Source: Candidatus Heimdallarchaeota archaeon (GTDB taxonomy: Archaea > Asgardarchaeota > Heimdallarchaeia > JABLTI01). Taken from it: 64,000 nucleotides of DNA. A program made the position numbers and the translations under genes. The notes under the pieces were generated by a model. The model was not told the origin of the DNA. It worked only from the letters and a program-made list of their open reading frames with translations, and did not search any database. Positions 1 through 64,000 of the stretch are shown piece by piece. The stretch lies in assembly GCA_018238155.1 (NCBI GenBank), contig JABCTZ010000036.1:288001-352000 (forward strand). The letters run 5' to 3'. The number at the start of each line of letters is the position of its first letter. The first letter of the stretch is position 1.

Positions 1-1
1 T

Positions 2-562
2 GTTTGAAATAACTCCAGAATCAAATATAGCATCAATTTCGGATTCATTAAATGATTTTACAATATCTTGAATATTATATGGGGTTGGTTTTCCAGTTTT
101 ATTTGCACTTGTAGAAATCAAAGGTTTACCAAGTAGCTGGACAATTGAATTTGCAAATTGATTACTAGAAATTCTGAGTGCGATGCAATTTGAATTTACT
201 TCATCTGGTATAATTGTTTTTTTCGGTAAAGCTATAACTAAAGGTCCAGGATGAAATCTTTGAATCAACTTTTTCGCAGAAGGACTCACTTCTGCAATTG
301 TATTTATCATATCAAATGAGTCAACAATAATCGAAAGTGGGTGATCTTTCGGTCTATTCTTAATGGTAAAAATTTTTTTTACCGCTTGGACATTAAAAAC
401 ATCACAACCTAGTCCATAAGCTGTTTCTGTTGGATAAACAATCACTCCACCATTATTCAAAATTTCAACTGCATTCTTAACAGCGGCAGTATTTTTTCTC
501 TTAGGATCAATTTGTATTATGATAGTGTATCCCTCAAAATTTAAGTTGTATATTATATCCAT
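2..562 (-). CDS. sua5: L-threonylcarbamoyladenylate synthase Sua5/YrdC/TsaC (runs off the left edge)
   Basis: Manual translation (not in ORF track): MDIIYNLNFEGYTIIIQIDP...GGVIVYPTETAYGLGCD...IFTIKNRP...FHPGPL...IALRI...PLISTSAN. The ATG at 562 overlaps the kae1 stop. Confidence 0.93.
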   Translation of the reverse strand, partial: MDIIYNLNFEGYTIIIQIDPKRKNTAAVKNAVEILNNGGVIVYPTETAYGLGCDVFNVQAVKKIFTIKNRPKDHPLSIIVDSFDMINTIAEVSPSAKKLIQRFHPGPLVIALPKKTIIPDEVNSNCIALRISSNQFANSIVQLLGKPLISTSANKTGKPTPYNIQDIVKSFNESEIDAIFDSGVISN

Positions 563-1593
563 TCAATTTTTACCTTATCACTACGCCAATCCGGTTTGAC
601 TTGTGAATCACTTACTTTTAATTCGCCAGATGATTGATATTTTAATATACCACCCCAAGCAATCATTGTTCCATTGTCACTTGCAAATTGATATGGACAT
701 ACAGAAAGAGTGAGATTCCAATCATCACAAATAGCTTGGAGCATTTCTTGAAATCGTTTATTTCGCGCAAAACCACCAACCACTAATAATTCAGTCATTC
801 GAGTGTGAGCAATGGCTCTTTCAGCAATTTCTGTTAGCATGGATAAAGCAGTTTCTTGTAAACTATACGCAACGTCTGCGACATCAATCTTGTCTTCTTT
901 CACTAAGCGAATAGCAGCAGTTAATAAACCTGAAAAACTAACACTCATTCCTTTCACACTATATGGCAGTTGATGATATATCTTACCTTGTGCTGCTACC
1001 TTATCAAAAAGAGGACCTGGCCACGGTTGTTCTGGGTCATGTATGCCGACTTCTCTCGAGAATTTATCAAAACAGTTGCCAACTGAAATATCTAAAGTTT
1101 CACCAAAGATTGTGTAATAATTATTTGTTAAGGAAGATATTTGAGTTGTTCCACCACTAACCAGTAAAATAATGGGATTTTGTGAACCTGTGAGTACTTT
1201 TCCAATTTCAATATGACTTACAACATGATTCACACCTACTAAAGGTACATCAAGAATTTTTGCTAAAGTTCTAGCTATGACAGCTCCTGTTCGTAAACAA
1301 GGACCCATTCCTGGACCTTGAGAGAATGAAATAAGATCAAGATCCTTAGACAACAACTTTGCTTTGTCAAGGGCTTCATTAATAAGTTTTGAACCTACGT
1401 CACTGTGATGTCTTGCAGCTTCTCTAGGATGTATTCCTTGACCAATTGGTGGCAAATAAGAGGAACGGCAGTCAGCTAAAACATCCCCTGAAGAATTTAT
1501 TATTCCCACTCCAAAAGTATGGGCAGTACTTTCAATGCCTAAACTAATCAAATCAAGATCTTCTTTTTTAGTCATTTTGAGAGAAGGATTCAT
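553..1593 (-). CDS. kae1: tRNA N6-adenosine threonylcarbamoyltransferase Kae1 (KEOPS)
   Basis: GIESTAHTFGVG, GPGMGPCLR, VNHVVSHIE, VSGGTTQ, GETLDISVGNCFDKF, SDNGTMIAW motifs. Confidence 0.96.
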   Translation of the reverse strand: MNPSLKMTKKEDLDLISLGIESTAHTFGVGIINSSGDVLADCRSSYLPPIGQGIHPREAARHHSDVGSKLINEALDKAKLLSKDLDLISFSQGPGMGPCLRTGAVIARTLAKILDVPLVGVNHVVSHIEIGKVLTGSQNPIILLVSGGTTQISSLTNNYYTIFGETLDISVGNCFDKFSREVGIHDPEQPWPGPLFDKVAAQGKIYHQLPYSVKGMSVSFSGLLTAAIRLVKEDKIDVADVAYSLQETALSMLTEIAERAIAHTRMTELLVVGGFARNKRFQEMLQAICDDWNLTLSVCPYQFASDNGTMIAWGGILKYQSSGELKVSDSQVKPDWRSDKVKIEWI

Positions 1594-1715
1594 TTTTTCG
1601 TGCCCACAAACAGTAATTTAGTTATTAATTCAATTATTAATATAGTACACTTTAAAAAGCTAAATAAAATTTGGGAAAATACGAGTAACTAATTCATTAG
1701 AAATAACTGTTGGAA

Positions 1716-2018
1716 TTATTTATTATCAAGTACCAGTGGAAAAACAGTTGCTAGTGCATTGTAAATTGTTTGATTAACATAGCTATCGGCATCTGAAAGT
1801 ATTAACTCAAGTACTTTTTGAAGAACAGTTCCATCATTATCCTTGACCGTATCTTCACTGATAATTGCTGATAATGTTTGATGGGACGTGTGAACATATT
1901 TTCCTTCCTCAACTTTCTGATAACCAGCACTAACTAAAAGTTTGTGGATTTTCTTCAAATCTTTATCCAATTGTGGAGTTCCGATTCTAAGAATCATTGG
2001 TCTTTGTATTTCACCCAT
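1716..2018 (-). CDS. hypothetical protein (100 aa) directly downstream of the Arf-like GTPase
   Basis: ATG 12 nt after the Arf stop, with GGAG just upstream; no family recognised. Confidence 0.7.
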   Translation of the reverse strand: MGEIQRPMILRIGTPQLDKDLKKIHKLLVSAGYQKVEEGKYVHTSHQTLSAIISEDTVKDNDGTVLQKVLELILSDADSYVNQTIYNALATVFPLVLDNK

Positions 2019-2030
2019 TTTATTTTTCTC

Positions 2031-2570
2031 CTATAGTTTATCTAATTCAATAACAATCCATTTTATTGCTTCTTCTACACCTATTCCTTTAGTTGCTACA
2101 GTTGGTTGTATGTGCCAGCTGCGAGCACCCATTTTTTCCAGATTATCTAAATTACAAGCTTTGATAATTTCTTCTAATTGCATACATCCTTCAATATCTT
2201 GTTTATTTGCTATGACCAATAAGGGAACATCTGGAAATTGTGGATCAATCAGAACAGTCCAAAGCTCATTTTTTGCTTCTTCAATTCTTTCACGATCAGA
2301 TGAATCGATAACGAATATAATTGCACTTGCACCTCGCATTAATGTGCCCCATAAATTACGAAAATGCATTTGTCCTCCAAGATCAAAAACACTTAGATTG
2401 ACATTCTGTCTTTGTAAGACTTCTACATTGACACCTATCGTTGGAAGCGTTTCAATACTTTTCTCAAATCTAAGGAAATTTAACATGGTAGTTTTGCCAG
2501 CAGAATCGAGTCCTACAACTGCGATTTTAAATTGCTTTTTTTGTCGGAATAGTTTCTGTAAGAAGCTCAA
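2031..2570 (-). CDS. Arf-family small GTPase
   Basis: N-terminal amphipathic MSFLQKLF; G1 GLDSAGKTT, G2 PTIG, G3 DLGGQ..FRNLW, G4 ANKQD, Arf-type W.IQPTVATKG.GV. Confidence 0.95.
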   Translation of the reverse strand: MSFLQKLFRQKKQFKIAVVGLDSAGKTTMLNFLRFEKSIETLPTIGVNVEVLQRQNVNLSVFDLGGQMHFRNLWGTLMRGASAIIFVIDSSDRERIEEAKNELWTVLIDPQFPDVPLLVIANKQDIEGCMQLEEIIKACNLDNLEKMGARSWHIQPTVATKGIGVEEAIKWIVIELDKL

Positions 2571-2743
2571 TGAAATCTTCCTCTATATTATGTCAATAAT
2601 ATTTTTTACTAATGATTACTTTTATTATGTTATAACAATTCTACTTTGTCATTCACTATTTCCAAATATAATTAATAAATCCATCTAAACCGCCATTCTT
2701 GAACGAATTTCTAAGAAAGGTGAAATATATTACCTCTAGCAAT

Positions 2744-3493
2744 TCAAATAAGATTTACTGTAATTTCTATTGTATCTAGTCTTTCATCGAACTTTACGAT
2801 ACCTTTGTTATCTAGATTTCTAAGTGCCTTCAAAATAATAACTGGAGGTGTTTTTGAAACTGATTTCTTCAGTTCATCTAAACCCATTGCTTGTTTGCGA
2901 TATGCAAGCGTTGAAAGTATATCTACTTCAGGTATATCGATACGAACTTCCTTTAAGAGGAAATCCAATATGGGACTTACTTGAACATTTTGTTCTTCTT
3001 CTTTTTTAATTTCATCTAATTGTTGTTGAATTTGTACAATTTGATTATTCATACGGTTTTGAGTAACCTCTTTTTCTGAGGTTTTAGCTTTAATGTTCTC
3101 TTTCAATAAAATAATTTGATTTTCTGTTGAGGAGAGTTCTGTTTTTAACTTGTTGAGATTCTTTTCTATTTGTTCCATTTCTAAGGTCAATTTATTACTC
3201 TTTTCTTGTTCTTCTGAAATATTTAATTTAGCACGTTCAGTTTGTTCATTTAATGTGTTAATATCACTTAGTAAACTCTTCTTTTCATTTTGAAGTTGTA
3301 TTTCATCTCGTTTATGATCATTGAGATTCTTTTCTAAATTTTGAGCATTTTGTTCTGCTTTTTCTAGATGAGAGAGTGCTTCTTTGATTTCTAGAAGAGT
3401 TGCTTCAATTTTTTGATGAATGTTTTGGTCCAATTTTTCTAAGCGTTCCTTTTCGGTTAAAATGCTTCTCTTTAAACTAACTAAGTCTGTCAT
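2744..3493 (-). CDS. long coiled-coil protein with C-terminal winged helix-turn-helix
   Basis: About 165 aa of heptad-rich E/K/Q/N helix, then EVDILSTLAY...LDELKKSV...IILKALRNLDNKGIVKFD (wHTH pattern). Confidence 0.75.
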   Translation of the reverse strand: MTDLVSLKRSILTEKERLEKLDQNIHQKIEATLLEIKEALSHLEKAEQNAQNLEKNLNDHKRDEIQLQNEKKSLLSDINTLNEQTERAKLNISEEQEKSNKLTLEMEQIEKNLNKLKTELSSTENQIILLKENIKAKTSEKEVTQNRMNNQIVQIQQQLDEIKKEEEQNVQVSPILDFLLKEVRIDIPEVDILSTLAYRKQAMGLDELKKSVSKTPPVIILKALRNLDNKGIVKFDERLDTIEITVNLI

Positions 3494-3505
3494 TCAGTAT
3501 ACCTC

Positions 3506-4270
3506 CTAAAATTTTAAACTCCTATCAATGGTAATCGCACCTGATGATGAATCATATGTAATAAGTTTCCTTTTCATCAAACCTTCTAGTGTTTTTATTA
3601 TTAATTCATCTGAAATCCCGGTAACTTTTGAAATGGTACTTAAATCAGTATTTTTTCGACCTTCAAGTGAATTAATAATTTTTAATTCATTAAACTCAAC
3701 ATGATTTTTCTTTATGAGATATTCAAGAGCCATTCTTTCCCCTTTTATTCTTCTAAGGGTATCTTTTTTCGCTTCAATTTTCTTTTCAAACTCAAGGATC
3801 TTTTTTTCACTTGAGCTAACAATTTCTACAATATTATTAGATATTTTTTTGTTCTCTTCTGAAAAGTTTGAATATTCATCTTTAGCTCCTGCTTGCTTGT
3901 TTTTCGTTTCATTTAATTCTGAATTTATTTCTCTAAGTCGTGTTTCTAATTTAGCTCTATTGTCAACAAGTTCTGATAAATTTGATTGTGCTCCGGATAA
4001 TAGTGTTTCATTTGAACTCTTCTCATCTTTTAGTGTTGTAACCTCTCGAGTAAGAGCATCATTAGTTGATAAATAGTTAGAAATTTCATCTTTACGTTTC
4101 TTTTCAAAATTAATCAGATCCTCTATTGGATTTTTTAAATCTTCTAATCCTTTCTTAGTAACTTTAATTTTTTCTTCAAAATTACTGTTTAATTCTTGAA
4201 TTGTGAGCTCTGATTTTTTAATTGACGATTGTACTTCTGATATATCTGTCATAAATTGATTACACTCCAC
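3506..4270 (-). CDS. long coiled-coil protein with C-terminal winged helix-turn-helix (paralog of 2744..3493)
   Basis: Coiled coil, then ELKIINSL...LSTISKVTGISDELIIKTLEGLMKRKLITYD. The probable start is the ATG of MTDISEV. Confidence 0.75.
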   Translation of the reverse strand: MECNQFMTDISEVQSSIKKSELTIQELNSNFEEKIKVTKKGLEDLKNPIEDLINFEKKRKDEISNYLSTNDALTREVTTLKDEKSSNETLLSGAQSNLSELVDNRAKLETRLREINSELNETKNKQAGAKDEYSNFSEENKKISNNIVEIVSSSEKKILEFEKKIEAKKDTLRRIKGERMALEYLIKKNHVEFNELKIINSLEGRKNTDLSTISKVTGISDELIIKTLEGLMKRKLITYDSSSGAITIDRSLKF

Positions 4271-4436
4271 TTCTTTTATATACTTTTTTTCTGAAAAAGA
4301 TTTCGTTTCAATTAATACTTAGTTAATGATATTAATTAATTAGAACTATTCACTAATAAATTAATTTGGTGAAAGATTGAAGAAAAAAGTGAAAATTGAT
4401 TGAAATTTGTTATTTCAATCTTTTAGAGAGCTGCTT

Positions 4437-5822
4437 TTAATCCATATATACATGAGATGCAACTCGTTCTATTACTTCAAGCATTGCAGGTGTATGTTTT
4501 GCTCTAATTGCGTTAACAAAATCATCAGATGGCAAATTTAGTTTCTTAATTTTAGCCCAATCTTGAGAAATCTTCTCTATGAGCGAAACACGGTTAATCA
4601 ATAATGATACACATTCATTATGTTTCTGTTTGGTCATTGTTTGAATGATGTCATTTAAATAAATTGATGTCAGACCTTGGGAAACTTTCTTTTTATCCAT
4701 ATCTAGAATAACTTCATTTGAATAATAAGATAATAAATCTCGATTAACTCTGATAATATCTGCATCTCTAGGATGAATAAAATCTGCAGTATAATTTACT
4801 ATTCTAAGTTCTCTCTCAGGGGCAAAACATTGGATGGTATCAAGAATCATATTTAGTAAAACTTGATTTTTATCTGATTCTGGATCCAATACGATTAGTA
4901 GTAATTTTCTGCTAACTATTGCATCAAAAACTTGATCCATGCCTTTTTTAATTTGTTTAAGTAAGAATGGCATGTTTCCTTTGTCAGTATTTCTTTTTGT
5001 AACTTCTACCCCAAGAGTTCTTTGTGTATCTGGGGTTGAAGTTTGTGGTTGTTGTGTTGTAGTTGATGTTTGAATAGTAGTTTCTACAGGAGAGCTAACA
5101 GGTGCAGGTGCTGGAGTTGGTGTTGCACTTAAAGTAGCTGCTGCTGCAGGGGGAGGAGAATCTGAAAAAGATTTAACTGAATAATAAACTTTATTCCCCA
5201 TTTTTGTGGTGTAAAGAAAACCAGCATTCAATATTTCTTGGATTGTTGCTACAGCTTGTTGAGCTGAACTTTCAGTCATAGCTATGACTTCTTGAAAAGA
5301 TGCAATTTTAGCATCTAAAATTGAACGAGCTGTTTTTTGTAATCTTTGAGGAAGTTCCATAACACTAAGAGTATCTAATTCTCTTCTACTCCCAGACTTG
5401 GTCATTATTCTATTCTCAAAAGCACTTCGTAATTGGTCTAATTTAGCTACAAATCCCTGGAAAACTGAAACATCATCACCTTGCCAGTTCTCAACATAAT
5501 CTTGAGGGAAGATTGCATAGAAAAGTGTTTCAAGTTCAGGAAGTAAAATATCAAGTATTCCTTCTTCATTTGGATCAGAACTAACAACAAAAAATGCCGG
5601 ACCTACTTGCTTGTAAGTTAGTTTTAAATCACCAATCAATTCTTCATTTTGTTGTCCAATACTAACTTTGTTTAAAATGGAATCAATGATTGGTTGAAAA
5701 TCTCCCAAAGAATTTCCTTTTAATTGTGCTTGACCTGGTTCATAATTTCTGTAAACTAACGGAAAATTATTCTTTAAAATTAATACTCGTTTTATCAAAA
5801 CTTTCTTCTCCGAATAAAGCAA
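4437..5822 (-). CDS. longin-like + wHTH + P/T linker + DENN/folliculin-C-like multidomain protein
   Basis: N-terminal beta-beta-alpha-beta-beta-beta-alpha-alpha pattern ending WQGDDVSVFQGF; central wHTH (EILNAGFLYTTKMGNKVYY); low-complexity linker; C-terminal MDQVFDAIVSRKLLLIVL...ILDTIQCFAP resembling a DENN core. Confidence 0.6.
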   Translation of the reverse strand: MLYSEKKVLIKRVLILKNNFPLVYRNYEPGQAQLKGNSLGDFQPIIDSILNKVSIGQQNEELIGDLKLTYKQVGPAFFVVSSDPNEEGILDILLPELETLFYAIFPQDYVENWQGDDVSVFQGFVAKLDQLRSAFENRIMTKSGSRRELDTLSVMELPQRLQKTARSILDAKIASFQEVIAMTESSAQQAVATIQEILNAGFLYTTKMGNKVYYSVKSFSDSPPPAAAATLSATPTPAPAPVSSPVETTIQTSTTTQQPQTSTPDTQRTLGVEVTKRNTDKGNMPFLLKQIKKGMDQVFDAIVSRKLLLIVLDPESDKNQVLLNMILDTIQCFAPERELRIVNYTADFIHPRDADIIRVNRDLLSYYSNEVILDMDKKKVSQGLTSIYLNDIIQTMTKQKHNECVSLLINRVSLIEKISQDWAKIKKLNLPSDDFVNAIRAKHTPAMLEVIERVASHVYMD

Positions 5823-6042
5823 TTATTTCATTTTAGTTCTGCTTTTACTAATAATAAATCCTTCTTTTAAGGATTTAGGCTTTCCTATTATGAATTTATT
5901 TATTTCTTAATTAAAAGAAAAGCTTTTATCGACCTATACAATGGAACATATCGACTCTCAAACTTTCAAGAGTTTTTAATGGAAAATATCAATTTTGGAA
6001 TAAAATGAAAAAATAATTTGGTCAAGTGCAGAGGAAAACTCA

Positions 6043-6897
6043 ATGGCATTTAGTCGTAGTGTAAATGAAGAAAAAGCCTATATTTCGTTCAATTTAGATC
6101 CACGAACTAAACTCTTAATCTTAATGGTGGTATCTTTACTATCTGTTGTAATAAGTGATTTTTTCTTCTTGTTAATGCTTTTTGATTTAGTATTACTTTT
6201 TGCTATTTTATCTAAAGCAAATATAATAAAAATTTGGAAATATGTTAAGCCAACAATTTGGTTAATCATACCGGTTTTTCTTATTCAAACAATTTTTTCC
6301 TATGAAAAATATGGTCCACTAGTAATACTCCCTGAAACTTGGAATCTTATAGGTGGTTTCGTATTAATTAGTGTTGGCTCTCTTTTTTATGCCGGAAGTA
6401 TTTGTTTGAGAATACTCATTCTAGCAGTATCTTCAAGTCTGTTCAGTTTAACTACAGATTCAAATGATTTCTTACATGCTCTTAGAAAGATAGGTTTTCC
6501 ATATGAAATTGCTGTTGTTACTGGCTTAATTATTTATTTTCTACCCATGGTTATTTCTGAAACTACTTCTGTAAGAAATGCGCTAGAAACGAGAGGAGTG
6601 AGTATAAGAAAAGGTCGTTTTCTATCAAGATTAATGACATTTAGAATATTAATCACAGCAATTCTAATGAACTTTATTGAGAAATCAAAATTTCAAGCAA
6701 TGGCAATGGATTCTCGAGGATTTAATTCAAAGATAAGAAGAACAACTATTTGTGATTTGAAGCTCAAAGTAAATGATTATGTGATCATGATTGTAGTAGT
6801 AGCCATATTTGCAGGTATATTCTATTATTTTTGGGAGGAAATAAATTTCTTAGAGAATATATTTGACTATTTTGGAAATATCTTTAACCCAAACTAA
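6043..6897 (+). CDS. ecfT: ECF transporter transmembrane component T
   Basis: LDPRTKL start, multiple TMs, two X-R-G motifs (ETRG, DSRGF). Confidence 0.9.
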   Translation: MAFSRSVNEEKAYISFNLDPRTKLLILMVVSLLSVVISDFFFLLMLFDLVLLFAILSKANIIKIWKYVKPTIWLIIPVFLIQTIFSYEKYGPLVILPETWNLIGGFVLISVGSLFYAGSICLRILILAVSSSLFSLTTDSNDFLHALRKIGFPYEIAVVTGLIIYFLPMVISETTSVRNALETRGVSIRKGRFLSRLMTFRILITAILMNFIEKSKFQAMAMDSRGFNSKIRRTTICDLKLKVNDYVIMIVVVAIFAGIFYYFWEEINFLENIFDYFGNIFNPN

Positions 6898-6911
6898 AAG
6901 GTGAACAAAAA

Positions 6912-7697
6912 ATGTTAACAAAATTTATTGGAATAAGTGGTGCAAAGAAATCTGGAAAAACAACCACTATCGAAAAACTCGTACCAAAACTAAATGATTT
7001 AGGCTATAAAATTGGAACAGTAAAAATCGCTTTCAAAGATGTAACTATTGATGTAAATAACGAGCATTTTGATGTTATACGACATCGCAAAGCTAAACCT
7101 GCAAAAACATTATTCAAATCATCAATCGATACAACAGTCTTCATAAATAACGATTTAACTCTGAGAGAATCCCTGAGAGGTTTTGGAAAAGATCTTGATA
7201 TTGTTCTTTTAGAAGGGTTCAAAGAAAACCTTGTTGGATTTCCTCAGATTGTTTTGCTAAATGAGAAAGGGCAAGAATCAAAAGTTGTTGATGAATATAC
7301 AGTAGCAATATCTTCTATCCCTGAATTCAGCTTGAAAAGTTCTGATATGAGATTTGTTTCATTTGATAACCTAACGGAAATTGTTGTAGAGAAGTCTATG
7401 CCTTTATTTCCAGAACTTGATTGTAAACACTGTGGGTATGATGACTGCAACTCTTTAATTAAGGACATTATCCTCGGGAAGAAAAAAGTATTAGATTGTT
7501 ATGTCTTAGAAACAGAAATATCCGATCTTCTTTTACAGGTAAATAATAAAATCATCCCTTGTAATCCATTTGTTCGCACAATTCTAAAAAAAGTCATCAT
7601 TGCTGTTTTACAATCAATAAAAATAGAGGAAGATGATTTTTCTGAAATAGACATCAAAATCTTGTTAGATAAGAAAGAAAGGGAGGATATGAAATAG
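6912..7697 (+). CDS. mobB: molybdopterin-guanine dinucleotide biosynthesis protein B with Fe-S domain
   Basis: GAKKSGKTT P-loop, DIVLLEGFK, PELDCKHCGYDDC...C cluster, C-terminal NPFV. Confidence 0.88.
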   Translation: MLTKFIGISGAKKSGKTTTIEKLVPKLNDLGYKIGTVKIAFKDVTIDVNNEHFDVIRHRKAKPAKTLFKSSIDTTVFINNDLTLRESLRGFGKDLDIVLLEGFKENLVGFPQIVLLNEKGQESKVVDEYTVAISSIPEFSLKSSDMRFVSFDNLTEIVVEKSMPLFPELDCKHCGYDDCNSLIKDIILGKKKVLDCYVLETEISDLLLQVNNKIIPCNPFVRTILKKVIIAVLQSIKIEEDDFSEIDIKILLDKKEREDMK

Positions 7698-8225
7698 ATG
7701 AAGAAAGGATCTATTATTCTCTTGGTTATAATATTTAATGTTGTATTGGGAGCTTCATTAGTAGCTGTCTATTTTACTACCTTCAATCATAATGAACCTA
7801 ATGAAGAAGCGTGGATTTTAACCATAAAAGGTGATGTAGTTCAAGAACTCAATCTAACAATTAAAGATTTGGAGGTTATGCCGAATATTACTCGAGATTA
7901 CATTGTGCAAGGAACACCAACAACTAATGATACGTATACTGGTGTATCGTTATATTATCTTGTTACAGAAGTTGCCAATATAACTTTAGCAGCAACAATT
8001 AAAGTAATTTCTATTGATTTATTTTCGAATTCACTTTCATTAGACGAAATAAATGCTACACGTGATATAATAATTGCCCACAAAATAAACGGTGATAATA
8101 TTACAAGTCATTCAGATGGTGGGGTCGGACCTTTACGTTTGATTATCCCACAAAAATTTGAAGGAGAATATAACGGTCAATATTGTGTTAAATTTGTTGT
8201 AGAAATAAAAATAACTTTGTTGTAA
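7698..8225 (+). CDS. membrane-anchored molybdopterin-binding (sulfite-oxidase-fold) domain protein lacking the Mo-ligand Cys
   Basis: N-terminal TM; W.LTIKG.V, YTGVSL, IIIAHKING, GPLRLIIP, VKFVVEI motifs of the Oxidored_molyb domain. Confidence 0.8.
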   Translation: MKKGSIILLVIIFNVVLGASLVAVYFTTFNHNEPNEEAWILTIKGDVVQELNLTIKDLEVMPNITRDYIVQGTPTTNDTYTGVSLYYLVTEVANITLAATIKVISIDLFSNSLSLDEINATRDIIIAHKINGDNITSHSDGGVGPLRLIIPQKFEGEYNGQYCVKFVVEIKITLL

Positions 8226-8230
8226 AATTA

Positions 8231-8851
8231 TTGGAGATACCAATATTGAAACGATTCAATACCTTTGATTTAATAATGATTGCTCTGATGGCTGCATTAG
8301 GTCTAGGTACAAAACAACTGGTTCGTCCATTGGTTTCTCTAATAACTATTCCCTTGTTAATTCCCGGAGGAGCTTTAGCAGGTGGATTCTATATGCTATG
8401 GTTAGTACTAACTAAAAGATTTGTACCGAAATTTGGTTCTGGAATATTTTTTGGCTTAGTTCAAGCATTAGTTGTTATGATTATGCCTTTTGGGTCACAT
8501 GGCATTTTCACATTCATTACCTATTCAATGCCTGGTTTAGCTGTAGATCTTATTGAAATAATCTTTAGAAAAATGAAATCAAAATGGCTGACATCTATGC
8601 TTGAAGGTGCTCTATCTAATTTAGTGGGAACAATTGCAGTTTCAAGTATAATATTTGAATTATCTGTTGAAGTTTTACTCTTCGTAGGTTTATTAGCACT
8701 CTTTTCTGGTAATATTGGCGGAATAACTGCTTATTTAATTATTTCTCAAATTAAAGATCCATTAATTCAAGAATCAATTATAGAGAACCCATCTTTACAA
8801 ATGGAAAAAGAGGATCTACCTCATAGTGAAGTAGTTACCGAAATGAGTTGA
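8231..8851 (+). CDS. ECF transporter substrate-specific S component
   Basis: About 6 TM; N-terminal FNTFDLIMIALMAA (AxxxA); PKFGSG; G.AVDL; GNIGG. Confidence 0.75.
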   Translation: MEIPILKRFNTFDLIMIALMAALGLGTKQLVRPLVSLITIPLLIPGGALAGGFYMLWLVLTKRFVPKFGSGIFFGLVQALVVMIMPFGSHGIFTFITYSMPGLAVDLIEIIFRKMKSKWLTSMLEGALSNLVGTIAVSSIIFELSVEVLLFVGLLALFSGNIGGITAYLIISQIKDPLIQESIIENPSLQMEKEDLPHSEVVTEMS

Positions 8852-10426
8852 TTATAGCTCATCAAAAACTAGTTTTCCATTGAAAATTGTTCCAAGAACT
8901 TTTGTTTCTTTAATTTTCATAGGATCAATGTTTAGAATATCCTGATCTAGAATTACAAAATCAGCTAGTTTTCCAATTTCAATTGAACCTTTAATTTTCT
9001 CTTCAAAAGATGAATAAGCAGCACCAAGTGTGAAATAGTATAATGCTTCTTCTGCAGATATTCTTATAGCATCTATTGGATGTGCGGCAACAGACCATAT
9101 ACCAAGCAATGGATCTAAAGGCATATTATCAGAACCAAAGCACAATTTCGTCTTTTCATCAATTATTTTTCTAAATCTATTCAATAATTTATATCTCTCT
9201 GGTCCCAATTTGGTTTCATATAATTGTCCGGGTTGTCCCCATCTTCCGGGGAAATTTGGTTGCATTGATAAAACTAATCCTAAATCATTTACCTTTTTCA
9301 ATTGTTCATCCAAAAGGTATTCAGCATGTTCAATTCGATGCCGACCCTTTCTGACAAGTTCTGGATTGTTTATTTCTTCAAATGCTTTCAATACAAAATC
9401 TATTGCTTCGTCACCAATTGCATGTATAGCTGTTTGCCAATCATTTTCAATTGCAGTTCGAACGGTTTCATGGAAAACTTTCTCTTCAATGTAGAATCCA
9501 CCTTTAGTCGTTGTATCGTCAAAATATGGCTCCTTAAGTGCAGCAGTTCTTGCACCTATAGAACCATCAGTAAATATTTTCACTCCACCAATACGAAGAA
9601 TATCATCTCCAAATCCTGTTTTAATACCTGTATTGATGTAATTGTTAAACCGTAACCGAGGAACATTCATGTACACTCGAATTGTAAGTTCATTTCTTTT
9701 CCAAGCAGAAATATATGATTTTACACTGCGAACAGAAAGATTGTCTGTAACAGAAGTAACTCCAAGTGAATTGGCAAATTCGCAAGCGGTTTTTACTGCT
9801 TCATCTAATTGTTCTTGTGGTTTCTTCAACTTAGGTGAGGTAGCAATTCTATCAATTAGTGTATCTGTTAAAATCCCTAAAGGTCTTTTTGTTACTGGAT
9901 CCAAATCTAAATCCGGATCATCTTTAGCAATTCCTAGTTCTTCTAAGGCAAGACTATTTACTGCAATTAAGTGTCCACACACTCTGCGAATATAACATGG
10001 ATTTTTTGGTGCAATAGCATCCAATTCATCAAGAGTGAGATATCTTTTGTCATCCCAATTACTTTCATCCCATCTTTCACCAAAAATCCAATTTCCAGAA
10101 GGAGTCTTACTTACTTTCAGTAAAATTTCTTCCAGAGCTTCTTTTGGAGACTTTACTTTATTCAGCATAACATCTTTGAATGTTGCACTTATTGCCAGTA
10201 TATGTGTGTGAGTATCGTTGAAACCTGGGCACAGAAATCTACCTTTCAAATCCAAAATTCGTTTCACTTTGGAAAATTTTTCTTTTAGACCTTTTGTAGA
10301 CCCAACGGCGAGTATCATGCCATTTTGTACTGCGATAGCTTCTGCTCGCGGTTGCTTAGAATTTTGAGTGACTATATTTCCATTAATTATTAAGAGATCT
10401 ATTTGAGAGAACAAATTTATTACCAA
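8852..10426 (-). CDS. amidohydrolase family 3 (YtcJ-like)
   Basis: PGFNDTHTH, KIFTDGSIGARTA, HAIGD, RIEHA, FGSDN, GKLADFVIL. Confidence 0.92.
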   Translation of the reverse strand: MVINLFSQIDLLIINGNIVTQNSKQPRAEAIAVQNGMILAVGSTKGLKEKFSKVKRILDLKGRFLCPGFNDTHTHILAISATFKDVMLNKVKSPKEALEEILLKVSKTPSGNWIFGERWDESNWDDKRYLTLDELDAIAPKNPCYIRRVCGHLIAVNSLALEELGIAKDDPDLDLDPVTKRPLGILTDTLIDRIATSPKLKKPQEQLDEAVKTACEFANSLGVTSVTDNLSVRSVKSYISAWKRNELTIRVYMNVPRLRFNNYINTGIKTGFGDDILRIGGVKIFTDGSIGARTAALKEPYFDDTTTKGGFYIEEKVFHETVRTAIENDWQTAIHAIGDEAIDFVLKAFEEINNPELVRKGRHRIEHAEYLLDEQLKKVNDLGLVLSMQPNFPGRWGQPGQLYETKLGPERYKLLNRFRKIIDEKTKLCFGSDNMPLDPLLGIWSVAAHPIDAIRISAEEALYYFTLGAAYSSFEEKIKGSIEIGKLADFVILDQDILNIDPMKIKETKVLGTIFNGKLVFDEL

Positions 10427-10462
10427 TTATTTGTAGAATTGCATTCTTTTTAGTTTTTCTAA

Positions 10463-11596
10463 TTAATTCAATAATTGATATAATAGTCCAAGCAAGAAAG
10501 CTAGACCAATAAACATGAAAATTCGGATTGCATACCTCATTAGTTGGCTTTGCAATATTTTTCTACTATTTCCAACAACATCCAATGATGGAACCTTTGG
10601 AGCATTATAATTGCTAATCAGCTCATTGATTAATTTTATAGTTTCGTTATTCCCATGATGAGAATATATTTTTTCATATAAATTTTGAGAAATGAAAAAT
10701 TCTTTGACCATTTCTGGATCAATATCTTCTTTTTCTAATTCTGCCTCTATTCTGCTAAAAATTTCTGAAAGAGCAAATTTATTATTGTTTTTAAAAGAAA
10801 GCTCAATTAGTACTGTAATGCCCGCCGGAGGAATCTTTTGAATCATTCTTTTCAAATATTGGATTTCCTTTTGATCATCTACAACAGAAGAAAGTTTGTA
10901 TTCTAAATCGGTTGTAGATAATTTTAAACAAGTAGTTATTTCCTTTTCAAAACCATATGGAATGGATAATGGTTGAAAGGCTTGAATATGCAAAATTCCT
11001 TGAAATAGTTCGTCAGATAGTGTTTCTTTTTTATAGTTTCTAATAAATTTTAGAGCGATATCCAATGCTTGAATTTCACCTGATAAAGAGAACCTATACA
11101 GAGCTGCTAGAAGCTTCTTTTCTTCAGAGAATCTAAAGAAAACGGCTTCCTCTAGAAATCTACCAAAGAAAAGAAGAAAAATGATTTCTAAACAACCAAT
11201 CATCAAACTAAATTCTAATTCTACAACATTAAATATCACACCAATAAAGAGGAGAATAAAAATTATTGTAGAAACAACATAACTAGTAACCAGTATTGCA
11301 TTCAAAATTCTAGTTCGTTTACAAATAGAGCATTCCAAACTTTCAAAATTGCCTAATATATTTGGTGATGATGAGGTTTTCTCCTTAATTCTTTCAAATC
11401 TTGATGGTTTAATGTGAATAGGAAAACCACATTTTTCACAACGTGCAATTGGTGATTGATTATTTTGTTGATTTTCAAGCAATTTCTTTTCATTCTCAAT
11501 AATTCGTTTAGTAACAAAAAGTCTTTGGTGATTTTCTTTACTATCAATTTTAGTATCAATCATCACTTCTTGGCAATAATCATCGGTCAATTTCAC
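10463..11596 (-). CDS. hypothetical membrane protein with zinc ribbon
   Basis: CEKCG...CSICK, two TMs, helical domain, C-terminal TM. Confidence 0.7.
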   Translation of the reverse strand: MKLTDDYCQEVMIDTKIDSKENHQRLFVTKRIIENEKKLLENQQNNQSPIARCEKCGFPIHIKPSRFERIKEKTSSSPNILGNFESLECSICKRTRILNAILVTSYVVSTIIFILLFIGVIFNVVELEFSLMIGCLEIIFLLFFGRFLEEAVFFRFSEEKKLLAALYRFSLSGEIQALDIALKFIRNYKKETLSDELFQGILHIQAFQPLSIPYGFEKEITTCLKLSTTDLEYKLSSVVDDQKEIQYLKRMIQKIPPAGITVLIELSFKNNNKFALSEIFSRIEAELEKEDIDPEMVKEFFISQNLYEKIYSHHGNNETIKLINELISNYNAPKVPSLDVVGNSRKILQSQLMRYAIRIFMFIGLAFLLGLLYQLLN

Positions 11597-11643
11597 AACA
11601 TCCTCTCTATCAAATGTTTAGTAAAAGTGTTTAAAAAAACATT

Positions 11644-11904
11644 TCACCTATCACTAGATTGCAGTTTCAAAATTTCCAAAGCTTTTCCAAGAACTTTTTC
11701 TGAAGAAAGTAAACTGTCAAAAGTAGAGCTATCATCTAATGAATCCTCAATTGTTTGAACAAAATCTACAAATTCAGGTGATTCTAGTAACTTTTTAATT
11801 TCTTTTTCTGATTTGGTGCTAATTTTTTGTTTTAAATCCTTAGTAGAATTTTCCTCATTAGTAATGAGAAGGTCTCGTAAGTTTTTCTCAGACATATTTA
11901 TCAC
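11644..11904 (-). CDS. hypothetical protein (86 aa)
   Basis: Helical charged ORF, co-oriented with the downstream gene. Confidence 0.5.
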   Translation of the reverse strand: MINMSEKNLRDLLITNEENSTKDLKQKISTKSEKEIKKLLESPEFVDFVQTIEDSLDDSSTFDSLLSSEKVLGKALEILKLQSSDR

Positions 11905-12097
11905 AAGATATTCATTAGAATAATATTAAAACACCACAATCATGATAAACTTGGAATTTTTTATCATAGTGTGTTTATTATTTCCTCAACTGATATTTTT
12001 ATAAAGTGCAATTGCTTTCGTATGAAATCATTGATATATTTGTGAAATAAGACTACAATGAAACTATTAGCATAATTTGAAGTTTGGAGTAATAAAT

Positions 12098-12628
12098 GTG
12101 AAACTATTAGCAAAAGTTGTCTTAGCGGGAGATGGAGGAGTAGGAAAAACTACATTAATTCATCGATACATCACAAATAGTTTTATCGATTCCACTAAAA
12201 TAACAATCGGTGCTGCTTTTCATACGCACGAAATAGAAACAGAAGAACATAGCGTTTTAGTTCAAATATGGGATTTAGGTGGTCAAGAGCAATTTAAACA
12301 GATGGGCATTTTTGACAGATATTTCAAAGGTACCTCAGTTTCAGTTATTATGTTTGATCTAACTCGATTAAGTACAATTGAAAGTATCTATGAATGGGCT
12401 GATTTGGCTTTAGGTGCAAGTAACACTAAGATAATTCTTGTAGGTGGAAAAAAAGATTTAGCAGGTGGTATTATCTTTAATGAAGAAACATTCCCTGAGT
12501 TGTTTGAAAAATACGATTTCATTTCTTATCATGAAACATCATCAGCAACTGGAGAAGGTGTTCCTGAAGTTTTTCAATCAATTGCACAAACTATAATTGA
12601 TTTAACATTGGAGAAAAAATCTCTATAA
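12098..12628 (+). CDS. Rab-like small GTPase
   Basis: GDGGVGKT, TIGAAF, WDLGGQEQF, GGKKD, ETSSATG. GTG start at 12098 chosen because GGAG precedes it (ORF track starts at 12077). Confidence 0.92.
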   Translation: MKLLAKVVLAGDGGVGKTTLIHRYITNSFIDSTKITIGAAFHTHEIETEEHSVLVQIWDLGGQEQFKQMGIFDRYFKGTSVSVIMFDLTRLSTIESIYEWADLALGASNTKIILVGGKKDLAGGIIFNEETFPELFEKYDFISYHETSSATGEGVPEVFQSIAQTIIDLTLEKKSL

Positions 12629-12774
12629 ATCGATTATTTATCAAAGTTATTCAATTTAACATTAAATAGTATTTTAAAGTATTAATTATTTATAAATACG
12701 ATAATTATATATTGTAGAAGAACTAGATTCAATCGAAAATTACCTAAGTAAGAACAATTTGGAGATTCAATAGA

Positions 12775-13554
12775 ATGCCTACAAGTCCAGTAATTCAAGA
12801 ATTGAAATCAATTATAAGCTCAATTATATCACAAGGAAAAACTGGTAACATGCGGGCAGTTGTACAATCTCTTCATGAATTTGAAAAAAGGACAAAACAC
12901 AAAAAGAATGATCCTGCAATTCAAGTATTATCAGCACAAGCTTATCGGCATTCTTTAGAACCATTTGGTGTTGCCAAGAAATTCAAAGATGTTGAACTGA
13001 TGATAATAAAAATAGAACACCTTCTGAAAGAAAATCCAACATCTGAGGATATGCAAGAGATTTTCAGTGAAGCATTGAATGCTGCGATTTATCATTACAT
13101 AATGAATGAAAAGGAAAAGGAAATTCATCAAACTTTGACACGCCTCGGTGAATTTGCAAATAAAAATCAAGTAAATCCATTCGTACAATTTAATTACGCA
13201 ATGTCTCTTTCTAGAGTGGCAGAATATTTTGTGTCAAAGGAAAATAAAGAAGTTGCTTACAATATCTTATGGGAAATTATTGGTATAGTAACGTTCTATC
13301 CTGGAAAAGAAATCTTAACACAAGTTAGCGAAGGATTATTACAATGTGTGAAAATTGCTGGTGGTAGACTAACTATGATTGAATTAGATGATTTAGCTAA
13401 TCGAATTGATGAATTCATAAATTTCACAAACGAATTTGGAATTCAACAAAAATTAACTACTTGTCAGGGACTAATTGTTCAATTTGTTGCTGGATTACGA
13501 ATGAGAAACGGATATAGTCCTGATGGGAAACTACAAAGAATCTACAAGAAATAG
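12775..13554 (+). CDS. hypothetical all-alpha (solenoid-like) protein
   Basis: Repeated amphipathic helix pairs; GGAG before the ATG. Confidence 0.65.
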   Translation: MPTSPVIQELKSIISSIISQGKTGNMRAVVQSLHEFEKRTKHKKNDPAIQVLSAQAYRHSLEPFGVAKKFKDVELMIIKIEHLLKENPTSEDMQEIFSEALNAAIYHYIMNEKEKEIHQTLTRLGEFANKNQVNPFVQFNYAMSLSRVAEYFVSKENKEVAYNILWEIIGIVTFYPGKEILTQVSEGLLQCVKIAGGRLTMIELDDLANRIDEFINFTNEFGIQQKLTTCQGLIVQFVAGLRMRNGYSPDGKLQRIYKK

Positions 13555-13567
13555 TTTGATTATCAAT

Positions 13568-14389
13568 CTAGGCACTTTTTTCAAGCATTTGATGTAATAT
13601 TGATTCTAGATGGGCTATTTGAACAATACCTACTAAATGCCTTCCTCCTGCGATAATTGTCGGATAGGCAGTAACTCCATACGCATCTACTATTTGAGGG
13701 TCGGTTTCTGCATCAATCGTTTCAACCTCTAAAGCAAACTTTTTAGCAACTTTCTCAATGTGATTTAAAGCAACTTTTGACCATGCATCTCCTTTCTTAA
13801 CAAAGAAGAGAATCTTAGTAGATATTTTTTCAATAATTTTCGGTGAAATATCAGGGATAGGAATAACACCTGACACAATTTGTTGAATAATTAAATTAAA
13901 AGCAGCATCAACATTTGTATCTGTTTTTGCACTTGTGAAAATCAAATTAGCTTTTGCTGCGGGAGTATCACCTAGAGTTTTTAGATTAAAAGATAATGGG
14001 AGTTGCTTTGTTTGTGCTAAATCGAGTTTAGTTCCAACTAAAATTACCGGAACATCCTTTTGGTTATTAGCCGTTCTAAGATCTTCATACCAACCTGATA
14101 AATTGTTAAACGTTTCAGGTTTAGTTAAGTCATAAGTTAATAGAGCTCCAGATGCCCCTTGCAAGTATCGCAAACCAATTTTCCGTCTGCTCTTTTGTCC
14201 TGCGATATCCCAAATCATTAATTTTACTTCTGCATCCGGGTATTCAAAAGTTCTAACATAAAAATTTAAACCCAAAGTGGTCATATAATCTCTGTGAAAT
14301 CTATCGTAAATATATCTTTGAACTAAACTTGTTTTACCTACTCCCGGATCGCCAAGTAAAACGATTTTTCTTTGGTACAATTTTGTCAA
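13568..14389 (-). CDS. Rab-like GTPase fused to a C-terminal thioredoxin-fold domain
   Basis: GDPGVGKTS, WDIAGQ, GTKLD, TSAK; then ILFFVKKGDAWS...IDAETDPQIVDAYGVTAYPTII (Trx-like, no CxxC). Confidence 0.85.
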   Translation of the reverse strand: MTKLYQRKIVLLGDPGVGKTSLVQRYIYDRFHRDYMTTLGLNFYVRTFEYPDAEVKLMIWDIAGQKSRRKIGLRYLQGASGALLTYDLTKPETFNNLSGWYEDLRTANNQKDVPVILVGTKLDLAQTKQLPLSFNLKTLGDTPAAKANLIFTSAKTDTNVDAAFNLIIQQIVSGVIPIPDISPKIIEKISTKILFFVKKGDAWSKVALNHIEKVAKKFALEVETIDAETDPQIVDAYGVTAYPTIIAGGRHLVGIVQIAHLESILHQMLEKSA

Positions 14390-14460
14390 TAGATTCCAAC
14401 CTTATTAAGAAAGGAGTTCTAATTCCTTTTGTAAGTTTTGTTCTATACAACTAATAAATA

Positions 14461-15414
14461 CTAGTTTACTACTGTGGTAATTTCACATCCATTCTCAGTA
14501 ATAATAATTGTATGCTCGGCTTGAGCAACGGGGGTTTGACTTTTGCTAACTAACATAGGATACCGGGTCAATGTTTTATAAGAAATTAATTCTTTTAATG
14601 CTTCAAACAATCTTGTTTGGGACATTAGCTCTTTTAACCAGCGAAGAGCAAAAGGTAAATTACTATATTGTTCAATAAAATTAAGGATTGTTTTAGAATC
14701 CTTAGATTTTGCTTTTGAACCTATTTTTGAAAAAATATAGCTATATGATTCATCATAAATCTTCTCAGAGCCTTGTGATGTGGTTACAAAAGGTTCAATT
14801 GCTAAAACTTGTCCCACTTTTAATTTCGGTCCAAAAAAACCAAATTTAGGTTTTGAATTCGGAATACTAATGCCTGAGTGAAGTTTCCAACGTTCAATGA
14901 CATGCCCGGTTAGATCTGTTATTGGGATCAATCCTTCTCCACGAATTGTGGATTCAATTATTTCACCAATTTCCCCAGGACGAACACCAGGTTGAGCGAA
15001 TGCAATTGCTTTTTCCAAAGCTTTTTCTGCTACTTTTCTAAGTTGTAAGTGTTTTTTAGATCCTCCTACAGAAAAGGTTCTAGCATGATCAGAAATATAA
15101 CCATCAATATGTGCTCCTAAATCAATTTTAACAATTGCTCTTTCTGGTAAAATTAAAGAATCGTCAATAGGGGAAGTGTAGTGAGCTGCTATTTGATTCA
15201 CTGAAACGTTAACTGGAAATGCAGGCTCTGCAGAATGACTCTTTATGTCCCTCTCGAGAGAGTTGCAAATAATTTCCAACTTCCTATTTTTAGAAACAAG
15301 CCTCTTTGCTCTTCTCATAACAAGAGCAGCAATTCGTCCTGCTTCTCTGTATTTTTCTAATTCTTCATCATTTAATAGTGACACAGATGGATTCGCCTCT
15401 AAAACAGAAACCAC
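14461..15414 (-). CDS. map: methionine aminopeptidase type II
   Basis: AFPVNVS, AAHYT, KIDLGAHIDGYISD, LTGH, AIEPF, AQAEHT. Confidence 0.95.
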   Translation of the reverse strand: MVSVLEANPSVSLLNDEELEKYREAGRIAALVMRRAKRLVSKNRKLEIICNSLERDIKSHSAEPAFPVNVSVNQIAAHYTSPIDDSLILPERAIVKIDLGAHIDGYISDHARTFSVGGSKKHLQLRKVAEKALEKAIAFAQPGVRPGEIGEIIESTIRGEGLIPITDLTGHVIERWKLHSGISIPNSKPKFGFFGPKLKVGQVLAIEPFVTTSQGSEKIYDESYSYIFSKIGSKAKSKDSKTILNFIEQYSNLPFALRWLKELMSQTRLFEALKELISYKTLTRYPMLVSKSQTPVAQAEHTIIITENGCEITTVVN

Positions 15415-15461
15415 AATACCTACACTGCCTATTTATAGTTTTGTTATCATTCATTTTTTTC

Positions 15462-16304
15462 CTATTTCATAAATAAATTCTTTATCCAGATCCAAGCTAT
15501 CAGAAATAATCTTCTGAGCTCAAATTGTTCTGGAATATTAATGACCATCCAAAATGGTAGAGATACATTGGAAATAACCAAATATAGAAACAAGGCAAAA
15601 AGACCAAGCGATAGCAAAATAACAATAATGTCCCACCATTTCAATTTAATAGAATAGAGAAATGTTCTATTCTTAGTTGCATTCCAACCTCGAGACTCAA
15701 TAGCTTCCGCTAGCTGCCAAGATCGTCTTAAAGCTGTAGCAAAAATTGGTATAAGAAGAGGAATCATATTTCTAACTCGTTTAAACAAATTACCACTATC
15801 AATTTGTAAACCACGAGACTTTTGAGCATCAATTATAATATTCGTTTCTTTTCCCAAAGTAGGGATGAATCTGTAAGCGGTGCTAATTGCCCAAGCAAAG
15901 GCATAAGGAAATCTGAATTTGATGAGTGTTTGCGAAATATCATCTGGGGAGACAGTTTGGAAATATAAGCCAAAGAATCCACTAAGTACAATCAATCTTA
16001 TTCCCAAAACAATTGCTTTTGTAGTTGGATGATCAACTTTTAAGAAAAGAGCATTTAAGACTACTATCAATAGAATAACTGGAGTTAAGAAGAGGAGCGA
16101 TTTTAACCATCGTTTCATGAAATTTCCAAAGAAAATCAAAGGAAGAAGAGCAACTAAAATTATACACAAAGGAATGATTTGATTAAGGTAAATGGCCAGG
16201 CAAGTAATCATAAAAATGAATAGTGTTTTTCCTCGAAGATCAACATAATGCAGAGGTGACTTTTGTTCAAGATAATTAAAATAATCAAGTATTTTTAAGC
16301 TCAT
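15462..16304 (-). CDS. ecfT: ECF transporter T component
   Basis: AYRFIPT, AQKSRG, AIESRG. Confidence 0.92.
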   Translation of the reverse strand: MSLKILDYFNYLEQKSPLHYVDLRGKTLFIFMITCLAIYLNQIIPLCIILVALLPLIFFGNFMKRWLKSLLFLTPVILLIVVLNALFLKVDHPTTKAIVLGIRLIVLSGFFGLYFQTVSPDDISQTLIKFRFPYAFAWAISTAYRFIPTLGKETNIIIDAQKSRGLQIDSGNLFKRVRNMIPLLIPIFATALRRSWQLAEAIESRGWNATKNRTFLYSIKLKWWDIIVILLSLGLFALFLYLVISNVSLPFWMVINIPEQFELRRLFLIAWIWIKNLFMK

Positions 16305-16311
16305 ATCTTTG

Positions 16312-17160
16312 TCACCTACTTATTTTTTGCTGTTTTGAAAGCATAGTAAGTATATTTTCATATACTTCTTGTTCATTAATTGAGGTAGCAAAAGTGTCAT
16401 CAATTTGTTGAATTGAATAACACAAATCCAGTAATAGAGGGCTAACTAAATCAGTATCTTGAAGGAGAACTTTATCGGATAATATTTTGGTAGTCCCACC
16501 ATCAGCAATGACTTTTCCTTTTGAGAGTACAATAGCCCTTGGGATAAAATCTAAAATGAAATCCATATCATGAGAAACAACGACTACAGTAATTCCTTCT
16601 TTAGTTAGTTTTTTCAAGAATGAACCTAATTGTTTCTTCTGGCGATAATCCTGACCATAGGTTGGTTCATCCAGAACTAGAATTTGTTGGTTCATTGTTA
16701 AAACAGAAGCAATAGATACTAAACGCCTTTCTCCTCCTGATAATTCAAAAGGACTTCTCTCCAATAAATGTTCTATTTGAAAGATATCAATTAAACTTTT
16801 AATTGTAGCATCTCGAACTGATTCTTCTATCTTTAGATTTTTAGGCCCAAATTCAAGTTCTTTTATAACATTTTGAGCAAATAATTGATGATTAGGATTT
16901 TGAAAAGAGAAACCAATAATGGAAGCCATTTTTGATATTGGTTCTTTAACTATATCTAAACCATTTATTCTAACAATTCCTTCATTTGGTTTTAATAAAC
17001 CGTTGAAATGCTTTATTAGAGTAGTTTTTCCGGCACCATTTTTTCCTACTATTGCTACAAAATCTGCTTTGTTAATTTTAAATGTGATATCGTTTAGAAC
17101 GTACTCAGTTTTCGAATCATATTTGAAGGAAACATTCTCAAACTCTATCATCAATTTCAC
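16312..17160 (-). CDS. ecfA2: ECF transporter ATPase A'
   Basis: GKNGAGKTT, FQNPNHQLF, LSGGE, LDEPT. Confidence 0.9.
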   Translation of the reverse strand: MKLMIEFENVSFKYDSKTEYVLNDITFKINKADFVAIVGKNGAGKTTLIKHFNGLLKPNEGIVRINGLDIVKEPISKMASIIGFSFQNPNHQLFAQNVIKELEFGPKNLKIEESVRDATIKSLIDIFQIEHLLERSPFELSGGERRLVSIASVLTMNQQILVLDEPTYGQDYRQKKQLGSFLKKLTKEGITVVVVSHDMDFILDFIPRAIVLSKGKVIADGGTTKILSDKVLLQDTDLVSPLLLDLCYSIQQIDDTFATSINEQEVYENILTMLSKQQKISR

Positions 17161-17163
17161 CAG

Positions 17164-18006
17164 TTATTTTAAAGTAGCAACAAACTCTTCGACAGTTAAT
17201 GGTATTGTGTTTGTTTTATCTTTCGATAAACCAATTTTTTCATCCAATTTTAGAAATAGGGAAGGGATTTTTGGTAGCATGCTTTCTGGAAACTCTTTAT
17301 TTTGAAATACTGTTTGAATATCCCCAAAAATCTTTAATTGTCCTTTTTCTAGGAAAGCTAATTTGTTAACAAAATTCAAGCATCTATCTAATCGATGCTC
17401 TGCAATTATTATTGTTTTTTTATGCTCAGTATTCAATTCATTGAGAAGATTAAGAATTCGCACCGCGCCCACTGGAGAAAGATGAGCAGTAATTTCATCA
17501 AGAACCAAAATTGGTGGGTTTAAAGCTAAAGCTGAAGCAATTGCAGTTAATTGTTGTTCTCCTCCTGAAATTGAATAGGGAGATTTATATCTAATTTCTT
17601 CTAAATTCAAAAGAGTAATTAATTCATCAACTCGAGACTTCATTTCATTCCTAGGAACACCAAAATTCTCCAAAGGAAAAGCAATTTCACGCTCAACTGT
17701 AAGGTTAGAAATCTGATTTTCAGGATTTTGAAATACAAAACCAACTTGCTTTGCTAAAAATGGTGTTTCACTTTCTAAAGTTGATTTGCCGAAAATTTCT
17801 ATAGAACCACCAAACCTACCTGCATGAAAATGGGGGATCAATCCATTCAAGCATTTCAATAAAGTTGATTTACCTGAGCCGCTAAATCCTGCTAATAGAA
17901 CAAATTCTCCTTCTATAACATCAAATGTAACACGCTTTAAAGCAAAAGAATCTGCATTGCGATACTTGAATGAAACGTTATCTATTTTTATTGCCGTTTC
18001 TACCAC
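17164..18006 (-). CDS. ecfA1: ECF transporter ATPase A
   Basis: GFSGSGKST, FQNPENQ, ISGGEQQ, LDE, EHRLD. Confidence 0.9.
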   Translation of the reverse strand: MVETAIKIDNVSFKYRNADSFALKRVTFDVIEGEFVLLAGFSGSGKSTLLKCLNGLIPHFHAGRFGGSIEIFGKSTLESETPFLAKQVGFVFQNPENQISNLTVEREIAFPLENFGVPRNEMKSRVDELITLLNLEEIRYKSPYSISGGEQQLTAIASALALNPPILVLDEITAHLSPVGAVRILNLLNELNTEHKKTIIIAEHRLDRCLNFVNKLAFLEKGQLKIFGDIQTVFQNKEFPESMLPKIPSLFLKLDEKIGLSKDKTNTIPLTVEEFVATLK

Positions 18007-18055
18007 TAAATTAGCCTCAAGATATTATCAACTAAGAGAATAAGAATGATTATTG

Positions 18056-19063
18056 TTATAAATTGCTTTTTGCTTTAATCATTTTATCAAGAATGGAAAA
18101 AGCTGCTTTTCTTAATTCTGATTCTTCAATTTCGCTAGGGATGTTTAAAGCCGCAGCTGTTGAATGTCCACCACCATCACCATGGTATTTCTCACTTAGC
18201 ACTTTCATAATATCTCTGCCGAAATGAATATTTGTTGAGCTATAGAATATATTTCTAGCTCTGACATTTAAGCGAGTTTCATTTTTCCGTCTCGAGAATA
18301 TTAGAGCAACATCTGCACCCAAATCCAATATCGCACGAGCAGAAGAGCCTTCATGAGAACCGATGCTACTCCAAACAATGAGTTTGTCTTCAATTTTATG
18401 TAGATGAAGTCTGGACGCACATTTAATTCGAGCAACTTTGGTTGATTGATCAAAATTTCTTTGATTTAACTTTACTGCCAAATCATAATCTACTCCGAAT
18501 TTAAACATCTTATCAATTAGTGAAAGTAAATTTGGACTTAAACTATAGAATCTTCTACTATCAAAAATAATGCCTGAAAGCAATGTGTTTAATAATTTTA
18601 TATCTGGTTTTAAATCTAAATCAAAAATTAGTTCAGAAACCATTTCTGTTGCTGAAGTTCTTTCTTCTTCAACAAAAGCAATTGAAACATTATTTTCAGA
18701 GAAATCTGTTTTGGTGTGATGATCAATAATAACTAATTTTTCTTTAGCATGTGATAGAATGAGCTCCTTGAAAACACCAAATTGATTTGGAACATTGACA
18801 TCTACAATAACTATTAAATCATATTTTTTATCAGAAGTAGTAAGATAAGGTTTAGAATAATAGTCTAATAATGAGATTGCAGATTTACTAATACCATCTA
18901 TAAGAACATCAATTGAAGATTCCGGATGAAAGTTCCGAAGAATAAATTCGATACCAAACGCAGAGGAAACAGCATCTGGATCTACGCTCCGATGACCAAT
19001 GATAGCTATTGAATTATAGCTCCCTTTGGTAAGCTTTTCAATTAGCTTCTCTCTCACATTCAA
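18056..19063 (-). CDS. DHH family phosphoesterase (NrnA-like)
   Basis: H...DPDA, IVD, IIDHH, GGGHSTAAA. Confidence 0.92.
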   Translation of the reverse strand: MNVREKLIEKLTKGSYNSIAIIGHRSVDPDAVSSAFGIEFILRNFHPESSIDVLIDGISKSAISLLDYYSKPYLTTSDKKYDLIVIVDVNVPNQFGVFKELILSHAKEKLVIIDHHTKTDFSENNVSIAFVEEERTSATEMVSELIFDLDLKPDIKLLNTLLSGIIFDSRRFYSLSPNLLSLIDKMFKFGVDYDLAVKLNQRNFDQSTKVARIKCASRLHLHKIEDKLIVWSSIGSHEGSSARAILDLGADVALIFSRRKNETRLNVRARNIFYSSTNIHFGRDIMKVLSEKYHGDGGGHSTAAALNIPSEIEESELRKAAFSILDKMIKAKSNL

Positions 19064-19389
19064 GAAGTGAATTTCTCCTCAAGTAATTTCTCCAAATCTG
19101 AGAAAGTTTCAGCCAAAGTTTCTTTGATAAGCTCCTCTTCACTATTAACTTTTTCAGGTTCAACATTACGAATAATATCAACACTAATTTGTAGATTTTT
19201 AGTCGAATTATCAATATCAATAACTATATCATAAAAATCAACTTTAGACTCTGGAACTCTCTTGTGAAGATTGCTTCGCGCAAGCTCGTATATCTCTTCA
19301 GAGATTTTTTCTATATCTTCTTCAGAGAGTTTCTTAAGACCTAAATTGGTAATCTTGTCAGATTGATTTTCTTCATTCAAAGAGATCAA
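19060..19389 (-). CDS. DUF3194-like archaeal protein
   Basis: Acidic 109 aa (GLKKLSEEDIEKI...YDIVIDI) between prefoldin beta and DHH, a common archaeal gene order. Confidence 0.65.
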   Translation of the reverse strand: MISLNEENQSDKITNLGLKKLSEEDIEKISEEIYELARSNLHKRVPESKVDFYDIVIDIDNSTKNLQISVDIIRNVEPEKVNSEEELIKETLAETFSDLEKLLEEKFTS

Positions 19390-19413
19390 ACCAAATATTG
19401 TATTAATTTAATA

Positions 19414-19782
19414 CTATTTTTGTTCAGTTCCTAAAGCAGCTTTGATGGTAACTTCTAATTCATCAAATTGTTTTTTGAGTTTTTCATTACTTTTTTCAGA
19501 TAATTTGATTCTCGTATTTGCAAGCTCTTTCTGATCAGTAAGCTTTTCTTTGGATTCCTTAATGGTACTTTTAACCATTAACCGACCAATACTTCGATAA
19601 CAAATTTCAGCATCAGGCATTTCATCAATCTCTTTGAGAGCTTTCTCAATTTCGATTTGTTCAATTTTTAATGCTTGAATTTGTTGTTGGAAAACTGACA
19701 TCTTTTGTTGGATGGCTTGATATTGTTTTATTTTCTCTTCTAATTGTGGACTTAATCCTTTAGACATAGTTTGTTTCTCCAA
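19414..19782 (-). CDS. pfdB: prefoldin subunit beta
   Basis: LSPQLE..I.QYQ.IQQ coiled coil, central YRSIGRLMVK hairpin. Confidence 0.93.
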   Translation of the reverse strand: MEKQTMSKGLSPQLEEKIKQYQAIQQKMSVFQQQIQALKIEQIEIEKALKEIDEMPDAEICYRSIGRLMVKSTIKESKEKLTDQKELANTRIKLSEKSNEKLKKQFDELEVTIKAALGTEQK

Positions 19783-19957
19783 AATTGAGCGTAATATTTG
19801 AACATCGTTGAGAGTATTTAAAGAAACTTTCGATTGAGTCTATAAAGAAGGGAGTAAAATTATTAACAACGATATTTGGAATGTTTTAAATAAAGGAAAA
19901 TACCAATCTAAATAACGGTATTAAAATAAATTACTATTTTAAAGGAGAAAAAATCAA

Positions 19958-20746
19958 ATGTCTTATTGTCCGTCATGTGGTGCAGAAATTGGGGACCATT
20001 TAGAATATTGTCCTAGTTGTGGAGCTCAAATCAATGCAGAAAATAAAGCTAAAATGGCACAACTTGATCATGATGAAATTCAAATGGCAAAGCCAGGTCA
20101 TGCTCAATTCCAACAAGAATTACCTCGATTGGTTCAGAGAAATTACCTTGTTTGGTTTCTATTGACAATTCTTACTGGATTTATTGGTTTAGTATACATT
20201 TATTTTGTATTTGATGATTTAAAAAATCTTGATAAATATCCTAAACCTGCAGGAGTGAAATCAACAGCTATCAATCAAAACACAATAATAATCGTTATTA
20301 TTCTTTATCTATTGGGTTTGAGTGTTATTGCAAATTATATCATAAATGGTAAAAAATATGGTATGTTCAATGATTACCTTGATACACACCCTCAAAAACA
20401 AATGAATTTACCATCTAAGAATTATATTAAATTAATGATATTTCGTGACATTATACAATTTATTGGATATGGCTTTCTATTAGCTGGTTTCTTTATTTTA
20501 TATGCATCTGCATTTGAAAGTGCAGGGGGATATATTTCAATTACAAATATTGGTCCTTTAAGTTCACTAATGGCGTTAAGTGCCAATATATTGGCAATCG
20601 TTTTCTTTAGCTTGGGTTCTATATTCTATATTCCTGGGCTAATAATAGCAATTTATATGATTGTATTGGATTTCAGATGGCAAGAAGCAATGAATGAACG
20701 TGTAAGAATCATTGATCCAAATTTCATTACGAAGGATTTCTTGTAA
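19958..20746 (+). CDS. zinc-ribbon membrane protein, tandem copy 1 (DUF4234-like)
   Basis: CPSCG...CPSCG, then 4-5 TMs, C-terminal WQEAMN. Confidence 0.8.
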   Translation: MSYCPSCGAEIGDHLEYCPSCGAQINAENKAKMAQLDHDEIQMAKPGHAQFQQELPRLVQRNYLVWFLLTILTGFIGLVYIYFVFDDLKNLDKYPKPAGVKSTAINQNTIIIVIILYLLGLSVIANYIINGKKYGMFNDYLDTHPQKQMNLPSKNYIKLMIFRDIIQFIGYGFLLAGFFILYASAFESAGGYISITNIGPLSSLMALSANILAIVFFSLGSIFYIPGLIIAIYMIVLDFRWQEAMNERVRIIDPNFITKDFL

Positions 20747-20985
20747 AGAAATCACTTTTATCTTTTTTTTATTATGAGACTCTTATACTCACTGAGCAAT
20801 ATGTGAAATTGTCTACAATAATAATTCAAAATAACCTTTAAACAGAAATTGATGATCTTGATAATCATTGAAAGATTTTCACAACTGAAAAAGTATTTTA
20901 CCTTTCAATTTGTAACACTTTAAATAGTAGAAAATACAATATCAAATTTAGGTTGAAAATTAATATTGAGGAGATACAAAATTAA

Positions 20986-21750
20986 ATGACTTATTGTCCG
21001 TCGTGTGGCGCAGAAATTGGGGACCATTTAGAATATTGTCCTAGTTGTGGAGCTCAAATCAATGCAGAAGATAAAAACAAAATACCAAAACCTGGTCATG
21101 ATGAAATTCAAATGGCAAAGTCAGGTCATGCTCAATTCCAACAAGAATTACCTCAACTAGTCCAAAGAAATTATTTAATTTGGTTTCTATTATCGTATTT
21201 AACGGGTGTTGTTATGTTCATTTACATGTACTTTGTATTTGATGATTTAAATAAACTCGATAAATATCCAAAACCAGCAGGTGTTAAATCAACATATCTG
21301 GACCAAAATACTGTGATACTGTATATTGTGCTCTATTTTCTAGGCTTTGGAATTATTGCAAATTATCTTGTCAATAGTAAAAAGTATGGTATGTTCAATG
21401 ATTATCTTGATACTCACCCTCAAAAACAAAATAAATTACCATCCAAGAAATACATCAAATTGATGATAGTTCGCGATATTTTAGGTTTCTTAATGAGTGG
21501 AGTTGGAATGGTCTTTTATTTTATTTTCCTTATAGGGTTTGATATGCTGAACATTGGATCTGGTATACCTACATTTTCAAATGCCATGTTAATAATGTCA
21601 ATCATTGCAATTGTCTTAACTGGTATATGTTTTGTTGCTGTCATGATAATAGCAATTTATCTGATTGTATTGGATTTCAGATGGCAAGAAGCAATGAATG
21701 AACGTGTAAGAATCATTGATCCAAATTTCATTAAGAAGGATTTCTTATAA
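20986..21750 (+). CDS. zinc-ribbon membrane protein, tandem copy 2
   Basis: Paralog of 19958..20746 with the same architecture. Confidence 0.8.
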   Translation: MTYCPSCGAEIGDHLEYCPSCGAQINAEDKNKIPKPGHDEIQMAKSGHAQFQQELPQLVQRNYLIWFLLSYLTGVVMFIYMYFVFDDLNKLDKYPKPAGVKSTYLDQNTVILYIVLYFLGFGIIANYLVNSKKYGMFNDYLDTHPQKQNKLPSKKYIKLMIVRDILGFLMSGVGMVFYFIFLIGFDMLNIGSGIPTFSNAMLIMSIIAIVLTGICFVAVMIIAIYLIVLDFRWQEAMNERVRIIDPNFIKKDFL

Positions 21751-21872
21751 GAAATCATCTTTATCTTTTTTTTAAACAAAATATAAGCAGCTTTTTTTCC
21801 AAGTGAATCTAGAATATTACCTTACGTTAATAAAAACAAGAATCTTTTGAGAATGAGAATCCGTGATTAAAA

Positions 21873-22877
21873 ATGATGAATGTAAATATAATGAAACTAA
21901 TTATCGATCCATATGAGAGTGGAAAAGAAACTTTTGCTCATCAGATGGCGAGATTTTGGAATTATAAAGAAAAAACGCTAAAACTATTAAATACAAGCTC
22001 CAATTTTGTGTTTGATTTGAAAGAAAATAATTCCGAACGTATTTTACGAATAAGTCATCAAACAGAACGTACATTAGAACTCGTTCAAGCAGAGCTTGAT
22101 TTCATTTTATATCTCGATTCCCAGAAAATACCTGTAGCAAAACCAATCCCTTCGAATAATGGAAAAAATGTGGAACAACTTCAAACTGAACATGGCACTT
22201 TCAATGGAGTAGTTTTTGAGAAAATACCCGGAGATTACATTGATCTTGAAGATATGGAAGAATGGCAAATGAAGGATTGGGGGAAAATGATGGCAAGAAT
22301 GCATAATCTTTCCCTTAGCTATACGGCTCATCCTGAGAGAAGAAGGCGATTCTTCAACGAAGATATTGATCATTGGAAGAAGTGGATACCAGAAACTGAA
22401 ATTCGGTTCAAAACAAAGATAGATGAATTGAAGATTTGGGTTAAGAAGTTAGCAGAAAATGAAAATCAATTTGGATTGATCCATTATGATATGTCTTATG
22501 ACAATTTTATTTGGAGTGGAAAAGAATTATCAATAATTGATTTCGATGATTCAGCATATTATCCATTCGAAGCAGATATTGCTTTTGCAATAGATGAAAT
22601 CCAAACAATGAAAAATGGTACTGGCGAAAGAATATTTGATGCTTTTATTGAGGGATATTTATCCCAAAGAAAACTAAGAGATACTTGGAAACAAGAGATG
22701 GAACAATTCTTTGTTCTAGAAAATTTTCTAAAATACGCAAGAATGAGACGAGCCTATAATAACGTACAATTTGAAAATCTTCTGCCTTGGAGTGAAGAAA
22801 TGTATAAGCGACATATGGTATGGTTTACAAAAAAAGAAATTAAATTAGATGCTTTATTAACAAAAAAAAAAAATTGA
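21873..22877 (+). CDS. APH/choline-kinase-like phosphotransferase (YerI/type II homoserine kinase-like)
   Basis: SSNFVF, ILRIS, GLIHYDMSYDN, IIDFDD. Confidence 0.88.
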   Translation: MMNVNIMKLIIDPYESGKETFAHQMARFWNYKEKTLKLLNTSSNFVFDLKENNSERILRISHQTERTLELVQAELDFILYLDSQKIPVAKPIPSNNGKNVEQLQTEHGTFNGVVFEKIPGDYIDLEDMEEWQMKDWGKMMARMHNLSLSYTAHPERRRRFFNEDIDHWKKWIPETEIRFKTKIDELKIWVKKLAENENQFGLIHYDMSYDNFIWSGKELSIIDFDDSAYYPFEADIAFAIDEIQTMKNGTGERIFDAFIEGYLSQRKLRDTWKQEMEQFFVLENFLKYARMRRAYNNVQFENLLPWSEEMYKRHMVWFTKKEIKLDALLTKKKN

Positions 22878-22896
22878 GCGCTGTTTCTGAAAGAAG

Positions 22897-23694
22897 CTAC
22901 TTCCCTACAACAGCTTTTTTTGCTTTCTCTTTCTTTTTGCTTGTTCTCTTTTTATCTTTGTTCTCCTTTTTATGTAATAATTCTGGCGCTAAATTCAATA
23001 GTATTTCATTGTGTAATTTGTAAACAGAAGAATACAACTCCAGTAAAGATCCATTCAAAGCTAATACAAGATATGCAAAAGTAAAAATTAGTACAATGTT
23101 AAATGTATCTCCTCCACCATACATTATTGAATTCATAAACACTTCAACCCAGCCGATAATAAAACCGAATAGAGCAATTATTGGTAATGAAATTAATGGT
23201 GTCAATAGAAGCTTAGTTGGATACCCATCCTTGCTTATTTTATTGAATGCTAAACTTATAAAAATAAGCCCTATTGAAATAAACACAAAACACGTCAAAT
23301 CCTTGGCAATCAAAGTGCTGAAATAAAACTCGCTACCAACTATAAAGATTAGTGATATAACTGTAGTGAGAATATAATAACCAATATAGATGCCTATGAA
23401 AATATGGGCAAATCTTAAAGGCGATTTTTTTCTTCTATCAATTTTATCTCGAAGCTCATCAATTCCAAAAAATAACATAAATAACGCAGGAATATTGATG
23501 AATAAACAGATTAATTCAATAAACCAAATAGCTACTCCTGCTCCTTCATAACCAACTAATAAAAGGAGTGTTAATACAGTTGAAATTAGCTGTATACTTG
23601 TGGTTATCATTAGCATTTGAACGCTTAATTTAGTCTGTTGAATCCTCTTCACGAATTTCATATTATCGTTATCAAAATTATAACTTGTTGCCAT
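22897..23694 (-). CDS. hypothetical polytopic membrane protein
   Basis: About 6 TMs and a basic tail; start set at MATSY (ORF track starts at 23739). Confidence 0.7.
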   Translation of the reverse strand: MATSYNFDNDNMKFVKRIQQTKLSVQMLMITTSIQLISTVLTLLLLVGYEGAGVAIWFIELICLFINIPALFMLFFGIDELRDKIDRRKKSPLRFAHIFIGIYIGYYILTTVISLIFIVGSEFYFSTLIAKDLTCFVFISIGLIFISLAFNKISKDGYPTKLLLTPLISLPIIALFGFIIGWVEVFMNSIMYGGGDTFNIVLIFTFAYLVLALNGSLLELYSSVYKLHNEILLNLAPELLHKKENKDKKRTSKKKEKAKKAVVGK

Positions 23695-23737
23695 GAAATG
23701 TTCCCAACAATATATTAAAATGATTACATATTTATAC

Positions 23738-23762
23738 ATATCTTAATCTTAGATTGAGATAT
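23738..23762. promoter_or_regulatory. 12-bp imperfect inverted repeat next to a minus-strand TATA-like box
   Basis: ATATCTTAATCT-T-AGATTGAGATAT (1 mismatch); TATAAATA on the minus strand at 23729-23736. Confidence 0.4.
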
Positions 23763-23935
23763 TGATTAGAATATAATAGAAAGAAGTATCTTATCTCAAT
23801 CCTGAGATGCAATTTGTATAGAAAAAAACTTATTCTAGAAAATAACAAATACTATAAATCTGAAACAAATACTGCTATAAAGTGTTATTAGAAGATAAGC
23901 AAAGAAGACGTAGATAAAAAAAGAAGGTTAAAAAA

Positions 23936-24769
23936 GTGGCAAAAAAAGACTCATTTACTGTTGAACCTTTTCCTCGGTTTCGTGAGATAGTCATTGAATC
24001 GGTAAAAGCTGGGAAAAAGATGAATCATGTTACCGGAATGCCTATTTATGATGTGACAAAGGCTCGAGAGCTTATGCAAAAATATAAAGAAAAAAATAAG
24101 GAATCAGTGTCTTTTACAGCATTCATAATACATTGTCTGGGAAAAGCAGTAAGTGAATACAAACAAATACATGGGATACGAAAAGGTAGACGAAAAGTGA
24201 TTATTTTTGATGATATCAATATTCGGTTGAACATCGAAAAAGAAATAGATGGGAAAAAAACAGCGGTAATACATATTATTCGTAAAGCCAATAAGAAAAG
24301 TTTACGAGAAATACATGATGAAATCCGAAGAGCTCAAGGAGCAAAGGGTTACGCAAAAAAGGAAGTAGTCTCCCAAAAACAAAAAAAATCTCGCAAAGGT
24401 CAAAATAAGCTAATCTCTCTACCCAAATTTCTCAGAAGAATTGTTTGGTGGAAATTAAAACATGACCCATTCTTTATTCAGAAAAATTTAGGTACTGTCA
24501 GTGTAACCACTTTAGGAACGATGTTTAAGAAAGGTAGAGGTGGATATGCTATTACAGTTAGTCCACAGACATTGAGTATAGTAATAGGTGCAATAGAAGA
24601 AAGACCTGGAGTTGTAAATAAAAAAATCGAAATCAGAGAATACCTTTACTTAACTGTGTTGCTTAATCATGATGTAGTTGATGGAGCTGTAGCTGCAAGG
24701 TTTCTTGCTAGATTGGGTGATTTAATAGAAGAAGGATATGGATTATCTACTATCGAAGTTAAAAAATGA
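23936..24769 (+). CDS. stand-alone 2-oxoacid dehydrogenase E2-like acyltransferase catalytic domain
   Basis: SFTAFII, GTVSVTTLG, HDVVDGAVAARF (HxxxDG); no lipoyl domain. Confidence 0.88.
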   Translation: MAKKDSFTVEPFPRFREIVIESVKAGKKMNHVTGMPIYDVTKARELMQKYKEKNKESVSFTAFIIHCLGKAVSEYKQIHGIRKGRRKVIIFDDINIRLNIEKEIDGKKTAVIHIIRKANKKSLREIHDEIRRAQGAKGYAKKEVVSQKQKKSRKGQNKLISLPKFLRRIVWWKLKHDPFFIQKNLGTVSVTTLGTMFKKGRGGYAITVSPQTLSIVIGAIEERPGVVNKKIEIREYLYLTVLLNHDVVDGAVAARFLARLGDLIEEGYGLSTIEVKK

Positions 24770-24872
24770 AAAGCGATATGGGAAATTCCCATACATATTT
24801 CTTTTTAATCGCTTATATCACGATGAGATTGCTCTGTTTGTGGTAGAAGTATCTGATTTTCAACTAAGAAGA

Positions 24873-25697
24873 TTATTTGATTCTATTAAGAAATCCTAAA
24901 ATCACTTCATAGAAGATAGTTGGATTCTGATTCATCATTGCATGCCCTGCATTTGGAATATAACTAATAGGAAATTTCTTTGCCAATTTTTGTTCTGAAC
25001 TAAATTTCCCTTTATTATTTCCACCAAACATCACCAAAGTGGGTAAATCCAAATTTATAAGACGTTCAAATAAACGTCCACTTCTAGATTCTTTAACAAG
25101 ATCTAATGATGACTTATAGCTTGAAATTGGTCCTGCTTTTGCAAAAGATTTTGCATAGAGAAGATCGTAACCTTCTGCCATCTCTTCTAAACTATTTAGA
25201 ACAGTTGCAAAGCCAATGTGTTTCCATTCAGCTAAAGTATACTGTTCAATTATAGATAGAGAGAAGAAACAATCATTTTCATCCAAATTTCCTTCTGCAT
25301 AGATAATTCCTTTAATTTTGCTACCAAATATTTCTGCAAGAAAAACTCCTATAGGTCCACCCATTGAATGACACACGAGTATATAATCATCTGCTAATTC
25401 TAGTTTTCCAATTAGTTTTTGCAGTACCTTTGCTTGTGTATGCATTGAATATGTAAAAGTGGTTGGTGTTGTAGAGTCATAATGCCCAACTAAATCTACT
25501 GCAAGTAAACCATATTCTTTCAAGAGGTGATTGCTAAATGTTTCCAAAAAATCATTTTTGCTACTACCAAGTCCGTGGATAAAAATTAACGTTAAACCAT
25601 TGTTTGATTTACGATAATAATAACTCATCTGAATTCTAGAATCGATGTGCATTGTCAAGGATTGCATATTATCACCTGTGTGTATTTCAAGAATCAT
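24873..25697 (-). CDS. alpha/beta hydrolase
   Basis: FIHGLG, DLVGH, CHSMGG, AGH. Confidence 0.9.
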   Translation of the reverse strand: MILEIHTGDNMQSLTMHIDSRIQMSYYYRKSNNGLTLIFIHGLGSSKNDFLETFSNHLLKEYGLLAVDLVGHYDSTTPTTFTYSMHTQAKVLQKLIGKLELADDYILVCHSMGGPIGVFLAEIFGSKIKGIIYAEGNLDENDCFFSLSIIEQYTLAEWKHIGFATVLNSLEEMAEGYDLLYAKSFAKAGPISSYKSSLDLVKESRSGRLFERLINLDLPTLVMFGGNNKGKFSSEQKLAKKFPISYIPNAGHAMMNQNPTIFYEVILGFLNRIK

Positions 25698-25706
25698 TTT
25701 CTTCTC

Positions 25707-26642
25707 TTACTGGTTTGATTTAACAATTGTCAAATAGTTTGTTGTTGTTTTAAAGTCTAATTTTTTATAAAGTTTGTAAGCGGTAGTATTTTCCAAAGTT
25801 ACTGCTAAACCGATTTTTTTGTACCCTTTTTTAGTACACTCTGCAATTACTTTATTCGTAAGAGCCTTTCCTAATCCTTTGCGTTGATGATATGGAGATA
25901 CTGAAATTTCCGCAATGAAAGCAATCTCAGAGCTGGGTGAAATTATGAAGCTTAAACCAATAAGTCTGTTCTCAAAAATTATTTGAGGATTAATATTAAT
26001 ATCTAAATCTGTAAAATCATTTGAAATTTTACTAAAAATCTCCTTACTTTTTTCCGGTTCCAACATTTCCGGATAAATATATGTGTCTGAATGTTCTTTA
26101 GGATTTGCTTCTTTCATCAGTTGAAAAATTTCATCAATTCTTTCCATAGAAAATGGTTCAAAGGAATAGTTTTCCGGGAGTACAATAGGTAAAGATTGTT
26201 TTTTATGCAAATCTCGCATCATCTGAACTCTAGGGTAAACTCTAAAACCATCATTCTTCAAGGAATTTTCTAGAGATGATTCGAAATTTGCCGGCAAAGT
26301 TATTGTTTGTCTAAAATGTTTGAAACCCATTTCAAAAATTTTGTTTGTAAAAGTAGAAATCAATTTGTAGCCACAGTTTTCTAAATCGAATCCATCTCGA
26401 ATATAAAACCCTGTTGTTTCAACAATTTCTCTTTCGATATTACCAGCTAAAAACCCAATAGGATTACTATTGTGAAATGCAATAAAGATTATTCTCTTTT
26501 TCTCTTTGATTTTTTCAATTAAATCAGAAATGAGTTGCTCTATTTTTTTTTCATTTATCAACTTGAATGTTCTTTCAAGATATTCAGTAAATAAATCCAA
26601 AATATCGTTAATAGTTTCTCTTTGTTCAATAATTACCGTCAT
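25707..26642 (-). CDS. tandem GNAT N-acetyltransferase
   Basis: C-terminal VSPYHQRKGLG...N..AYKLYKKLDF; degenerate N-terminal GNAT. Confidence 0.88.
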   Translation of the reverse strand: MTVIIEQRETINDILDLFTEYLERTFKLINEKKIEQLISDLIEKIKEKKRIIFIAFHNSNPIGFLAGNIEREIVETTGFYIRDGFDLENCGYKLISTFTNKIFEMGFKHFRQTITLPANFESSLENSLKNDGFRVYPRVQMMRDLHKKQSLPIVLPENYSFEPFSMERIDEIFQLMKEANPKEHSDTYIYPEMLEPEKSKEIFSKISNDFTDLDININPQIIFENRLIGLSFIISPSSEIAFIAEISVSPYHQRKGLGKALTNKVIAECTKKGYKKIGLAVTLENTTAYKLYKKLDFKTTTNYLTIVKSNQ

Positions 26643-26790
26643 TTTTCAATCGAAATGGGGAAACGGTAGTATATTCTTAAAATTATTGGCAAGATAGGTA
26701 AAACTGGGGGGAATTCTTATTTTCAATAAAATCAAATATGAGTTTGTTTTATTTTAATAAATAAGTCAAATTTAACTGGAGAAAAATAAA

Positions 26791-27681
26791 ATGAACAAAG
26801 TGGGACTCATCGCTGATTCATCCTGTGATTTACCATTAGAAATCATTGGACAATATGATATTGATATTGTACCTGTTTCAATGTATTTTCCTAAAGAAAC
26901 AAGGACGCAATATATTGATATTACAACAGAAGAATTCTTTGAAAAATTAGTAGACGAAGATTTACATTGTACCACTGGTGTACCTCCTCCAAAAAGATAC
27001 ATAACAGCAATAAATTCTGCTTTAAGTAAAAATGAACAAATAATTATGTTACATCTTTCAAAGGATTTGAGCGGAATCTGGTCTAGTGGAGTTGTTCATG
27101 CAAAAAACATTGCTCCTGAAAGAATAACTGTTGTAGATGTAAGAACAACAACCAATGCATTTGGGTTAGTTGTGCTAAAAGTGGCAAGATTGATCAAAGC
27201 AGGTTTTTCTAAAGAAAAAATTTTGCTTATTCTAAATAAAGAGATTATTCCTAATATTCAGTTAAGCGCTTTTGTTGGGACATTAAAATATTTAAAACGT
27301 TCAGGAAGAATTGCAAGCCTTCAACACATTCTCGGTGAAATTTTCAAATTTAAACCTTTAATAATAATTGAGGATGGTAAACTGGAGTCACCAACAAAAG
27401 TTCGAGGAGAAAAAGCTTCTTTTAAATTTTTGGAAAAATTGGGTCGAAAATTAACTCAAGTGTTGCCAGATAATGAAACGTTAGTTGTAATCCATTCTCG
27501 AAACATCTCGAGAGCAAAAGAATTAACAAATATATTGCGGACTTTGAACAAGAAAAGAATTGAAATTTTAACATGGGAAATCGGTCCAGCAATAGGAGTA
27601 CATGTTGGACCTGGTGCATTAGGATTAACTTGGGTGGGAAAACCTACAAATGAATTATTAGAAAAAAGAACAAAAAAGTAA
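26791..27681 (+). CDS. degV: DegV/FakB fatty-acid-binding protein
   Basis: ADSSCDLP, LS..LSG, L.YLKRSGRI, FKPLI, IGVHVGPGALG. Confidence 0.93.
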   Translation: MNKVGLIADSSCDLPLEIIGQYDIDIVPVSMYFPKETRTQYIDITTEEFFEKLVDEDLHCTTGVPPPKRYITAINSALSKNEQIIMLHLSKDLSGIWSSGVVHAKNIAPERITVVDVRTTTNAFGLVVLKVARLIKAGFSKEKILLILNKEIIPNIQLSAFVGTLKYLKRSGRIASLQHILGEIFKFKPLIIIEDGKLESPTKVRGEKASFKFLEKLGRKLTQVLPDNETLVVIHSRNISRAKELTNILRTLNKKRIEILTWEIGPAIGVHVGPGALGLTWVGKPTNELLEKRTKK

Positions 27682-27731
27682 AAACCTAAAAGAAGTGAAG
27701 AATAGAATAAGAAAATTGGAATTCGTCCTGA

Positions 27732-28709
27732 TTAGATCGTTGATTTGATATATCGCTGAATTTCCTTTATTACATTTTGTTTCTCAGGTCCAAAAAGAAT
27801 CGTGTGATGGCTATCTGGAGCAAAAAAATCTTCTTTGATTTTACTATTCACTTGGTTGCGGATTTTTTCTGCATTGTATAAAGGAACACGGGCATCTTTA
27901 CCTGCAGTAATAGTTAGTATAGGTGCAGTTACTTTATGAATTTCCTCTCGAGCAATTTCCATTAATTCAAGAAGATTTTCAACTGCTTTGAGTGAAGAAA
28001 TGCGATAATTGAGCATTTTGTGTTTTTCCATCAAAGCAACTTCCTCTTTTCTTCGGGGAAAATATTTCAGTAAATCAGCAATTAAAAAAATATAATCTTG
28101 CATGAAATATTCAACTTTCACAGGAGCACACATAGTAACAATTGCATCAACAGGTTCGTTTGCAGCTAAAAGAAGTGACAAAGTTGCTCCCATCGAGTGA
28201 CCTACTAGAATAATCTTTGAACAAACCCGTTTCAGAAGATCATATCCCTCTTTAAATGACTTGTACCAATCTATCATATCAGTTTGTGCAAGATCTCCCG
28301 GGCTTGTTCCGTGACCTGCTAATAGCACTGCAAAGGTTGTGTATCCATTTTCTTTATTTAGGATCTGACCTAATTCTTCCATTTCTTGTGCAGTTGAACT
28401 AAAACCATGAGAAAGTAAAACACCAATTTCATTTCCTTGATTAAAAAATGGCCCTGCATTGTCACGCACACTACGTTCAACTTTGCTTGGGGCAAGATTA
28501 TCAATTACTGCAAATATAGATTGCATAGATGATGATGACGAAAAAGAGGAACTAGCATCTTTTCTTAAGAAATTGATAGTGAACGAATTAAACCAAGAAA
28601 ACATTTCTTTGTACGGAGATAGTACTTGCAAAGCGATTTCTCGATAGGAGATGTTTTTCTTCTTTTCTTTTGTTCCTTTAGTTTCTGCTAAAGATTGTTT
28701 TGAACTCAT
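27732..28709 (-). CDS. carboxylesterase/monoacylglycerol lipase (YvaK/Est30-like) with N-terminal extension
   Basis: GVLLSHGF, LAGHGT, GHSMG, D..V, SHH. Confidence 0.88.
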   Translation of the reverse strand: MSSKQSLAETKGTKEKKKNISYREIALQVLSPYKEMFSWFNSFTINFLRKDASSSFSSSSSMQSIFAVIDNLAPSKVERSVRDNAGPFFNQGNEIGVLLSHGFSSTAQEMEELGQILNKENGYTTFAVLLAGHGTSPGDLAQTDMIDWYKSFKEGYDLLKRVCSKIILVGHSMGATLSLLLAANEPVDAIVTMCAPVKVEYFMQDYIFLIADLLKYFPRRKEEVALMEKHKMLNYRISSLKAVENLLELMEIAREEIHKVTAPILTITAGKDARVPLYNAEKIRNQVNSKIKEDFFAPDSHHTILFGPEKQNVIKEIQRYIKSTI

Positions 28710-28735
28710 TTAATTAACACCAACAAAAAAATAAG

Positions 28736-29287
28736 TCATTTTTCTTGATCCGATTGTTCATCCATTTCTTGCTGCTTCATTTCTTCGACAGCCTTTCTGA
28801 ATTTATCAATTGGTTTATCCTTCTTGCGACCAAATTTAGTGACAATGGGAATTAATACTCCAAAAGTTAGTAAAGCTGCGATTGGAATTGTTGCCCAATC
28901 TAATTTTAATAAACCATTATTTGATGGAAAAGCTAAATCAAGTGCTAACAGAAGAACACTTGTACCTACCATCAATATTGGTCCAATAATCCAAGCAATT
29001 TCAGGTCGTTTGAAGATAATGAAGCTAACAACATATGCAAAAATTAATCCTCCAATTGGCCACCAAGCCCAATCGATATATAAAAAGGAATTATTTGGTA
29101 AAGTTACTATATCAATTACCAGTAAGAAAATACAAATTAAGACAATATTTAGTGGAGTTACCCACCATTTAAATTTTGGAATTCTATCCCAAAGTGTTCT
29201 TCTTCTTGAAGAACCTTCAATTGTTTCTTCTTTGCTTTGAAAAGAATTTTCCTCAATCTTGGGAGCTTTTGTATTCTTGTTGTTCAC
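28736..29287 (-). CDS. membrane protein with two internal 2TM-like repeats
   Basis: LLVIDIVTLPNNSFLYIDWAWWPIGGL and LLALDLAFPSNNGLLKLDWATIPIAAL. Confidence 0.7.
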   Translation of the reverse strand: MNNKNTKAPKIEENSFQSKEETIEGSSRRRTLWDRIPKFKWWVTPLNIVLICIFLLVIDIVTLPNNSFLYIDWAWWPIGGLIFAYVVSFIIFKRPEIAWIIGPILMVGTSVLLLALDLAFPSNNGLLKLDWATIPIAALLTFGVLIPIVTKFGRKKDKPIDKFRKAVEEMKQQEMDEQSDQEK

Positions 29288-29404
29288 AGTTGTTTCTTCC
29301 TTCTTGTGAAAAGTTTACCACTAGCTATTTATTTGTTTAGAAATAAAAGTCTAATTAATTGTTTCTGAATAAAGAAAAAAATTGCTAAACAAGTTAAAAA
29401 GAAA

Positions 29405-29785
29405 TTAAAATTCAATGATGTAACGACTAAATTTCAAAAACCACCCTTCGTCATTTAAAAGCTCTGAATGAAGTCCTTCGCTCAAAGTAACAATATTTGT
29501 TCCATCAACTGAAATTTCAATATCCTTTGTTGTTTCATAATTCTCTTCCAAGGCAAAGAGAAAATCATGAATAGCAGTATCAATTCCTGCAACAAAACTC
29601 TTACGGATTGTTTCTCTTTGTTCAGAAGAGAACTCCTTCAAATCTTTCTGTATTTTCTGTAACGCAGAAGGTTTCCAGTAACCTATCAATAGTTTGTCGA
29701 AGAAATCTATTGCACTATCTCTCAAATTGCTTACTAGAAATTCGCCAAATTTATCTAATATAACTTCAGAACTCATTGTACTCAA
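29405..29785 (-). CDS. hypothetical protein (126 aa)
   Basis: Intact helical ORF; no function assignable. Confidence 0.7.
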   Translation of the reverse strand: MSTMSSEVILDKFGEFLVSNLRDSAIDFFDKLLIGYWKPSALQKIQKDLKEFSSEQRETIRKSFVAGIDTAIHDFLFALEENYETTKDIEISVDGTNIVTLSEGLHSELLNDEGWFLKFSRYIIEF

Positions 29786-30043
29786 TTAAGAGTCATTTAT
29801 TGCCTATTTTAAATTCTTATTATCATTAAAATAGTACTCACATACTCTTAAGATAGGTAGTGATTGCTAGTCCTCCATAGTACATATTTGCTTTTATTGG
29901 TTGTTTTCTAGGTGTAATCATTAAATACAAAGCACAGAGTGGAGCAAATTTCAAAGTGCATCTTTTAGATTGGATTAAAAAGAGTCGTAAAATTCATTGA
30001 GGTTATCCGTGAGTTTTTTTTCCTGATTTTGTAAAATGGATTT

Positions 30044-31702
30044 TTACTCTTCAACTGAGAGAGCTAATCCATCTTTGTTTATTTTTCCATCTTTAAGATC
30101 AATAACTCGAGTGCCATCTCTAACTAAATTGATATCATGAGTTGTAATTAATAGAGTTACTTTGAAATTTCTATGCAATTCGTAAAGTTGATCCATAACA
30201 GTATCTGCAAGTTCAGAATCCATATTTGCAGTGGGTTCATCTAAAATGAGTATCCTTGGCGAACCAAATTGAGCAATAGCTAGAGAGGCTCTTTGTAATT
30301 CCCCTCCAGATATTTCTAATGGAAATGAATTTTTCCTGTGAGTGATTTGAAACTGATTAAATATGTTAGTAATCTCATTTTCAGGATAGTTATTTACTTG
30401 AATTGTTTTTCCGGCTAAAATATCTTTAACAAATAAGTTCTCTTGTACAGTCATAAATGGATGAAGTCCTCCTTGTTGAGAAACGATGCCAATATTGTTT
30501 CGTCTGAAATTTGCTCTAGCTGTATCATTGAGATTATGTAGAGGTTGGTTCAGAACGTTTACTTCACCTTCACTACTGTTAACCATGCCCGTTAGAAGTT
30601 TTATCAGCGTTGTTTTTCCAGAACCACTTGGACCAATTATGAAAGCAAATTCACCTTTAGGAATATCTAAATTAACATTAGAAATTGCTGCAACTTGAAC
30701 ATTCTTTGCCTCATAAATTTTCGACGCATTTTGGATATTGATATCAAGTTCTTTCTTCTCAAAATATTTTTCTGGTAGAGGAGCAATTTTAAGAGCTTTC
30801 TTCTTTTGCATCTCTTTTATCTCAATTCTCTTGGGAGGAATACCATCAGGGTGTTTAATAACCACTTTTGATTCTTCTGAAATCTCGAATTTCAAATTGT
30901 TACCTAGTTTCATCAATTTGAATATCTCATTAGGCAATCGTACATTTTGAGAAGAGTCTATTTGTGCGTTGAATTCCAAAGGGAAATGTTGTTTCTCAAA
31001 TTTGAAATCACCATCGGCACTAAATAAAGAGCTCACACGACCACTATGCATTTCACAGGTTTTATCAACGCCTTTTAAGAATCTTAAATCATGAGTAACT
31101 ACCAATACTGTGGTTTGATACTCTCGAGAGATTTCTCTCAGGATATCTTTAACTATTTGAGTATTGACACTGTCTAATTGACCAGTAGGTTCGTCACACA
31201 ACAGTAGGGGTGCATTTTTAGCAAGAATACAACCAATTGCTGTTCGAATCATTTCTCCACCTGACAAGAAACTAACACGTCTATTCGCTAGTTTGGACAT
31301 TTGTAATTTTTCTAGTATTTCTTTGTTTCTCCTTTTGTTTTCCGAGATATTCTTTGAACACAGACCGGCTGCAAACATTAGATTATCCATCACTGTTCCT
31401 GAAAGAAATAAAGTACGTTCTGGAAATTGATGAACCAAACCAACTGTGTTTAATCTATATGCTAACAATTCATCAAGAGTCATCTTTCCGAGTTGATACT
31501 CACCGATTCTCACTTCTCCACTTGAAATTGCTTCCATACCAGCGAAGATTTTGATTAAAGTAGATTTTCCAGAACCACTCGGACCAATTATTGATACAAG
31601 CTCGCCTTTCTTTATACGAAGATCTATTCCTCTTAAAGCAGCTACTCGAGTTTTTGTCTCTGGATCGGCATAAATCTTTATAACATCATTGCATTCAATC
31701 AC
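30044..31702 (-). CDS. LolD/MacB-type ABC ATPase with two NBDs joined by an AbrB-like domain
   Basis: NBD1 GPSGSGKS/LSGGE/CDEPT/VTHD; NBD2 GPSGSGKT/ISGGE/LDEPT/TTHD; linker IDSSQNVRLPNEI. Confidence 0.88.
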   Translation of the reverse strand: MIECNDVIKIYADPETKTRVAALRGIDLRIKKGELVSIIGPSGSGKSTLIKIFAGMEAISSGEVRIGEYQLGKMTLDELLAYRLNTVGLVHQFPERTLFLSGTVMDNLMFAAGLCSKNISENKRRNKEILEKLQMSKLANRRVSFLSGGEMIRTAIGCILAKNAPLLLCDEPTGQLDSVNTQIVKDILREISREYQTTVLVVTHDLRFLKGVDKTCEMHSGRVSSLFSADGDFKFEKQHFPLEFNAQIDSSQNVRLPNEIFKLMKLGNNLKFEISEESKVVIKHPDGIPPKRIEIKEMQKKKALKIAPLPEKYFEKKELDINIQNASKIYEAKNVQVAAISNVNLDIPKGEFAFIIGPSGSGKTTLIKLLTGMVNSSEGEVNVLNQPLHNLNDTARANFRRNNIGIVSQQGGLHPFMTVQENLFVKDILAGKTIQVNNYPENEITNIFNQFQITHRKNSFPLEISGGELQRASLAIAQFGSPRILILDEPTANMDSELADTVMDQLYELHRNFKVTLLITTHDINLVRDGTRVIDLKDGKINKDGLALSVEE

Positions 31703-31708
31703 TTTTCT

Positions 31709-34588
31709 TCACTCCTGCTTAACAGGTTTATACCTGTAGATTTTTGGTATAATCGCTAGTAGGAATCCTAGAGTAGAAATTGTTAAACCTACTAAAATAG
31801 CCACTAATACAAACCAGAATGCGATTCCTGGTTTATATGGATAAAATTCCTCTCTAATATTCAAGAATAATAGTGCAATTGGTCTTATTAACGGCAAAGA
31901 GAGTAAAATAGCAGAAATCATTGGTAATGCATTGATCAGAAGATACTCGAAAGTGAAAATACCTATCATCTGTTTTCTAATTGCACCAACACGATAAAAT
32001 GATTCAATTATTCGCACTCTTTCTTGATAAATGGTTAATCCTGTGAAGTAGCTAACAAAAAGTAAAGTAAATGATGCTATTATTGTGAAGAGGAGCAAAT
32101 TGTTACTTGTGAATTGATCAATTTTAGAGTAATAGTTGTCGAATAATTCTTCATTATCTAAAGCCGTTAAATTATATGCATTCAATTTAATTTTTATTAA
32201 CGGTAACATCGATTCATTTACAGGTTTAATCAACTTGATATTTTGAACATTAATATCAGTTGAAACACTCATCCAACCAACAACATCACGAATAGTTTCT
32301 TTTTTGCCAACAATTGAGAAAACATCCATTCCTGATACAAATAATTGTTTTTTAGGTATTGGTGTTAATGGAAAATACGAAAAGGAATTGATAAATGTTA
32401 AATTGTTTGCATAACGAGTAAATGTTTCTGTTGAGAAATATTCTCCATAATCTAAACGTTGCTTTCGAGCAAATTTTTTATTCATTAGGATAGAGGAATT
32501 ATTTTCCAATTTGAGAATGTCTTCTGCGGTTATTTTTGTACCCTTAAGGACAGACATATCACCAACTTCAATAAATTCTGAAACGTTTTCTAAAGCAAGC
32601 ATACTGATTGAAAATGATTTCGGGTAACGTAAGTCTAGATTGTCATTAGAAATAATATAGATAGCTGCTTCAGTATGTCTTTCAATTTCAGTTATGTTGT
32701 TTAGAACTTCATCCAATTCATCTCCACCATCTGACCAATTTGGAATAACTAAATTTGCTCCTGCAGTGAGCATGCTTATTTCTCCATTTAAATGCGATGA
32801 GATGGAATTATCCATTGCAGCTCCCGGTAAAATAACTAATCCGAAAATCAATGCTCCAAGCATTGCAACTTGATAATTCTTAATTCCAACTGAAAGGTGC
32901 TTGAGCGATAATGTAAATAGATTGAGTCTTTTCTTCCATAAACTAGTACTAATAATATTCCAGAAGAAAGTGATTAATCTGGCAATTAACAAGAAGACAA
33001 AAGTCATTAGAAAAGCAATGCTACAAGTTATCATGAACCAGATATACGTTAGATAAGTGATATTTGTCAGATTTGCTTCTCCCTCAGGGGTAGTTTGTTG
33101 AATTCTGAAATAGATTAAATAGAGCACTAATGAAATAATTGAAAATACTAAAGCTATAACGAATAGCTTAAATTCATTTGTGGAGAAGACTGATCTTATT
33201 TTTGTTCGTCTCAAACGATACTCTTCTGAAGTAGTTCTAGTAGTTTTTTTAGCAATTGCATTTTGGATGAAGAAACTAAGGGAGAAGAACCCAACAAAGA
33301 ATATACTCAAACTAATTACTAGTAGAGGTTCTTGCAAGAAATTAGCATAAAAATTTCCAGGTATGTCTACTACATTACCGGTAGCTAAATAACTAACACC
33401 AAAACCCAGAAGAGACCCACATATCAAACTAATTGTGGAAAAGAGAAAATTCTCAAGAAGAACCATACCTCTAATAGTACGGTAACTAAGGCCATACAAT
33501 TTCATTCGACGGAAGATTGTTTCTAATTCACTCGAGCCAATATTCAATGTTATTACACTTAACAATCCAATAATAAATAACAATGGAGCATTAATTGTTA
33601 AAATATTAGTTGTTTTTATTGCCCATAATTCACCAAAATCAATAAAGGCTACTTTCAAATCAGGACACAATTCAATGAAATTTTGCAAGATTTGAGAGGA
33701 AGCAAGAGAATTTCCTTTTGGTAATCCATTAATAATTTCGTTTAAATCATTGAGCTTCAGTGCAGAGCAATCATAATTAATATCTACTAAATGAGTAATA
33801 ACACCTGAATAGAAGGGGATGTTATTTGCTAATTCTTGAAATAAAGTTGTATTCGTTATGAATGTGTTATATTTGAAGTAATTGTAAAAGTCAAAGATAC
33901 TATCAAATGACCAATCAAAAATGTCTGCGGAAAGACTGGCATTGAGAAAAACCTCTTCAACATTTGCTAGAATACCAACGACTGTTAAATTGACCGTGTT
34001 TGCATGGAAATCTGTAAGAGGATAGAATGGTATTGTTTGATTTATTGTATAATTATATGCAGGATCATGATTGTAAACTACTAGTTCAGAAGCATTTTGG
34101 GGGAGTCTTCCAGATATAACACTCTTATTTAATATTTGAAAAGCAACATTATCAAGAGCCATGATCTCATGATTAATCCAAGGCTCACCACCTGTAAAAG
34201 GATCATGAATATAGATTTCAGCACTAATAGCTGATGTAATATTATCAACTAAAATATTTGGTATATATTCTTCAACTTTTGATAGGAACTCTGCTGTTAC
34301 ATTTTCCATAAGAAAATCGGGGATTCGAAATTGACTGGATCTAATATAATTAGTTCCTACACTGATTTTTCCATCATCATTCCAGTTGTAATTATCATTA
34401 TATGTTTGGAATACATTAAATCTATAAGTATAGACTACCATTACTAAACTTGTGACTGCAAGAAAAATAAGCGTTCCACATATAATTGAAAGAACAATTC
34501 TCTTTTGCCCTGTTTTAAGGAACATTTTAAATAATTGCTTTCTAGAAAAATTGTTGCTAATTTTTATTGGTGCTTCATCCGTGGACAT
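31709..34588 (-). CDS. FtsX/MacB-like ABC permease (duplicated)
   Basis: GRLP...E periplasmic core; MKLYGLS and ER.R.IESFYRVGA FtsX motifs; adjacent to the ATPase. Confidence 0.8.
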   Translation of the reverse strand: MSTDEAPIKISNNFSRKQLFKMFLKTGQKRIVLSIICGTLIFLAVTSLVMVVYTYRFNVFQTYNDNYNWNDDGKISVGTNYIRSSQFRIPDFLMENVTAEFLSKVEEYIPNILVDNITSAISAEIYIHDPFTGGEPWINHEIMALDNVAFQILNKSVISGRLPQNASELVVYNHDPAYNYTINQTIPFYPLTDFHANTVNLTVVGILANVEEVFLNASLSADIFDWSFDSIFDFYNYFKYNTFITNTTLFQELANNIPFYSGVITHLVDINYDCSALKLNDLNEIINGLPKGNSLASSQILQNFIELCPDLKVAFIDFGELWAIKTTNILTINAPLLFIIGLLSVITLNIGSSELETIFRRMKLYGLSYRTIRGMVLLENFLFSTISLICGSLLGFGVSYLATGNVVDIPGNFYANFLQEPLLVISLSIFFVGFFSLSFFIQNAIAKKTTRTTSEEYRLRRTKIRSVFSTNEFKLFVIALVFSIISLVLYLIYFRIQQTTPEGEANLTNITYLTYIWFMITCSIAFLMTFVFLLIARLITFFWNIISTSLWKKRLNLFTLSLKHLSVGIKNYQVAMLGALIFGLVILPGAAMDNSISSHLNGEISMLTAGANLVIPNWSDGGDELDEVLNNITEIERHTEAAIYIISNDNLDLRYPKSFSISMLALENVSEFIEVGDMSVLKGTKITAEDILKLENNSSILMNKKFARKQRLDYGEYFSTETFTRYANNLTFINSFSYFPLTPIPKKQLFVSGMDVFSIVGKKETIRDVVGWMSVSTDINVQNIKLIKPVNESMLPLIKIKLNAYNLTALDNEELFDNYYSKIDQFTSNNLLLFTIIASFTLLFVSYFTGLTIYQERVRIIESFYRVGAIRKQMIGIFTFEYLLINALPMISAILLSLPLIRPIALLFLNIREEFYPYKPGIAFWFVLVAILVGLTISTLGFLLAIIPKIYRYKPVKQE

Positions 34589-34667
34589 ATTATTCCTTCC
34601 AGAAATACCTACAAACTATTTTTTAAATCATCTTTTGGGTTTATAAGCATTCATCAAGCTCTATTAT

Positions 34668-34687
34668 CTTGAGAACACGTTCTCAAG
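34668..34687. promoter_or_regulatory. perfect palindrome upstream of the ABC exporter operon
   Basis: CTTGAGAAC-AC-GTTCTCAAG, about 20 nt upstream of a minus-strand CTTATAAA (34640-34647). Confidence 0.55.
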
Positions 34688-34798
34688 CAGATAGGATTAT
34701 CATTCTTATTTTTCAATTATTAATAGAAAATAAATCAATTCAAGAAAAAAGGAGTAAAACTAAATAGAAAAATAAAAAAAGAAAGGAACAAGTCCTTT

Positions 34799-36898
34799 CT
34801 AAGTGTTTTTTACTTGTCTGTTTTTCTTGTAAAGTGCAAAAGCACCTATTGCAATTAAACCAAATGTACTAACAAAAATGGTAAATCCATTGATAAAACC
34901 TGGTGGTTCAGTACTCAATGAAAGTTTAAATGAACCCTGTCCATCGAAAGAATAGATATAAATGATATAGGTAACGGACTCAGATATAGTCAAAGTAATT
35001 GAATCTGAATCACCAACTTCTTCTGAACAATCAATTTCAATAAATGTTTCAGTCATTACATGCAAGTCAAAATCGACATAGTCACTATCATAGGTTAATT
35101 GTAAATAATATTCACCCGGAGTATCGAAAGTATATTGATAATAATGATTATATGTTTGTATAAAGTGATCATTCTCATCTCCTAATTGAGTTCCACTACT
35201 ACCTGTTACACTTTCCTCCATCGTTAAGGTGGTAAGAGTAATTTCATTAATTGTTAAATCGTAAGAGGATGCAACAAACCCCTTCACCTTAATAACATAG
35301 GTTCCCGGTTGGAAGTGTAATTGAATAGTTTCTGTGTGACCATCTTCAGGGTTGTATAGTTGACTAAAACCAAATAAAGTTAAATCAAACCCACCATAGA
35401 GTGTCAGATCTGCATCACCATTGGCTATAGTTGCAGAAATTTCGTAAATTCCATAGGTAGGGATGAAAAATTGATAGTAGTGATCTTCATCTTCTGCAAT
35501 AGATTGCATTTCAGTAGTAGTACCGAGTTCTAGAACATCATATGGTAAAACTCGTTCTCCAAAACCAGCTGTATAGAACTCATCTAGAAATTCATCCCAG
35601 AGAGTGTCACTTTGCCAATCTAACAAAGCATAGCTGTCTGTAACATCAAGATAATCTTGAATATATGGTTCATAAACAGGTGTATTCACAGACATGAAAA
35701 TTGTTATTCCATTAGCATTTGAAGAATAGCAGCTATGTTGATAGTTATCCACTATTAAATCTGCAAGAGCATATAGAAGATTGGTTGCACTAGTATCTAA
35801 AAGAGGATATGTTGTCATCAATGTAGAATTTGCTTGAATGTTTTCTATAAAATGGACTAAGTCAACAATAAAATAATTATAAAAGAATTGGTTTTCTATG
35901 AAAGCGGCATTTATTCCTCCTCCATACCCATCAGTTAAGACTGTAGAAAGATTACCGGCAAAATTATTTATTTCTTGTACTACAAGATCCATAATACTGA
36001 GATTAATCGTTGAGAGTGAAGTGTACTTGACAGGTGGGCTGCTGTAATAATTTTCATAACTGTCTACAATAAGGGTTGATAAAGTAATTGCATTCATAGT
36101 AGGTGTAGTATCAAGTGAAGAAATAATTGGTGCATAATCAAAACCTGCAAATGGTATAGAATCTTCAGAAGCAATAAAGTAATCAGCTTGATCTTTAAAT
36201 TCATAAGCAACTTCGATCATATTCATAAAACAAGCATCATGTGAAATGATATCAAAGGTTCTGCTGTGCTCATCAATATTAGTTTGAATTGCTACTTGCA
36301 TTTCGTCCATGGTAAGTCTATCAGCTGAAGCACTTTCATCCCAACAAATACCATCAATACCTCCACCATGATCCCAGATATTTAACCAGTACCTACTAGA
36401 ATTGTAATTTGTGAAACAATAGTCTATAAAATACTCTAATGTTTCCCCATTAGCCATGTTAAGCTCTCCTTCATCACTAAGTAAGGTGGAAGCTATTGTT
36501 GAGGTGCTATCTGAAACAATTTCGTAAATTCGGGTTCCTGTCCAATCACCATTTGATATATCATAACCATCAGCTCTATCTATTAGAACAATAACTTTGA
36601 TGTCGGTACTTGAACCGAGTCCAAGCTCCAATTCATTAAAGTCCTCAATTGCTACTTCTTCCAGATCATTATCTCCATCTAGATAAACCAGTACAACCCA
36701 TTCATAATCATAAGAAGTGGTACTTACACTTTGCTGTGAAGGTAAGCTTTCTTGTGAAGTGATTTGGTCATTTTGCACTCGTCCCTGATTTAGTAATAAA
36801 TTTGATGAACTAAACAACAATAATAAAATAAATGGCAGAATAAGTAATATATCCATTTTATGAATCTTTTTGACTTTTTTAATAAAAGAATTTAACAA
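34799..36898 (-). CDS. surface-anchored clostripain-family (C11) cysteine protease with PPC-like domains
   Basis: Signal peptide; YLDGDNDLE, WDHGGG (His), SHDACFM (Cys), ASE; DADL/DFDL beta-sandwich repeats; C-terminal PGF..GF-TM-basic anchor. Confidence 0.9.
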   Translation of the reverse strand: MLNSFIKKVKKIHKMDILLILPFILLLLFSSSNLLLNQGRVQNDQITSQESLPSQQSVSTTSYDYEWVVLVYLDGDNDLEEVAIEDFNELELGLGSSTDIKVIVLIDRADGYDISNGDWTGTRIYEIVSDSTSTIASTLLSDEGELNMANGETLEYFIDYCFTNYNSSRYWLNIWDHGGGIDGICWDESASADRLTMDEMQVAIQTNIDEHSRTFDIISHDACFMNMIEVAYEFKDQADYFIASEDSIPFAGFDYAPIISSLDTTPTMNAITLSTLIVDSYENYYSSPPVKYTSLSTINLSIMDLVVQEINNFAGNLSTVLTDGYGGGINAAFIENQFFYNYFIVDLVHFIENIQANSTLMTTYPLLDTSATNLLYALADLIVDNYQHSCYSSNANGITIFMSVNTPVYEPYIQDYLDVTDSYALLDWQSDTLWDEFLDEFYTAGFGERVLPYDVLELGTTTEMQSIAEDEDHYYQFFIPTYGIYEISATIANGDADLTLYGGFDLTLFGFSQLYNPEDGHTETIQLHFQPGTYVIKVKGFVASSYDLTINEITLTTLTMEESVTGSSGTQLGDENDHFIQTYNHYYQYTFDTPGEYYLQLTYDSDYVDFDLHVMTETFIEIDCSEEVGDSDSITLTISESVTYIIYIYSFDGQGSFKLSLSTEPPGFINGFTIFVSTFGLIAIGAFALYKKNRQVKNT

Positions 36899-37066
36899 AT
36901 TTGTATCTCCTAAATATTAACTTTAAACCTAAAAATTAATTAGAAATCATCTCTATTAAACATATACATCTTAGCATTACTTTTTGATCTCAAATGATTT
37001 TCATAGTAAGAATTATTGATTCAAAAAATCTTTTTTTAGAAAGAGAAAAAAGAAAAAATAATGTTA

Positions 37067-37102
37067 TTGTTGTAGATTTGTTATTATTCCCCTCTACAAC
37101 AA
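37067..37102 (-). terminator. hairpin followed by T-tracts downstream of the small secreted peptide gene
   Basis: TTGTTGTAGA...TCTACAACAA 10-bp stem; minus-strand T-runs at about 37043-37058. Confidence 0.45.
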
Positions 37103-37143
37103 ATATAACGATTAATTAGTAATTTTGATTTAACAACTAGAAA

Positions 37144-37377
37144 TTAATTTTGTGAAAACCATACCGACTCTTGAATCAATATTGAATTAGTTCCTGGTGG
37201 TTTTGGGTCTACTTCTGGCTCTGGATTTAATCCTGGTCCAGGACTATTGCCACGATCATCTCCTCCACTTTCCGCAGGTGGGTCACTTGTTACCGGAGAA
37301 ATTAATTGACTGCTTGTGATGGCAATGAATCCCATTATTAATACAAGGCTTAATGCTATTTTTGCTTTGTTTTTCAT
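37144..37377 (-). CDS. small secreted Pro/Gly/Asp-rich peptide (77 aa)
   Basis: ATG at 37377 gives signal peptide MKNKAKIALSLVLIMGFIAITSSQLISPVTS, then DPPAESGGDDRGNSPGPG...SVWFSQN. Confidence 0.7.
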   Translation of the reverse strand: MKNKAKIALSLVLIMGFIAITSSQLISPVTSDPPAESGGDDRGNSPGPGLNPEPEVDPKPPGTNSILIQESVWFSQN

Positions 37378-37429
37378 TTTAATCAACTTTTGTTTAGTTT
37401 TTTTTAACAATAGTTTAATATAGTTTGAG

Positions 37430-37450
37430 TTATTTGTCAAAGACAAATAA
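37430..37450. promoter_or_regulatory. perfect palindrome between the peptide gene and the divergent regulator
   Basis: TTATTTGTC-AAA-GACAAATAA, just upstream of a minus-strand TATATTAAA (37414-37422). Confidence 0.55.
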
Positions 37451-37523
37451 TATTTATATCAATAATATTAATAATCTAATATAAAAGTTATTCCTTATGA
37501 CTTAAACTTGAGGGTTCAATTGA

Positions 37524-38978
37524 GTGAGTACAAAAAACAAAAAAACGATAAAGATATCTCATCTAATGATAAAAGCTCCAGAGAGATATCAAGAGAAAGA
37601 TTACTCTAAACTCACTTTAAAACAATTTGAAAAATTAATGCCTAAAGAAGTACCACGAATAATAAAAGAAGATATAGCGTTATATTTCAATTACTTAAAT
37701 AATAATAGAAGCAAAAAAAGCTTGAAGCAATGGGAAACAGCTTCAGGATGTAAAGAGTCACCAAGTAGTTACAAAGCAGAGAACTATCGACCAATTTTTT
37801 CATTTCTGGACTATGATCGAATCACTGAGGGTCTCTTCTTACCTTTATTATTGAATAAAATAGATATTGCTACAGGAAACCATGGGGAAGATATGACTAT
37901 AGATGAATTTAATCAATTATGTCGCTCAACCCTTATTGGTTTTAAACCAAAAATCGATTCTTTCGATTTGAAAATATTACAAGCACTGTCAAAAGATCCA
38001 TCTATGGTCACTCAAACATTGACTAATGAAATCGGTCATTCATATGCAGCTGTTTATCATCATTTACAAAGCTTGAAAGGAAAAATGGGTTTAAGAATAA
38101 CTACTCGAGTGAATTGGGCAAAACTGGGTGTCCAGAGAATATTTCTTATTTCTGACGAAGAAAAGAGCTTGCAGACATTTAAAGAATTTAAACCATTTTT
38201 AGATGGTAAATCATCATTCCTCTGGGGAGGAACATATTATCTACATTATTATCTTTTGCGAAGTGAAATCAGAGATACATTCATAAAAAAATACCTAGGC
38301 TTATCGGAAAATCAAAAACAAAAAATGAAGCTATACGAACTATCTGCTGCACCAATATCCGGTTATAATTTTGATCTGTATAATTTAGATGAACAGAAGT
38401 GGGACTTTGATTTTGCTTCAACATTTCTAAAATCAAAAGTAAAAAAAATCGTCAAGGAAGATATTCGCGAACTTTTCTTAGATACATTCCCACCAGATAC
38501 TCTTTATGAATTGAATGAGTTAGAACAAAAAATAGTTAGTGAATTAGTAGCTAGTTATGCACTTGCACAAAAGGAAATTGCTAGTTCATTAGGAATTCAT
38601 CCTCCAAATTTATCAATAATTAAAAGCAAATTACAGAAAGATGCAATAGTTAAACCACAACTAATGGTGACAACATTTTTACCTCTTTATTGTATTTTAT
38701 GGTGTAGCTCTCATGAACAAAAAATTATTGATACACTGATTTCCTTGATGGATAAAATCCCTTATGCAAATATTTCTCCTGTTAATTCTCCTAAAGATAA
38801 GAAAACAAAACAACTAATTTGTATTCTACTTTTAGATGATGTTCTATACTACAGCCTTGTAACTTTCTTGATGAATTTGGTGAAAGAAAATCGATTGGAA
38901 GATTTTCGAATGGGGTTAATTACTGATGCTTATTTTAGCATGTCAAAGATAAGTGATGTATTAAATAAAGAAATTTAA
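37524..38978 (+). CDS. tandem Lrp/AsnC-type winged-helix transcriptional regulator
   Basis: Two HTHs: IDSFDLKILQAL...IGHSYAAVYHHLQSL and LNELEQKIVSEL...QKEIASSLGIHPPNLS...L. Confidence 0.75.
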   Translation: MSTKNKKTIKISHLMIKAPERYQEKDYSKLTLKQFEKLMPKEVPRIIKEDIALYFNYLNNNRSKKSLKQWETASGCKESPSSYKAENYRPIFSFLDYDRITEGLFLPLLLNKIDIATGNHGEDMTIDEFNQLCRSTLIGFKPKIDSFDLKILQALSKDPSMVTQTLTNEIGHSYAAVYHHLQSLKGKMGLRITTRVNWAKLGVQRIFLISDEEKSLQTFKEFKPFLDGKSSFLWGGTYYLHYYLLRSEIRDTFIKKYLGLSENQKQKMKLYELSAAPISGYNFDLYNLDEQKWDFDFASTFLKSKVKKIVKEDIRELFLDTFPPDTLYELNELEQKIVSELVASYALAQKEIASSLGIHPPNLSIIKSKLQKDAIVKPQLMVTTFLPLYCILWCSSHEQKIIDTLISLMDKIPYANISPVNSPKDKKTKQLICILLLDDVLYYSLVTFLMNLVKENRLEDFRMGLITDAYFSMSKISDVLNKEI

Positions 38979-39025
38979 AGGAATTAACTCATTCAATTTG
39001 GCATTTATTGAATGAAGAACTGTTT

Positions 39026-39865
39026 TTATTTCATTGAATCAAATTCATCAATATTTAATGTTTCAAGCTTTGTGTTCAGTTTTGCTAAATGATTAACAGC
39101 ATCATTGTAGTTATTCATACTATGCTGTAATTGAATCATACCTGTTCTCATTTGTTCAATAACTTCTCTTAAACCATGATTAACTTTCATTTGAAAGTCA
39201 CCAAATCTACAGGCAGCGCTATTTAATTTGATAAATCGATGTTGCATATTTATCATGAAAATAGTACTAAGCAAACCACTTGTATTTGTTGGAACAACAC
39301 CCATCTTTGCAAGCACCTGATATGTTGTTCCAGAAAGCACTCCATAAACAAAATCTGGGATGTACATTAAAACAAAATCAGTAGTTTCATGCGAATCAGT
39401 ATATTTGACAATTTCTTTTGCTCTCCTGATTACTTTTTTGTTCAATCCATCTATGGCTAATTTATCTAGTTGGAGTCCTTCATTTTCTTCGAAACCACTT
39501 GGTAAGATAAATTTACTGTCTATAGGAATTAACAAATCACTATTTGGTAATCTAACAACAAAATCAATTCTTCCTGAAATATCAGGTGGTTGGTATTGGG
39601 TTTTAACGGAATCATTTGGTAAATTTGAGAGTAATATCTCAACAATATTCTCTCCAAAACCACCTTTTGCTGTTGGTTTCATTTTAAGCAGATCAAAGAA
39701 TTTCTGCATCTCTCGAGTTGTTTGGTCTACTGCAAATTGCATTTGCTTTGAATACGTATTTGCTTCTCCCTTCTTTTTACTTTGAATGAATATTTGGTAA
39801 AAAACACTCACTAACCCTAACAAACAAGCTATCGAGATTAAAATGTACAACAATACATCTGCCAT
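39026..39865 (-). CDS. rmuC: RmuC-family PD-(D/E)xK protein
   Basis: N-terminal TM; KGGFGE, RIDFVVRLP, IPIDSKF, TTDFVLMYIP. Confidence 0.85.
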   Translation of the reverse strand: MADVLLYILISIACLLGLVSVFYQIFIQSKKKGEANTYSKQMQFAVDQTTREMQKFFDLLKMKPTAKGGFGENIVEILLSNLPNDSVKTQYQPPDISGRIDFVVRLPNSDLLIPIDSKFILPSGFEENEGLQLDKLAIDGLNKKVIRRAKEIVKYTDSHETTDFVLMYIPDFVYGVLSGTTYQVLAKMGVVPTNTSGLLSTIFMINMQHRFIKLNSAACRFGDFQMKVNHGLREVIEQMRTGMIQLQHSMNNYNDAVNHLAKLNTKLETLNIDEFDSMK

Positions 39866-40094
39866 CAGTCCTTCACACCTAATAGTTGCCTTGATAATTG
39901 GGCAATCAATCTTCTTATATTATAACAAGATGGTTTTTTATTTTTAAGGAAGCGTAATATAAACTACTTTTTTATTTTCGTCGAGAAATTTTCGTTTACT
40001 CATTCTGGTATTTTTTTCAAATGCTTTATATACTCTCTCGAATAATCTGTATCTGCGAATTCCATTATAAAATTAGAAATGGACTGGGTGTAAA

Positions 40095-41450
40095 ATGAAA
40101 TCAAAAATACTTACTTTGATATTAGTGGTATGTATTACCACACCAGGGTTCTTTGTTTTAGGAACTGAAGTTAGTAGTTTGCCTATTTTTGCAAATGAAA
40201 CTGAGTTCTTTGATATACAAGATGAACCTTATTTAGTAACGAGTGGAGACAGTCTAAGTACTGAAAAAACTGATTTACCATCAGTCATTCCTTATTGGCA
40301 TGATTTGGTTGATAAAGAAGAAGTACCAATGACTGGGAATGGAGTATATGTAGCAGTTTTAGATACTGGTCTGCTCCCAGACTATGAATTCATTTTTTCT
40401 GAAGCAGATATTGCAACTGAGCTTGGAATTGGTTTTTCCCATGATATCTATTGGGATGATACTATCGGCAATATAGTTATGAGTGATGTTGTTTCTGATC
40501 GTGGATTTTTAACTAACTACGCAAGTGGACATGGTACTCATGTTACAAGTACAATTGTAGGGTATAATTATGCAAATATTGCATGGATAGAAGGCATTGC
40601 TCCTGATGTAACTATTATCCCTGTTCTAGTATTGGATGCTTGGTTGATTGATACACCATTTGGACCTGTTGGTTTTAGTGGTGGAACAATGGAAATGATT
40701 GCTTCTGGAATATACTATATAGCTAATTTAGCTGAAAATTTGGATGGACCTGTTATTATAAATATGAGCCTCGGAGGACCAGGATATATGCCTCTTGTTG
40801 AAGCAGCAATTGATTATGCAATCAGTAAAGGTGTTATTATAGTTGCTTCTGCTGGAAATGAAGGCGAAGCAGGTATGGGTTATCCTGGTGCTTATAGTCA
40901 AGTGATTTCTGTTGCATCGTGTGGTTGGACAGATATGTTTAATCAAGGATGGACTGCTGATGTTCCTGAAAAACTCAATACAAATGATAGTTTAGGAAAT
41001 GACTATCAAGTATACCTTGCAGAATACAGTAGTAGACCAAACAGAACATTGGGACAAAAATATCGTGATCTTGATGTTATGGCTCCTGGTGATTGGATCG
41101 TTGGTCCATATAAATCTGCATGGGCTCCAGTTGAAGATTGGGGATACTATTATCTCTCTGGAACAAGTATGGCTTCTCCACATGTTTCTGCAATGGCTGC
41201 AATAATTATGCAAGTGTTTCCAATGTATGAGCAAAGAGATGTTGAATTTGTTCTAAAATTAGCTGCCAGTGGTGTAGGTAGAAATAGACGTAGAGGCTTC
41301 CCACGAACAGGTGAAGATGTTAAAGTTGCCTATTTTGGTGGTTTTTACTATACTGTTTCATGGGGAAGACATGATTATGGTCGTGGTTTCTTACAAGCAG
41401 ATTCAGCATTGTTTGTAGCTATGCTTTATTACTTCTTCATCTATTGCTAG
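40095..41450 (+). CDS. subtilisin-family (S8) serine protease
   Basis: VAVLDTG, GHGTHV, SAGN, GTSMASPHV; signal peptide. Confidence 0.94.
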   Translation: MKSKILTLILVVCITTPGFFVLGTEVSSLPIFANETEFFDIQDEPYLVTSGDSLSTEKTDLPSVIPYWHDLVDKEEVPMTGNGVYVAVLDTGLLPDYEFIFSEADIATELGIGFSHDIYWDDTIGNIVMSDVVSDRGFLTNYASGHGTHVTSTIVGYNYANIAWIEGIAPDVTIIPVLVLDAWLIDTPFGPVGFSGGTMEMIASGIYYIANLAENLDGPVIINMSLGGPGYMPLVEAAIDYAISKGVIIVASAGNEGEAGMGYPGAYSQVISVASCGWTDMFNQGWTADVPEKLNTNDSLGNDYQVYLAEYSSRPNRTLGQKYRDLDVMAPGDWIVGPYKSAWAPVEDWGYYYLSGTSMASPHVSAMAAIIMQVFPMYEQRDVEFVLKLAASGVGRNRRRGFPRTGEDVKVAYFGGFYYTVSWGRHDYGRGFLQADSALFVAMLYYFFIYC

Positions 41451-41557
41451 ATTAAAAATCAGCTATAAGCTTCATTGCTAGCATAGAAAAAGAGAACTAG
41501 AAGTGAAGCATGTCTTCTTTTTTTTCGTTTAAAAGAGAAATTGAAACTCAACAATAT

Positions 41558-41974
41558 CTATTCTTTTGAAGTAAAATTGTCTTCGATATAAATGATATTT
41601 AGTGTTTTAGCATCTTCTTGTCGTTTGTTTCTCCCTGTTATTCCTATTATCGCAGTATTTCCAATTGGATTTTCGCCTGCTTCATCAGATAACTCTGTAA
41701 GATTAACAATATTAGCTATATCAGGGTGAGTGTAAGTAACCAACCACAATTGTTCATCATCAATATCCGCTACAGAAAAATCACCTAAATCTGTTCCTGG
41801 TACAACTGGACCCCATTTTTTAAGAATTTCTTTTGCTTGAGTTTTAATATCCACATTTGCTTCTTTAACAATAACGCAAGTTCCATGCTCAAAAATCACC
41901 CAGCTTGGTGGGTTATCTTTAATTTGTACTCGCCAAATTTTGACTAAATTTTCTAACTCTTCTTTCTTAGTCAT
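41558..41974 (-). CDS. hypothetical protein
   Basis: Likely start MTKKEE; WVIFEHGTCV, GPVVPGT..GDF core; ORF track extends it to 42094. Confidence 0.7.
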   Translation of the reverse strand: MTKKEELENLVKIWRVQIKDNPPSWVIFEHGTCVIVKEANVDIKTQAKEILKKWGPVVPGTDLGDFSVADIDDEQLWLVTYTHPDIANIVNLTELSDEAGENPIGNTAIIGITGRNKRQEDAKTLNIIYIEDNFTSKE

Positions 41975-42044
41975 TACAAATCTCTCGAATGTATTTCTAA
42001 ATTGAATTGTTATACTTACATGTCCATAAATGTTCATTAAACTG

Positions 42045-42467
42045 CTATTCTGATGGGATATAGACTTCATGAACATGAACCCATTCAACACCATTGATCA
42101 TTTTTTCATTTTTACGAAAGAGTGCCGAACTTAAACGAGCGGTAATTTTTCCATTAACTTCACCCCATTCTTCATAAGTAACTAAACATAGATTCCCTTC
42201 AGTTAATCGGCATTGAATGTTTTTAATCCACAAACGATATTTCTTTTCATCATCTTTTCGAGAACCATATCCGGCTTCAAGTTGTTGTAGTAATTTCCCT
42301 CGAGGTGATAATTCCCCTGTTGGAGCAATGAGTACAAATTGTTTGTCTAAAACATTCTCTAGTCGCGAAAAAACTTCACCATTGTTTTCGATTTCTGATC
42401 TAAACCACTGAGCAAAAAACTCATGCAGATCAATTACTTCTTTTTCACATTTTTTTTCCATTGTCAT
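42045..42467 (-). CDS. NTF2/SnoaL-like (DUF4440-type) protein
   Basis: LHEFFAQWF, F.LIAPTG, VTYEE, RLSSA, W.HVHE. Confidence 0.8.
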   Translation of the reverse strand: MTMEKKCEKEVIDLHEFFAQWFRSEIENNGEVFSRLENVLDKQFVLIAPTGELSPRGKLLQQLEAGYGSRKDDEKKYRLWIKNIQCRLTEGNLCLVTYEEWGEVNGKITARLSSALFRKNEKMINGVEWVHVHEVYIPSE

Positions 42468-42660
42468 TTATCTCCTATTGTATTCTCTAAAGAAAAAATA
42501 ATTCGTAACTCTTAAGTAATTATTGTTATCAATATTTATGTTTAGTTTCTATTTCAATTTTGAGTCTATTTGTTTGAACATGAATAATATTGCAATTTGA
42601 TATTTGGCTTTTACTATAAAATGAATTTTTTTATTTTTTTTAAATTAATATTATAATCAT

Positions 42661-43026
42661 CTAATCAACAAATGTGATATTTCTTTCTAGAAATTGCAAC
42701 AATCTTGAAGCTAACTCGTTTTTTTCTATTTTGGATATATTTTGAACTGATAATGCAAGACCGATATCTTCGATTGGAAATTTAATTCTTCCTAAATCAT
42801 ACAGTATCCAAAGAATAGTAATGTGATTTTGTAGCTCATTCATTTCAAAAGACCCTTCAGTAAGCATCTTTTTCAGTTTATCAATTGCTTCTTCAGGACA
42901 ACAATTTACGCGCTCAAGACAATCCTCTATAGATAAGCATGTACCTGACCGAGTGTTGGCTTTATTGACTAGTCCTTTAAATTCTTCTAAATCTATTTCA
43001 TTAGTTTTAACGTTCATATCAATCAC
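42661..43026 (-). CDS. hypothetical protein
   Basis: 121-aa ORF with a Cys cluster; no family recognised. Confidence 0.55.
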   Translation of the reverse strand: MIDMNVKTNEIDLEEFKGLVNKANTRSGTCLSIEDCLERVNCCPEEAIDKLKKMLTEGSFEMNELQNHITILWILYDLGRIKFPIEDIGLALSVQNISKIEKNELASRLLQFLERNITFVD

Positions 43027-43242
43027 GAAAATGGATGAAATTTGATTTAATAGCTAAAATTATTCATGTTGTGGGAATTTAAAAGGTAATTGATAAAGGA
43101 AAATATTGATAAAAAATAATCCTGAAATTATGAAGATTGCCAAAAAAATTTGCCAAATCTATGTATTTTAATGTATTATTATGTAAAGTATAAATAGGGG
43201 GACTGAAATAAAACATCTAAGAATGAGAAATGGTGTACTTAA

Positions 43243-44214
43243 TTGAAAAAAGTGTCTATTACTGAAGAAGTTAGAAACTTAAAATCAAGTGACGTAGGTC
43301 TTCGAAAAAAAGCTGCTTGGTCTTTAGGAGATATTGGAGATAGAAGAGTTGTAGGACCTCTTGTAACTGCTCTAACAAAAGATCGCGATAGATTTGTTAG
43401 GAAAAATGCTGCAAAAGCGTTAGCAAAGATAGGAGACCCAAGAGCAAATAAAGCATTAAAATTTGTGAAACAGAAGGACAAGGATCCGAAAGTAAGAGAA
43501 GAAGCTGCTTATGCACTGTCAAGAATCAAAGAGTTAAATTCAAAAGCAAAAAAATCACAAGTAAAAGTTTCTCGAACAGTAGAAAAATTGCGTACAAAAA
43601 AACCTCCGTCAAAAAAGGAAATTTCACAAGTACACACAAAAAAACCGACCGTTAAAAAAAGAAAGAAAACTACAACAAGAACACCGGTAAAAAAGATTAC
43701 TAAACGACCTACTAGAGCAAGTTCAAAATCAAAAAGAACTTCATCGGTTAGAAGGAGCTCATCCAGTTCCTCAGTAAAGAGGAAACCATCTTCTAAAAAC
43801 AAAGTGAGAATAAAATCAAAATCAAGTCCGACTTCAAGAACAACAGTTAGAAGAACTGTATCAAGTAGTCAATCATCACGACCATCAACTTCAGTGAAAA
43901 GAACTTCTACTAAGCAATCTTCTACTAGAAGAGTAAGCAGTTCTGATAGACCAGTAATAAAAAGGAGTAGTAGTAGTTCATCAAAACCTGTTAAAAGAAC
44001 CTCGGGAAGTTCATCAAAACCTATCAGACGAACTTCAAGTAGCTCATCAAAAACAGTAGTTAGAACATCTAGTAGCAAACTTAAACCAAGACTTGTTAAG
44101 AAAGGAGTAAAAAAAGTCTCGACTTCTGCAAAGAAATCCTCTTCAACAAAAAAGAGAAGTAGTGATAAATCTCCTCGATCTGTTTCTTCAAAGAAGAAAA
44201 GAAGAAGAAGGTAA
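43243..44214 (+). CDS. HEAT/PBS-lyase repeat protein with a long K/R/S-rich tail
   Basis: Three HEAT-like repeats (LRKKAAWSLGDIG, VRKNAAKALAKIG, VREEAAYAL), then about 225 aa of basic low complexity. Confidence 0.85.
   Translation: MKKVSITEEVRNLKSSDVGLRKKAAWSLGDIGDRRVVGPLVTALTKDRDRFVRKNAAKALAKIGDPRANKALKFVKQKDKDPKVREEAAYALSRIKELNSKAKKSQVKVSRTVEKLRTKKPPSKKEISQVHTKKPTVKKRKKTTTRTPVKKITKRPTRASSKSKRTSSVRRSSSSSSVKRKPSSKNKVRIKSKSSPTSRTTVRRTVSSSQSSRPSTSVKRTSTKQSSTRRVSSSDRPVIKRSSSSSSKPVKRTSGSSSKPIRRTSSSSSKTVVRTSSSKLKPRLVKKGVKKVSTSAKKSSSTKKRSSDKSPRSVSSKKKRRRR
43975..44076 (+). repeat. 33-bp imperfect coding tandem repeat (about 3 copies)
   Basis: AGTTCATCAAAA at 43975 and 44008, AGCTCATCAAAA at 44041; encodes SSSK[PT][VI][KRV]RTS[GS]. 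Confidence 0.75.
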
Positions 44215-44255
44215 GTTTGATTTTAAAAAAGAAAAATAAGCATTTTTGAATATGC

Positions 44256-46652
44256 TTATTCTATTATTGCCGCTGCTAACTGTAATTTTCTAAGCAAATT
44301 TACACTGGGTAAGGTCGAAAGAAATACGCTACCTAGAGCAAATCCAATAATCATTAGATAATCACCCCAGAAATGAACAGAATCCAGCTCGAAAAATAGT
44401 TTACTGATGAAATGCTGGATCAATCGACCTAAGCCTTCTCCACCAAGTGCAATTCCAATAAATACTGCGAAAATGATTAAAGTACCTATCTCTAAGAAAA
44501 TCTGGGCGAAAATTTGCTGCTTTCGAAATCCGAAAGTTCTTTGTAAGGCTATCTCTCGTGTTCGTTCAATTATTGAAATAAAAGCTGTCACAAAGATAAT
44601 CAGAAATGAAATTACCATCGCCAAAACAATTGTCACTTGTACTATGAATAGCTGAGTATTTACCATATGAACCATTCGAGCTTCATAAGTGTCTTTCATG
44701 ATTGCATATCGAATTTGAGTATTTTCATTTAAGTCTAAGAGTATTGAATCAATGGATGTTTTATCTAATGTGTCTATGTTATTTAATTTAATAAAGGCTC
44801 TATTAATTGCAGAAAATCCTAGTGTTTTCTCAATAGCAGGGATTAACATAAAGCATGAGTTAGGTATATCTAAATCTCGAGCAATGCCTACAATTTCAAT
44901 TTGAAATTCAACACCCAATAAGGAGAAGTTAAAGAAATCTCCAACAACTAAACCTAGAGGTTTTGCAGAATAACTCGAGATTATCCCTTCTTGAGCCGAT
45001 TCATTCGAAAACAATTTACCATCTTTAAGATTGATATTATATAAAGTTGAATTTGGCTGTAATCCTCTAAGATCCAGACTATATTCAGGCATGTCTGGCA
45101 TCTGTGTGTTTCCACTCAAATAGGGTTCATAACTTTTAATGAAATCATACTCATCAAGAATGTTTTGAATCTCAGTTTCTGTTTTATTGGAATCAAAACG
45201 AGTTTGTACATCCCAATGAACTTGATCATCAAAGTAATTATCAAATGTTGTGTTTATTGAAGTTTGGGTTTGAATTAAAGCAAAGGAAATTGCTATAGCA
45301 CTTATAAATGCACTAGTAATTAAAATACCCTTTAGACGATTTCGTGAAATATTTCGTAAAGGATATTTGAATGAAATTGGTAATAATGATGATTTCGGTT
45401 TTTTTGCATCAACCGAATTTGGTGCTTTCTTCATTCTTTTCTTTTTCTTTACTTTATATTCTGCTTTTCCTCGTATAGCTTCATATGGTGTCATTTTTAC
45501 ATTGCTTCGACAAGCAAAGAATGTAAAGAGTTGTGAAGAGAGAATGACGAGAGCAGGAACTACAATTAAGCCTATGATTGAGAACCGAGTCAATATCGTA
45601 GGTATCCCCCATCGGGAGACCAAGATATGAACCAAAATTTGTAAAAATCCATAAGAACCAAGGATTCCGAGAATAGTAGATAATATTGAGATAATTAGCG
45701 TTCTGAGCATGAATACGCGTAAAATAGTTTTAGCTTGATATCCAAAAGCATACAACATACCAGTCTGTTTTCTCTGTTCGGTTGCATATCGCTTAGTAAT
45801 CAAATAGATAACAATACCTGCACCCAAAATTATTGCACATGCCATAACAAAAAGTATCTGGGAGGTAAGATTAAGTACATCTTGGAAAAGAGAGCTAACA
45901 CTGAATTCTCGAATATACCATTCATAGAGAATTTGCGCTTCAATTGGATTGACTTCTTCACGCAAATCATCAGCAAAAGTTGTTACAAACTCAAGGTTGG
46001 GGTCACTTGGGAAATAAAAAGCTACACTGTTAAATTGAATTTCTGCCCAATCGTTAAATTCTTGGAAGGTTTTATAGTTAAGATAAATCGCTCCCTTTAA
46101 GGATAAATCATAACTTAAAAATTCAATTGATTTAACTAACCCAACTATTTCTACTTCTTTCACCCCAGTAAATGTATAAAGAGTGATCATATCTCCGATT
46201 CCAACGTCTAATTCCTTGGCAAAGGATTCCAAAATAAAAGCGGTATCATCTTCTAAAACTGAAAATTCTCTATCCAAACTGATTTGATTGACCTTCGGGG
46301 GAGCTGTAGTATTAATTCCAATAATACTCGTAAAGTACCATTTATTTGCATGATATAGTTGAAAACTACAAGAGGGTCGAACATCATATGAAATATCACT
46401 ATAATTTGTATTTGCATCGATTAAACTTTCAACACTGTTGTGAATTTCATTAACATTCCCTTGAAAGCCCATCTCCAAGTAAGATAATTTATATGATTCA
46501 TTACTTTCGAGAATAGAAGCATTTATGCTAGGATCAATTGAGAACATAGCTAGCGGAACTGAAACAATAACAAAGAAAACGAGAAATAATAAGAACGTGC
46601 GCCTCTTTTGAAAACGAAATTCTCGAAAAATGGTTTTATATATTTGTCGCAT
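44256..46652 (-). CDS. FtsX-like ABC permease
   Basis: QRKQTGMLYAFGY and ERTREIALQRTFGF; start MRQIYK overlaps the ATPase stop. Confidence 0.88.
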   Translation of the reverse strand: MRQIYKTIFREFRFQKRRTFLLFLVFFVIVSVPLAMFSIDPSINASILESNESYKLSYLEMGFQGNVNEIHNSVESLIDANTNYSDISYDVRPSCSFQLYHANKWYFTSIIGINTTAPPKVNQISLDREFSVLEDDTAFILESFAKELDVGIGDMITLYTFTGVKEVEIVGLVKSIEFLSYDLSLKGAIYLNYKTFQEFNDWAEIQFNSVAFYFPSDPNLEFVTTFADDLREEVNPIEAQILYEWYIREFSVSSLFQDVLNLTSQILFVMACAIILGAGIVIYLITKRYATEQRKQTGMLYAFGYQAKTILRVFMLRTLIISILSTILGILGSYGFLQILVHILVSRWGIPTILTRFSIIGLIVVPALVILSSQLFTFFACRSNVKMTPYEAIRGKAEYKVKKKKRMKKAPNSVDAKKPKSSLLPISFKYPLRNISRNRLKGILITSAFISAIAISFALIQTQTSINTTFDNYFDDQVHWDVQTRFDSNKTETEIQNILDEYDFIKSYEPYLSGNTQMPDMPEYSLDLRGLQPNSTLYNINLKDGKLFSNESAQEGIISSYSAKPLGLVVGDFFNFSLLGVEFQIEIVGIARDLDIPNSCFMLIPAIEKTLGFSAINRAFIKLNNIDTLDKTSIDSILLDLNENTQIRYAIMKDTYEARMVHMVNTQLFIVQVTIVLAMVISFLIIFVTAFISIIERTREIALQRTFGFRKQQIFAQIFLEIGTLIIFAVFIGIALGGEGLGRLIQHFISKLFFELDSVHFWGDYLMIIGFALGSVFLSTLPSVNLLRKLQLAAAIIE

Positions 46653-47394
46653 TTGATATTCTCCTGTCATCTGTTTGAGTGGGTAAAATTTTTGATTCAT
46701 CGGATAGAATTTGTCCGGAACGTAAAGTAATAACGCGATCAGCATAACATTCTAGTTCATGATCATGAGTAACCAATAGAACGGTTTTATTTTTCTCTTT
46801 GGCAATTTTTCGAATTAAATTAACGATATTATCACCTGTCGTCTGATCTAACTGACCTGTGGGTTCATCAATCAACAAGATATCCGGACTTTTGGCTAAG
46901 GCACGTGCAATAGCAACACGTTGACGCTCACCACCAGATAATTGAAAGGGAAAATTATCCATCCTGTTTTCCAACCCAACCAAAATAAGCTGTTCTTCAG
47001 CGAGTTTGCTAATATCTTTCCGTTTGCGAAGCGTTAATTCTAATACGAGTTCAACATTTTCCCTGGCTGTTAGTGTTGGAATTAGTGAATAAAACTGAAA
47101 TACGAATGCTAATCTTTTTTTGCGATAGAGAGTTAACTCTTTATCTGAATATTTAGCAATATCTTCTCCAAGAATTTCTATAGCTCCTCCCGTGGGATGA
47201 TCGATTCCACCTATAAGATTGATTAAAGTTGTTTTTCCCGAGCCTGATGGCCCCATAATAAAAACTATTTCTCCTGAATTAACTGTAAAGGAAACATTAT
47301 CCAAAGCACTAATAGATACACTGCCTAACTTGTAACACTTTGATAAATTTGTTATTTTAATGACTGAATTTAATTCTGTATTTTGATTAATCAT
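46636..47394 (-). CDS. LolD-type ABC ATPase
   Basis: GPSGSGKTT, LSGGERQRVAIARAL, DEPTG, VTHD. Confidence 0.95.
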   Translation of the reverse strand: MINQNTELNSVIKITNLSKCYKLGSVSISALDNVSFTVNSGEIVFIMGPSGSGKTTLINLIGGIDHPTGGAIEILGEDIAKYSDKELTLYRKKRLAFVFQFYSLIPTLTARENVELVLELTLRKRKDISKLAEEQLILVGLENRMDNFPFQLSGGERQRVAIARALAKSPDILLIDEPTGQLDQTTGDNIVNLIRKIAKEKNKTVLLVTHDHELECYADRVITLRSGQILSDESKILPTQTDDRRISNATNI

Positions 47395-47581
47395 TTGTAT
47401 AGAAACTTTGGTTTTTATTTAAATTGAATCATTACTGCAATATTTATTGATTAATAGCTTAAAGATAGGTTTTTATCCCTTTTAAGCTAAAAAAATAAAA
47501 AATCAAATCGCCTATCACTGTTGATTATGCATTTTTAGTTAAGGAAAGAATTATTAGTTTTTAACCAATTGATAATGAGTT

Positions 47582-49225
47582 ATGGTAAATCAATCTAAAT
47601 GGTGGCAAAAAGCCGTTTTTTATCAGATCTATCCGCGTTCATTTAGTGATAGCACAAATAATGGTATCGGAGATCTTCAAGGGATAATAAATAAACTTGA
47701 TTATTTAGAAGCATTGGGCATTGACGGTATTTGGTTTTCACCATTTTTCCCATCACCTCAAGAAGATTACGGATATGATATATCTGATTTTGGTTCAATT
47801 AATCCTGAATATGGAACAATGAAGGATTTTGATGATTTATTAAAAAAATCACATAAAAAAGGTATCAAGATTATTTTAGACCTTTTACTAAATCATACTT
47901 CAACTCAACACCCATGGTTTCTTGAATCGAAAAAAGATCGAATAAATGAGAAAAGGGATTGGTATGTTTGGAGAGATGGTCGAGGAAAAAATGGTAAAAA
48001 AGAACCTAATAATTGGAATTCAATGGTTGGTGGTTCCGCATGGGAGTGGAGTGAAGAAAGAAAACAGTTTTATCTTCATCAATTCTTAACTTTTCAACCT
48101 GACCTCAATTGGAGAAATCCTGATGTTCAGATTGCCATGTTCAATCATATTCGATTTTGGCTTGAGAAAGGAGTAGATGGATTTAGACTTGATATAATCC
48201 AAACACTTTTTGAAGATAAGTATTTCAAAAATAATCCACCAAGCTGGCGATTTTTTCCATCTCATAATTCGAATGAAACAATGTTTCAGAAACCAAAATA
48301 CACTCAGTTTCTTCCTGAAACTATTGAATTATGCCAAAAACTAAGAGAGCTTGTAAATTCATATTCTCCGGAGCGAATGCTAGTTGGTGAAGCACAAGGT
48401 AATCTTCAGATGATAAAACCACTTTATGGAAAGAACAATGATGGATTACATCTCTCCTTCAATTTTAAATTCGGAGGACAATCATTTTCAGCTAGTAAAT
48501 TTAGAAGAGTATTAGAGGAAACGGAATTATTACTTGAAGAACCGTATTGGCCTTGTTATGTTTTTTCAAATCATGATACTGAACGTTTAATTTCACGTCA
48601 AAAGGATGATAAAGAGAAAGCAAAATTATTAGCTGTTTTACTTCTTACTATACGAGGAACACCCTTCATTTATTATGGTGAAGAAATTGGTATGTTGCAA
48701 ACTAAAGTACCTAAAGATAAGCAATTGGATCCCATTTCAAAGATTAAAATTTGGGGAATCCCCCTTGGTTTTCTTTATGGACGTGATGGTTGTAGAACAC
48801 CAATGCAATGGGATGATTCACCAATAAATGCTGGCTTTTCAAACGATCCAAAAATCGTCCCATGGTTGCCTATTGGACAGAATGAGAATAAGAATGTTAG
48901 AAATGAACTTCGTGATGAGAAATCAATGTTAACATTCTTCAAGAAATTGTTAAAAGTTAGAAAGCAAAATGAATCATTACAAATTGGGCAGTTATCTATT
49001 TCAAGAGATAGTAATTCAAATCTATTGATCTATGAACGATCTTTTCAAAAACAACAATTAACTATATTCTTGAATTTTAGCCGGAAAAAACAAAACATTG
49101 TAACACCAAATAAGAAATCTAAACAAATATTCTCAACAAAATTATTTGAAGAACAGAAAGAAATATCTGGAAAAATAACTCTCCAGCCTTATGAAGGTCT
49201 TATTATAGAAAGTATGAAGAAATAA
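47582..49225 (+). CDS. GH13 alpha-glucosidase/oligo-1,6-glucosidase
   Basis: YQIYPRSF, NHTS, QPDLNW, DGFRLD, GEA, NHD, RDGCRTPMQW. Confidence 0.95.
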   Translation: MVNQSKWWQKAVFYQIYPRSFSDSTNNGIGDLQGIINKLDYLEALGIDGIWFSPFFPSPQEDYGYDISDFGSINPEYGTMKDFDDLLKKSHKKGIKIILDLLLNHTSTQHPWFLESKKDRINEKRDWYVWRDGRGKNGKKEPNNWNSMVGGSAWEWSEERKQFYLHQFLTFQPDLNWRNPDVQIAMFNHIRFWLEKGVDGFRLDIIQTLFEDKYFKNNPPSWRFFPSHNSNETMFQKPKYTQFLPETIELCQKLRELVNSYSPERMLVGEAQGNLQMIKPLYGKNNDGLHLSFNFKFGGQSFSASKFRRVLEETELLLEEPYWPCYVFSNHDTERLISRQKDDKEKAKLLAVLLLTIRGTPFIYYGEEIGMLQTKVPKDKQLDPISKIKIWGIPLGFLYGRDGCRTPMQWDDSPINAGFSNDPKIVPWLPIGQNENKNVRNELRDEKSMLTFFKKLLKVRKQNESLQIGQLSISRDSNSNLLIYERSFQKQQLTIFLNFSRKKQNIVTPNKKSKQIFSTKLFEEQKEISGKITLQPYEGLIIESMKK

Positions 49226-49310
49226 GCATGGAAAATTAAGTGGATATCTTTCACATATACTATTTTGAATATGTGAATTAGTTTTCAATCGACGTAATGG
49301 TGAGTAGCAA

Positions 49311-49937
49311 ATGACCTCTGATGAAAAATCGAAGAAAGCATCATTATTAAATGAAAAGAGTTTGAAATCTTTGACTAATGGCAAAATAGATGAAGCAATA
49401 GCTTTCTTAGAAGAAGCAACTAAGTTAGATCCCACATTGGATCTTGCTTATGGAAATTTGGGAATTTGTTTTGCACAAAGAAGAGAATATGAAAAGGCAT
49501 TGACTTCTTACAAAAAAGCATTAACTATTGATTCAACTCGAATCGCTTATCATACAGGTATCGCAGCGATTTATCTTGATACAAAACAATATGATGATGC
49601 TCAAAAACATCTGGAAATAGCAAAAAAGATTAATCCAAAAAATCTAGCTTATTTACTAAACTACGGTTTATGGTTATTTGTAACAAATAGATATCAGGAA
49701 ACGATAAACTTTCATGAAGAATTTCTCAATTCGGGATTATTACCTGAAACCGATTTACGTAATAATGCTATTGCAAATTATCGACTGGCTTTTTCATATA
49801 TTGAAGTAAACAATGTTGGACGTGGGCTTGACATTGTTGAAGAATGTTTAAACTCTCCTTATATTGCGAATGATTTTCAATTATCTTTTGTTTTTCGACA
49901 AGTGAAAAATAAAGCCAAATATAAAATAGGGGGATAA
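49311..49937 (+). CDS. TPR protein
   Basis: Consecutive TPR consensus (AYGNLG..F......EKA...YKKAL.ID). Confidence 0.9.
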   Translation: MTSDEKSKKASLLNEKSLKSLTNGKIDEAIAFLEEATKLDPTLDLAYGNLGICFAQRREYEKALTSYKKALTIDSTRIAYHTGIAAIYLDTKQYDDAQKHLEIAKKINPKNLAYLLNYGLWLFVTNRYQETINFHEEFLNSGLLPETDLRNNAIANYRLAFSYIEVNNVGRGLDIVEECLNSPYIANDFQLSFVFRQVKNKAKYKIGG

Positions 49938-49977
49938 AAGTACTAAGTTTTATATCAAAGGAACAATATCTATTATT

Positions 49978-50958
49978 TTGGGAGAGCTAGAAATGTCAGT
50001 AATATACTGCTCACTAAAAAAATTCTCAAAAAAAGAAAAGGGGGAAATTTGTGCAATTTGCAGAAAAAGTCTGAAAAAAGATGACTTAATAATTCAATGC
50101 TCAAATTGTAGTACTTTTTTTCATCACAATCATCTACAAGAATGGTTGAATGCGAATTCTGAGTGTCCTGTTTGTAGAAACAATTTGATAATTTTGATTT
50201 CAGAAGATGAAGACATTAATAATAATGCTCTTCATTCAAAAAAAGATACTCTCGAAATTTCGAAAATAGATGGAGTGATAAAAGAAGACAATAAATTGGT
50301 TTTTTTTAATCCAATTTTAAAACCAAAAATATCATCAATTGTTTTACAAATCATAATATTGACAACGGGTTTTCTACTATTTAGCATTATTCTTATTGAT
50401 TTTACAATTGTAATCAGTGTAAACATACTTCAATTTGAATCAATCAGTTGGATGAATATTGTAATTGCATTACCGTTTTTATTAATCAGCATATTCATCA
50501 TAATTTTGGGAGTAGAGAATGATAAAATCACTTTTAGTAATAATTGGCAAAATTTAGAGCTGAATGATAACAAGATTGTTGTTACAAGTAAAAAATTACC
50601 AAAGGAAATTGAGCTATTTCCAAATAAAATAAAATCAATATTAATTGAAACATATGAAGATGAATTTGAAGAACATGAAGAAATATTAGAGGATTTGTAC
50701 TGCTTAAGATTAGAAATTAAATATGATGACGGAAAGAAATATCATTTCAGAAGGATCTTTGCAAATATTAGCTCTTCCAAAACTGAACGAGTAGCCCATG
50801 TGTTAGAAGAGTTCTTAATGGAAAAATATTCTATTCAAATATCAGTTTTTACAGAAGAAATGGAGAAAAAGAAGGAAAGAATAAGAATTCTTTGCATCTG
50901 TATAGGAGTAATTTTACTATTGAGTATCATCCTAACTCATACTAGGTTCTACTTCTAG
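49978..50958 (+). CDS. RING-finger membrane protein
   Basis: C-x2-C-x12-C-x2-C-x4-H-x2-H..W..C-x2-C; two TMs, a beta-rich domain and a C-terminal TM. Confidence 0.8.
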   Translation: MGELEMSVIYCSLKKFSKKEKGEICAICRKSLKKDDLIIQCSNCSTFFHHNHLQEWLNANSECPVCRNNLIILISEDEDINNNALHSKKDTLEISKIDGVIKEDNKLVFFNPILKPKISSIVLQIIILTTGFLLFSIILIDFTIVISVNILQFESISWMNIVIALPFLLISIFIIILGVENDKITFSNNWQNLELNDNKIVVTSKKLPKEIELFPNKIKSILIETYEDEFEEHEEILEDLYCLRLEIKYDDGKKYHFRRIFANISSSKTERVAHVLEEFLMEKYSIQISVFTEEMEKKKERIRILCICIGVILLLSIILTHTRFYF

Positions 50959-51165
50959 TTTTTCTAAAAAAAAGAGATAAGAATTTTTAACTTATTCCAA
51001 GTTCATCTAGCTTATTGAGAGCGCTACCAATACGTCCTGCTATAGTGTTGAGAATAATTTCCATGCCGTCAATTATTATTCCAAAACGAGCTATATATTA
51101 TCACTGACTCATTATACCAATCTTTGATAATAAATATTATAGAAAATGAAGGGGGAAATTGATGA

Positions 51166-53514
51166 TTATTCGTCATCAATAAATATTTGATCGAAATATT
51201 TTTGCAATTCAAGATTATCTGTATCAGGTATTTCTATTTCTTTATCTTTAATAACAAGTTCACCCTCGCCTCTAATACTTAAAGGATACTCTTCTTCATC
51301 TCCTCTTACTTTTGGAGATTCTTCCACAGGTTGCCTTTTAAGATGACGCTTTCTAGAAAAAGCCAAATAAACTAATCCAATAGCTGCTAAGGCAACAAAT
51401 CCAACAATGGGGAAAATTAGATTTGATAAATTAATCATTAATGGTATTGAGTCTAAATGGGCAATAATCAAAGATATTTCAGAAGAAGTAATGAATATAT
51501 GATTATTGGCTATAAATAAATCTTGAATACCCACTATTCCACTTATTGTTCCTTCTAAAATTGGATTTGATTTATCATTGATATCCAGAGCATAAATTGA
51601 ATTTGTATAACTATTATAGATGTAGATGTAATTATTAGAAACACAAATCTTTCTATAATAATAGTAACTCTCTTCAAGTTCATGATTAATAATAGCTAAT
51701 TCAATTGGATTGAGTAAGTCGTGAATATCATATATTACCAATCCTTTTCCGCGTATAGAGGTATAAATGTAATTGTTCTTAACAACAATATATCGAATAT
51801 AGTGATCGAAAGCAATTATACTTGAATCATTAATAATATTCCCCGATTGATCTAAAGAGTAAATACTTAGCTCTCTTGATAAACGGTTCACGATATATAG
51901 ATAATCATTATTTACTTTAATTTGCTCTGCTCTATTTCCTATCAAAAATGTATTTTGTATAGTTAAATTATTAGGGTTTGCTAAATTAATGAGAGCTATC
52001 CCGCGTTCATAAAATAAACCATTATATATGAAATATTTAGTATATAATTTATCTTCAATAATTTCAATTGTTGAGAAATCAATAAAATAATCTTTATTTT
52101 TATACTGAAAGCGATTATTACATGTTCCAATTAATTGAGGATTATTGGGTTTGGAAATATCATATATGAGAATTTTGTATCTAATCTCATAGAAATAGCT
52201 AAAGGCAAACACGTATAGTTTATCTTCTTCAACGAATATTGATACCTCTTCAAATGGACACTCTATAAATGAGACAAATTTTGGTCTAGTTGGGTTTTTA
52301 ATATTTACAATAAAAATACCACACAAAAAAGTAGAATAAATAGCATAATTTCCTGAAACAATTACTTCTTTTGAAAGACTAGAAAAAAGAATTGTGTCTA
52401 TAAATTCTAATTCATTTGGATCATTAGTTGAATAGATTCTTATTCCAGTGAAAGAATCTAATACGATTAAATATTCACCTTTAAAAATCATATCTATTGA
52501 AAAGCTTGGTATTTTTACTTCACAAATAAGGATTATTTCTTCTGGGCTACTAATATCTGCTTTTACTAAGTGGTTGTTACTTGCTAAGAATAAGTAATCG
52601 TCTTTTACTGCTAAACAAGTAAATCCAAATGGTACATCAATATGCTTGGAAATTAACTTGAACTCTAGACTTAAATCAAAAATAGACAGCTGCATTTCCG
52701 AAGTTGAAAAAAGATAATTATCAATTATTTTCAAATTTCTTTCAGCAAGATTTTTTTCATAATAAACCATTTTAGCTTTTGGGTCTAAAATCGAAGAATA
52801 ATTATATTCTAACAAATAATCAGTAACGGATAGAATTATTTTATCAATATTATTATCTTTATAAAAAATGACATCATAGTAATTACTAACTCTAAATGTA
52901 ATCCGATTGACAAAAATAGGCTTCTCTATATTCTCTATATTGTAGATACGACAGCCTTTTAAATTATCAATTACAAAGAGTGCTGAATATCTAATCTTGA
53001 AACTTATATAGTATAGGTTTTCAATATAGATTTCGGATACTTTTTCTGGATTAAGAATATCTGAAAAATCATAAATTACTATTCCTCTCCTTAAAGCAAT
53101 TAAACAATAACTATCTTTGATAATTGTGCTAAAGACAAAAACAGTAAACTCTGAATCAAAGAAATCACCACTGAATTCTGCAATAAATTTTGGTTTTTTC
53201 ACATCTGAAAAATCAAATAATATTAATCCATCATAACCACATGAAAGGAATAATATATCTTGATTTCCAATTCGTGCTAATTTTAGCTCTCGAGGTTTAG
53301 CCTGTATAGTTGCAGAAAAAGTACTCAAAATACTACAATCAGTTAATACAACATCTTCTAAGGGTTTATCATTGGCAGTTGGAAAATCAGTCGAAATATT
53401 TTGAGCTGTCAAATCTTCTATTGAAGTGTAGATAAAAATAGTGTTTAATACTAAGAGCATCAAAATAGCTGTAGATAGTAATTTACCTTTATATTTTGTT
53501 TTTTGGACAAACAT
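51166..53514 (-). CDS. LVIVD-repeat beta-propeller surface protein with TM and acidic cytoplasmic tail
   Basis: Many I.D/NI..P.NP repeats; TM IFPIVGFVALAAIGLVYLAF. Confidence 0.85.
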   Translation of the reverse strand: MFVQKTKYKGKLLSTAILMLLVLNTIFIYTSIEDLTAQNISTDFPTANDKPLEDVVLTDCSILSTFSATIQAKPRELKLARIGNQDILFLSCGYDGLILFDFSDVKKPKFIAEFSGDFFDSEFTVFVFSTIIKDSYCLIALRRGIVIYDFSDILNPEKVSEIYIENLYYISFKIRYSALFVIDNLKGCRIYNIENIEKPIFVNRITFRVSNYYDVIFYKDNNIDKIILSVTDYLLEYNYSSILDPKAKMVYYEKNLAERNLKIIDNYLFSTSEMQLSIFDLSLEFKLISKHIDVPFGFTCLAVKDDYLFLASNNHLVKADISSPEEIILICEVKIPSFSIDMIFKGEYLIVLDSFTGIRIYSTNDPNELEFIDTILFSSLSKEVIVSGNYAIYSTFLCGIFIVNIKNPTRPKFVSFIECPFEEVSIFVEEDKLYVFAFSYFYEIRYKILIYDISKPNNPQLIGTCNNRFQYKNKDYFIDFSTIEIIEDKLYTKYFIYNGLFYERGIALINLANPNNLTIQNTFLIGNRAEQIKVNNDYLYIVNRLSRELSIYSLDQSGNIINDSSIIAFDHYIRYIVVKNNYIYTSIRGKGLVIYDIHDLLNPIELAIINHELEESYYYYRKICVSNNYIYIYNSYTNSIYALDINDKSNPILEGTISGIVGIQDLFIANNHIFITSSEISLIIAHLDSIPLMINLSNLIFPIVGFVALAAIGLVYLAFSRKRHLKRQPVEESPKVRGDEEEYPLSIRGEGELVIKDKEIEIPDTDNLELQKYFDQIFIDDE

Positions 53515-56252
53515 TATCTATTTCTCCTTCGATTTTTTCGACAACGATATATTATTGTAAGAGTGCTGAGAAAAATAATCAATAAGAATGTGAAGTTAAT
53601 AGAGGATTTAGCTTGAGTTTCATTGGGGTAATCATTAGGATCCATTGGATCAGTTCCCATCTCAATTTCAATCTTATCTGAAAAATTATCAAAATCGCTA
53701 TCACTTGAGTTTGGATAAGTTCCTAACAAGTATTCTTCATAATTTGTTAAACCATCCAAATCTAAATCTGTTAACATATCTTTAGGATCATTTGGATTCA
53801 GCTGATAGGTATATTCCCACCAATCATCCATTTCATCTTTGTCCGTATCATTTGATAATGGATTTGTTAAACTAAATAATATCTCTATTCCATCTAGTAG
53901 CTTGTCTTGATCTGTATCATTTATTATCGGATTAGTTGAGTGAAGAAATATCTCATTGTAATCAGTTAGCTGATCAGTATCTGTATCAACCAAATTTGGA
54001 TCTGTTTGATAATAGAATTCTTCAAAATCTGATAGGTTATCTGAATCTGTATCGATATCAAATGGGTCTGAAAATTGCAAAGATTCTTCATAATTAGATA
54101 AATTATCAAAATCATAATCCAAATCTCTATCTGATGAGTTTAATGGATTAAGGTCATAATAAGCTTCAAAGTAATCATTCATATTATCTTCGTCTGTATC
54201 CTGATTGGTTTTATTTGTGTTAAAATAATTATCTTCAAAACAATCAAGTAATTGATCATAATCAGTGTCTTTGCCAAAACTTGTTATCCCATTTGATGTT
54301 TTATAATAGAAAATTTCTTCATCGGTAAATATTATCTTATCGTAATAAGGATTTTTAATTAAGGTTTGACTCAGAACAGGAAAATTGTTAGTATCAATTT
54401 TGTAAACGTTGATAGTGATGTGAGTTTCTAATAGAAATAGGTAGTTTTCTATTATTACTAACTCAAAGATAGTTTTTAACACAACCAAGGTAAATTTTAG
54501 GGTTGGGTTTAATGGGTTTGATATATCATAAAACTTGATATTATTATTTTGATTTGAAAATATTAGTAAATTGTCAGCAAATACTATATCATTATAGTGA
54601 TTCAAATCTCCACAAGAAATTTCGGCTAATAATTGTATATCTTGTTTGTCTGAGTAATTATATAAAAATATTAAATCAGTATAGCCAGAGTAAACTGCAA
54701 TTGTATCATTATTTATAGCAAACTTCTCCATTGATCCATTCCAATCAATATTAAATATCTGAGTAGGATTTGAAATAATCTCAATATCAATAATTAGAAA
54801 TTCATTGTTAATTAGCAAGAATATTAAATCATTTTTAATCTCAAAATTACTAACTATATCATATTGATAATTCAATTTGTGGATTAACATAAGACTTGGT
54901 TGAAATGGGTTACTTAAGTTGTAGAAATAAAATCTAGAGTCAGATGATGATGCTACAATTAAATAATTATCAACAACAGCCATTTTTTGGATAGTATAGT
55001 TAAATAACAATGATTTTGTTAAATGCGGGTTAAATGGGTTCGAAACATTGAAAATCCGAATACCAGTAATATCGATGCTACTTGCATACATAAGATTTTG
55101 ATAAAAACAAATAGAATCAATATATCTTCCAATTATACTTGATACAATATTAAAATTACTTGATTCTGTTATGTTGACAATATAAATAATATCTTGATTT
55201 GTATACAAGAATAGAAAATTATCACAAAAATCTACTCCATCATAGTAATAATTATGTAAAGGTTCGCTTTCCCCAATGTTAATTGGATGTTCAGGGTCTA
55301 CTAAACTATAAATATCAATTATTTTGCTTTCATAGACTGTATATTGCTCTAAGTATAGGTGTTCATTTTCGAAAGCAATAATATGACGATAATTTACTCC
55401 AATTGCTGATAAAGTTTCAATTGAGGTAATATTCTCATAACTATAAATGGTTACCAAATTACTCTTTTCAATTATCAAGATATCATCTTTAGCAACGATA
55501 TCGCGCCATTCAAATGAAGAGCTTGTATCATCGTGATAGATTTTTATAAGTTCAATACTTTCACTATTCGAAACATCAAAAAAGAAAATGAAACACGAAT
55601 AGTGGTCTGCTAAAATTAAAGTATCATTATCTAATAATCCTCTAAAAAAACGAGGCATAATAATTGATTCATAATAAACCTCGATTGGGTTCTCAGAATT
55701 TGAGATATTGAAAACATAAACTCCATCATTATTTAAATAGAAAAATAACAAGTCATTCTTAATTTCAAACCAGAGTATAAATTTGTGAGAAAATTCAAAG
55801 ATTAGCTCAGGAAATTTCAGGTTAGAGATATTGTAAATGGCTAATGAGTTTCTTTTTACAATTGAGATATTAGGTTCTAATATTTCAAATTTAAATATAT
55901 CATCATTTGGGAATAAAACATCTTCAAACAGTATATTTGACATATTTTCACAATTGTAAATCATTATTCCTTCATCAGTACAAATATAAAGTAAATTATC
56001 TTGTTTGTATGAATGATAAGTTTTAGTAAAAAATTTGTCTTTAATCTCTAAGCCTTTTGCGAAATTTAAATCCTCTTCTTCTTTCTGAGAGAAATCATTA
56101 ATAATTCCCTTATCCAAATCGGTCTCATTTTCGCTAGATTGAGCTGAGTTTTCATAATTTATGAAATTGTTTATGCTTGAAGTTGAACCAATCAATAGTA
56201 TACAAATAATTAGTAAATTAAAGCAATAGTGAATAACTTTTTTGTTTAACAT
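53514..56252 (-). CDS. LVIVD-repeat + TSP3-like Ca-binding repeat surface protein
   Basis: I.N/D.S.P..P repeats; DTD.D.L.D..E....T.P repeats; C-terminal TM followed by basic residues. Confidence 0.85.
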   Translation of the reverse strand: MLNKKVIHYCFNLLIICILLIGSTSSINNFINYENSAQSSENETDLDKGIINDFSQKEEEDLNFAKGLEIKDKFFTKTYHSYKQDNLLYICTDEGIMIYNCENMSNILFEDVLFPNDDIFKFEILEPNISIVKRNSLAIYNISNLKFPELIFEFSHKFILWFEIKNDLLFFYLNNDGVYVFNISNSENPIEVYYESIIMPRFFRGLLDNDTLILADHYSCFIFFFDVSNSESIELIKIYHDDTSSSFEWRDIVAKDDILIIEKSNLVTIYSYENITSIETLSAIGVNYRHIIAFENEHLYLEQYTVYESKIIDIYSLVDPEHPINIGESEPLHNYYYDGVDFCDNFLFLYTNQDIIYIVNITESSNFNIVSSIIGRYIDSICFYQNLMYASSIDITGIRIFNVSNPFNPHLTKSLLFNYTIQKMAVVDNYLIVASSSDSRFYFYNLSNPFQPSLMLIHKLNYQYDIVSNFEIKNDLIFLLINNEFLIIDIEIISNPTQIFNIDWNGSMEKFAINNDTIAVYSGYTDLIFLYNYSDKQDIQLLAEISCGDLNHYNDIVFADNLLIFSNQNNNIKFYDISNPLNPTLKFTLVVLKTIFELVIIENYLFLLETHITINVYKIDTNNFPVLSQTLIKNPYYDKIIFTDEEIFYYKTSNGITSFGKDTDYDQLLDCFEDNYFNTNKTNQDTDEDNMNDYFEAYYDLNPLNSSDRDLDYDFDNLSNYEESLQFSDPFDIDTDSDNLSDFEEFYYQTDPNLVDTDTDQLTDYNEIFLHSTNPIINDTDQDKLLDGIEILFSLTNPLSNDTDKDEMDDWWEYTYQLNPNDPKDMLTDLDLDGLTNYEEYLLGTYPNSSDSDFDNFSDKIEIEMGTDPMDPNDYPNETQAKSSINFTFLLIIFLSTLTIIYRCRKNRRRNR

Positions 56253-56468
56253 AGTTGTCCCCTTTTGATTTACACAATATTTCTTTATTAAACATCCATC
56301 TCTTAGTTATTTCTTGGTTTTTTAATTATAAAAACAATAGCATTCAAATTGCATTCTATCGTTATAAAAAAATCAACCAGATATTTCACTTGTTTTAATT
56401 TCCACATCTGTGCAATTCTCAATCGTAACAGATTCAATTCCAAAATTGGAATATTCAATATTATCAAA

Positions 56469-57161
56469 TTACATATCATCGGTATCAATGAAGAATATAG
56501 CAATACAATCAATGATTAGAATTAACATCTCTGATGTTTGAGCTAGAGTTTGTAATACAGCATTGCTAGTAATTGCTTTCATAGAATAAAACACTGCGAA
56601 GAAAAGCAAAGCAATGAACACAATTATTGTAATTGCTAAATCTCGAAAGAAGGCTGGTGTTTTTTTAGGTTTTAGAGGACGATGTTTTCTAGTAAATCTC
56701 ATCATTTGCAATATGAAGTTGAGTATACCAAAACCGGCAATAAACATTGCTGCACCGATTCCATGGATAAGTCTTAAGGGTTGAGCACCTGCAGGTACAG
56801 CAGTTAAAATCGCTCCAATTGACATAATAAGGCTAAATATGCCTTTTATAATATTGTTTTCGAGATCTTTCTTCACAAAATATATTATTGCTATAACAAG
56901 AAAAATCACTCCACAGAGACAAAAACCAGTGCTAAAAATAATCAATGACGTTAAATTTGGCAGAGAATTTAGGCTCACAAATTTTCCAAGCTGACTCACA
57001 TATTCTTGAAAGAAGATGAATTTTTCCGGATAGAAAACCCATGAAAGAATAACGGTAAAAATTAGAATTGGTGCAATAGATATAATTAATCCTTGGAGAA
57101 ATTTCTGTGTATTTAGGCTGCCATTTTCCTTTTCAATTTTAGTTGGAGTTACTGATTGCAT
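56469..57161 (-). CDS. DUF998-like membrane protein
   Basis: YP..F.FF.EYVSQLG, IH.IGA.MF, about 6 TMs. Confidence 0.7.
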   Translation of the reverse strand: MQSVTPTKIEKENGSLNTQKFLQGLIISIAPILIFTVILSWVFYPEKFIFFQEYVSQLGKFVSLNSLPNLTSLIIFSTGFCLCGVIFLVIAIIYFVKKDLENNIIKGIFSLIMSIGAILTAVPAGAQPLRLIHGIGAAMFIAGFGILNFILQMMRFTRKHRPLKPKKTPAFFRDLAITIIVFIALLFFAVFYSMKAITSNAVLQTLAQTSEMLILIIDCIAIFFIDTDDM

Positions 57162-57403
57162 GTGTTATTCTAATCATTTGAACTTTATATATTTATATCC
57201 TAGTAAATCTTGCAATTTCTCATATTCCAAAAGCAACTACTAATTTTGTCATAATATAGTGCCTTTAGTTTATTTCATTAAAAATTTTATGTGTTTATTG
57301 TCGGTAAAAAGTGAATAAAGATGGAAAATAAAATTTGTAGATTAATAGTTTGGTTGACCATCTTTCTTCTATTATTTACCATTTAACTCTAACTAACATT
57401 CAC

Positions 57404-57688
57404 TTAGATTTGGTCAAAACTACTTTCTTTTGGAGGGGATGATTTTTCTCTTCTTCTCCTCACAAATTCCTTGATAACATTAATGGTGGTAATAATTGCA
57501 AATATTTCAAATGCTATAAACGCTAATGTGAACACGATTATACCAGATATCTGACCAGCACTCCAAGTGTAAATTAGGTCAAGAGAGAATGTGCCGTTTT
57601 TAAAGAAACCAGGAATTACTATAGTTTGTATTAACGCTACTGGAAAGCTTATTCCAAATAATAAAGCACCAAAAAGTAATATTATCAC
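57404..57688 (-). CDS. small 2-TM membrane protein (start uncertain)
   Basis: Two hydrophobic segments and a basic tail. Confidence 0.55.
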   Translation of the reverse strand: MIILLFGALLFGISFPVALIQTIVIPGFFKNGTFSLDLIYTWSAGQISGIIVFTLAFIAFEIFAIITTINVIKEFVRRRREKSSPPKESSFDQI

Positions 57689-57776
57689 TCAAGGAAAATA
57701 ATGACTTGTGTTGATATCGTGCATCTAAAGTAAACAACTCTTTTTGTTTTGGAACTTGCTAGCTTATTGAAGCTTA

Positions 57777-58286
57777 TTATTTGTACAGTTCCCAATGAAC
57801 TAATTCTTCAAGCTGTTTTCTAGATGAATCACGTATTTGATCTGAATAACCAAGAGCAACCAAAGCCATAACATTTAGATGCTCAGGAATATTGAGGAGT
57901 TTTTTTATTTCCACTTCAAATGAGGTTCCAATAACACCTGCCCAACACGTTCCTAAACCCTCTGCATGAGCTTGAATCATAAAATGTAAAATGGTTAATG
58001 CAGTATCTGACATATGGTATTTTGAGTGAATTTCAGGATTTGTTAAAGGGATAAAAACTACTGGGCTTTCAGCAACGAATTTTGCATATGGATGAATTTC
58101 AGCAAATTTCTTTCTCATAACTTCATCTTTAACAATTAGGAATTCCCAGGGTTGCTTATTAGATGCGGAAGGAGCCCATCTTGCTGCTTCAAGGCATTTG
58201 TTCAACTTTTCTTCTTCTACTGGCTGGGATTTGTATTTTCTAATACTTCTCCTTGATTTCAATAATTCTAGTGTATCCATTTTCAA
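57777..58286 (-). CDS. nitroreductase family protein
   Basis: SRRSIRKY, APSASNKQPW, GLGTCW. Confidence 0.95.
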   Translation of the reverse strand: MKMDTLELLKSRRSIRKYKSQPVEEEKLNKCLEAARWAPSASNKQPWEFLIVKDEVMRKKFAEIHPYAKFVAESPVVFIPLTNPEIHSKYHMSDTALTILHFMIQAHAEGLGTCWAGVIGTSFEVEIKKLLNIPEHLNVMALVALGYSDQIRDSSRKQLEELVHWELYK

Positions 58287-58493
58287 TCACCATTAGATCA
58301 TTAATTTAATCTAACTATCAATTTCTTATAAATGCTCTCAATGCGAAAACAAAGTAATATTTTTGATACGAGCTAACCATGAATCTTTCAATTAATCCCA
58401 TGAAATTACTTGAGATAAAGATTCCGGAAATAACAAGATTCCTTGTTAGAAAAATAATAATTACCAGAGTTTTTTATTCGAAAGTATCATTAT

Positions 58494-58865
58494 CTATTTC
58501 TTGGAATGTTTTTGAAACCATTTTTTTATTTCGTCAAAACTCATCTCCATTTTAGCTACTTTAATTGTCATAGAATAAACTTCACCTAAAGGTGGTGTAA
58601 AAACCAATCCATTTTTACTTAGAAAAATATAAGCTACTAAAATGCCTATTCGTTTATTACCATCAGCAAAGTAATGGTTTTCGACTAGTTCTTTGTAGAG
58701 AATTGTGACCTAATCCCAAATAGTTGGGTTATTTTGAAATGGTATTCCCCAACGAATTTTATGTAGTGTACTGCTTAATCCCTCACGATTCATTAAAGGA
58801 ACAGGTTTCTCAATATATTCTTCATATAAGGTAATAATATATTCCTTGGTAGGCATCCAAACCAT
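58494..58865 (-). pseudogene. doc: Fic/Doc toxin with in-frame TAG at codon 52
   Basis: Manual translation: MVWMPTKEY...PTIWD*VTILYKELVENHYFADGNKRIG...WFQKHSKK; TAG at 58710-58712. Confidence 0.85.
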
Positions 58866-58867
58866 TT

Positions 58868-59125
58868 TTATTCACCAAGTTTTTGCCATTCGTTCCCATA
58901 TTTTCCCATAAATTTCTTAATGCGTTTCTTATCTTGTTTCACTTCTGATTTTGCATCTTTTTCAATTGATTCTAACTCTTCTTTAAAATAATATTGTATT
59001 AGAAAGCGAAATATTTCAGCATCATCTTCAATACCTAATTCTGCTTTAATTAATTCAAAACGTTTTGAAAGGATGCCTTTTAGTTCCATCTGGATTTTTT
59101 TTGACTCAGCCATTCTTTTCACCAA
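58868..59125 (-). CDS. putative antitoxin (RHH-like) upstream of doc
   Basis: Small protein ending 2 nt before the doc ATG; beta-helix-helix N-terminus. Confidence 0.65.
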   Translation of the reverse strand: MVKRMAESKKIQMELKGILSKRFELIKAELGIEDDAEIFRFLIQYYFKEELESIEKDAKSEVKQDKKRIKKFMGKYGNEWQKLGE

Positions 59126-59259
59126 ATGTTTTGTATTTCATTCTCCTTTCCTTTATCTGCTTTAAGATATATTAGATTTTGTTATTAAATTCTAATTATA
59201 ATTGATGATTGAAAATTTATAAAATTTCTCGATTAATAAAAAAACAAGCTACTGTTTAT

Positions 59260-60225
59260 CTATTCTGAAGAATTTTCTATTATTTCTTGGAAAAGACTTT
59301 CATCGATATTTCCACCTGACATAATTGCCGCAACAACTCTATCTTTGAAAAGTGATTTGTTTTCTAATAATGGTGCCACAGCAGCAGCAGCTGCGCCTTC
59401 AACCCTGATATTATCTCTATGCCAGATAAGAGCAAGTGCTTTGCGTATAGTTTCTTCTTCTACAAGAATGACTTCATCAACAAATTGTTTGATAATATCA
59501 AATGTTATTGATCCAAGCTCGATACCACCGTACATTCCATCTGCGATAGAATCCTTCATTTCAACATCGATTATTTTACCCGCTTTAAGCGACTCATAAA
59601 ATACTGGACATGCAGAAGTTTGAACACCTATTATGTTAACATCAGGTTTTTTTGATTTAATTGCGATTGCAATGCCTGCCAATAATCCTCCCCCACCTAA
59701 AGGAACTAAAACATCAGTTATTGAAGGTTGTTGTTCCAAAAGTTCCAAGCCAATAGTACCTTGTCCTGCAACAATTAGTTCATCATTATAGCCCGAAACA
59801 AAAGTGGCAGATTCTTCTTTAGCTAGATTTCTTGCAAAAACTTCAGCTTCGTCATAGCTATTGCCTTCAAGAACTAGCTCAATCTTGTATTTTCTAATTT
59901 TGCTGATTTTGTTTTGTGGAGTACTTTTTGGAATAATGATTTTCGCATAAATCCCTAGTTGTTCTGCAACAGCGCCTACAGCTTGAGCATGATTTCCAGA
60001 TGAAACCGCCATTACTCCTTTTTCTATTTCATCTGACGAGAGACTCAACATCTTATTCAATGCTCCACGTATTTTGAAAGAATTCGTTATCTGTTGATTC
60101 TCTAATTTGAGAAATATTTTACCACCCGTGAGGTTGCTAAAATATTTAGATAAATGTAGTGGTGTTCTTTTGATAAAAGGTTTTATTTTTTCTCTAGCTT
60201 TTTCTATTGCTTTAATATTGACCAT
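59260..60225 (-). CDS. PLP-dependent threonine/serine dehydratase (no ACT domain)
   Basis: KLENQQITNSFKIRGA, SSGNHA, GQGT, GGGGL, SGGN. Confidence 0.93.
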   Translation of the reverse strand: MVNIKAIEKAREKIKPFIKRTPLHLSKYFSNLTGGKIFLKLENQQITNSFKIRGALNKMLSLSSDEIEKGVMAVSSGNHAQAVGAVAEQLGIYAKIIIPKSTPQNKISKIRKYKIELVLEGNSYDEAEVFARNLAKEESATFVSGYNDELIVAGQGTIGLELLEQQPSITDVLVPLGGGGLLAGIAIAIKSKKPDVNIIGVQTSACPVFYESLKAGKIIDVEMKDSIADGMYGGIELGSITFDIIKQFVDEVILVEEETIRKALALIWHRDNIRVEGAAAAAVAPLLENKSLFKDRVVAAIMSGGNIDESLFQEIIENSSE

Positions 60226-60353
60226 GAGAAACGGAAGACTCTATACAATTTATTACTTTTGTAAACATTTGAAAATAAAAAAAGAATACAGAATATTAAT
60301 TAGAAGTGAATCTACTTCTTCTATCAAGATAGATTGAATAATATTTTTGGTTC

Positions 60354-61316
60354 TTGGTGTTTGTATTGGCGATGAAAATTGTTACTCTGAAAGAAATAAT
60401 GGAAATTTTGGGAAAAATAGATCCAATTAAAGAGATAGAGGAAGGTTTCGTAGAATTTTCAAAAGGAAATGTTGTTGTTCCCCCCGTTGGTGAAATGTTA
60501 TTTAAAGATCCACCTGGCGACGTTCATATAAAGTATGGCTATATTAAAAATGACCTATTTTATGTGATAAAAATTGCTTCTGGTTTTTACGAGAATATCA
60601 ATTTAGGTCTTCCAAGTTATTCGGGGTTAATGCTATTATTCGCTCAAAAAACAGGAGAGTTACTCTGTATCCTCTTAGATGAAGGTCATTTAACGAATAT
60701 TCGCACTGCTGCTGCAGGAGCAGTTGCAGCAAAGTATCTTGCACCAAAGAAGGTAAAACGAATTGGCATTTTTGGAACAGGTGTACAAGCAAGATTGCAG
60801 CTCGAATACTTACAATCTATTATCAAATGTGAAGATGTTATCGTATGGGGTCGAAACGAAAAGAAATTAGCTTTATACAAAGAAGAAATGGAAACATTTG
60901 GGTTCAATGTTGAAACAACACTCAATACTGAAGATGTTACTTCTACTTGTAATTTTATTGTTACTTGTACTCCATCTACAATTCCATTAATTAATTTAGA
61001 TCAAGTGATGAAAGGAACACATATTACAGCAGTAGGATCAGATACACCGGAAAAACAAGAATTAGATGCTAAAATATTGCAAAAAGCTGATCGTGTGGTT
61101 GTTGATAGCATTAGTCAAGTTTTATCTCGAGGGGAGAGCTTTCATGCTATGGAAGATGGCTTAATCACAAAAGATGATTTAATTGAATTAGGAAATATGA
61201 TACAAGAAGAAAAACTACAAAGAACATCAGATGATGAAATAACAGTAGCAGATCTAACTGGAGTTGCGGTTCAAGATTTACAAATAGCAAAAGCAGTTTG
61301 GGGGAAAATCAACTAG
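60354..61316 (+). CDS. ornithine cyclodeaminase/mu-crystallin family protein
   Basis: LTNIRTAAAGAVAAKYL, GTGVQA, GTHITAVG, DLTGVAVQD; probable start at ATG 60372. Confidence 0.92.
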   Translation: MVFVLAMKIVTLKEIMEILGKIDPIKEIEEGFVEFSKGNVVVPPVGEMLFKDPPGDVHIKYGYIKNDLFYVIKIASGFYENINLGLPSYSGLMLLFAQKTGELLCILLDEGHLTNIRTAAAGAVAAKYLAPKKVKRIGIFGTGVQARLQLEYLQSIIKCEDVIVWGRNEKKLALYKEEMETFGFNVETTLNTEDVTSTCNFIVTCTPSTIPLINLDQVMKGTHITAVGSDTPEKQELDAKILQKADRVVVDSISQVLSRGESFHAMEDGLITKDDLIELGNMIQEEKLQRTSDDEITVADLTGVAVQDLQIAKAVWGKIN

Positions 61317-61382
61317 AATAATCAGAGTAGAGAAATACAATGCTCATTAGAAATAGAAATGGCTCCATGGAGATGTTAGAAT

Positions 61383-62501
61383 TTGATAGTAGACGATTTT
61401 TTGGTAGAACTATTTATGGATAAATATGAAATGAATGTTGAGATAAACATTGCAGAAACATGTGTAGATCCTTTCACTCTTGGTGAGTTTCTTAAATTAG
61501 TAGAGTATGAGAACTTCTTCGAGGATTTCAAAAGTAAAAAATTAACATATGGACATATTAACGGTTCTCCAGAATTAAGGCAAGGTATAGCAAATTTATA
61601 CGAGACAATGAGTGCAAAGAATGTGCTTTTGAATGGCGGAGCAATTGGAGCGAATTTTCTTTCATTCTACAGCTTAATTGATCCAGGAGATACTGTCGTT
61701 TCTATTTTTCCGGCATATCAGCAATTGTATAGCGTAGCAAAATCATTTGGAGCTAATGTTAAATTATGGAAGCTGAAATGGGAAGAAAAGTGGCAACCAA
61801 ATATTGACGATTTAGCATCTCTGGTTGATAAGAAAACAAAAATGATCATCATAAATAACCCTCATAATCCTACGGGGTGTTTAATTAATAACAAACAACT
61901 CAAGCAAATATGTGAAATTGCAGAAGATTGTGATGCATACTTACACTATGATGAAGCTTACAAAGGGCTCTATCTAAATGATAACGACAAGATCACTTCA
62001 GCAGTAGATATTTATGACAAAGCAATTTCTTCAGGTTCTTTTTCAAAAGGTTTATCTCTAACAGGATTGCGCCTAGGATGGCTTGTTGCAAGTGAGGAGA
62101 TTATCAAAAGATTCGCTGGATACAGACAATATACAACAATCAGCAATGGAATGATAGACGATGCACTTGGAGCATTAGCAATGAAATATGTGGATCAAAT
62201 TTATGAAAGAAATATTGGTATTATAAAAACGAATTTCAAAATACTGTCTGAATTTATAGAGAATGAACCATTATTAGATTGGATCCCACCAAGAGCAGGA
62301 AGTGTAGGCTTTCTAAAACTCAATTTAGATATACCCACCGAAGATTTTTGTGTACAACTTATTGACCAGAAAAGCACTTTTCTTGTTCCTAGTACTTGTT
62401 TTGAAATGGAAGGTTTTCTACGAATAGGCTTTGGAAATAATACTGAAATTTTGAAAGATGGTTTAGGGCGGTTAAAAGAATTTCTTGATACAAAGAGGTA
62501 A
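61383..62501 (+). CDS. class I/II aminotransferase
   Basis: NNPHNPTG, DEAY, SFSKGLSLTGLRLGW. Confidence 0.93.
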   Translation: MIVDDFLVELFMDKYEMNVEINIAETCVDPFTLGEFLKLVEYENFFEDFKSKKLTYGHINGSPELRQGIANLYETMSAKNVLLNGGAIGANFLSFYSLIDPGDTVVSIFPAYQQLYSVAKSFGANVKLWKLKWEEKWQPNIDDLASLVDKKTKMIIINNPHNPTGCLINNKQLKQICEIAEDCDAYLHYDEAYKGLYLNDNDKITSAVDIYDKAISSGSFSKGLSLTGLRLGWLVASEEIIKRFAGYRQYTTISNGMIDDALGALAMKYVDQIYERNIGIIKTNFKILSEFIENEPLLDWIPPRAGSVGFLKLNLDIPTEDFCVQLIDQKSTFLVPSTCFEMEGFLRIGFGNNTEILKDGLGRLKEFLDTKR

Positions 62502-62528
62502 TCAAAACAAACGAAAAACTGAAAATGA

Positions 62529-63422
62529 TTGATTGCCGGAAATGGATTGGTTGTAATGGAAGAACAAGAACTAATCCAATTATTTCCAACTATTTCTTCT
62601 CGAGAGAAATTCTATATAGAAATGGTTGATGATGCAAAAGTAATGGTATACAAGTTTTTACCAAACATAGAAAAAAAATCCGTAATAAGAGCACCAATAT
62701 TGTTTGTTCCAGGATTCACATCATATTTCAGCCAATGGAGTACAATAATCAACTATTTAGTAGAAAAAAAACACTCTGTGTATGTTTTTGAAAGTAGAGA
62801 GAAAAAAACTTCTACTTCAAAAGTATCTGACCCGCGTTTTGATACAGATGGGTTAATTGCAGATCTAAATGATGTAGTAGCACATCTTAAACTCCCTCAA
62901 CCATTTTTTATGATTGGAAATTCGCTTGGATCAGCAATGATTCTAAAACATGTTATTGATAATGAAAAAAATAGTTCTCAATTGCCAGACAAAATTGCAT
63001 TGCTTCAAGCTGTATACACTTCTGCACCTCTTCAACGATTTATAGATTTGGCAGAACGAAAAATACTCTTTCATATAGCAATGAGATTCATACTTACTTT
63101 TTCACCAATAATCTTCTGGAAGAGTAGAAGAGAGACTCCAAATTCATATCGAAATTCGCTAAATAATCTAAGAAATACTGAATTAGAAAAAATGCGAATT
63201 GGTTTGATTTGCTCTGTTAATTTAAAAATTATTGATGATTTGCCTAAAGTGAAATTACCTACATTAGCAATTGGTATTGGAAATGATAAGACACATCCAA
63301 AAGAACAAGCAATACTAATTTCTAAACAAGTAAAGAATGGCATCTATCATGAAATCCCTGATAAAGAGTATGTGGATACTGAATTAACTGCGAAGTTGAT
63401 CACGGATTTCCTAGAGAAATGA
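62529..63422 (+). CDS. alpha/beta hydrolase
   Basis: FVPGF, GNSLG; catalytic His region atypical. Confidence 0.8.
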   Translation: MIAGNGLVVMEEQELIQLFPTISSREKFYIEMVDDAKVMVYKFLPNIEKKSVIRAPILFVPGFTSYFSQWSTIINYLVEKKHSVYVFESREKKTSTSKVSDPRFDTDGLIADLNDVVAHLKLPQPFFMIGNSLGSAMILKHVIDNEKNSSQLPDKIALLQAVYTSAPLQRFIDLAERKILFHIAMRFILTFSPIIFWKSRRETPNSYRNSLNNLRNTELEKMRIGLICSVNLKIIDDLPKVKLPTLAIGIGNDKTHPKEQAILISKQVKNGIYHEIPDKEYVDTELTAKLITDFLEK

Positions 63423-63714
63423 GTTTTGACATTAGCAGCAAAATAATTTCTATTTCAGATTTTTTTCAAAATTGGTAACACTTTGCATAGTTTTGTAAAG
63501 CATCATCAAAATAACCAATCTGTAATAGTTGGTCGAATAATTAGTACCTTCATTTTTCTCACTTTTTTGAATATTAGCTTTTTACTTTAGCTTCTGCTTA
63601 ACATTTTTAGGAGATTTTAGCAATGAAAATACGCATATACTTGCAAAATATCTTTTCTTAATCACAAGGATTTTCTTTACGAATATTTTTATATTCGAGA
63701 ATGTTAGGTTGGCA

Positions 63715-64000
63715 ATGGACCCTATAAACTGGATATACATTGGAATTGCTGTAGCCGTTGGTCAAATTATACCTTTTATAGTATATGGTATAGATAAAAG
63801 ACTAGCAATAGCAGGGAAGAGTAGAATATCTGAATTGAGTCTTCTAGTTCTAACCTTTATTTTCGGAATCTTTGGATCGTTCCTTGCAATGATTATATTC
63901 AGACACAAAACCATCAAAGGTTCGTTCAGAGCAAAGTTTGCTGGCGTTTCCATTGTACGCATACTGGTTCTTGGTGGTATAGTAGCCCTTTTGCTATTTG
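63715..64000 (+). CDS. DUF1294/YsdA family membrane protein (runs off the right edge)
   Basis: Manual translation MDPINW...FIVYGIDKRLA....RISE..L....G.FG..LAM..FRHKT.K..F. Confidence 0.88.
   Translation, partial: MDPINWIYIGIAVAVGQIIPFIVYGIDKRLAIAGKSRISELSLLVLTFIFGIFGSFLAMIIFRHKTIKGSFRAKFAGVSIVRILVLGGIVALLLF

Follow-up and report, generated by a model that had tools for sequence, protein, structure and literature searches.

A candidate ECF importer for a finished pterin cofactor in a Heimdallarchaeia-type archaeon with tungsten-type enzymes

Organization of the operon

Four same-strand open reading frames with intergenic gaps of 14, 0 and 5 nt form an operon which encodes an EcfT protein, a MobB-FeS protein, a SUOX-fold protein (gene 3) and an ECF S component (Table 1). 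Coordinates and Pfam matches bear out the four-gene operon with these gaps which a first-pass annotation had claimed. The composition given there (EcfT, MobB, a Moco-type protein and an S component) was also recovered by Pfam, with E-values of 1e-25 for CbiQ/EcfT, 8e-20 and 2e-7 for MobB and FeS, 2e-11 for Oxidored_molyb and 1e-13 for PF09819, but it had been overlooked that the ATPases are split off. The S gene probably starts with an internal TTG (201 aa in the database).

Table 1. Features of the operon and its surroundings; positions refer to the 64-kb window, i.e. the whole stretch of DNA analysed.
Feature	Coordinates	Strand	Description
ecfT	6043..6897	+	EcfT (T component), dedicated type; PF02361
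mobB-FeS	6912..7697	+	MobB with C-terminal four-Cys Fe-S-type domain (PRK14494-like); PF03205 + PF04060
SUOX-fold gene (gene 3)	7698..8225	+	membrane-anchored pterin-fold protein, 175 aa; PF00174
ECF S component gene	8231..8851	+	PF09819/YkoE-like fold, own subfamily; probable start 8246
Intergenic region 5' of ecfT	5823..6042	.	no Rfam riboswitch
Separate EcfA-EcfA'-EcfT module	15462..18006	-	ECF genes in the same window
Amidohydrolase gene	8852-10426	convergent	not counted as part of the operon

The order mobB-ox-S is kept in relatives within the host's own family, and in bacteria a pterin-fold gene lies within 3 kb of this S gene at 71 of 72 loci. Therefore the arrangement is not due to chance. 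The region matching the intergenic region of Table 1, 5' of ecfT, holds another pterin-fold gene in six relatives; the host's paralog of this gene was found at contig C29:19895-20596. Neither RF01055 nor any other Rfam riboswitch was detected in the window, no riboswitch was found in the archaeal loci, and scans for promoters and terminators at the operon gave no signal above chance level. Synteny of the amidohydrolase gene with the operon is restricted to the host's family.

The transporter components

EcfT carries two X-R-G coupling motifs, LETRG 181 (180-185) and MDSRG 222 (221-226). A T component with two X-Arg-X motifs which is co-encoded with an S component meets the criterion for ECF group I, whereas the group I criterion of a dedicated ATPase pair is not met inside this operon. 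Against a profile built from the T proteins of the bacterial operons, the operon EcfT scores 169 bits vs 107 for the genome's other EcfT. The separate EcfA-EcfA'-EcfT module is probably a shared (group II) module, which could also energise this transporter. Probably the better candidate is a T-less ATPase pair at contig C39:170931-172594, which abuts a second mobB and is kept in ten out of ten relatives, although this pairing is inferred and an ATPase tree did not resolve orthology. In bacteria and other Asgards, the ATPase genes lie within the importer operon.

The model of the S component has six helices (pLDDT 88). YkoE is the best Foldseek match (5edl, TM 0.67, E 0.017), and the top rows (5edl, 5kbw, 4rfs, 4muu) are all S components (prob 0.98-1.0, E > 0.001); together with PF09819 above its cut-off this meets the six-helix S fold criterion of group I. 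No sequence match to YkoE could be found, even using the S profile. The invariant polar and aromatic residues of the S family are K23, Y49, Q73, H85, Y93 and N125. The thiamine pocket of YkoE comprises Y46, W49, E77, Q95 and D131, and the invariant set appears unlike it, a comparison made without residue-level alignment or superposition. Complex prediction for the S component and gene 3 gave only weak support, with a score of 0.46 vs 0.00 for the best control. Between runs the contacts agree to at least 94%, with a partner pLDDT of at least 82. A pass at a score of 0.60 or less was seen for 7 of 80 solved complexes, and the two mismatched pairs which passed both did so in this range.

The surface SUOX-fold protein

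Gene 3 has a single N-terminal transmembrane helix (residues 6-24) and six N-x-S/T sequons, all in the chain outside this helix. This is as expected for an exposed archaeal protein, and we infer from it that the protein faces outward. The membrane anchor and the sulfite-oxidase-type domain of the first-pass annotation were thus confirmed (PF00174, 2e-11). Its claim that the Mo-ligating Cys has been lost holds for the hairpin, which reads YIVQGTPTT, while true YuiH/MsrP-type enzymes from related genomes have LHCVT or IRCVEG there. The hairpin Cys is absent in all 28 close homologs and all 11 archaeal operon domains, and any Cys in this stretch occurs in only 8 of 175 bacterial domains. However, the protein is not Cys-free. 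An overlooked Cys163 (NGQYCVKF), at a position different from that of the catalytic Cys, is almost invariant among archaeal homologs and corresponds to Trp in bacterial orthologs. That gene 3 is catalytically dead, as was claimed, is still likely, yet the role of the conserved Cys163 remains unexplained.

The model of gene 3 (pLDDT 86) is nearest to PruR (7kom, Z 17.7, rmsd 2.1, 129 aligned residues) and meets the criterion of a Moco-binding core fold with Z 16.8 vs SorA and 16.0 vs chicken SO (rmsd about 2.1). Because it aligns only to residues 147-311 of chicken SO and 66-225 of SorA, the catalytic residues Arg138/Arg55 and Tyr322/Tyr236 (SO/SorA), which lie outside these ranges, are missing. 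No PDB match was obtained when the 175-aa protein, the S protein or the C. aceticum ortholog was used as a single-sequence query.

Putative pocket residues, for which no binding data exist, are D107, F109, R147, C163 and K165. D107 is kept in 191 of 194 domains, and the F109 position is Tyr in most homologs. The SUOX-type Lys K165 is found in 11/11 archaeal and 61/69 covered bacterial single domains; among bacterial orthologs there is no conservation of R147. By analogy with the YedY structure, the positions of R147 and K165 presumably bind the cofactor phosphate. D107 and F109 align with N102 and Y104 in the N-D-Y stretch of PruR, and gene 3 thereby meets the criterion of an exported Cys-less SUOX core. 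The PW motif (W70) and the stacking W160 of PruR are not present in gene 3, where the hairpin has P74-T75 and W160 falls on K165. This last placement was read from where the structural alignment ends (model 173 = 7kos 168), and for the same reason an initial equivalence of C163 with W160 was dropped. As many as ten copies of the pterin-fold domain can stand in tandem, and in several Asgard families it is fused to S beside EcfAA'T. We propose that gene 3 is a cofactor-capture protein; binding is inferred.

The MobB-FeS protein and the gene content of the host

The MobB domain scores 71.5 bits with PF03205 (cut-off 26.6), which meets the criterion of a P-loop MobB. With TIGR00176 it scores 73.1 bits, slightly below the cut-off of 76.2, and NF011062, the best NCBIfam match, is likewise below cut-off. 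As to MobB working with MobA in MGD synthesis, the host genome has only a divergent MobA-like/HD fusion far under the MobA cut-offs, and no convincing MGD enzyme was found there. A role of MobB-FeS as cytoplasmic acceptor or chaperone for imported cofactor is proposed.

The host, a Heimdallarchaeia-type archaeon whose genome is 90.7% complete, possesses five intact, full-length AOR-family genes, which encode the only pterin enzymes found in this genome. Genes for moaA, moaC, moaE and moeA/mogA were not detected in it (the sole PF00994 match is CinA), nor were the tungstate/molybdate binding proteins ModA/WtpA and TupA. With five tungsten-type enzymes and no detectable pterin-synthesis or metal-uptake genes in the host, no better candidate than this operon is at hand for its acquisition of the finished cofactor.

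We surveyed 83 genomes of the host's class. In the host's own family S and AOR are each present in 12/12 genomes, and MoaC, MoeA, TupA and WtpA each in 0/12. Co-occurrence, which the first-pass annotation had named as a check, thus agrees with its reading, as the host and its 11 family relatives keep AORs without MoaC and MoeA. None of the 21 MoeA-positive genomes of the class has either S form (unfused or S-OX fusion). In family f6 the fusion is found in 16 of 20 MoeA-negative and neither of two MoeA-positive genomes. The pattern also recurs in a single-contig genome (G058, 96% complete), which has 10 AOR matches. In total, MoeA is absent in 62 of the 83 genomes, 60 of which also lack TupA and WtpA, and all 62 have AOR genes. 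About 60 genomes are without MoaC, MoeA and the oxyanion transporters all at once, although these searches are strongly positive in 20-21 other members of the class. As the genomes are related, they cannot be treated as independent, and these counts amount to roughly three or four independent contrasts. Family f3 contains 29 MoaC/MoeA-negative genomes with AORs but without such an S gene; therefore another route must exist, possibly by way of a binding-protein ABC importer in this family. Weak S matches near AOR genes in f6 belong to a different, unfused S paralog and were rejected.

Orthologous operons in bacteria

The orthologous operon is conserved in bacteria. A Moco RNA (RF01055) lies upstream on the same strand at 44 of the 72 loci, and MobB is also encoded at 44/72. 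These RNAs are without P3, a form tied to the tungsten cofactor (PMC2408646). They also head tungstate ABC operons, and tupABC adjoins the system in many bacterial carriers. A Rfam scan of ten loci found the Moco motif in all ten and no TPP or cobalamin RNA. Almost all bacterial carriers have AOR (49/50). MoaC is absent in 23/50, including all eight Cloacimonadota, but present in the other 27 and in one Asgard carrier (G317), so that auxotrophs are not the only organisms with the system.

The substrate proposed for import

We consider it quite probable that the operon encodes an ECF importer dedicated to pyranopterin with its metal already in place, probably in the tungsten form. The best reading is a group I-like importer whose substrate is a finished cofactor which the archaeon cannot make; binding and transport are inferred, while anatomy, folds, gene absences, co-occurrence and the bacterial RNA motif are direct observations. 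The tungsten form is more likely because no pterin enzymes other than AORs were found and the bacterial RNAs are without P3, and the cofactor must arrive metal-loaded since MoeA and the oxyanion transporters are missing as well. An extracellular Moco/Wco capture protein feeding S and MobB had already been suggested in the first-pass annotation, and co-occurrence and the bacterial Moco/Tuco RNA support this, with the refinements that the tungsten form is likelier, the cargo metal-loaded and the ATPases encoded elsewhere.

In such an import the anchored SUOX-fold protein would bind released extracellular cofactor in the old cofactor pocket and shield it, and then hand it to the adjacent S component, as may be inferred from the Asgard gene fusions and the weakly supported complex. 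In ECF transporters, EcfT and the ATPases flip the S component to release the cargo inside; here EcfT would draw on an EcfA/A' pair from another locus, most probably the T-less one beside the second mobB. Finally, MobB-FeS might receive the cofactor for insertion into the five AOR-family enzymes, which is the least certain step and likewise inferred. With somewhat less confidence, we lean towards the wider view that whole Asgard families are tungsten-cofactor auxotrophs which import intact metal-loaded pyranopterin like a vitamin. The operon would be one such importer, with a domain from a former Moco enzyme as surface capture protein, possibly holding the metal via Cys163 and feeding the ECF transporter.

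PruR is a precedent for a Cys-less SUOX protein that binds pterins, but Moco was considered too long for its truncated pocket (PMC11194511), and the pocket of gene 3 is truncated in the same way, which counts against a Moco/Wco substrate. Free Moco is unstable (PMC7849362), so it is unclear where importable cofactor would come from. Also counted against the preferred reading were the lack of R147 conservation in bacteria, the genome completeness, the absence of an archaeal riboswitch, the f3 genomes and the MoaC-positive carriers.

The alternative that survives best, although we regard it as unlikely, is that a PruR-like binder serves the import of a simpler pterin (neopterin, monapterin, a folate/methanopterin precursor) or of metal-free cPMP/MPT. 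PruR, the top structural match, binds non-Moco pterins and shares the shortened hairpin and the N/D-x-Y/F motif with gene 3, and the many bacterial carriers with MoaC could complete a precursor. In the host, however, a precursor is of no use because MoaE and MoeA are absent. Moreover, the stacking Trp160 falls on the conserved SUOX-type K165, and tungsten-type RNA, MobB and AOR co-occurrence point to a metal cofactor.

Clearly less probable is a supply of tungsten alone (as tungstate, as a chelate or stripped from cofactor), with the pterin made by an unrecognised route or by unassembled genes. Carriers without TupA and WtpA, the P3-less RNAs of tungstate ABC operons and the existence of ECF-type metal importers (CbiMNQO, NikM) would fit it. 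Yet the S fold matches YkoE better than a metal-type S component, many bacterial carriers retain a neighbouring tupABC, and the joint absences in about 60 genomes contrast with strong detection in 20-21 others.

We give very little credence to the 175-aa protein being an active surface oxidoreductase which holds its metal via the relocated Cys163, with the transporter serving it or carrying its product. The near-invariance of Cys163 in the archaeal family and the retained core pocket residues would allow this, but the catalytic Arg and Tyr are missing, bacterial orthologs have Trp in place of Cys163, and tandem copies and fusion to S fit capture better than catalysis. Just as hard to maintain is an ordinary YkoE-type thiamine/HMP or cobalamin importer placed among Moco-related genes by accident, for which only the PF09819 family and the YkoE fold speak, against the Moco motif at all ten scanned loci, the failure even of profiles to match YkoE and the linkage to pterin-fold genes at 71/72 loci.

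Relation to known systems

According to the prevailing view, Moco and its tungsten analogue are synthesised cell-autonomously. Neither this operon nor the import of Moco/Wco by prokaryotes turned up in a literature search, which did not cover most subscription journals. Moco uptake is not among the categories of a 2013 survey of riboswitch regulons (PMC3766115), and a 2026 review states that the way in which pterins pass through bacterial membranes is not known (PMC13259868). Moco uptake is documented in C. elegans, where the transporter is not known (PMC7849362). Like this uptake and the algal Moco carrier protein (PMC7849362, PMC9793310), import by the operon would pass ready-made cofactor between organisms, with protein-bound Moco being stable; unlike the present system, those cases are eukaryotic and involve no ECF transporter. 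If our reading is true, prokaryotes have an importer for this cofactor, and small soluble domains and culturable Clostridia make the question open to experiment. It would imply that members of anoxic communities cross-feed the cofactor, and a cofactor dependence, possibly one reason why Asgard archaea are hard to grow alone, would be added to the biology of archaea close to eukaryotes. The archaea make a sharper case than the bacteria do, because without MoeA and oxyanion transporters the metal-loaded form is the only useful cargo.

Among transporters, the closest comparison is YkoEDC, the group I ECF thiamine importer of Bacillus subtilis (YkoE, PDB 5edl; PMC5037267), with which the system shares the six-helix S fold, PF09819, a dedicated T component and, in bacterial orthologs, control by a cofactor riboswitch. 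It differs in having 14% identity to YkoE without a sequence match, Moco/Tuco RNA instead of a THI box (the TPP riboswitch criterion is not met), a surface SUOX-fold partner that is sometimes fused, MobB in the operon and ATPases unlinked in this genome. TupABC, WtpABC and ModABC (PMC10221389) also supply tungsto- and molybdoenzymes and are under Moco RNA control in bacteria, but their substrate is the bare oxyanion, which is of use only with the moa/moe pathway; the host's lineage has neither these importers nor that pathway.

Gene 3 shares the Moco-binding core fold (Z 12-17) and the PLR and VK motifs with SorA, SoxC, MsrP/YedY and YuiH. Unlike these enzymes it is without the Cys hairpin, the N-terminal Arg loop, the C-terminal Tyr, the dimerisation part and a partner cytochrome. 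PruR (PDB 7kom, 7kou, 7rkb; PMC11194511) is similarly exported, about 170 aa long and a bare SUOX core with the Mo-ligand Cys lost and the N/D-x-Y/F contact. It has the PW motif and Trp160 and pairs with DcpA signalling enzymes, whereas gene 3 is membrane-anchored, has an S partner, is without the PW Trp and keeps K165 and, in archaea, R147. No DcpA-type sensor is present in the operon, where the neighbours are ECF genes and mobB. Orthologs of the bacterial kinase or surface phosphodiesterase could not be found in the host genome, and the idea that R147 is retained where the kinase is absent failed in bacteria. The surface phosphodiesterase is present in two relatives.

Operon anatomy and proposed function

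The first-pass annotation had placed four open reading frames with gaps of 14, 0 and 5 nt here, and re-reading the window sequence bears this out. Its EcfT-MobB-sulfite-oxidase-type domain-S component identities are confirmed by the Pfam matches, which are, in operon order, EcfT, MobB with a C-terminal Fe-S-type domain, Oxidored_molyb and a PF09819 S component. Close homologs carry names of Heimdallarchaeota or Asgard proteins, which makes the source organism a Heimdallarchaeia-type archaeon. Contigs labelled Bathyarchaeia or Zixibacteria (L003, L086, P0012, P0045) agree with the own family (12 genomes including the source genome) in gene order and flanks and are probably mislabelled Heimdallarchaeia.

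Operon genes and further features (window positions unless a contig or locus is named)
Feature	Position	Strand	Description
ecfT	6043-6897	+	EcfT
mobB-FeS	6912-7697	+	MobB with Fe-S-type domain
gene 3	7698-8225	+	175-aa surface protein
S gene	8231-8851	+	ECF S component
Trafficking-type cluster	2031-5822		Eukaryote-like: Arf-like GTPase, two coiled-coil/winged-helix genes, 461-aa longin-like gene; syntenic across own family
GTPase and helical-repeat region	12077-14389		Helical-repeat gene between two small Ras/Rab-like GTPases, one with fused thioredoxin-like C-terminal domain
Membrane proteins	19958-21750		Zinc-ribbon, tandem paralogs, 262 and 254 aa
MobA-like fusion (L170)	G000 (source genome) C39:66313-68328		671 aa; divergent MobA-like nucleotidyltransferase fused to HD domain, below MobA cut-offs
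Long capture protein (genome G082)	L081:4137-5582		481 aa; LVIVD-type repeat region inserted between anchor and pterin-fold domain
C. aceticum ABC operon	L001:19017-20567		BtuF/FecCD-type, headed by P3-less Moco RNA

We consider it likely that this is an ECF system importing metal-loaded pyranopterin for tungsten-type enzymes of the aldehyde ferredoxin oxidoreductase family (AORs). The surface domain would capture the pyranopterin, S and EcfT would import it using ATP, and MobB-FeS would pass the cofactor to the AORs. We observe the anatomy, the folds, the gene absences, the co-occurrence and the RNA motif; we only infer binding, hand-over, transport and what MobB does. The ECF machine type is already known, while cargo and capture protein would be new. 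A literature search found no paper describing this system: a Moco uptake category is missing from the list in PMC3766115, the passage of pterins across membranes is unknown according to PMC13259868, and Moco uptake is known only in C. elegans according to PMC7849362.

The surface protein

The gene 3 protein has six glycosylation sequons and a single membrane helix, at its N-terminus; its pterin-fold domain is therefore placed outside the cell. The hairpin, annotated earlier as devoid of the Mo-ligating Cys, indeed has no Cys there in 28 out of 28 close homologs; Cys163, at another position and previously unmentioned, is nearly invariant among them. The structure model (pLDDT 86) matches best the pterin binder PruR (7kom; Z 17.7, rmsd 2.1, 129 residues), followed by SorA and then sulfite oxidase. 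Because it covers only the core (147-311 of chicken sulfite oxidase and 66-225 of SorA in the structural alignment), the catalytic Arg and Tyr on both sides are missing.

PruR is a Cys-less SUOX protein holding pterins by N102, Y104 and W160 (PMC11194511). The first two align with D107 and F109 of gene 3, D107 being kept in 191 of 194 operon-linked pterin-fold domains, and W160 falls on K165, as judged from the alignment ends. K165, the VK-motif Lys of SUOX proteins, is retained in the gene 3 family; from the YedY structure we take this Lys and the Arg at R147 to bind the cofactor phosphate. We infer that gene 3 works like PruR, yet is not a member of PruR, whose PW motif, Trp160 and DcpA partner it lacks. 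The domain is also found as tandem copies, up to ten.

In family f6 of the same class (L046-L048 versus L049-L053) MsrP/YuiH-like enzymes are fused to a membrane domain. The IRCVEG Cys is kept in most and replaced by Ser (LRSVSG) in three, and these fusions sit in genomes without Moco synthesis.

Co-occurrence across Asgard archaea

In the class, surveyed in 83 genomes, MoaC (20) and MoeA (21) co-occur. TupA or WtpA is found in 20 of 21 MoeA-positive genomes but in only 2 of the 62 others, and all 62 MoeA-negative genomes keep AOR genes. The first-pass annotation had suggested comparing the S family with loss of Moco synthesis, and the two do coincide: the S gene is present in 12/12 own-family genomes, and neither S form occurs in any of the 21 MoeA-positive genomes of the class. 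In f6 the fused S form is found in 16 of 20 MoeA-negative and 0 of 2 MoeA-positive genomes, one carrier being a single-contig, 96% complete genome. MobB is present in at least 56 of 62 MoeA-negative and at least 7 of 21 MoeA-positive genomes, and MoaC is missing in four out of five carriers examined from other Asgard classes. Related genomes are not independent, so the pattern represents three or four contrasts.

Family f3 departs from this pattern, as its 29 MoeA-negative genomes contain no such S gene. A pterin-fold match is present in 24 of these and absent from the two MoeA-positive (closed, cofactor-making) ones. At eight loci from MoaC/MoeA-negative f3 genomes (L064-L071) a two-domain pterin-fold protein with Cys-less hairpin is encoded divergently to a binding-protein/permease/ATPase (ABC) importer, possibly an alternative uptake route.

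Transporter components

Six helices make up the S model, whose closest structural match is YkoE (TM 0.67, E 0.017), with other S components next. Against a profile of bacterial operon T proteins the operon EcfT reaches 169 bits, the other EcfT of the genome 107. The operon itself contains no ATPase gene. On contig C39, a T-less EcfA/A' pair adjoins a second mobB, and the same neighbourhood is conserved in 10/10 relatives; this pair is likely the motor of the transporter, which the ATPase tree does not prove. Other Asgard families carry S and the pterin-fold domain in one fused protein, with EcfAA' and EcfT next in order, and this fusion ties both parts to one function. Complex prediction for S and gene 3 gives only weak support (score 0.46 versus 0.00 for the best control; contact agreement between runs at least 94%, partner pLDDT at least 82): in the calibration, both mismatched pairs that passed did so at or below 0.60, as did 7 of 80 solved complexes.

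Cofactor requirement and proposed cargo

Five full-length AOR-family genes are present in the source genome (90.7% complete), and one of them aligns with P. furiosus AOR from end to end (E 1e-108). MoaC, MoaA, MoaE, MoeA and MogA were not detected in it, nor were ModA/WtpA, TupA or a xanthine-dehydrogenase domain. Its sole PF00994 match was rejected as MoeA/MogA, being CinA, and the sole PF00384 match is weak and lies inside a hydrogenase/NADH-dehydrogenase-like cluster.

The main rival, in which a simpler pterin is the cargo, appears unlikely to us. Without MoaE and MoeA, neither cPMP nor metal-free MPT would be of use to the source archaeon. On the preferred reading the metal has to arrive with the cofactor, given that the oxyanion transporters are absent as well, and the metal-loaded cargo may be the mono- or the bis-pterin form. 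The MobA-like fusion on C39 might attach a nucleotide to the imported cofactor or take one off.

Bacterial orthologs and Moco RNA

S relatives are encoded in 357 stretches of GTDB genomes, and 72 bacterial loci (Clostridia, Cloacimonadota, Thermotogae, others) were compared. The typical operon encodes multi-domain pterin-fold proteins, S, a phosphodiesterase, a single pterin-fold protein, EcfA, EcfA', EcfT, MobB and a small kinase. For this kinase and the surface phosphodiesterase no ortholog was found in the source genome; the cargo in the source archaeon is therefore probably still phosphorylated.

Of the 72 loci, 44 have a same-strand Moco RNA upstream (nine of these RNAs were the training set of the search model and are Rfam-confirmed). 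Stem P3 is missing in 15/15 aligned RNAs, a form linked to the tungsten cofactor (PMC2408646). AORs are present in 49 of 50 bacterial carriers, and MoaC is missing in 23, including 8/8 Cloacimonadota. The remaining 27 carriers make the cofactor and, on this reading, salvage it as well, a combination that is usual for vitamins.

In syntrophic Clostridia (L112, L119, L122, L129, L116) double and triple tandem Moco RNAs are located upstream of the operon and precede very large multi-domain pterin-fold proteins of up to ~1,300 aa. The BtuF/FecCD-type ABC system of C. aceticum is a candidate second importer of the cofactor; at L132, L139 and L155 the ECF operon contains an inserted gene for a similar binding protein.
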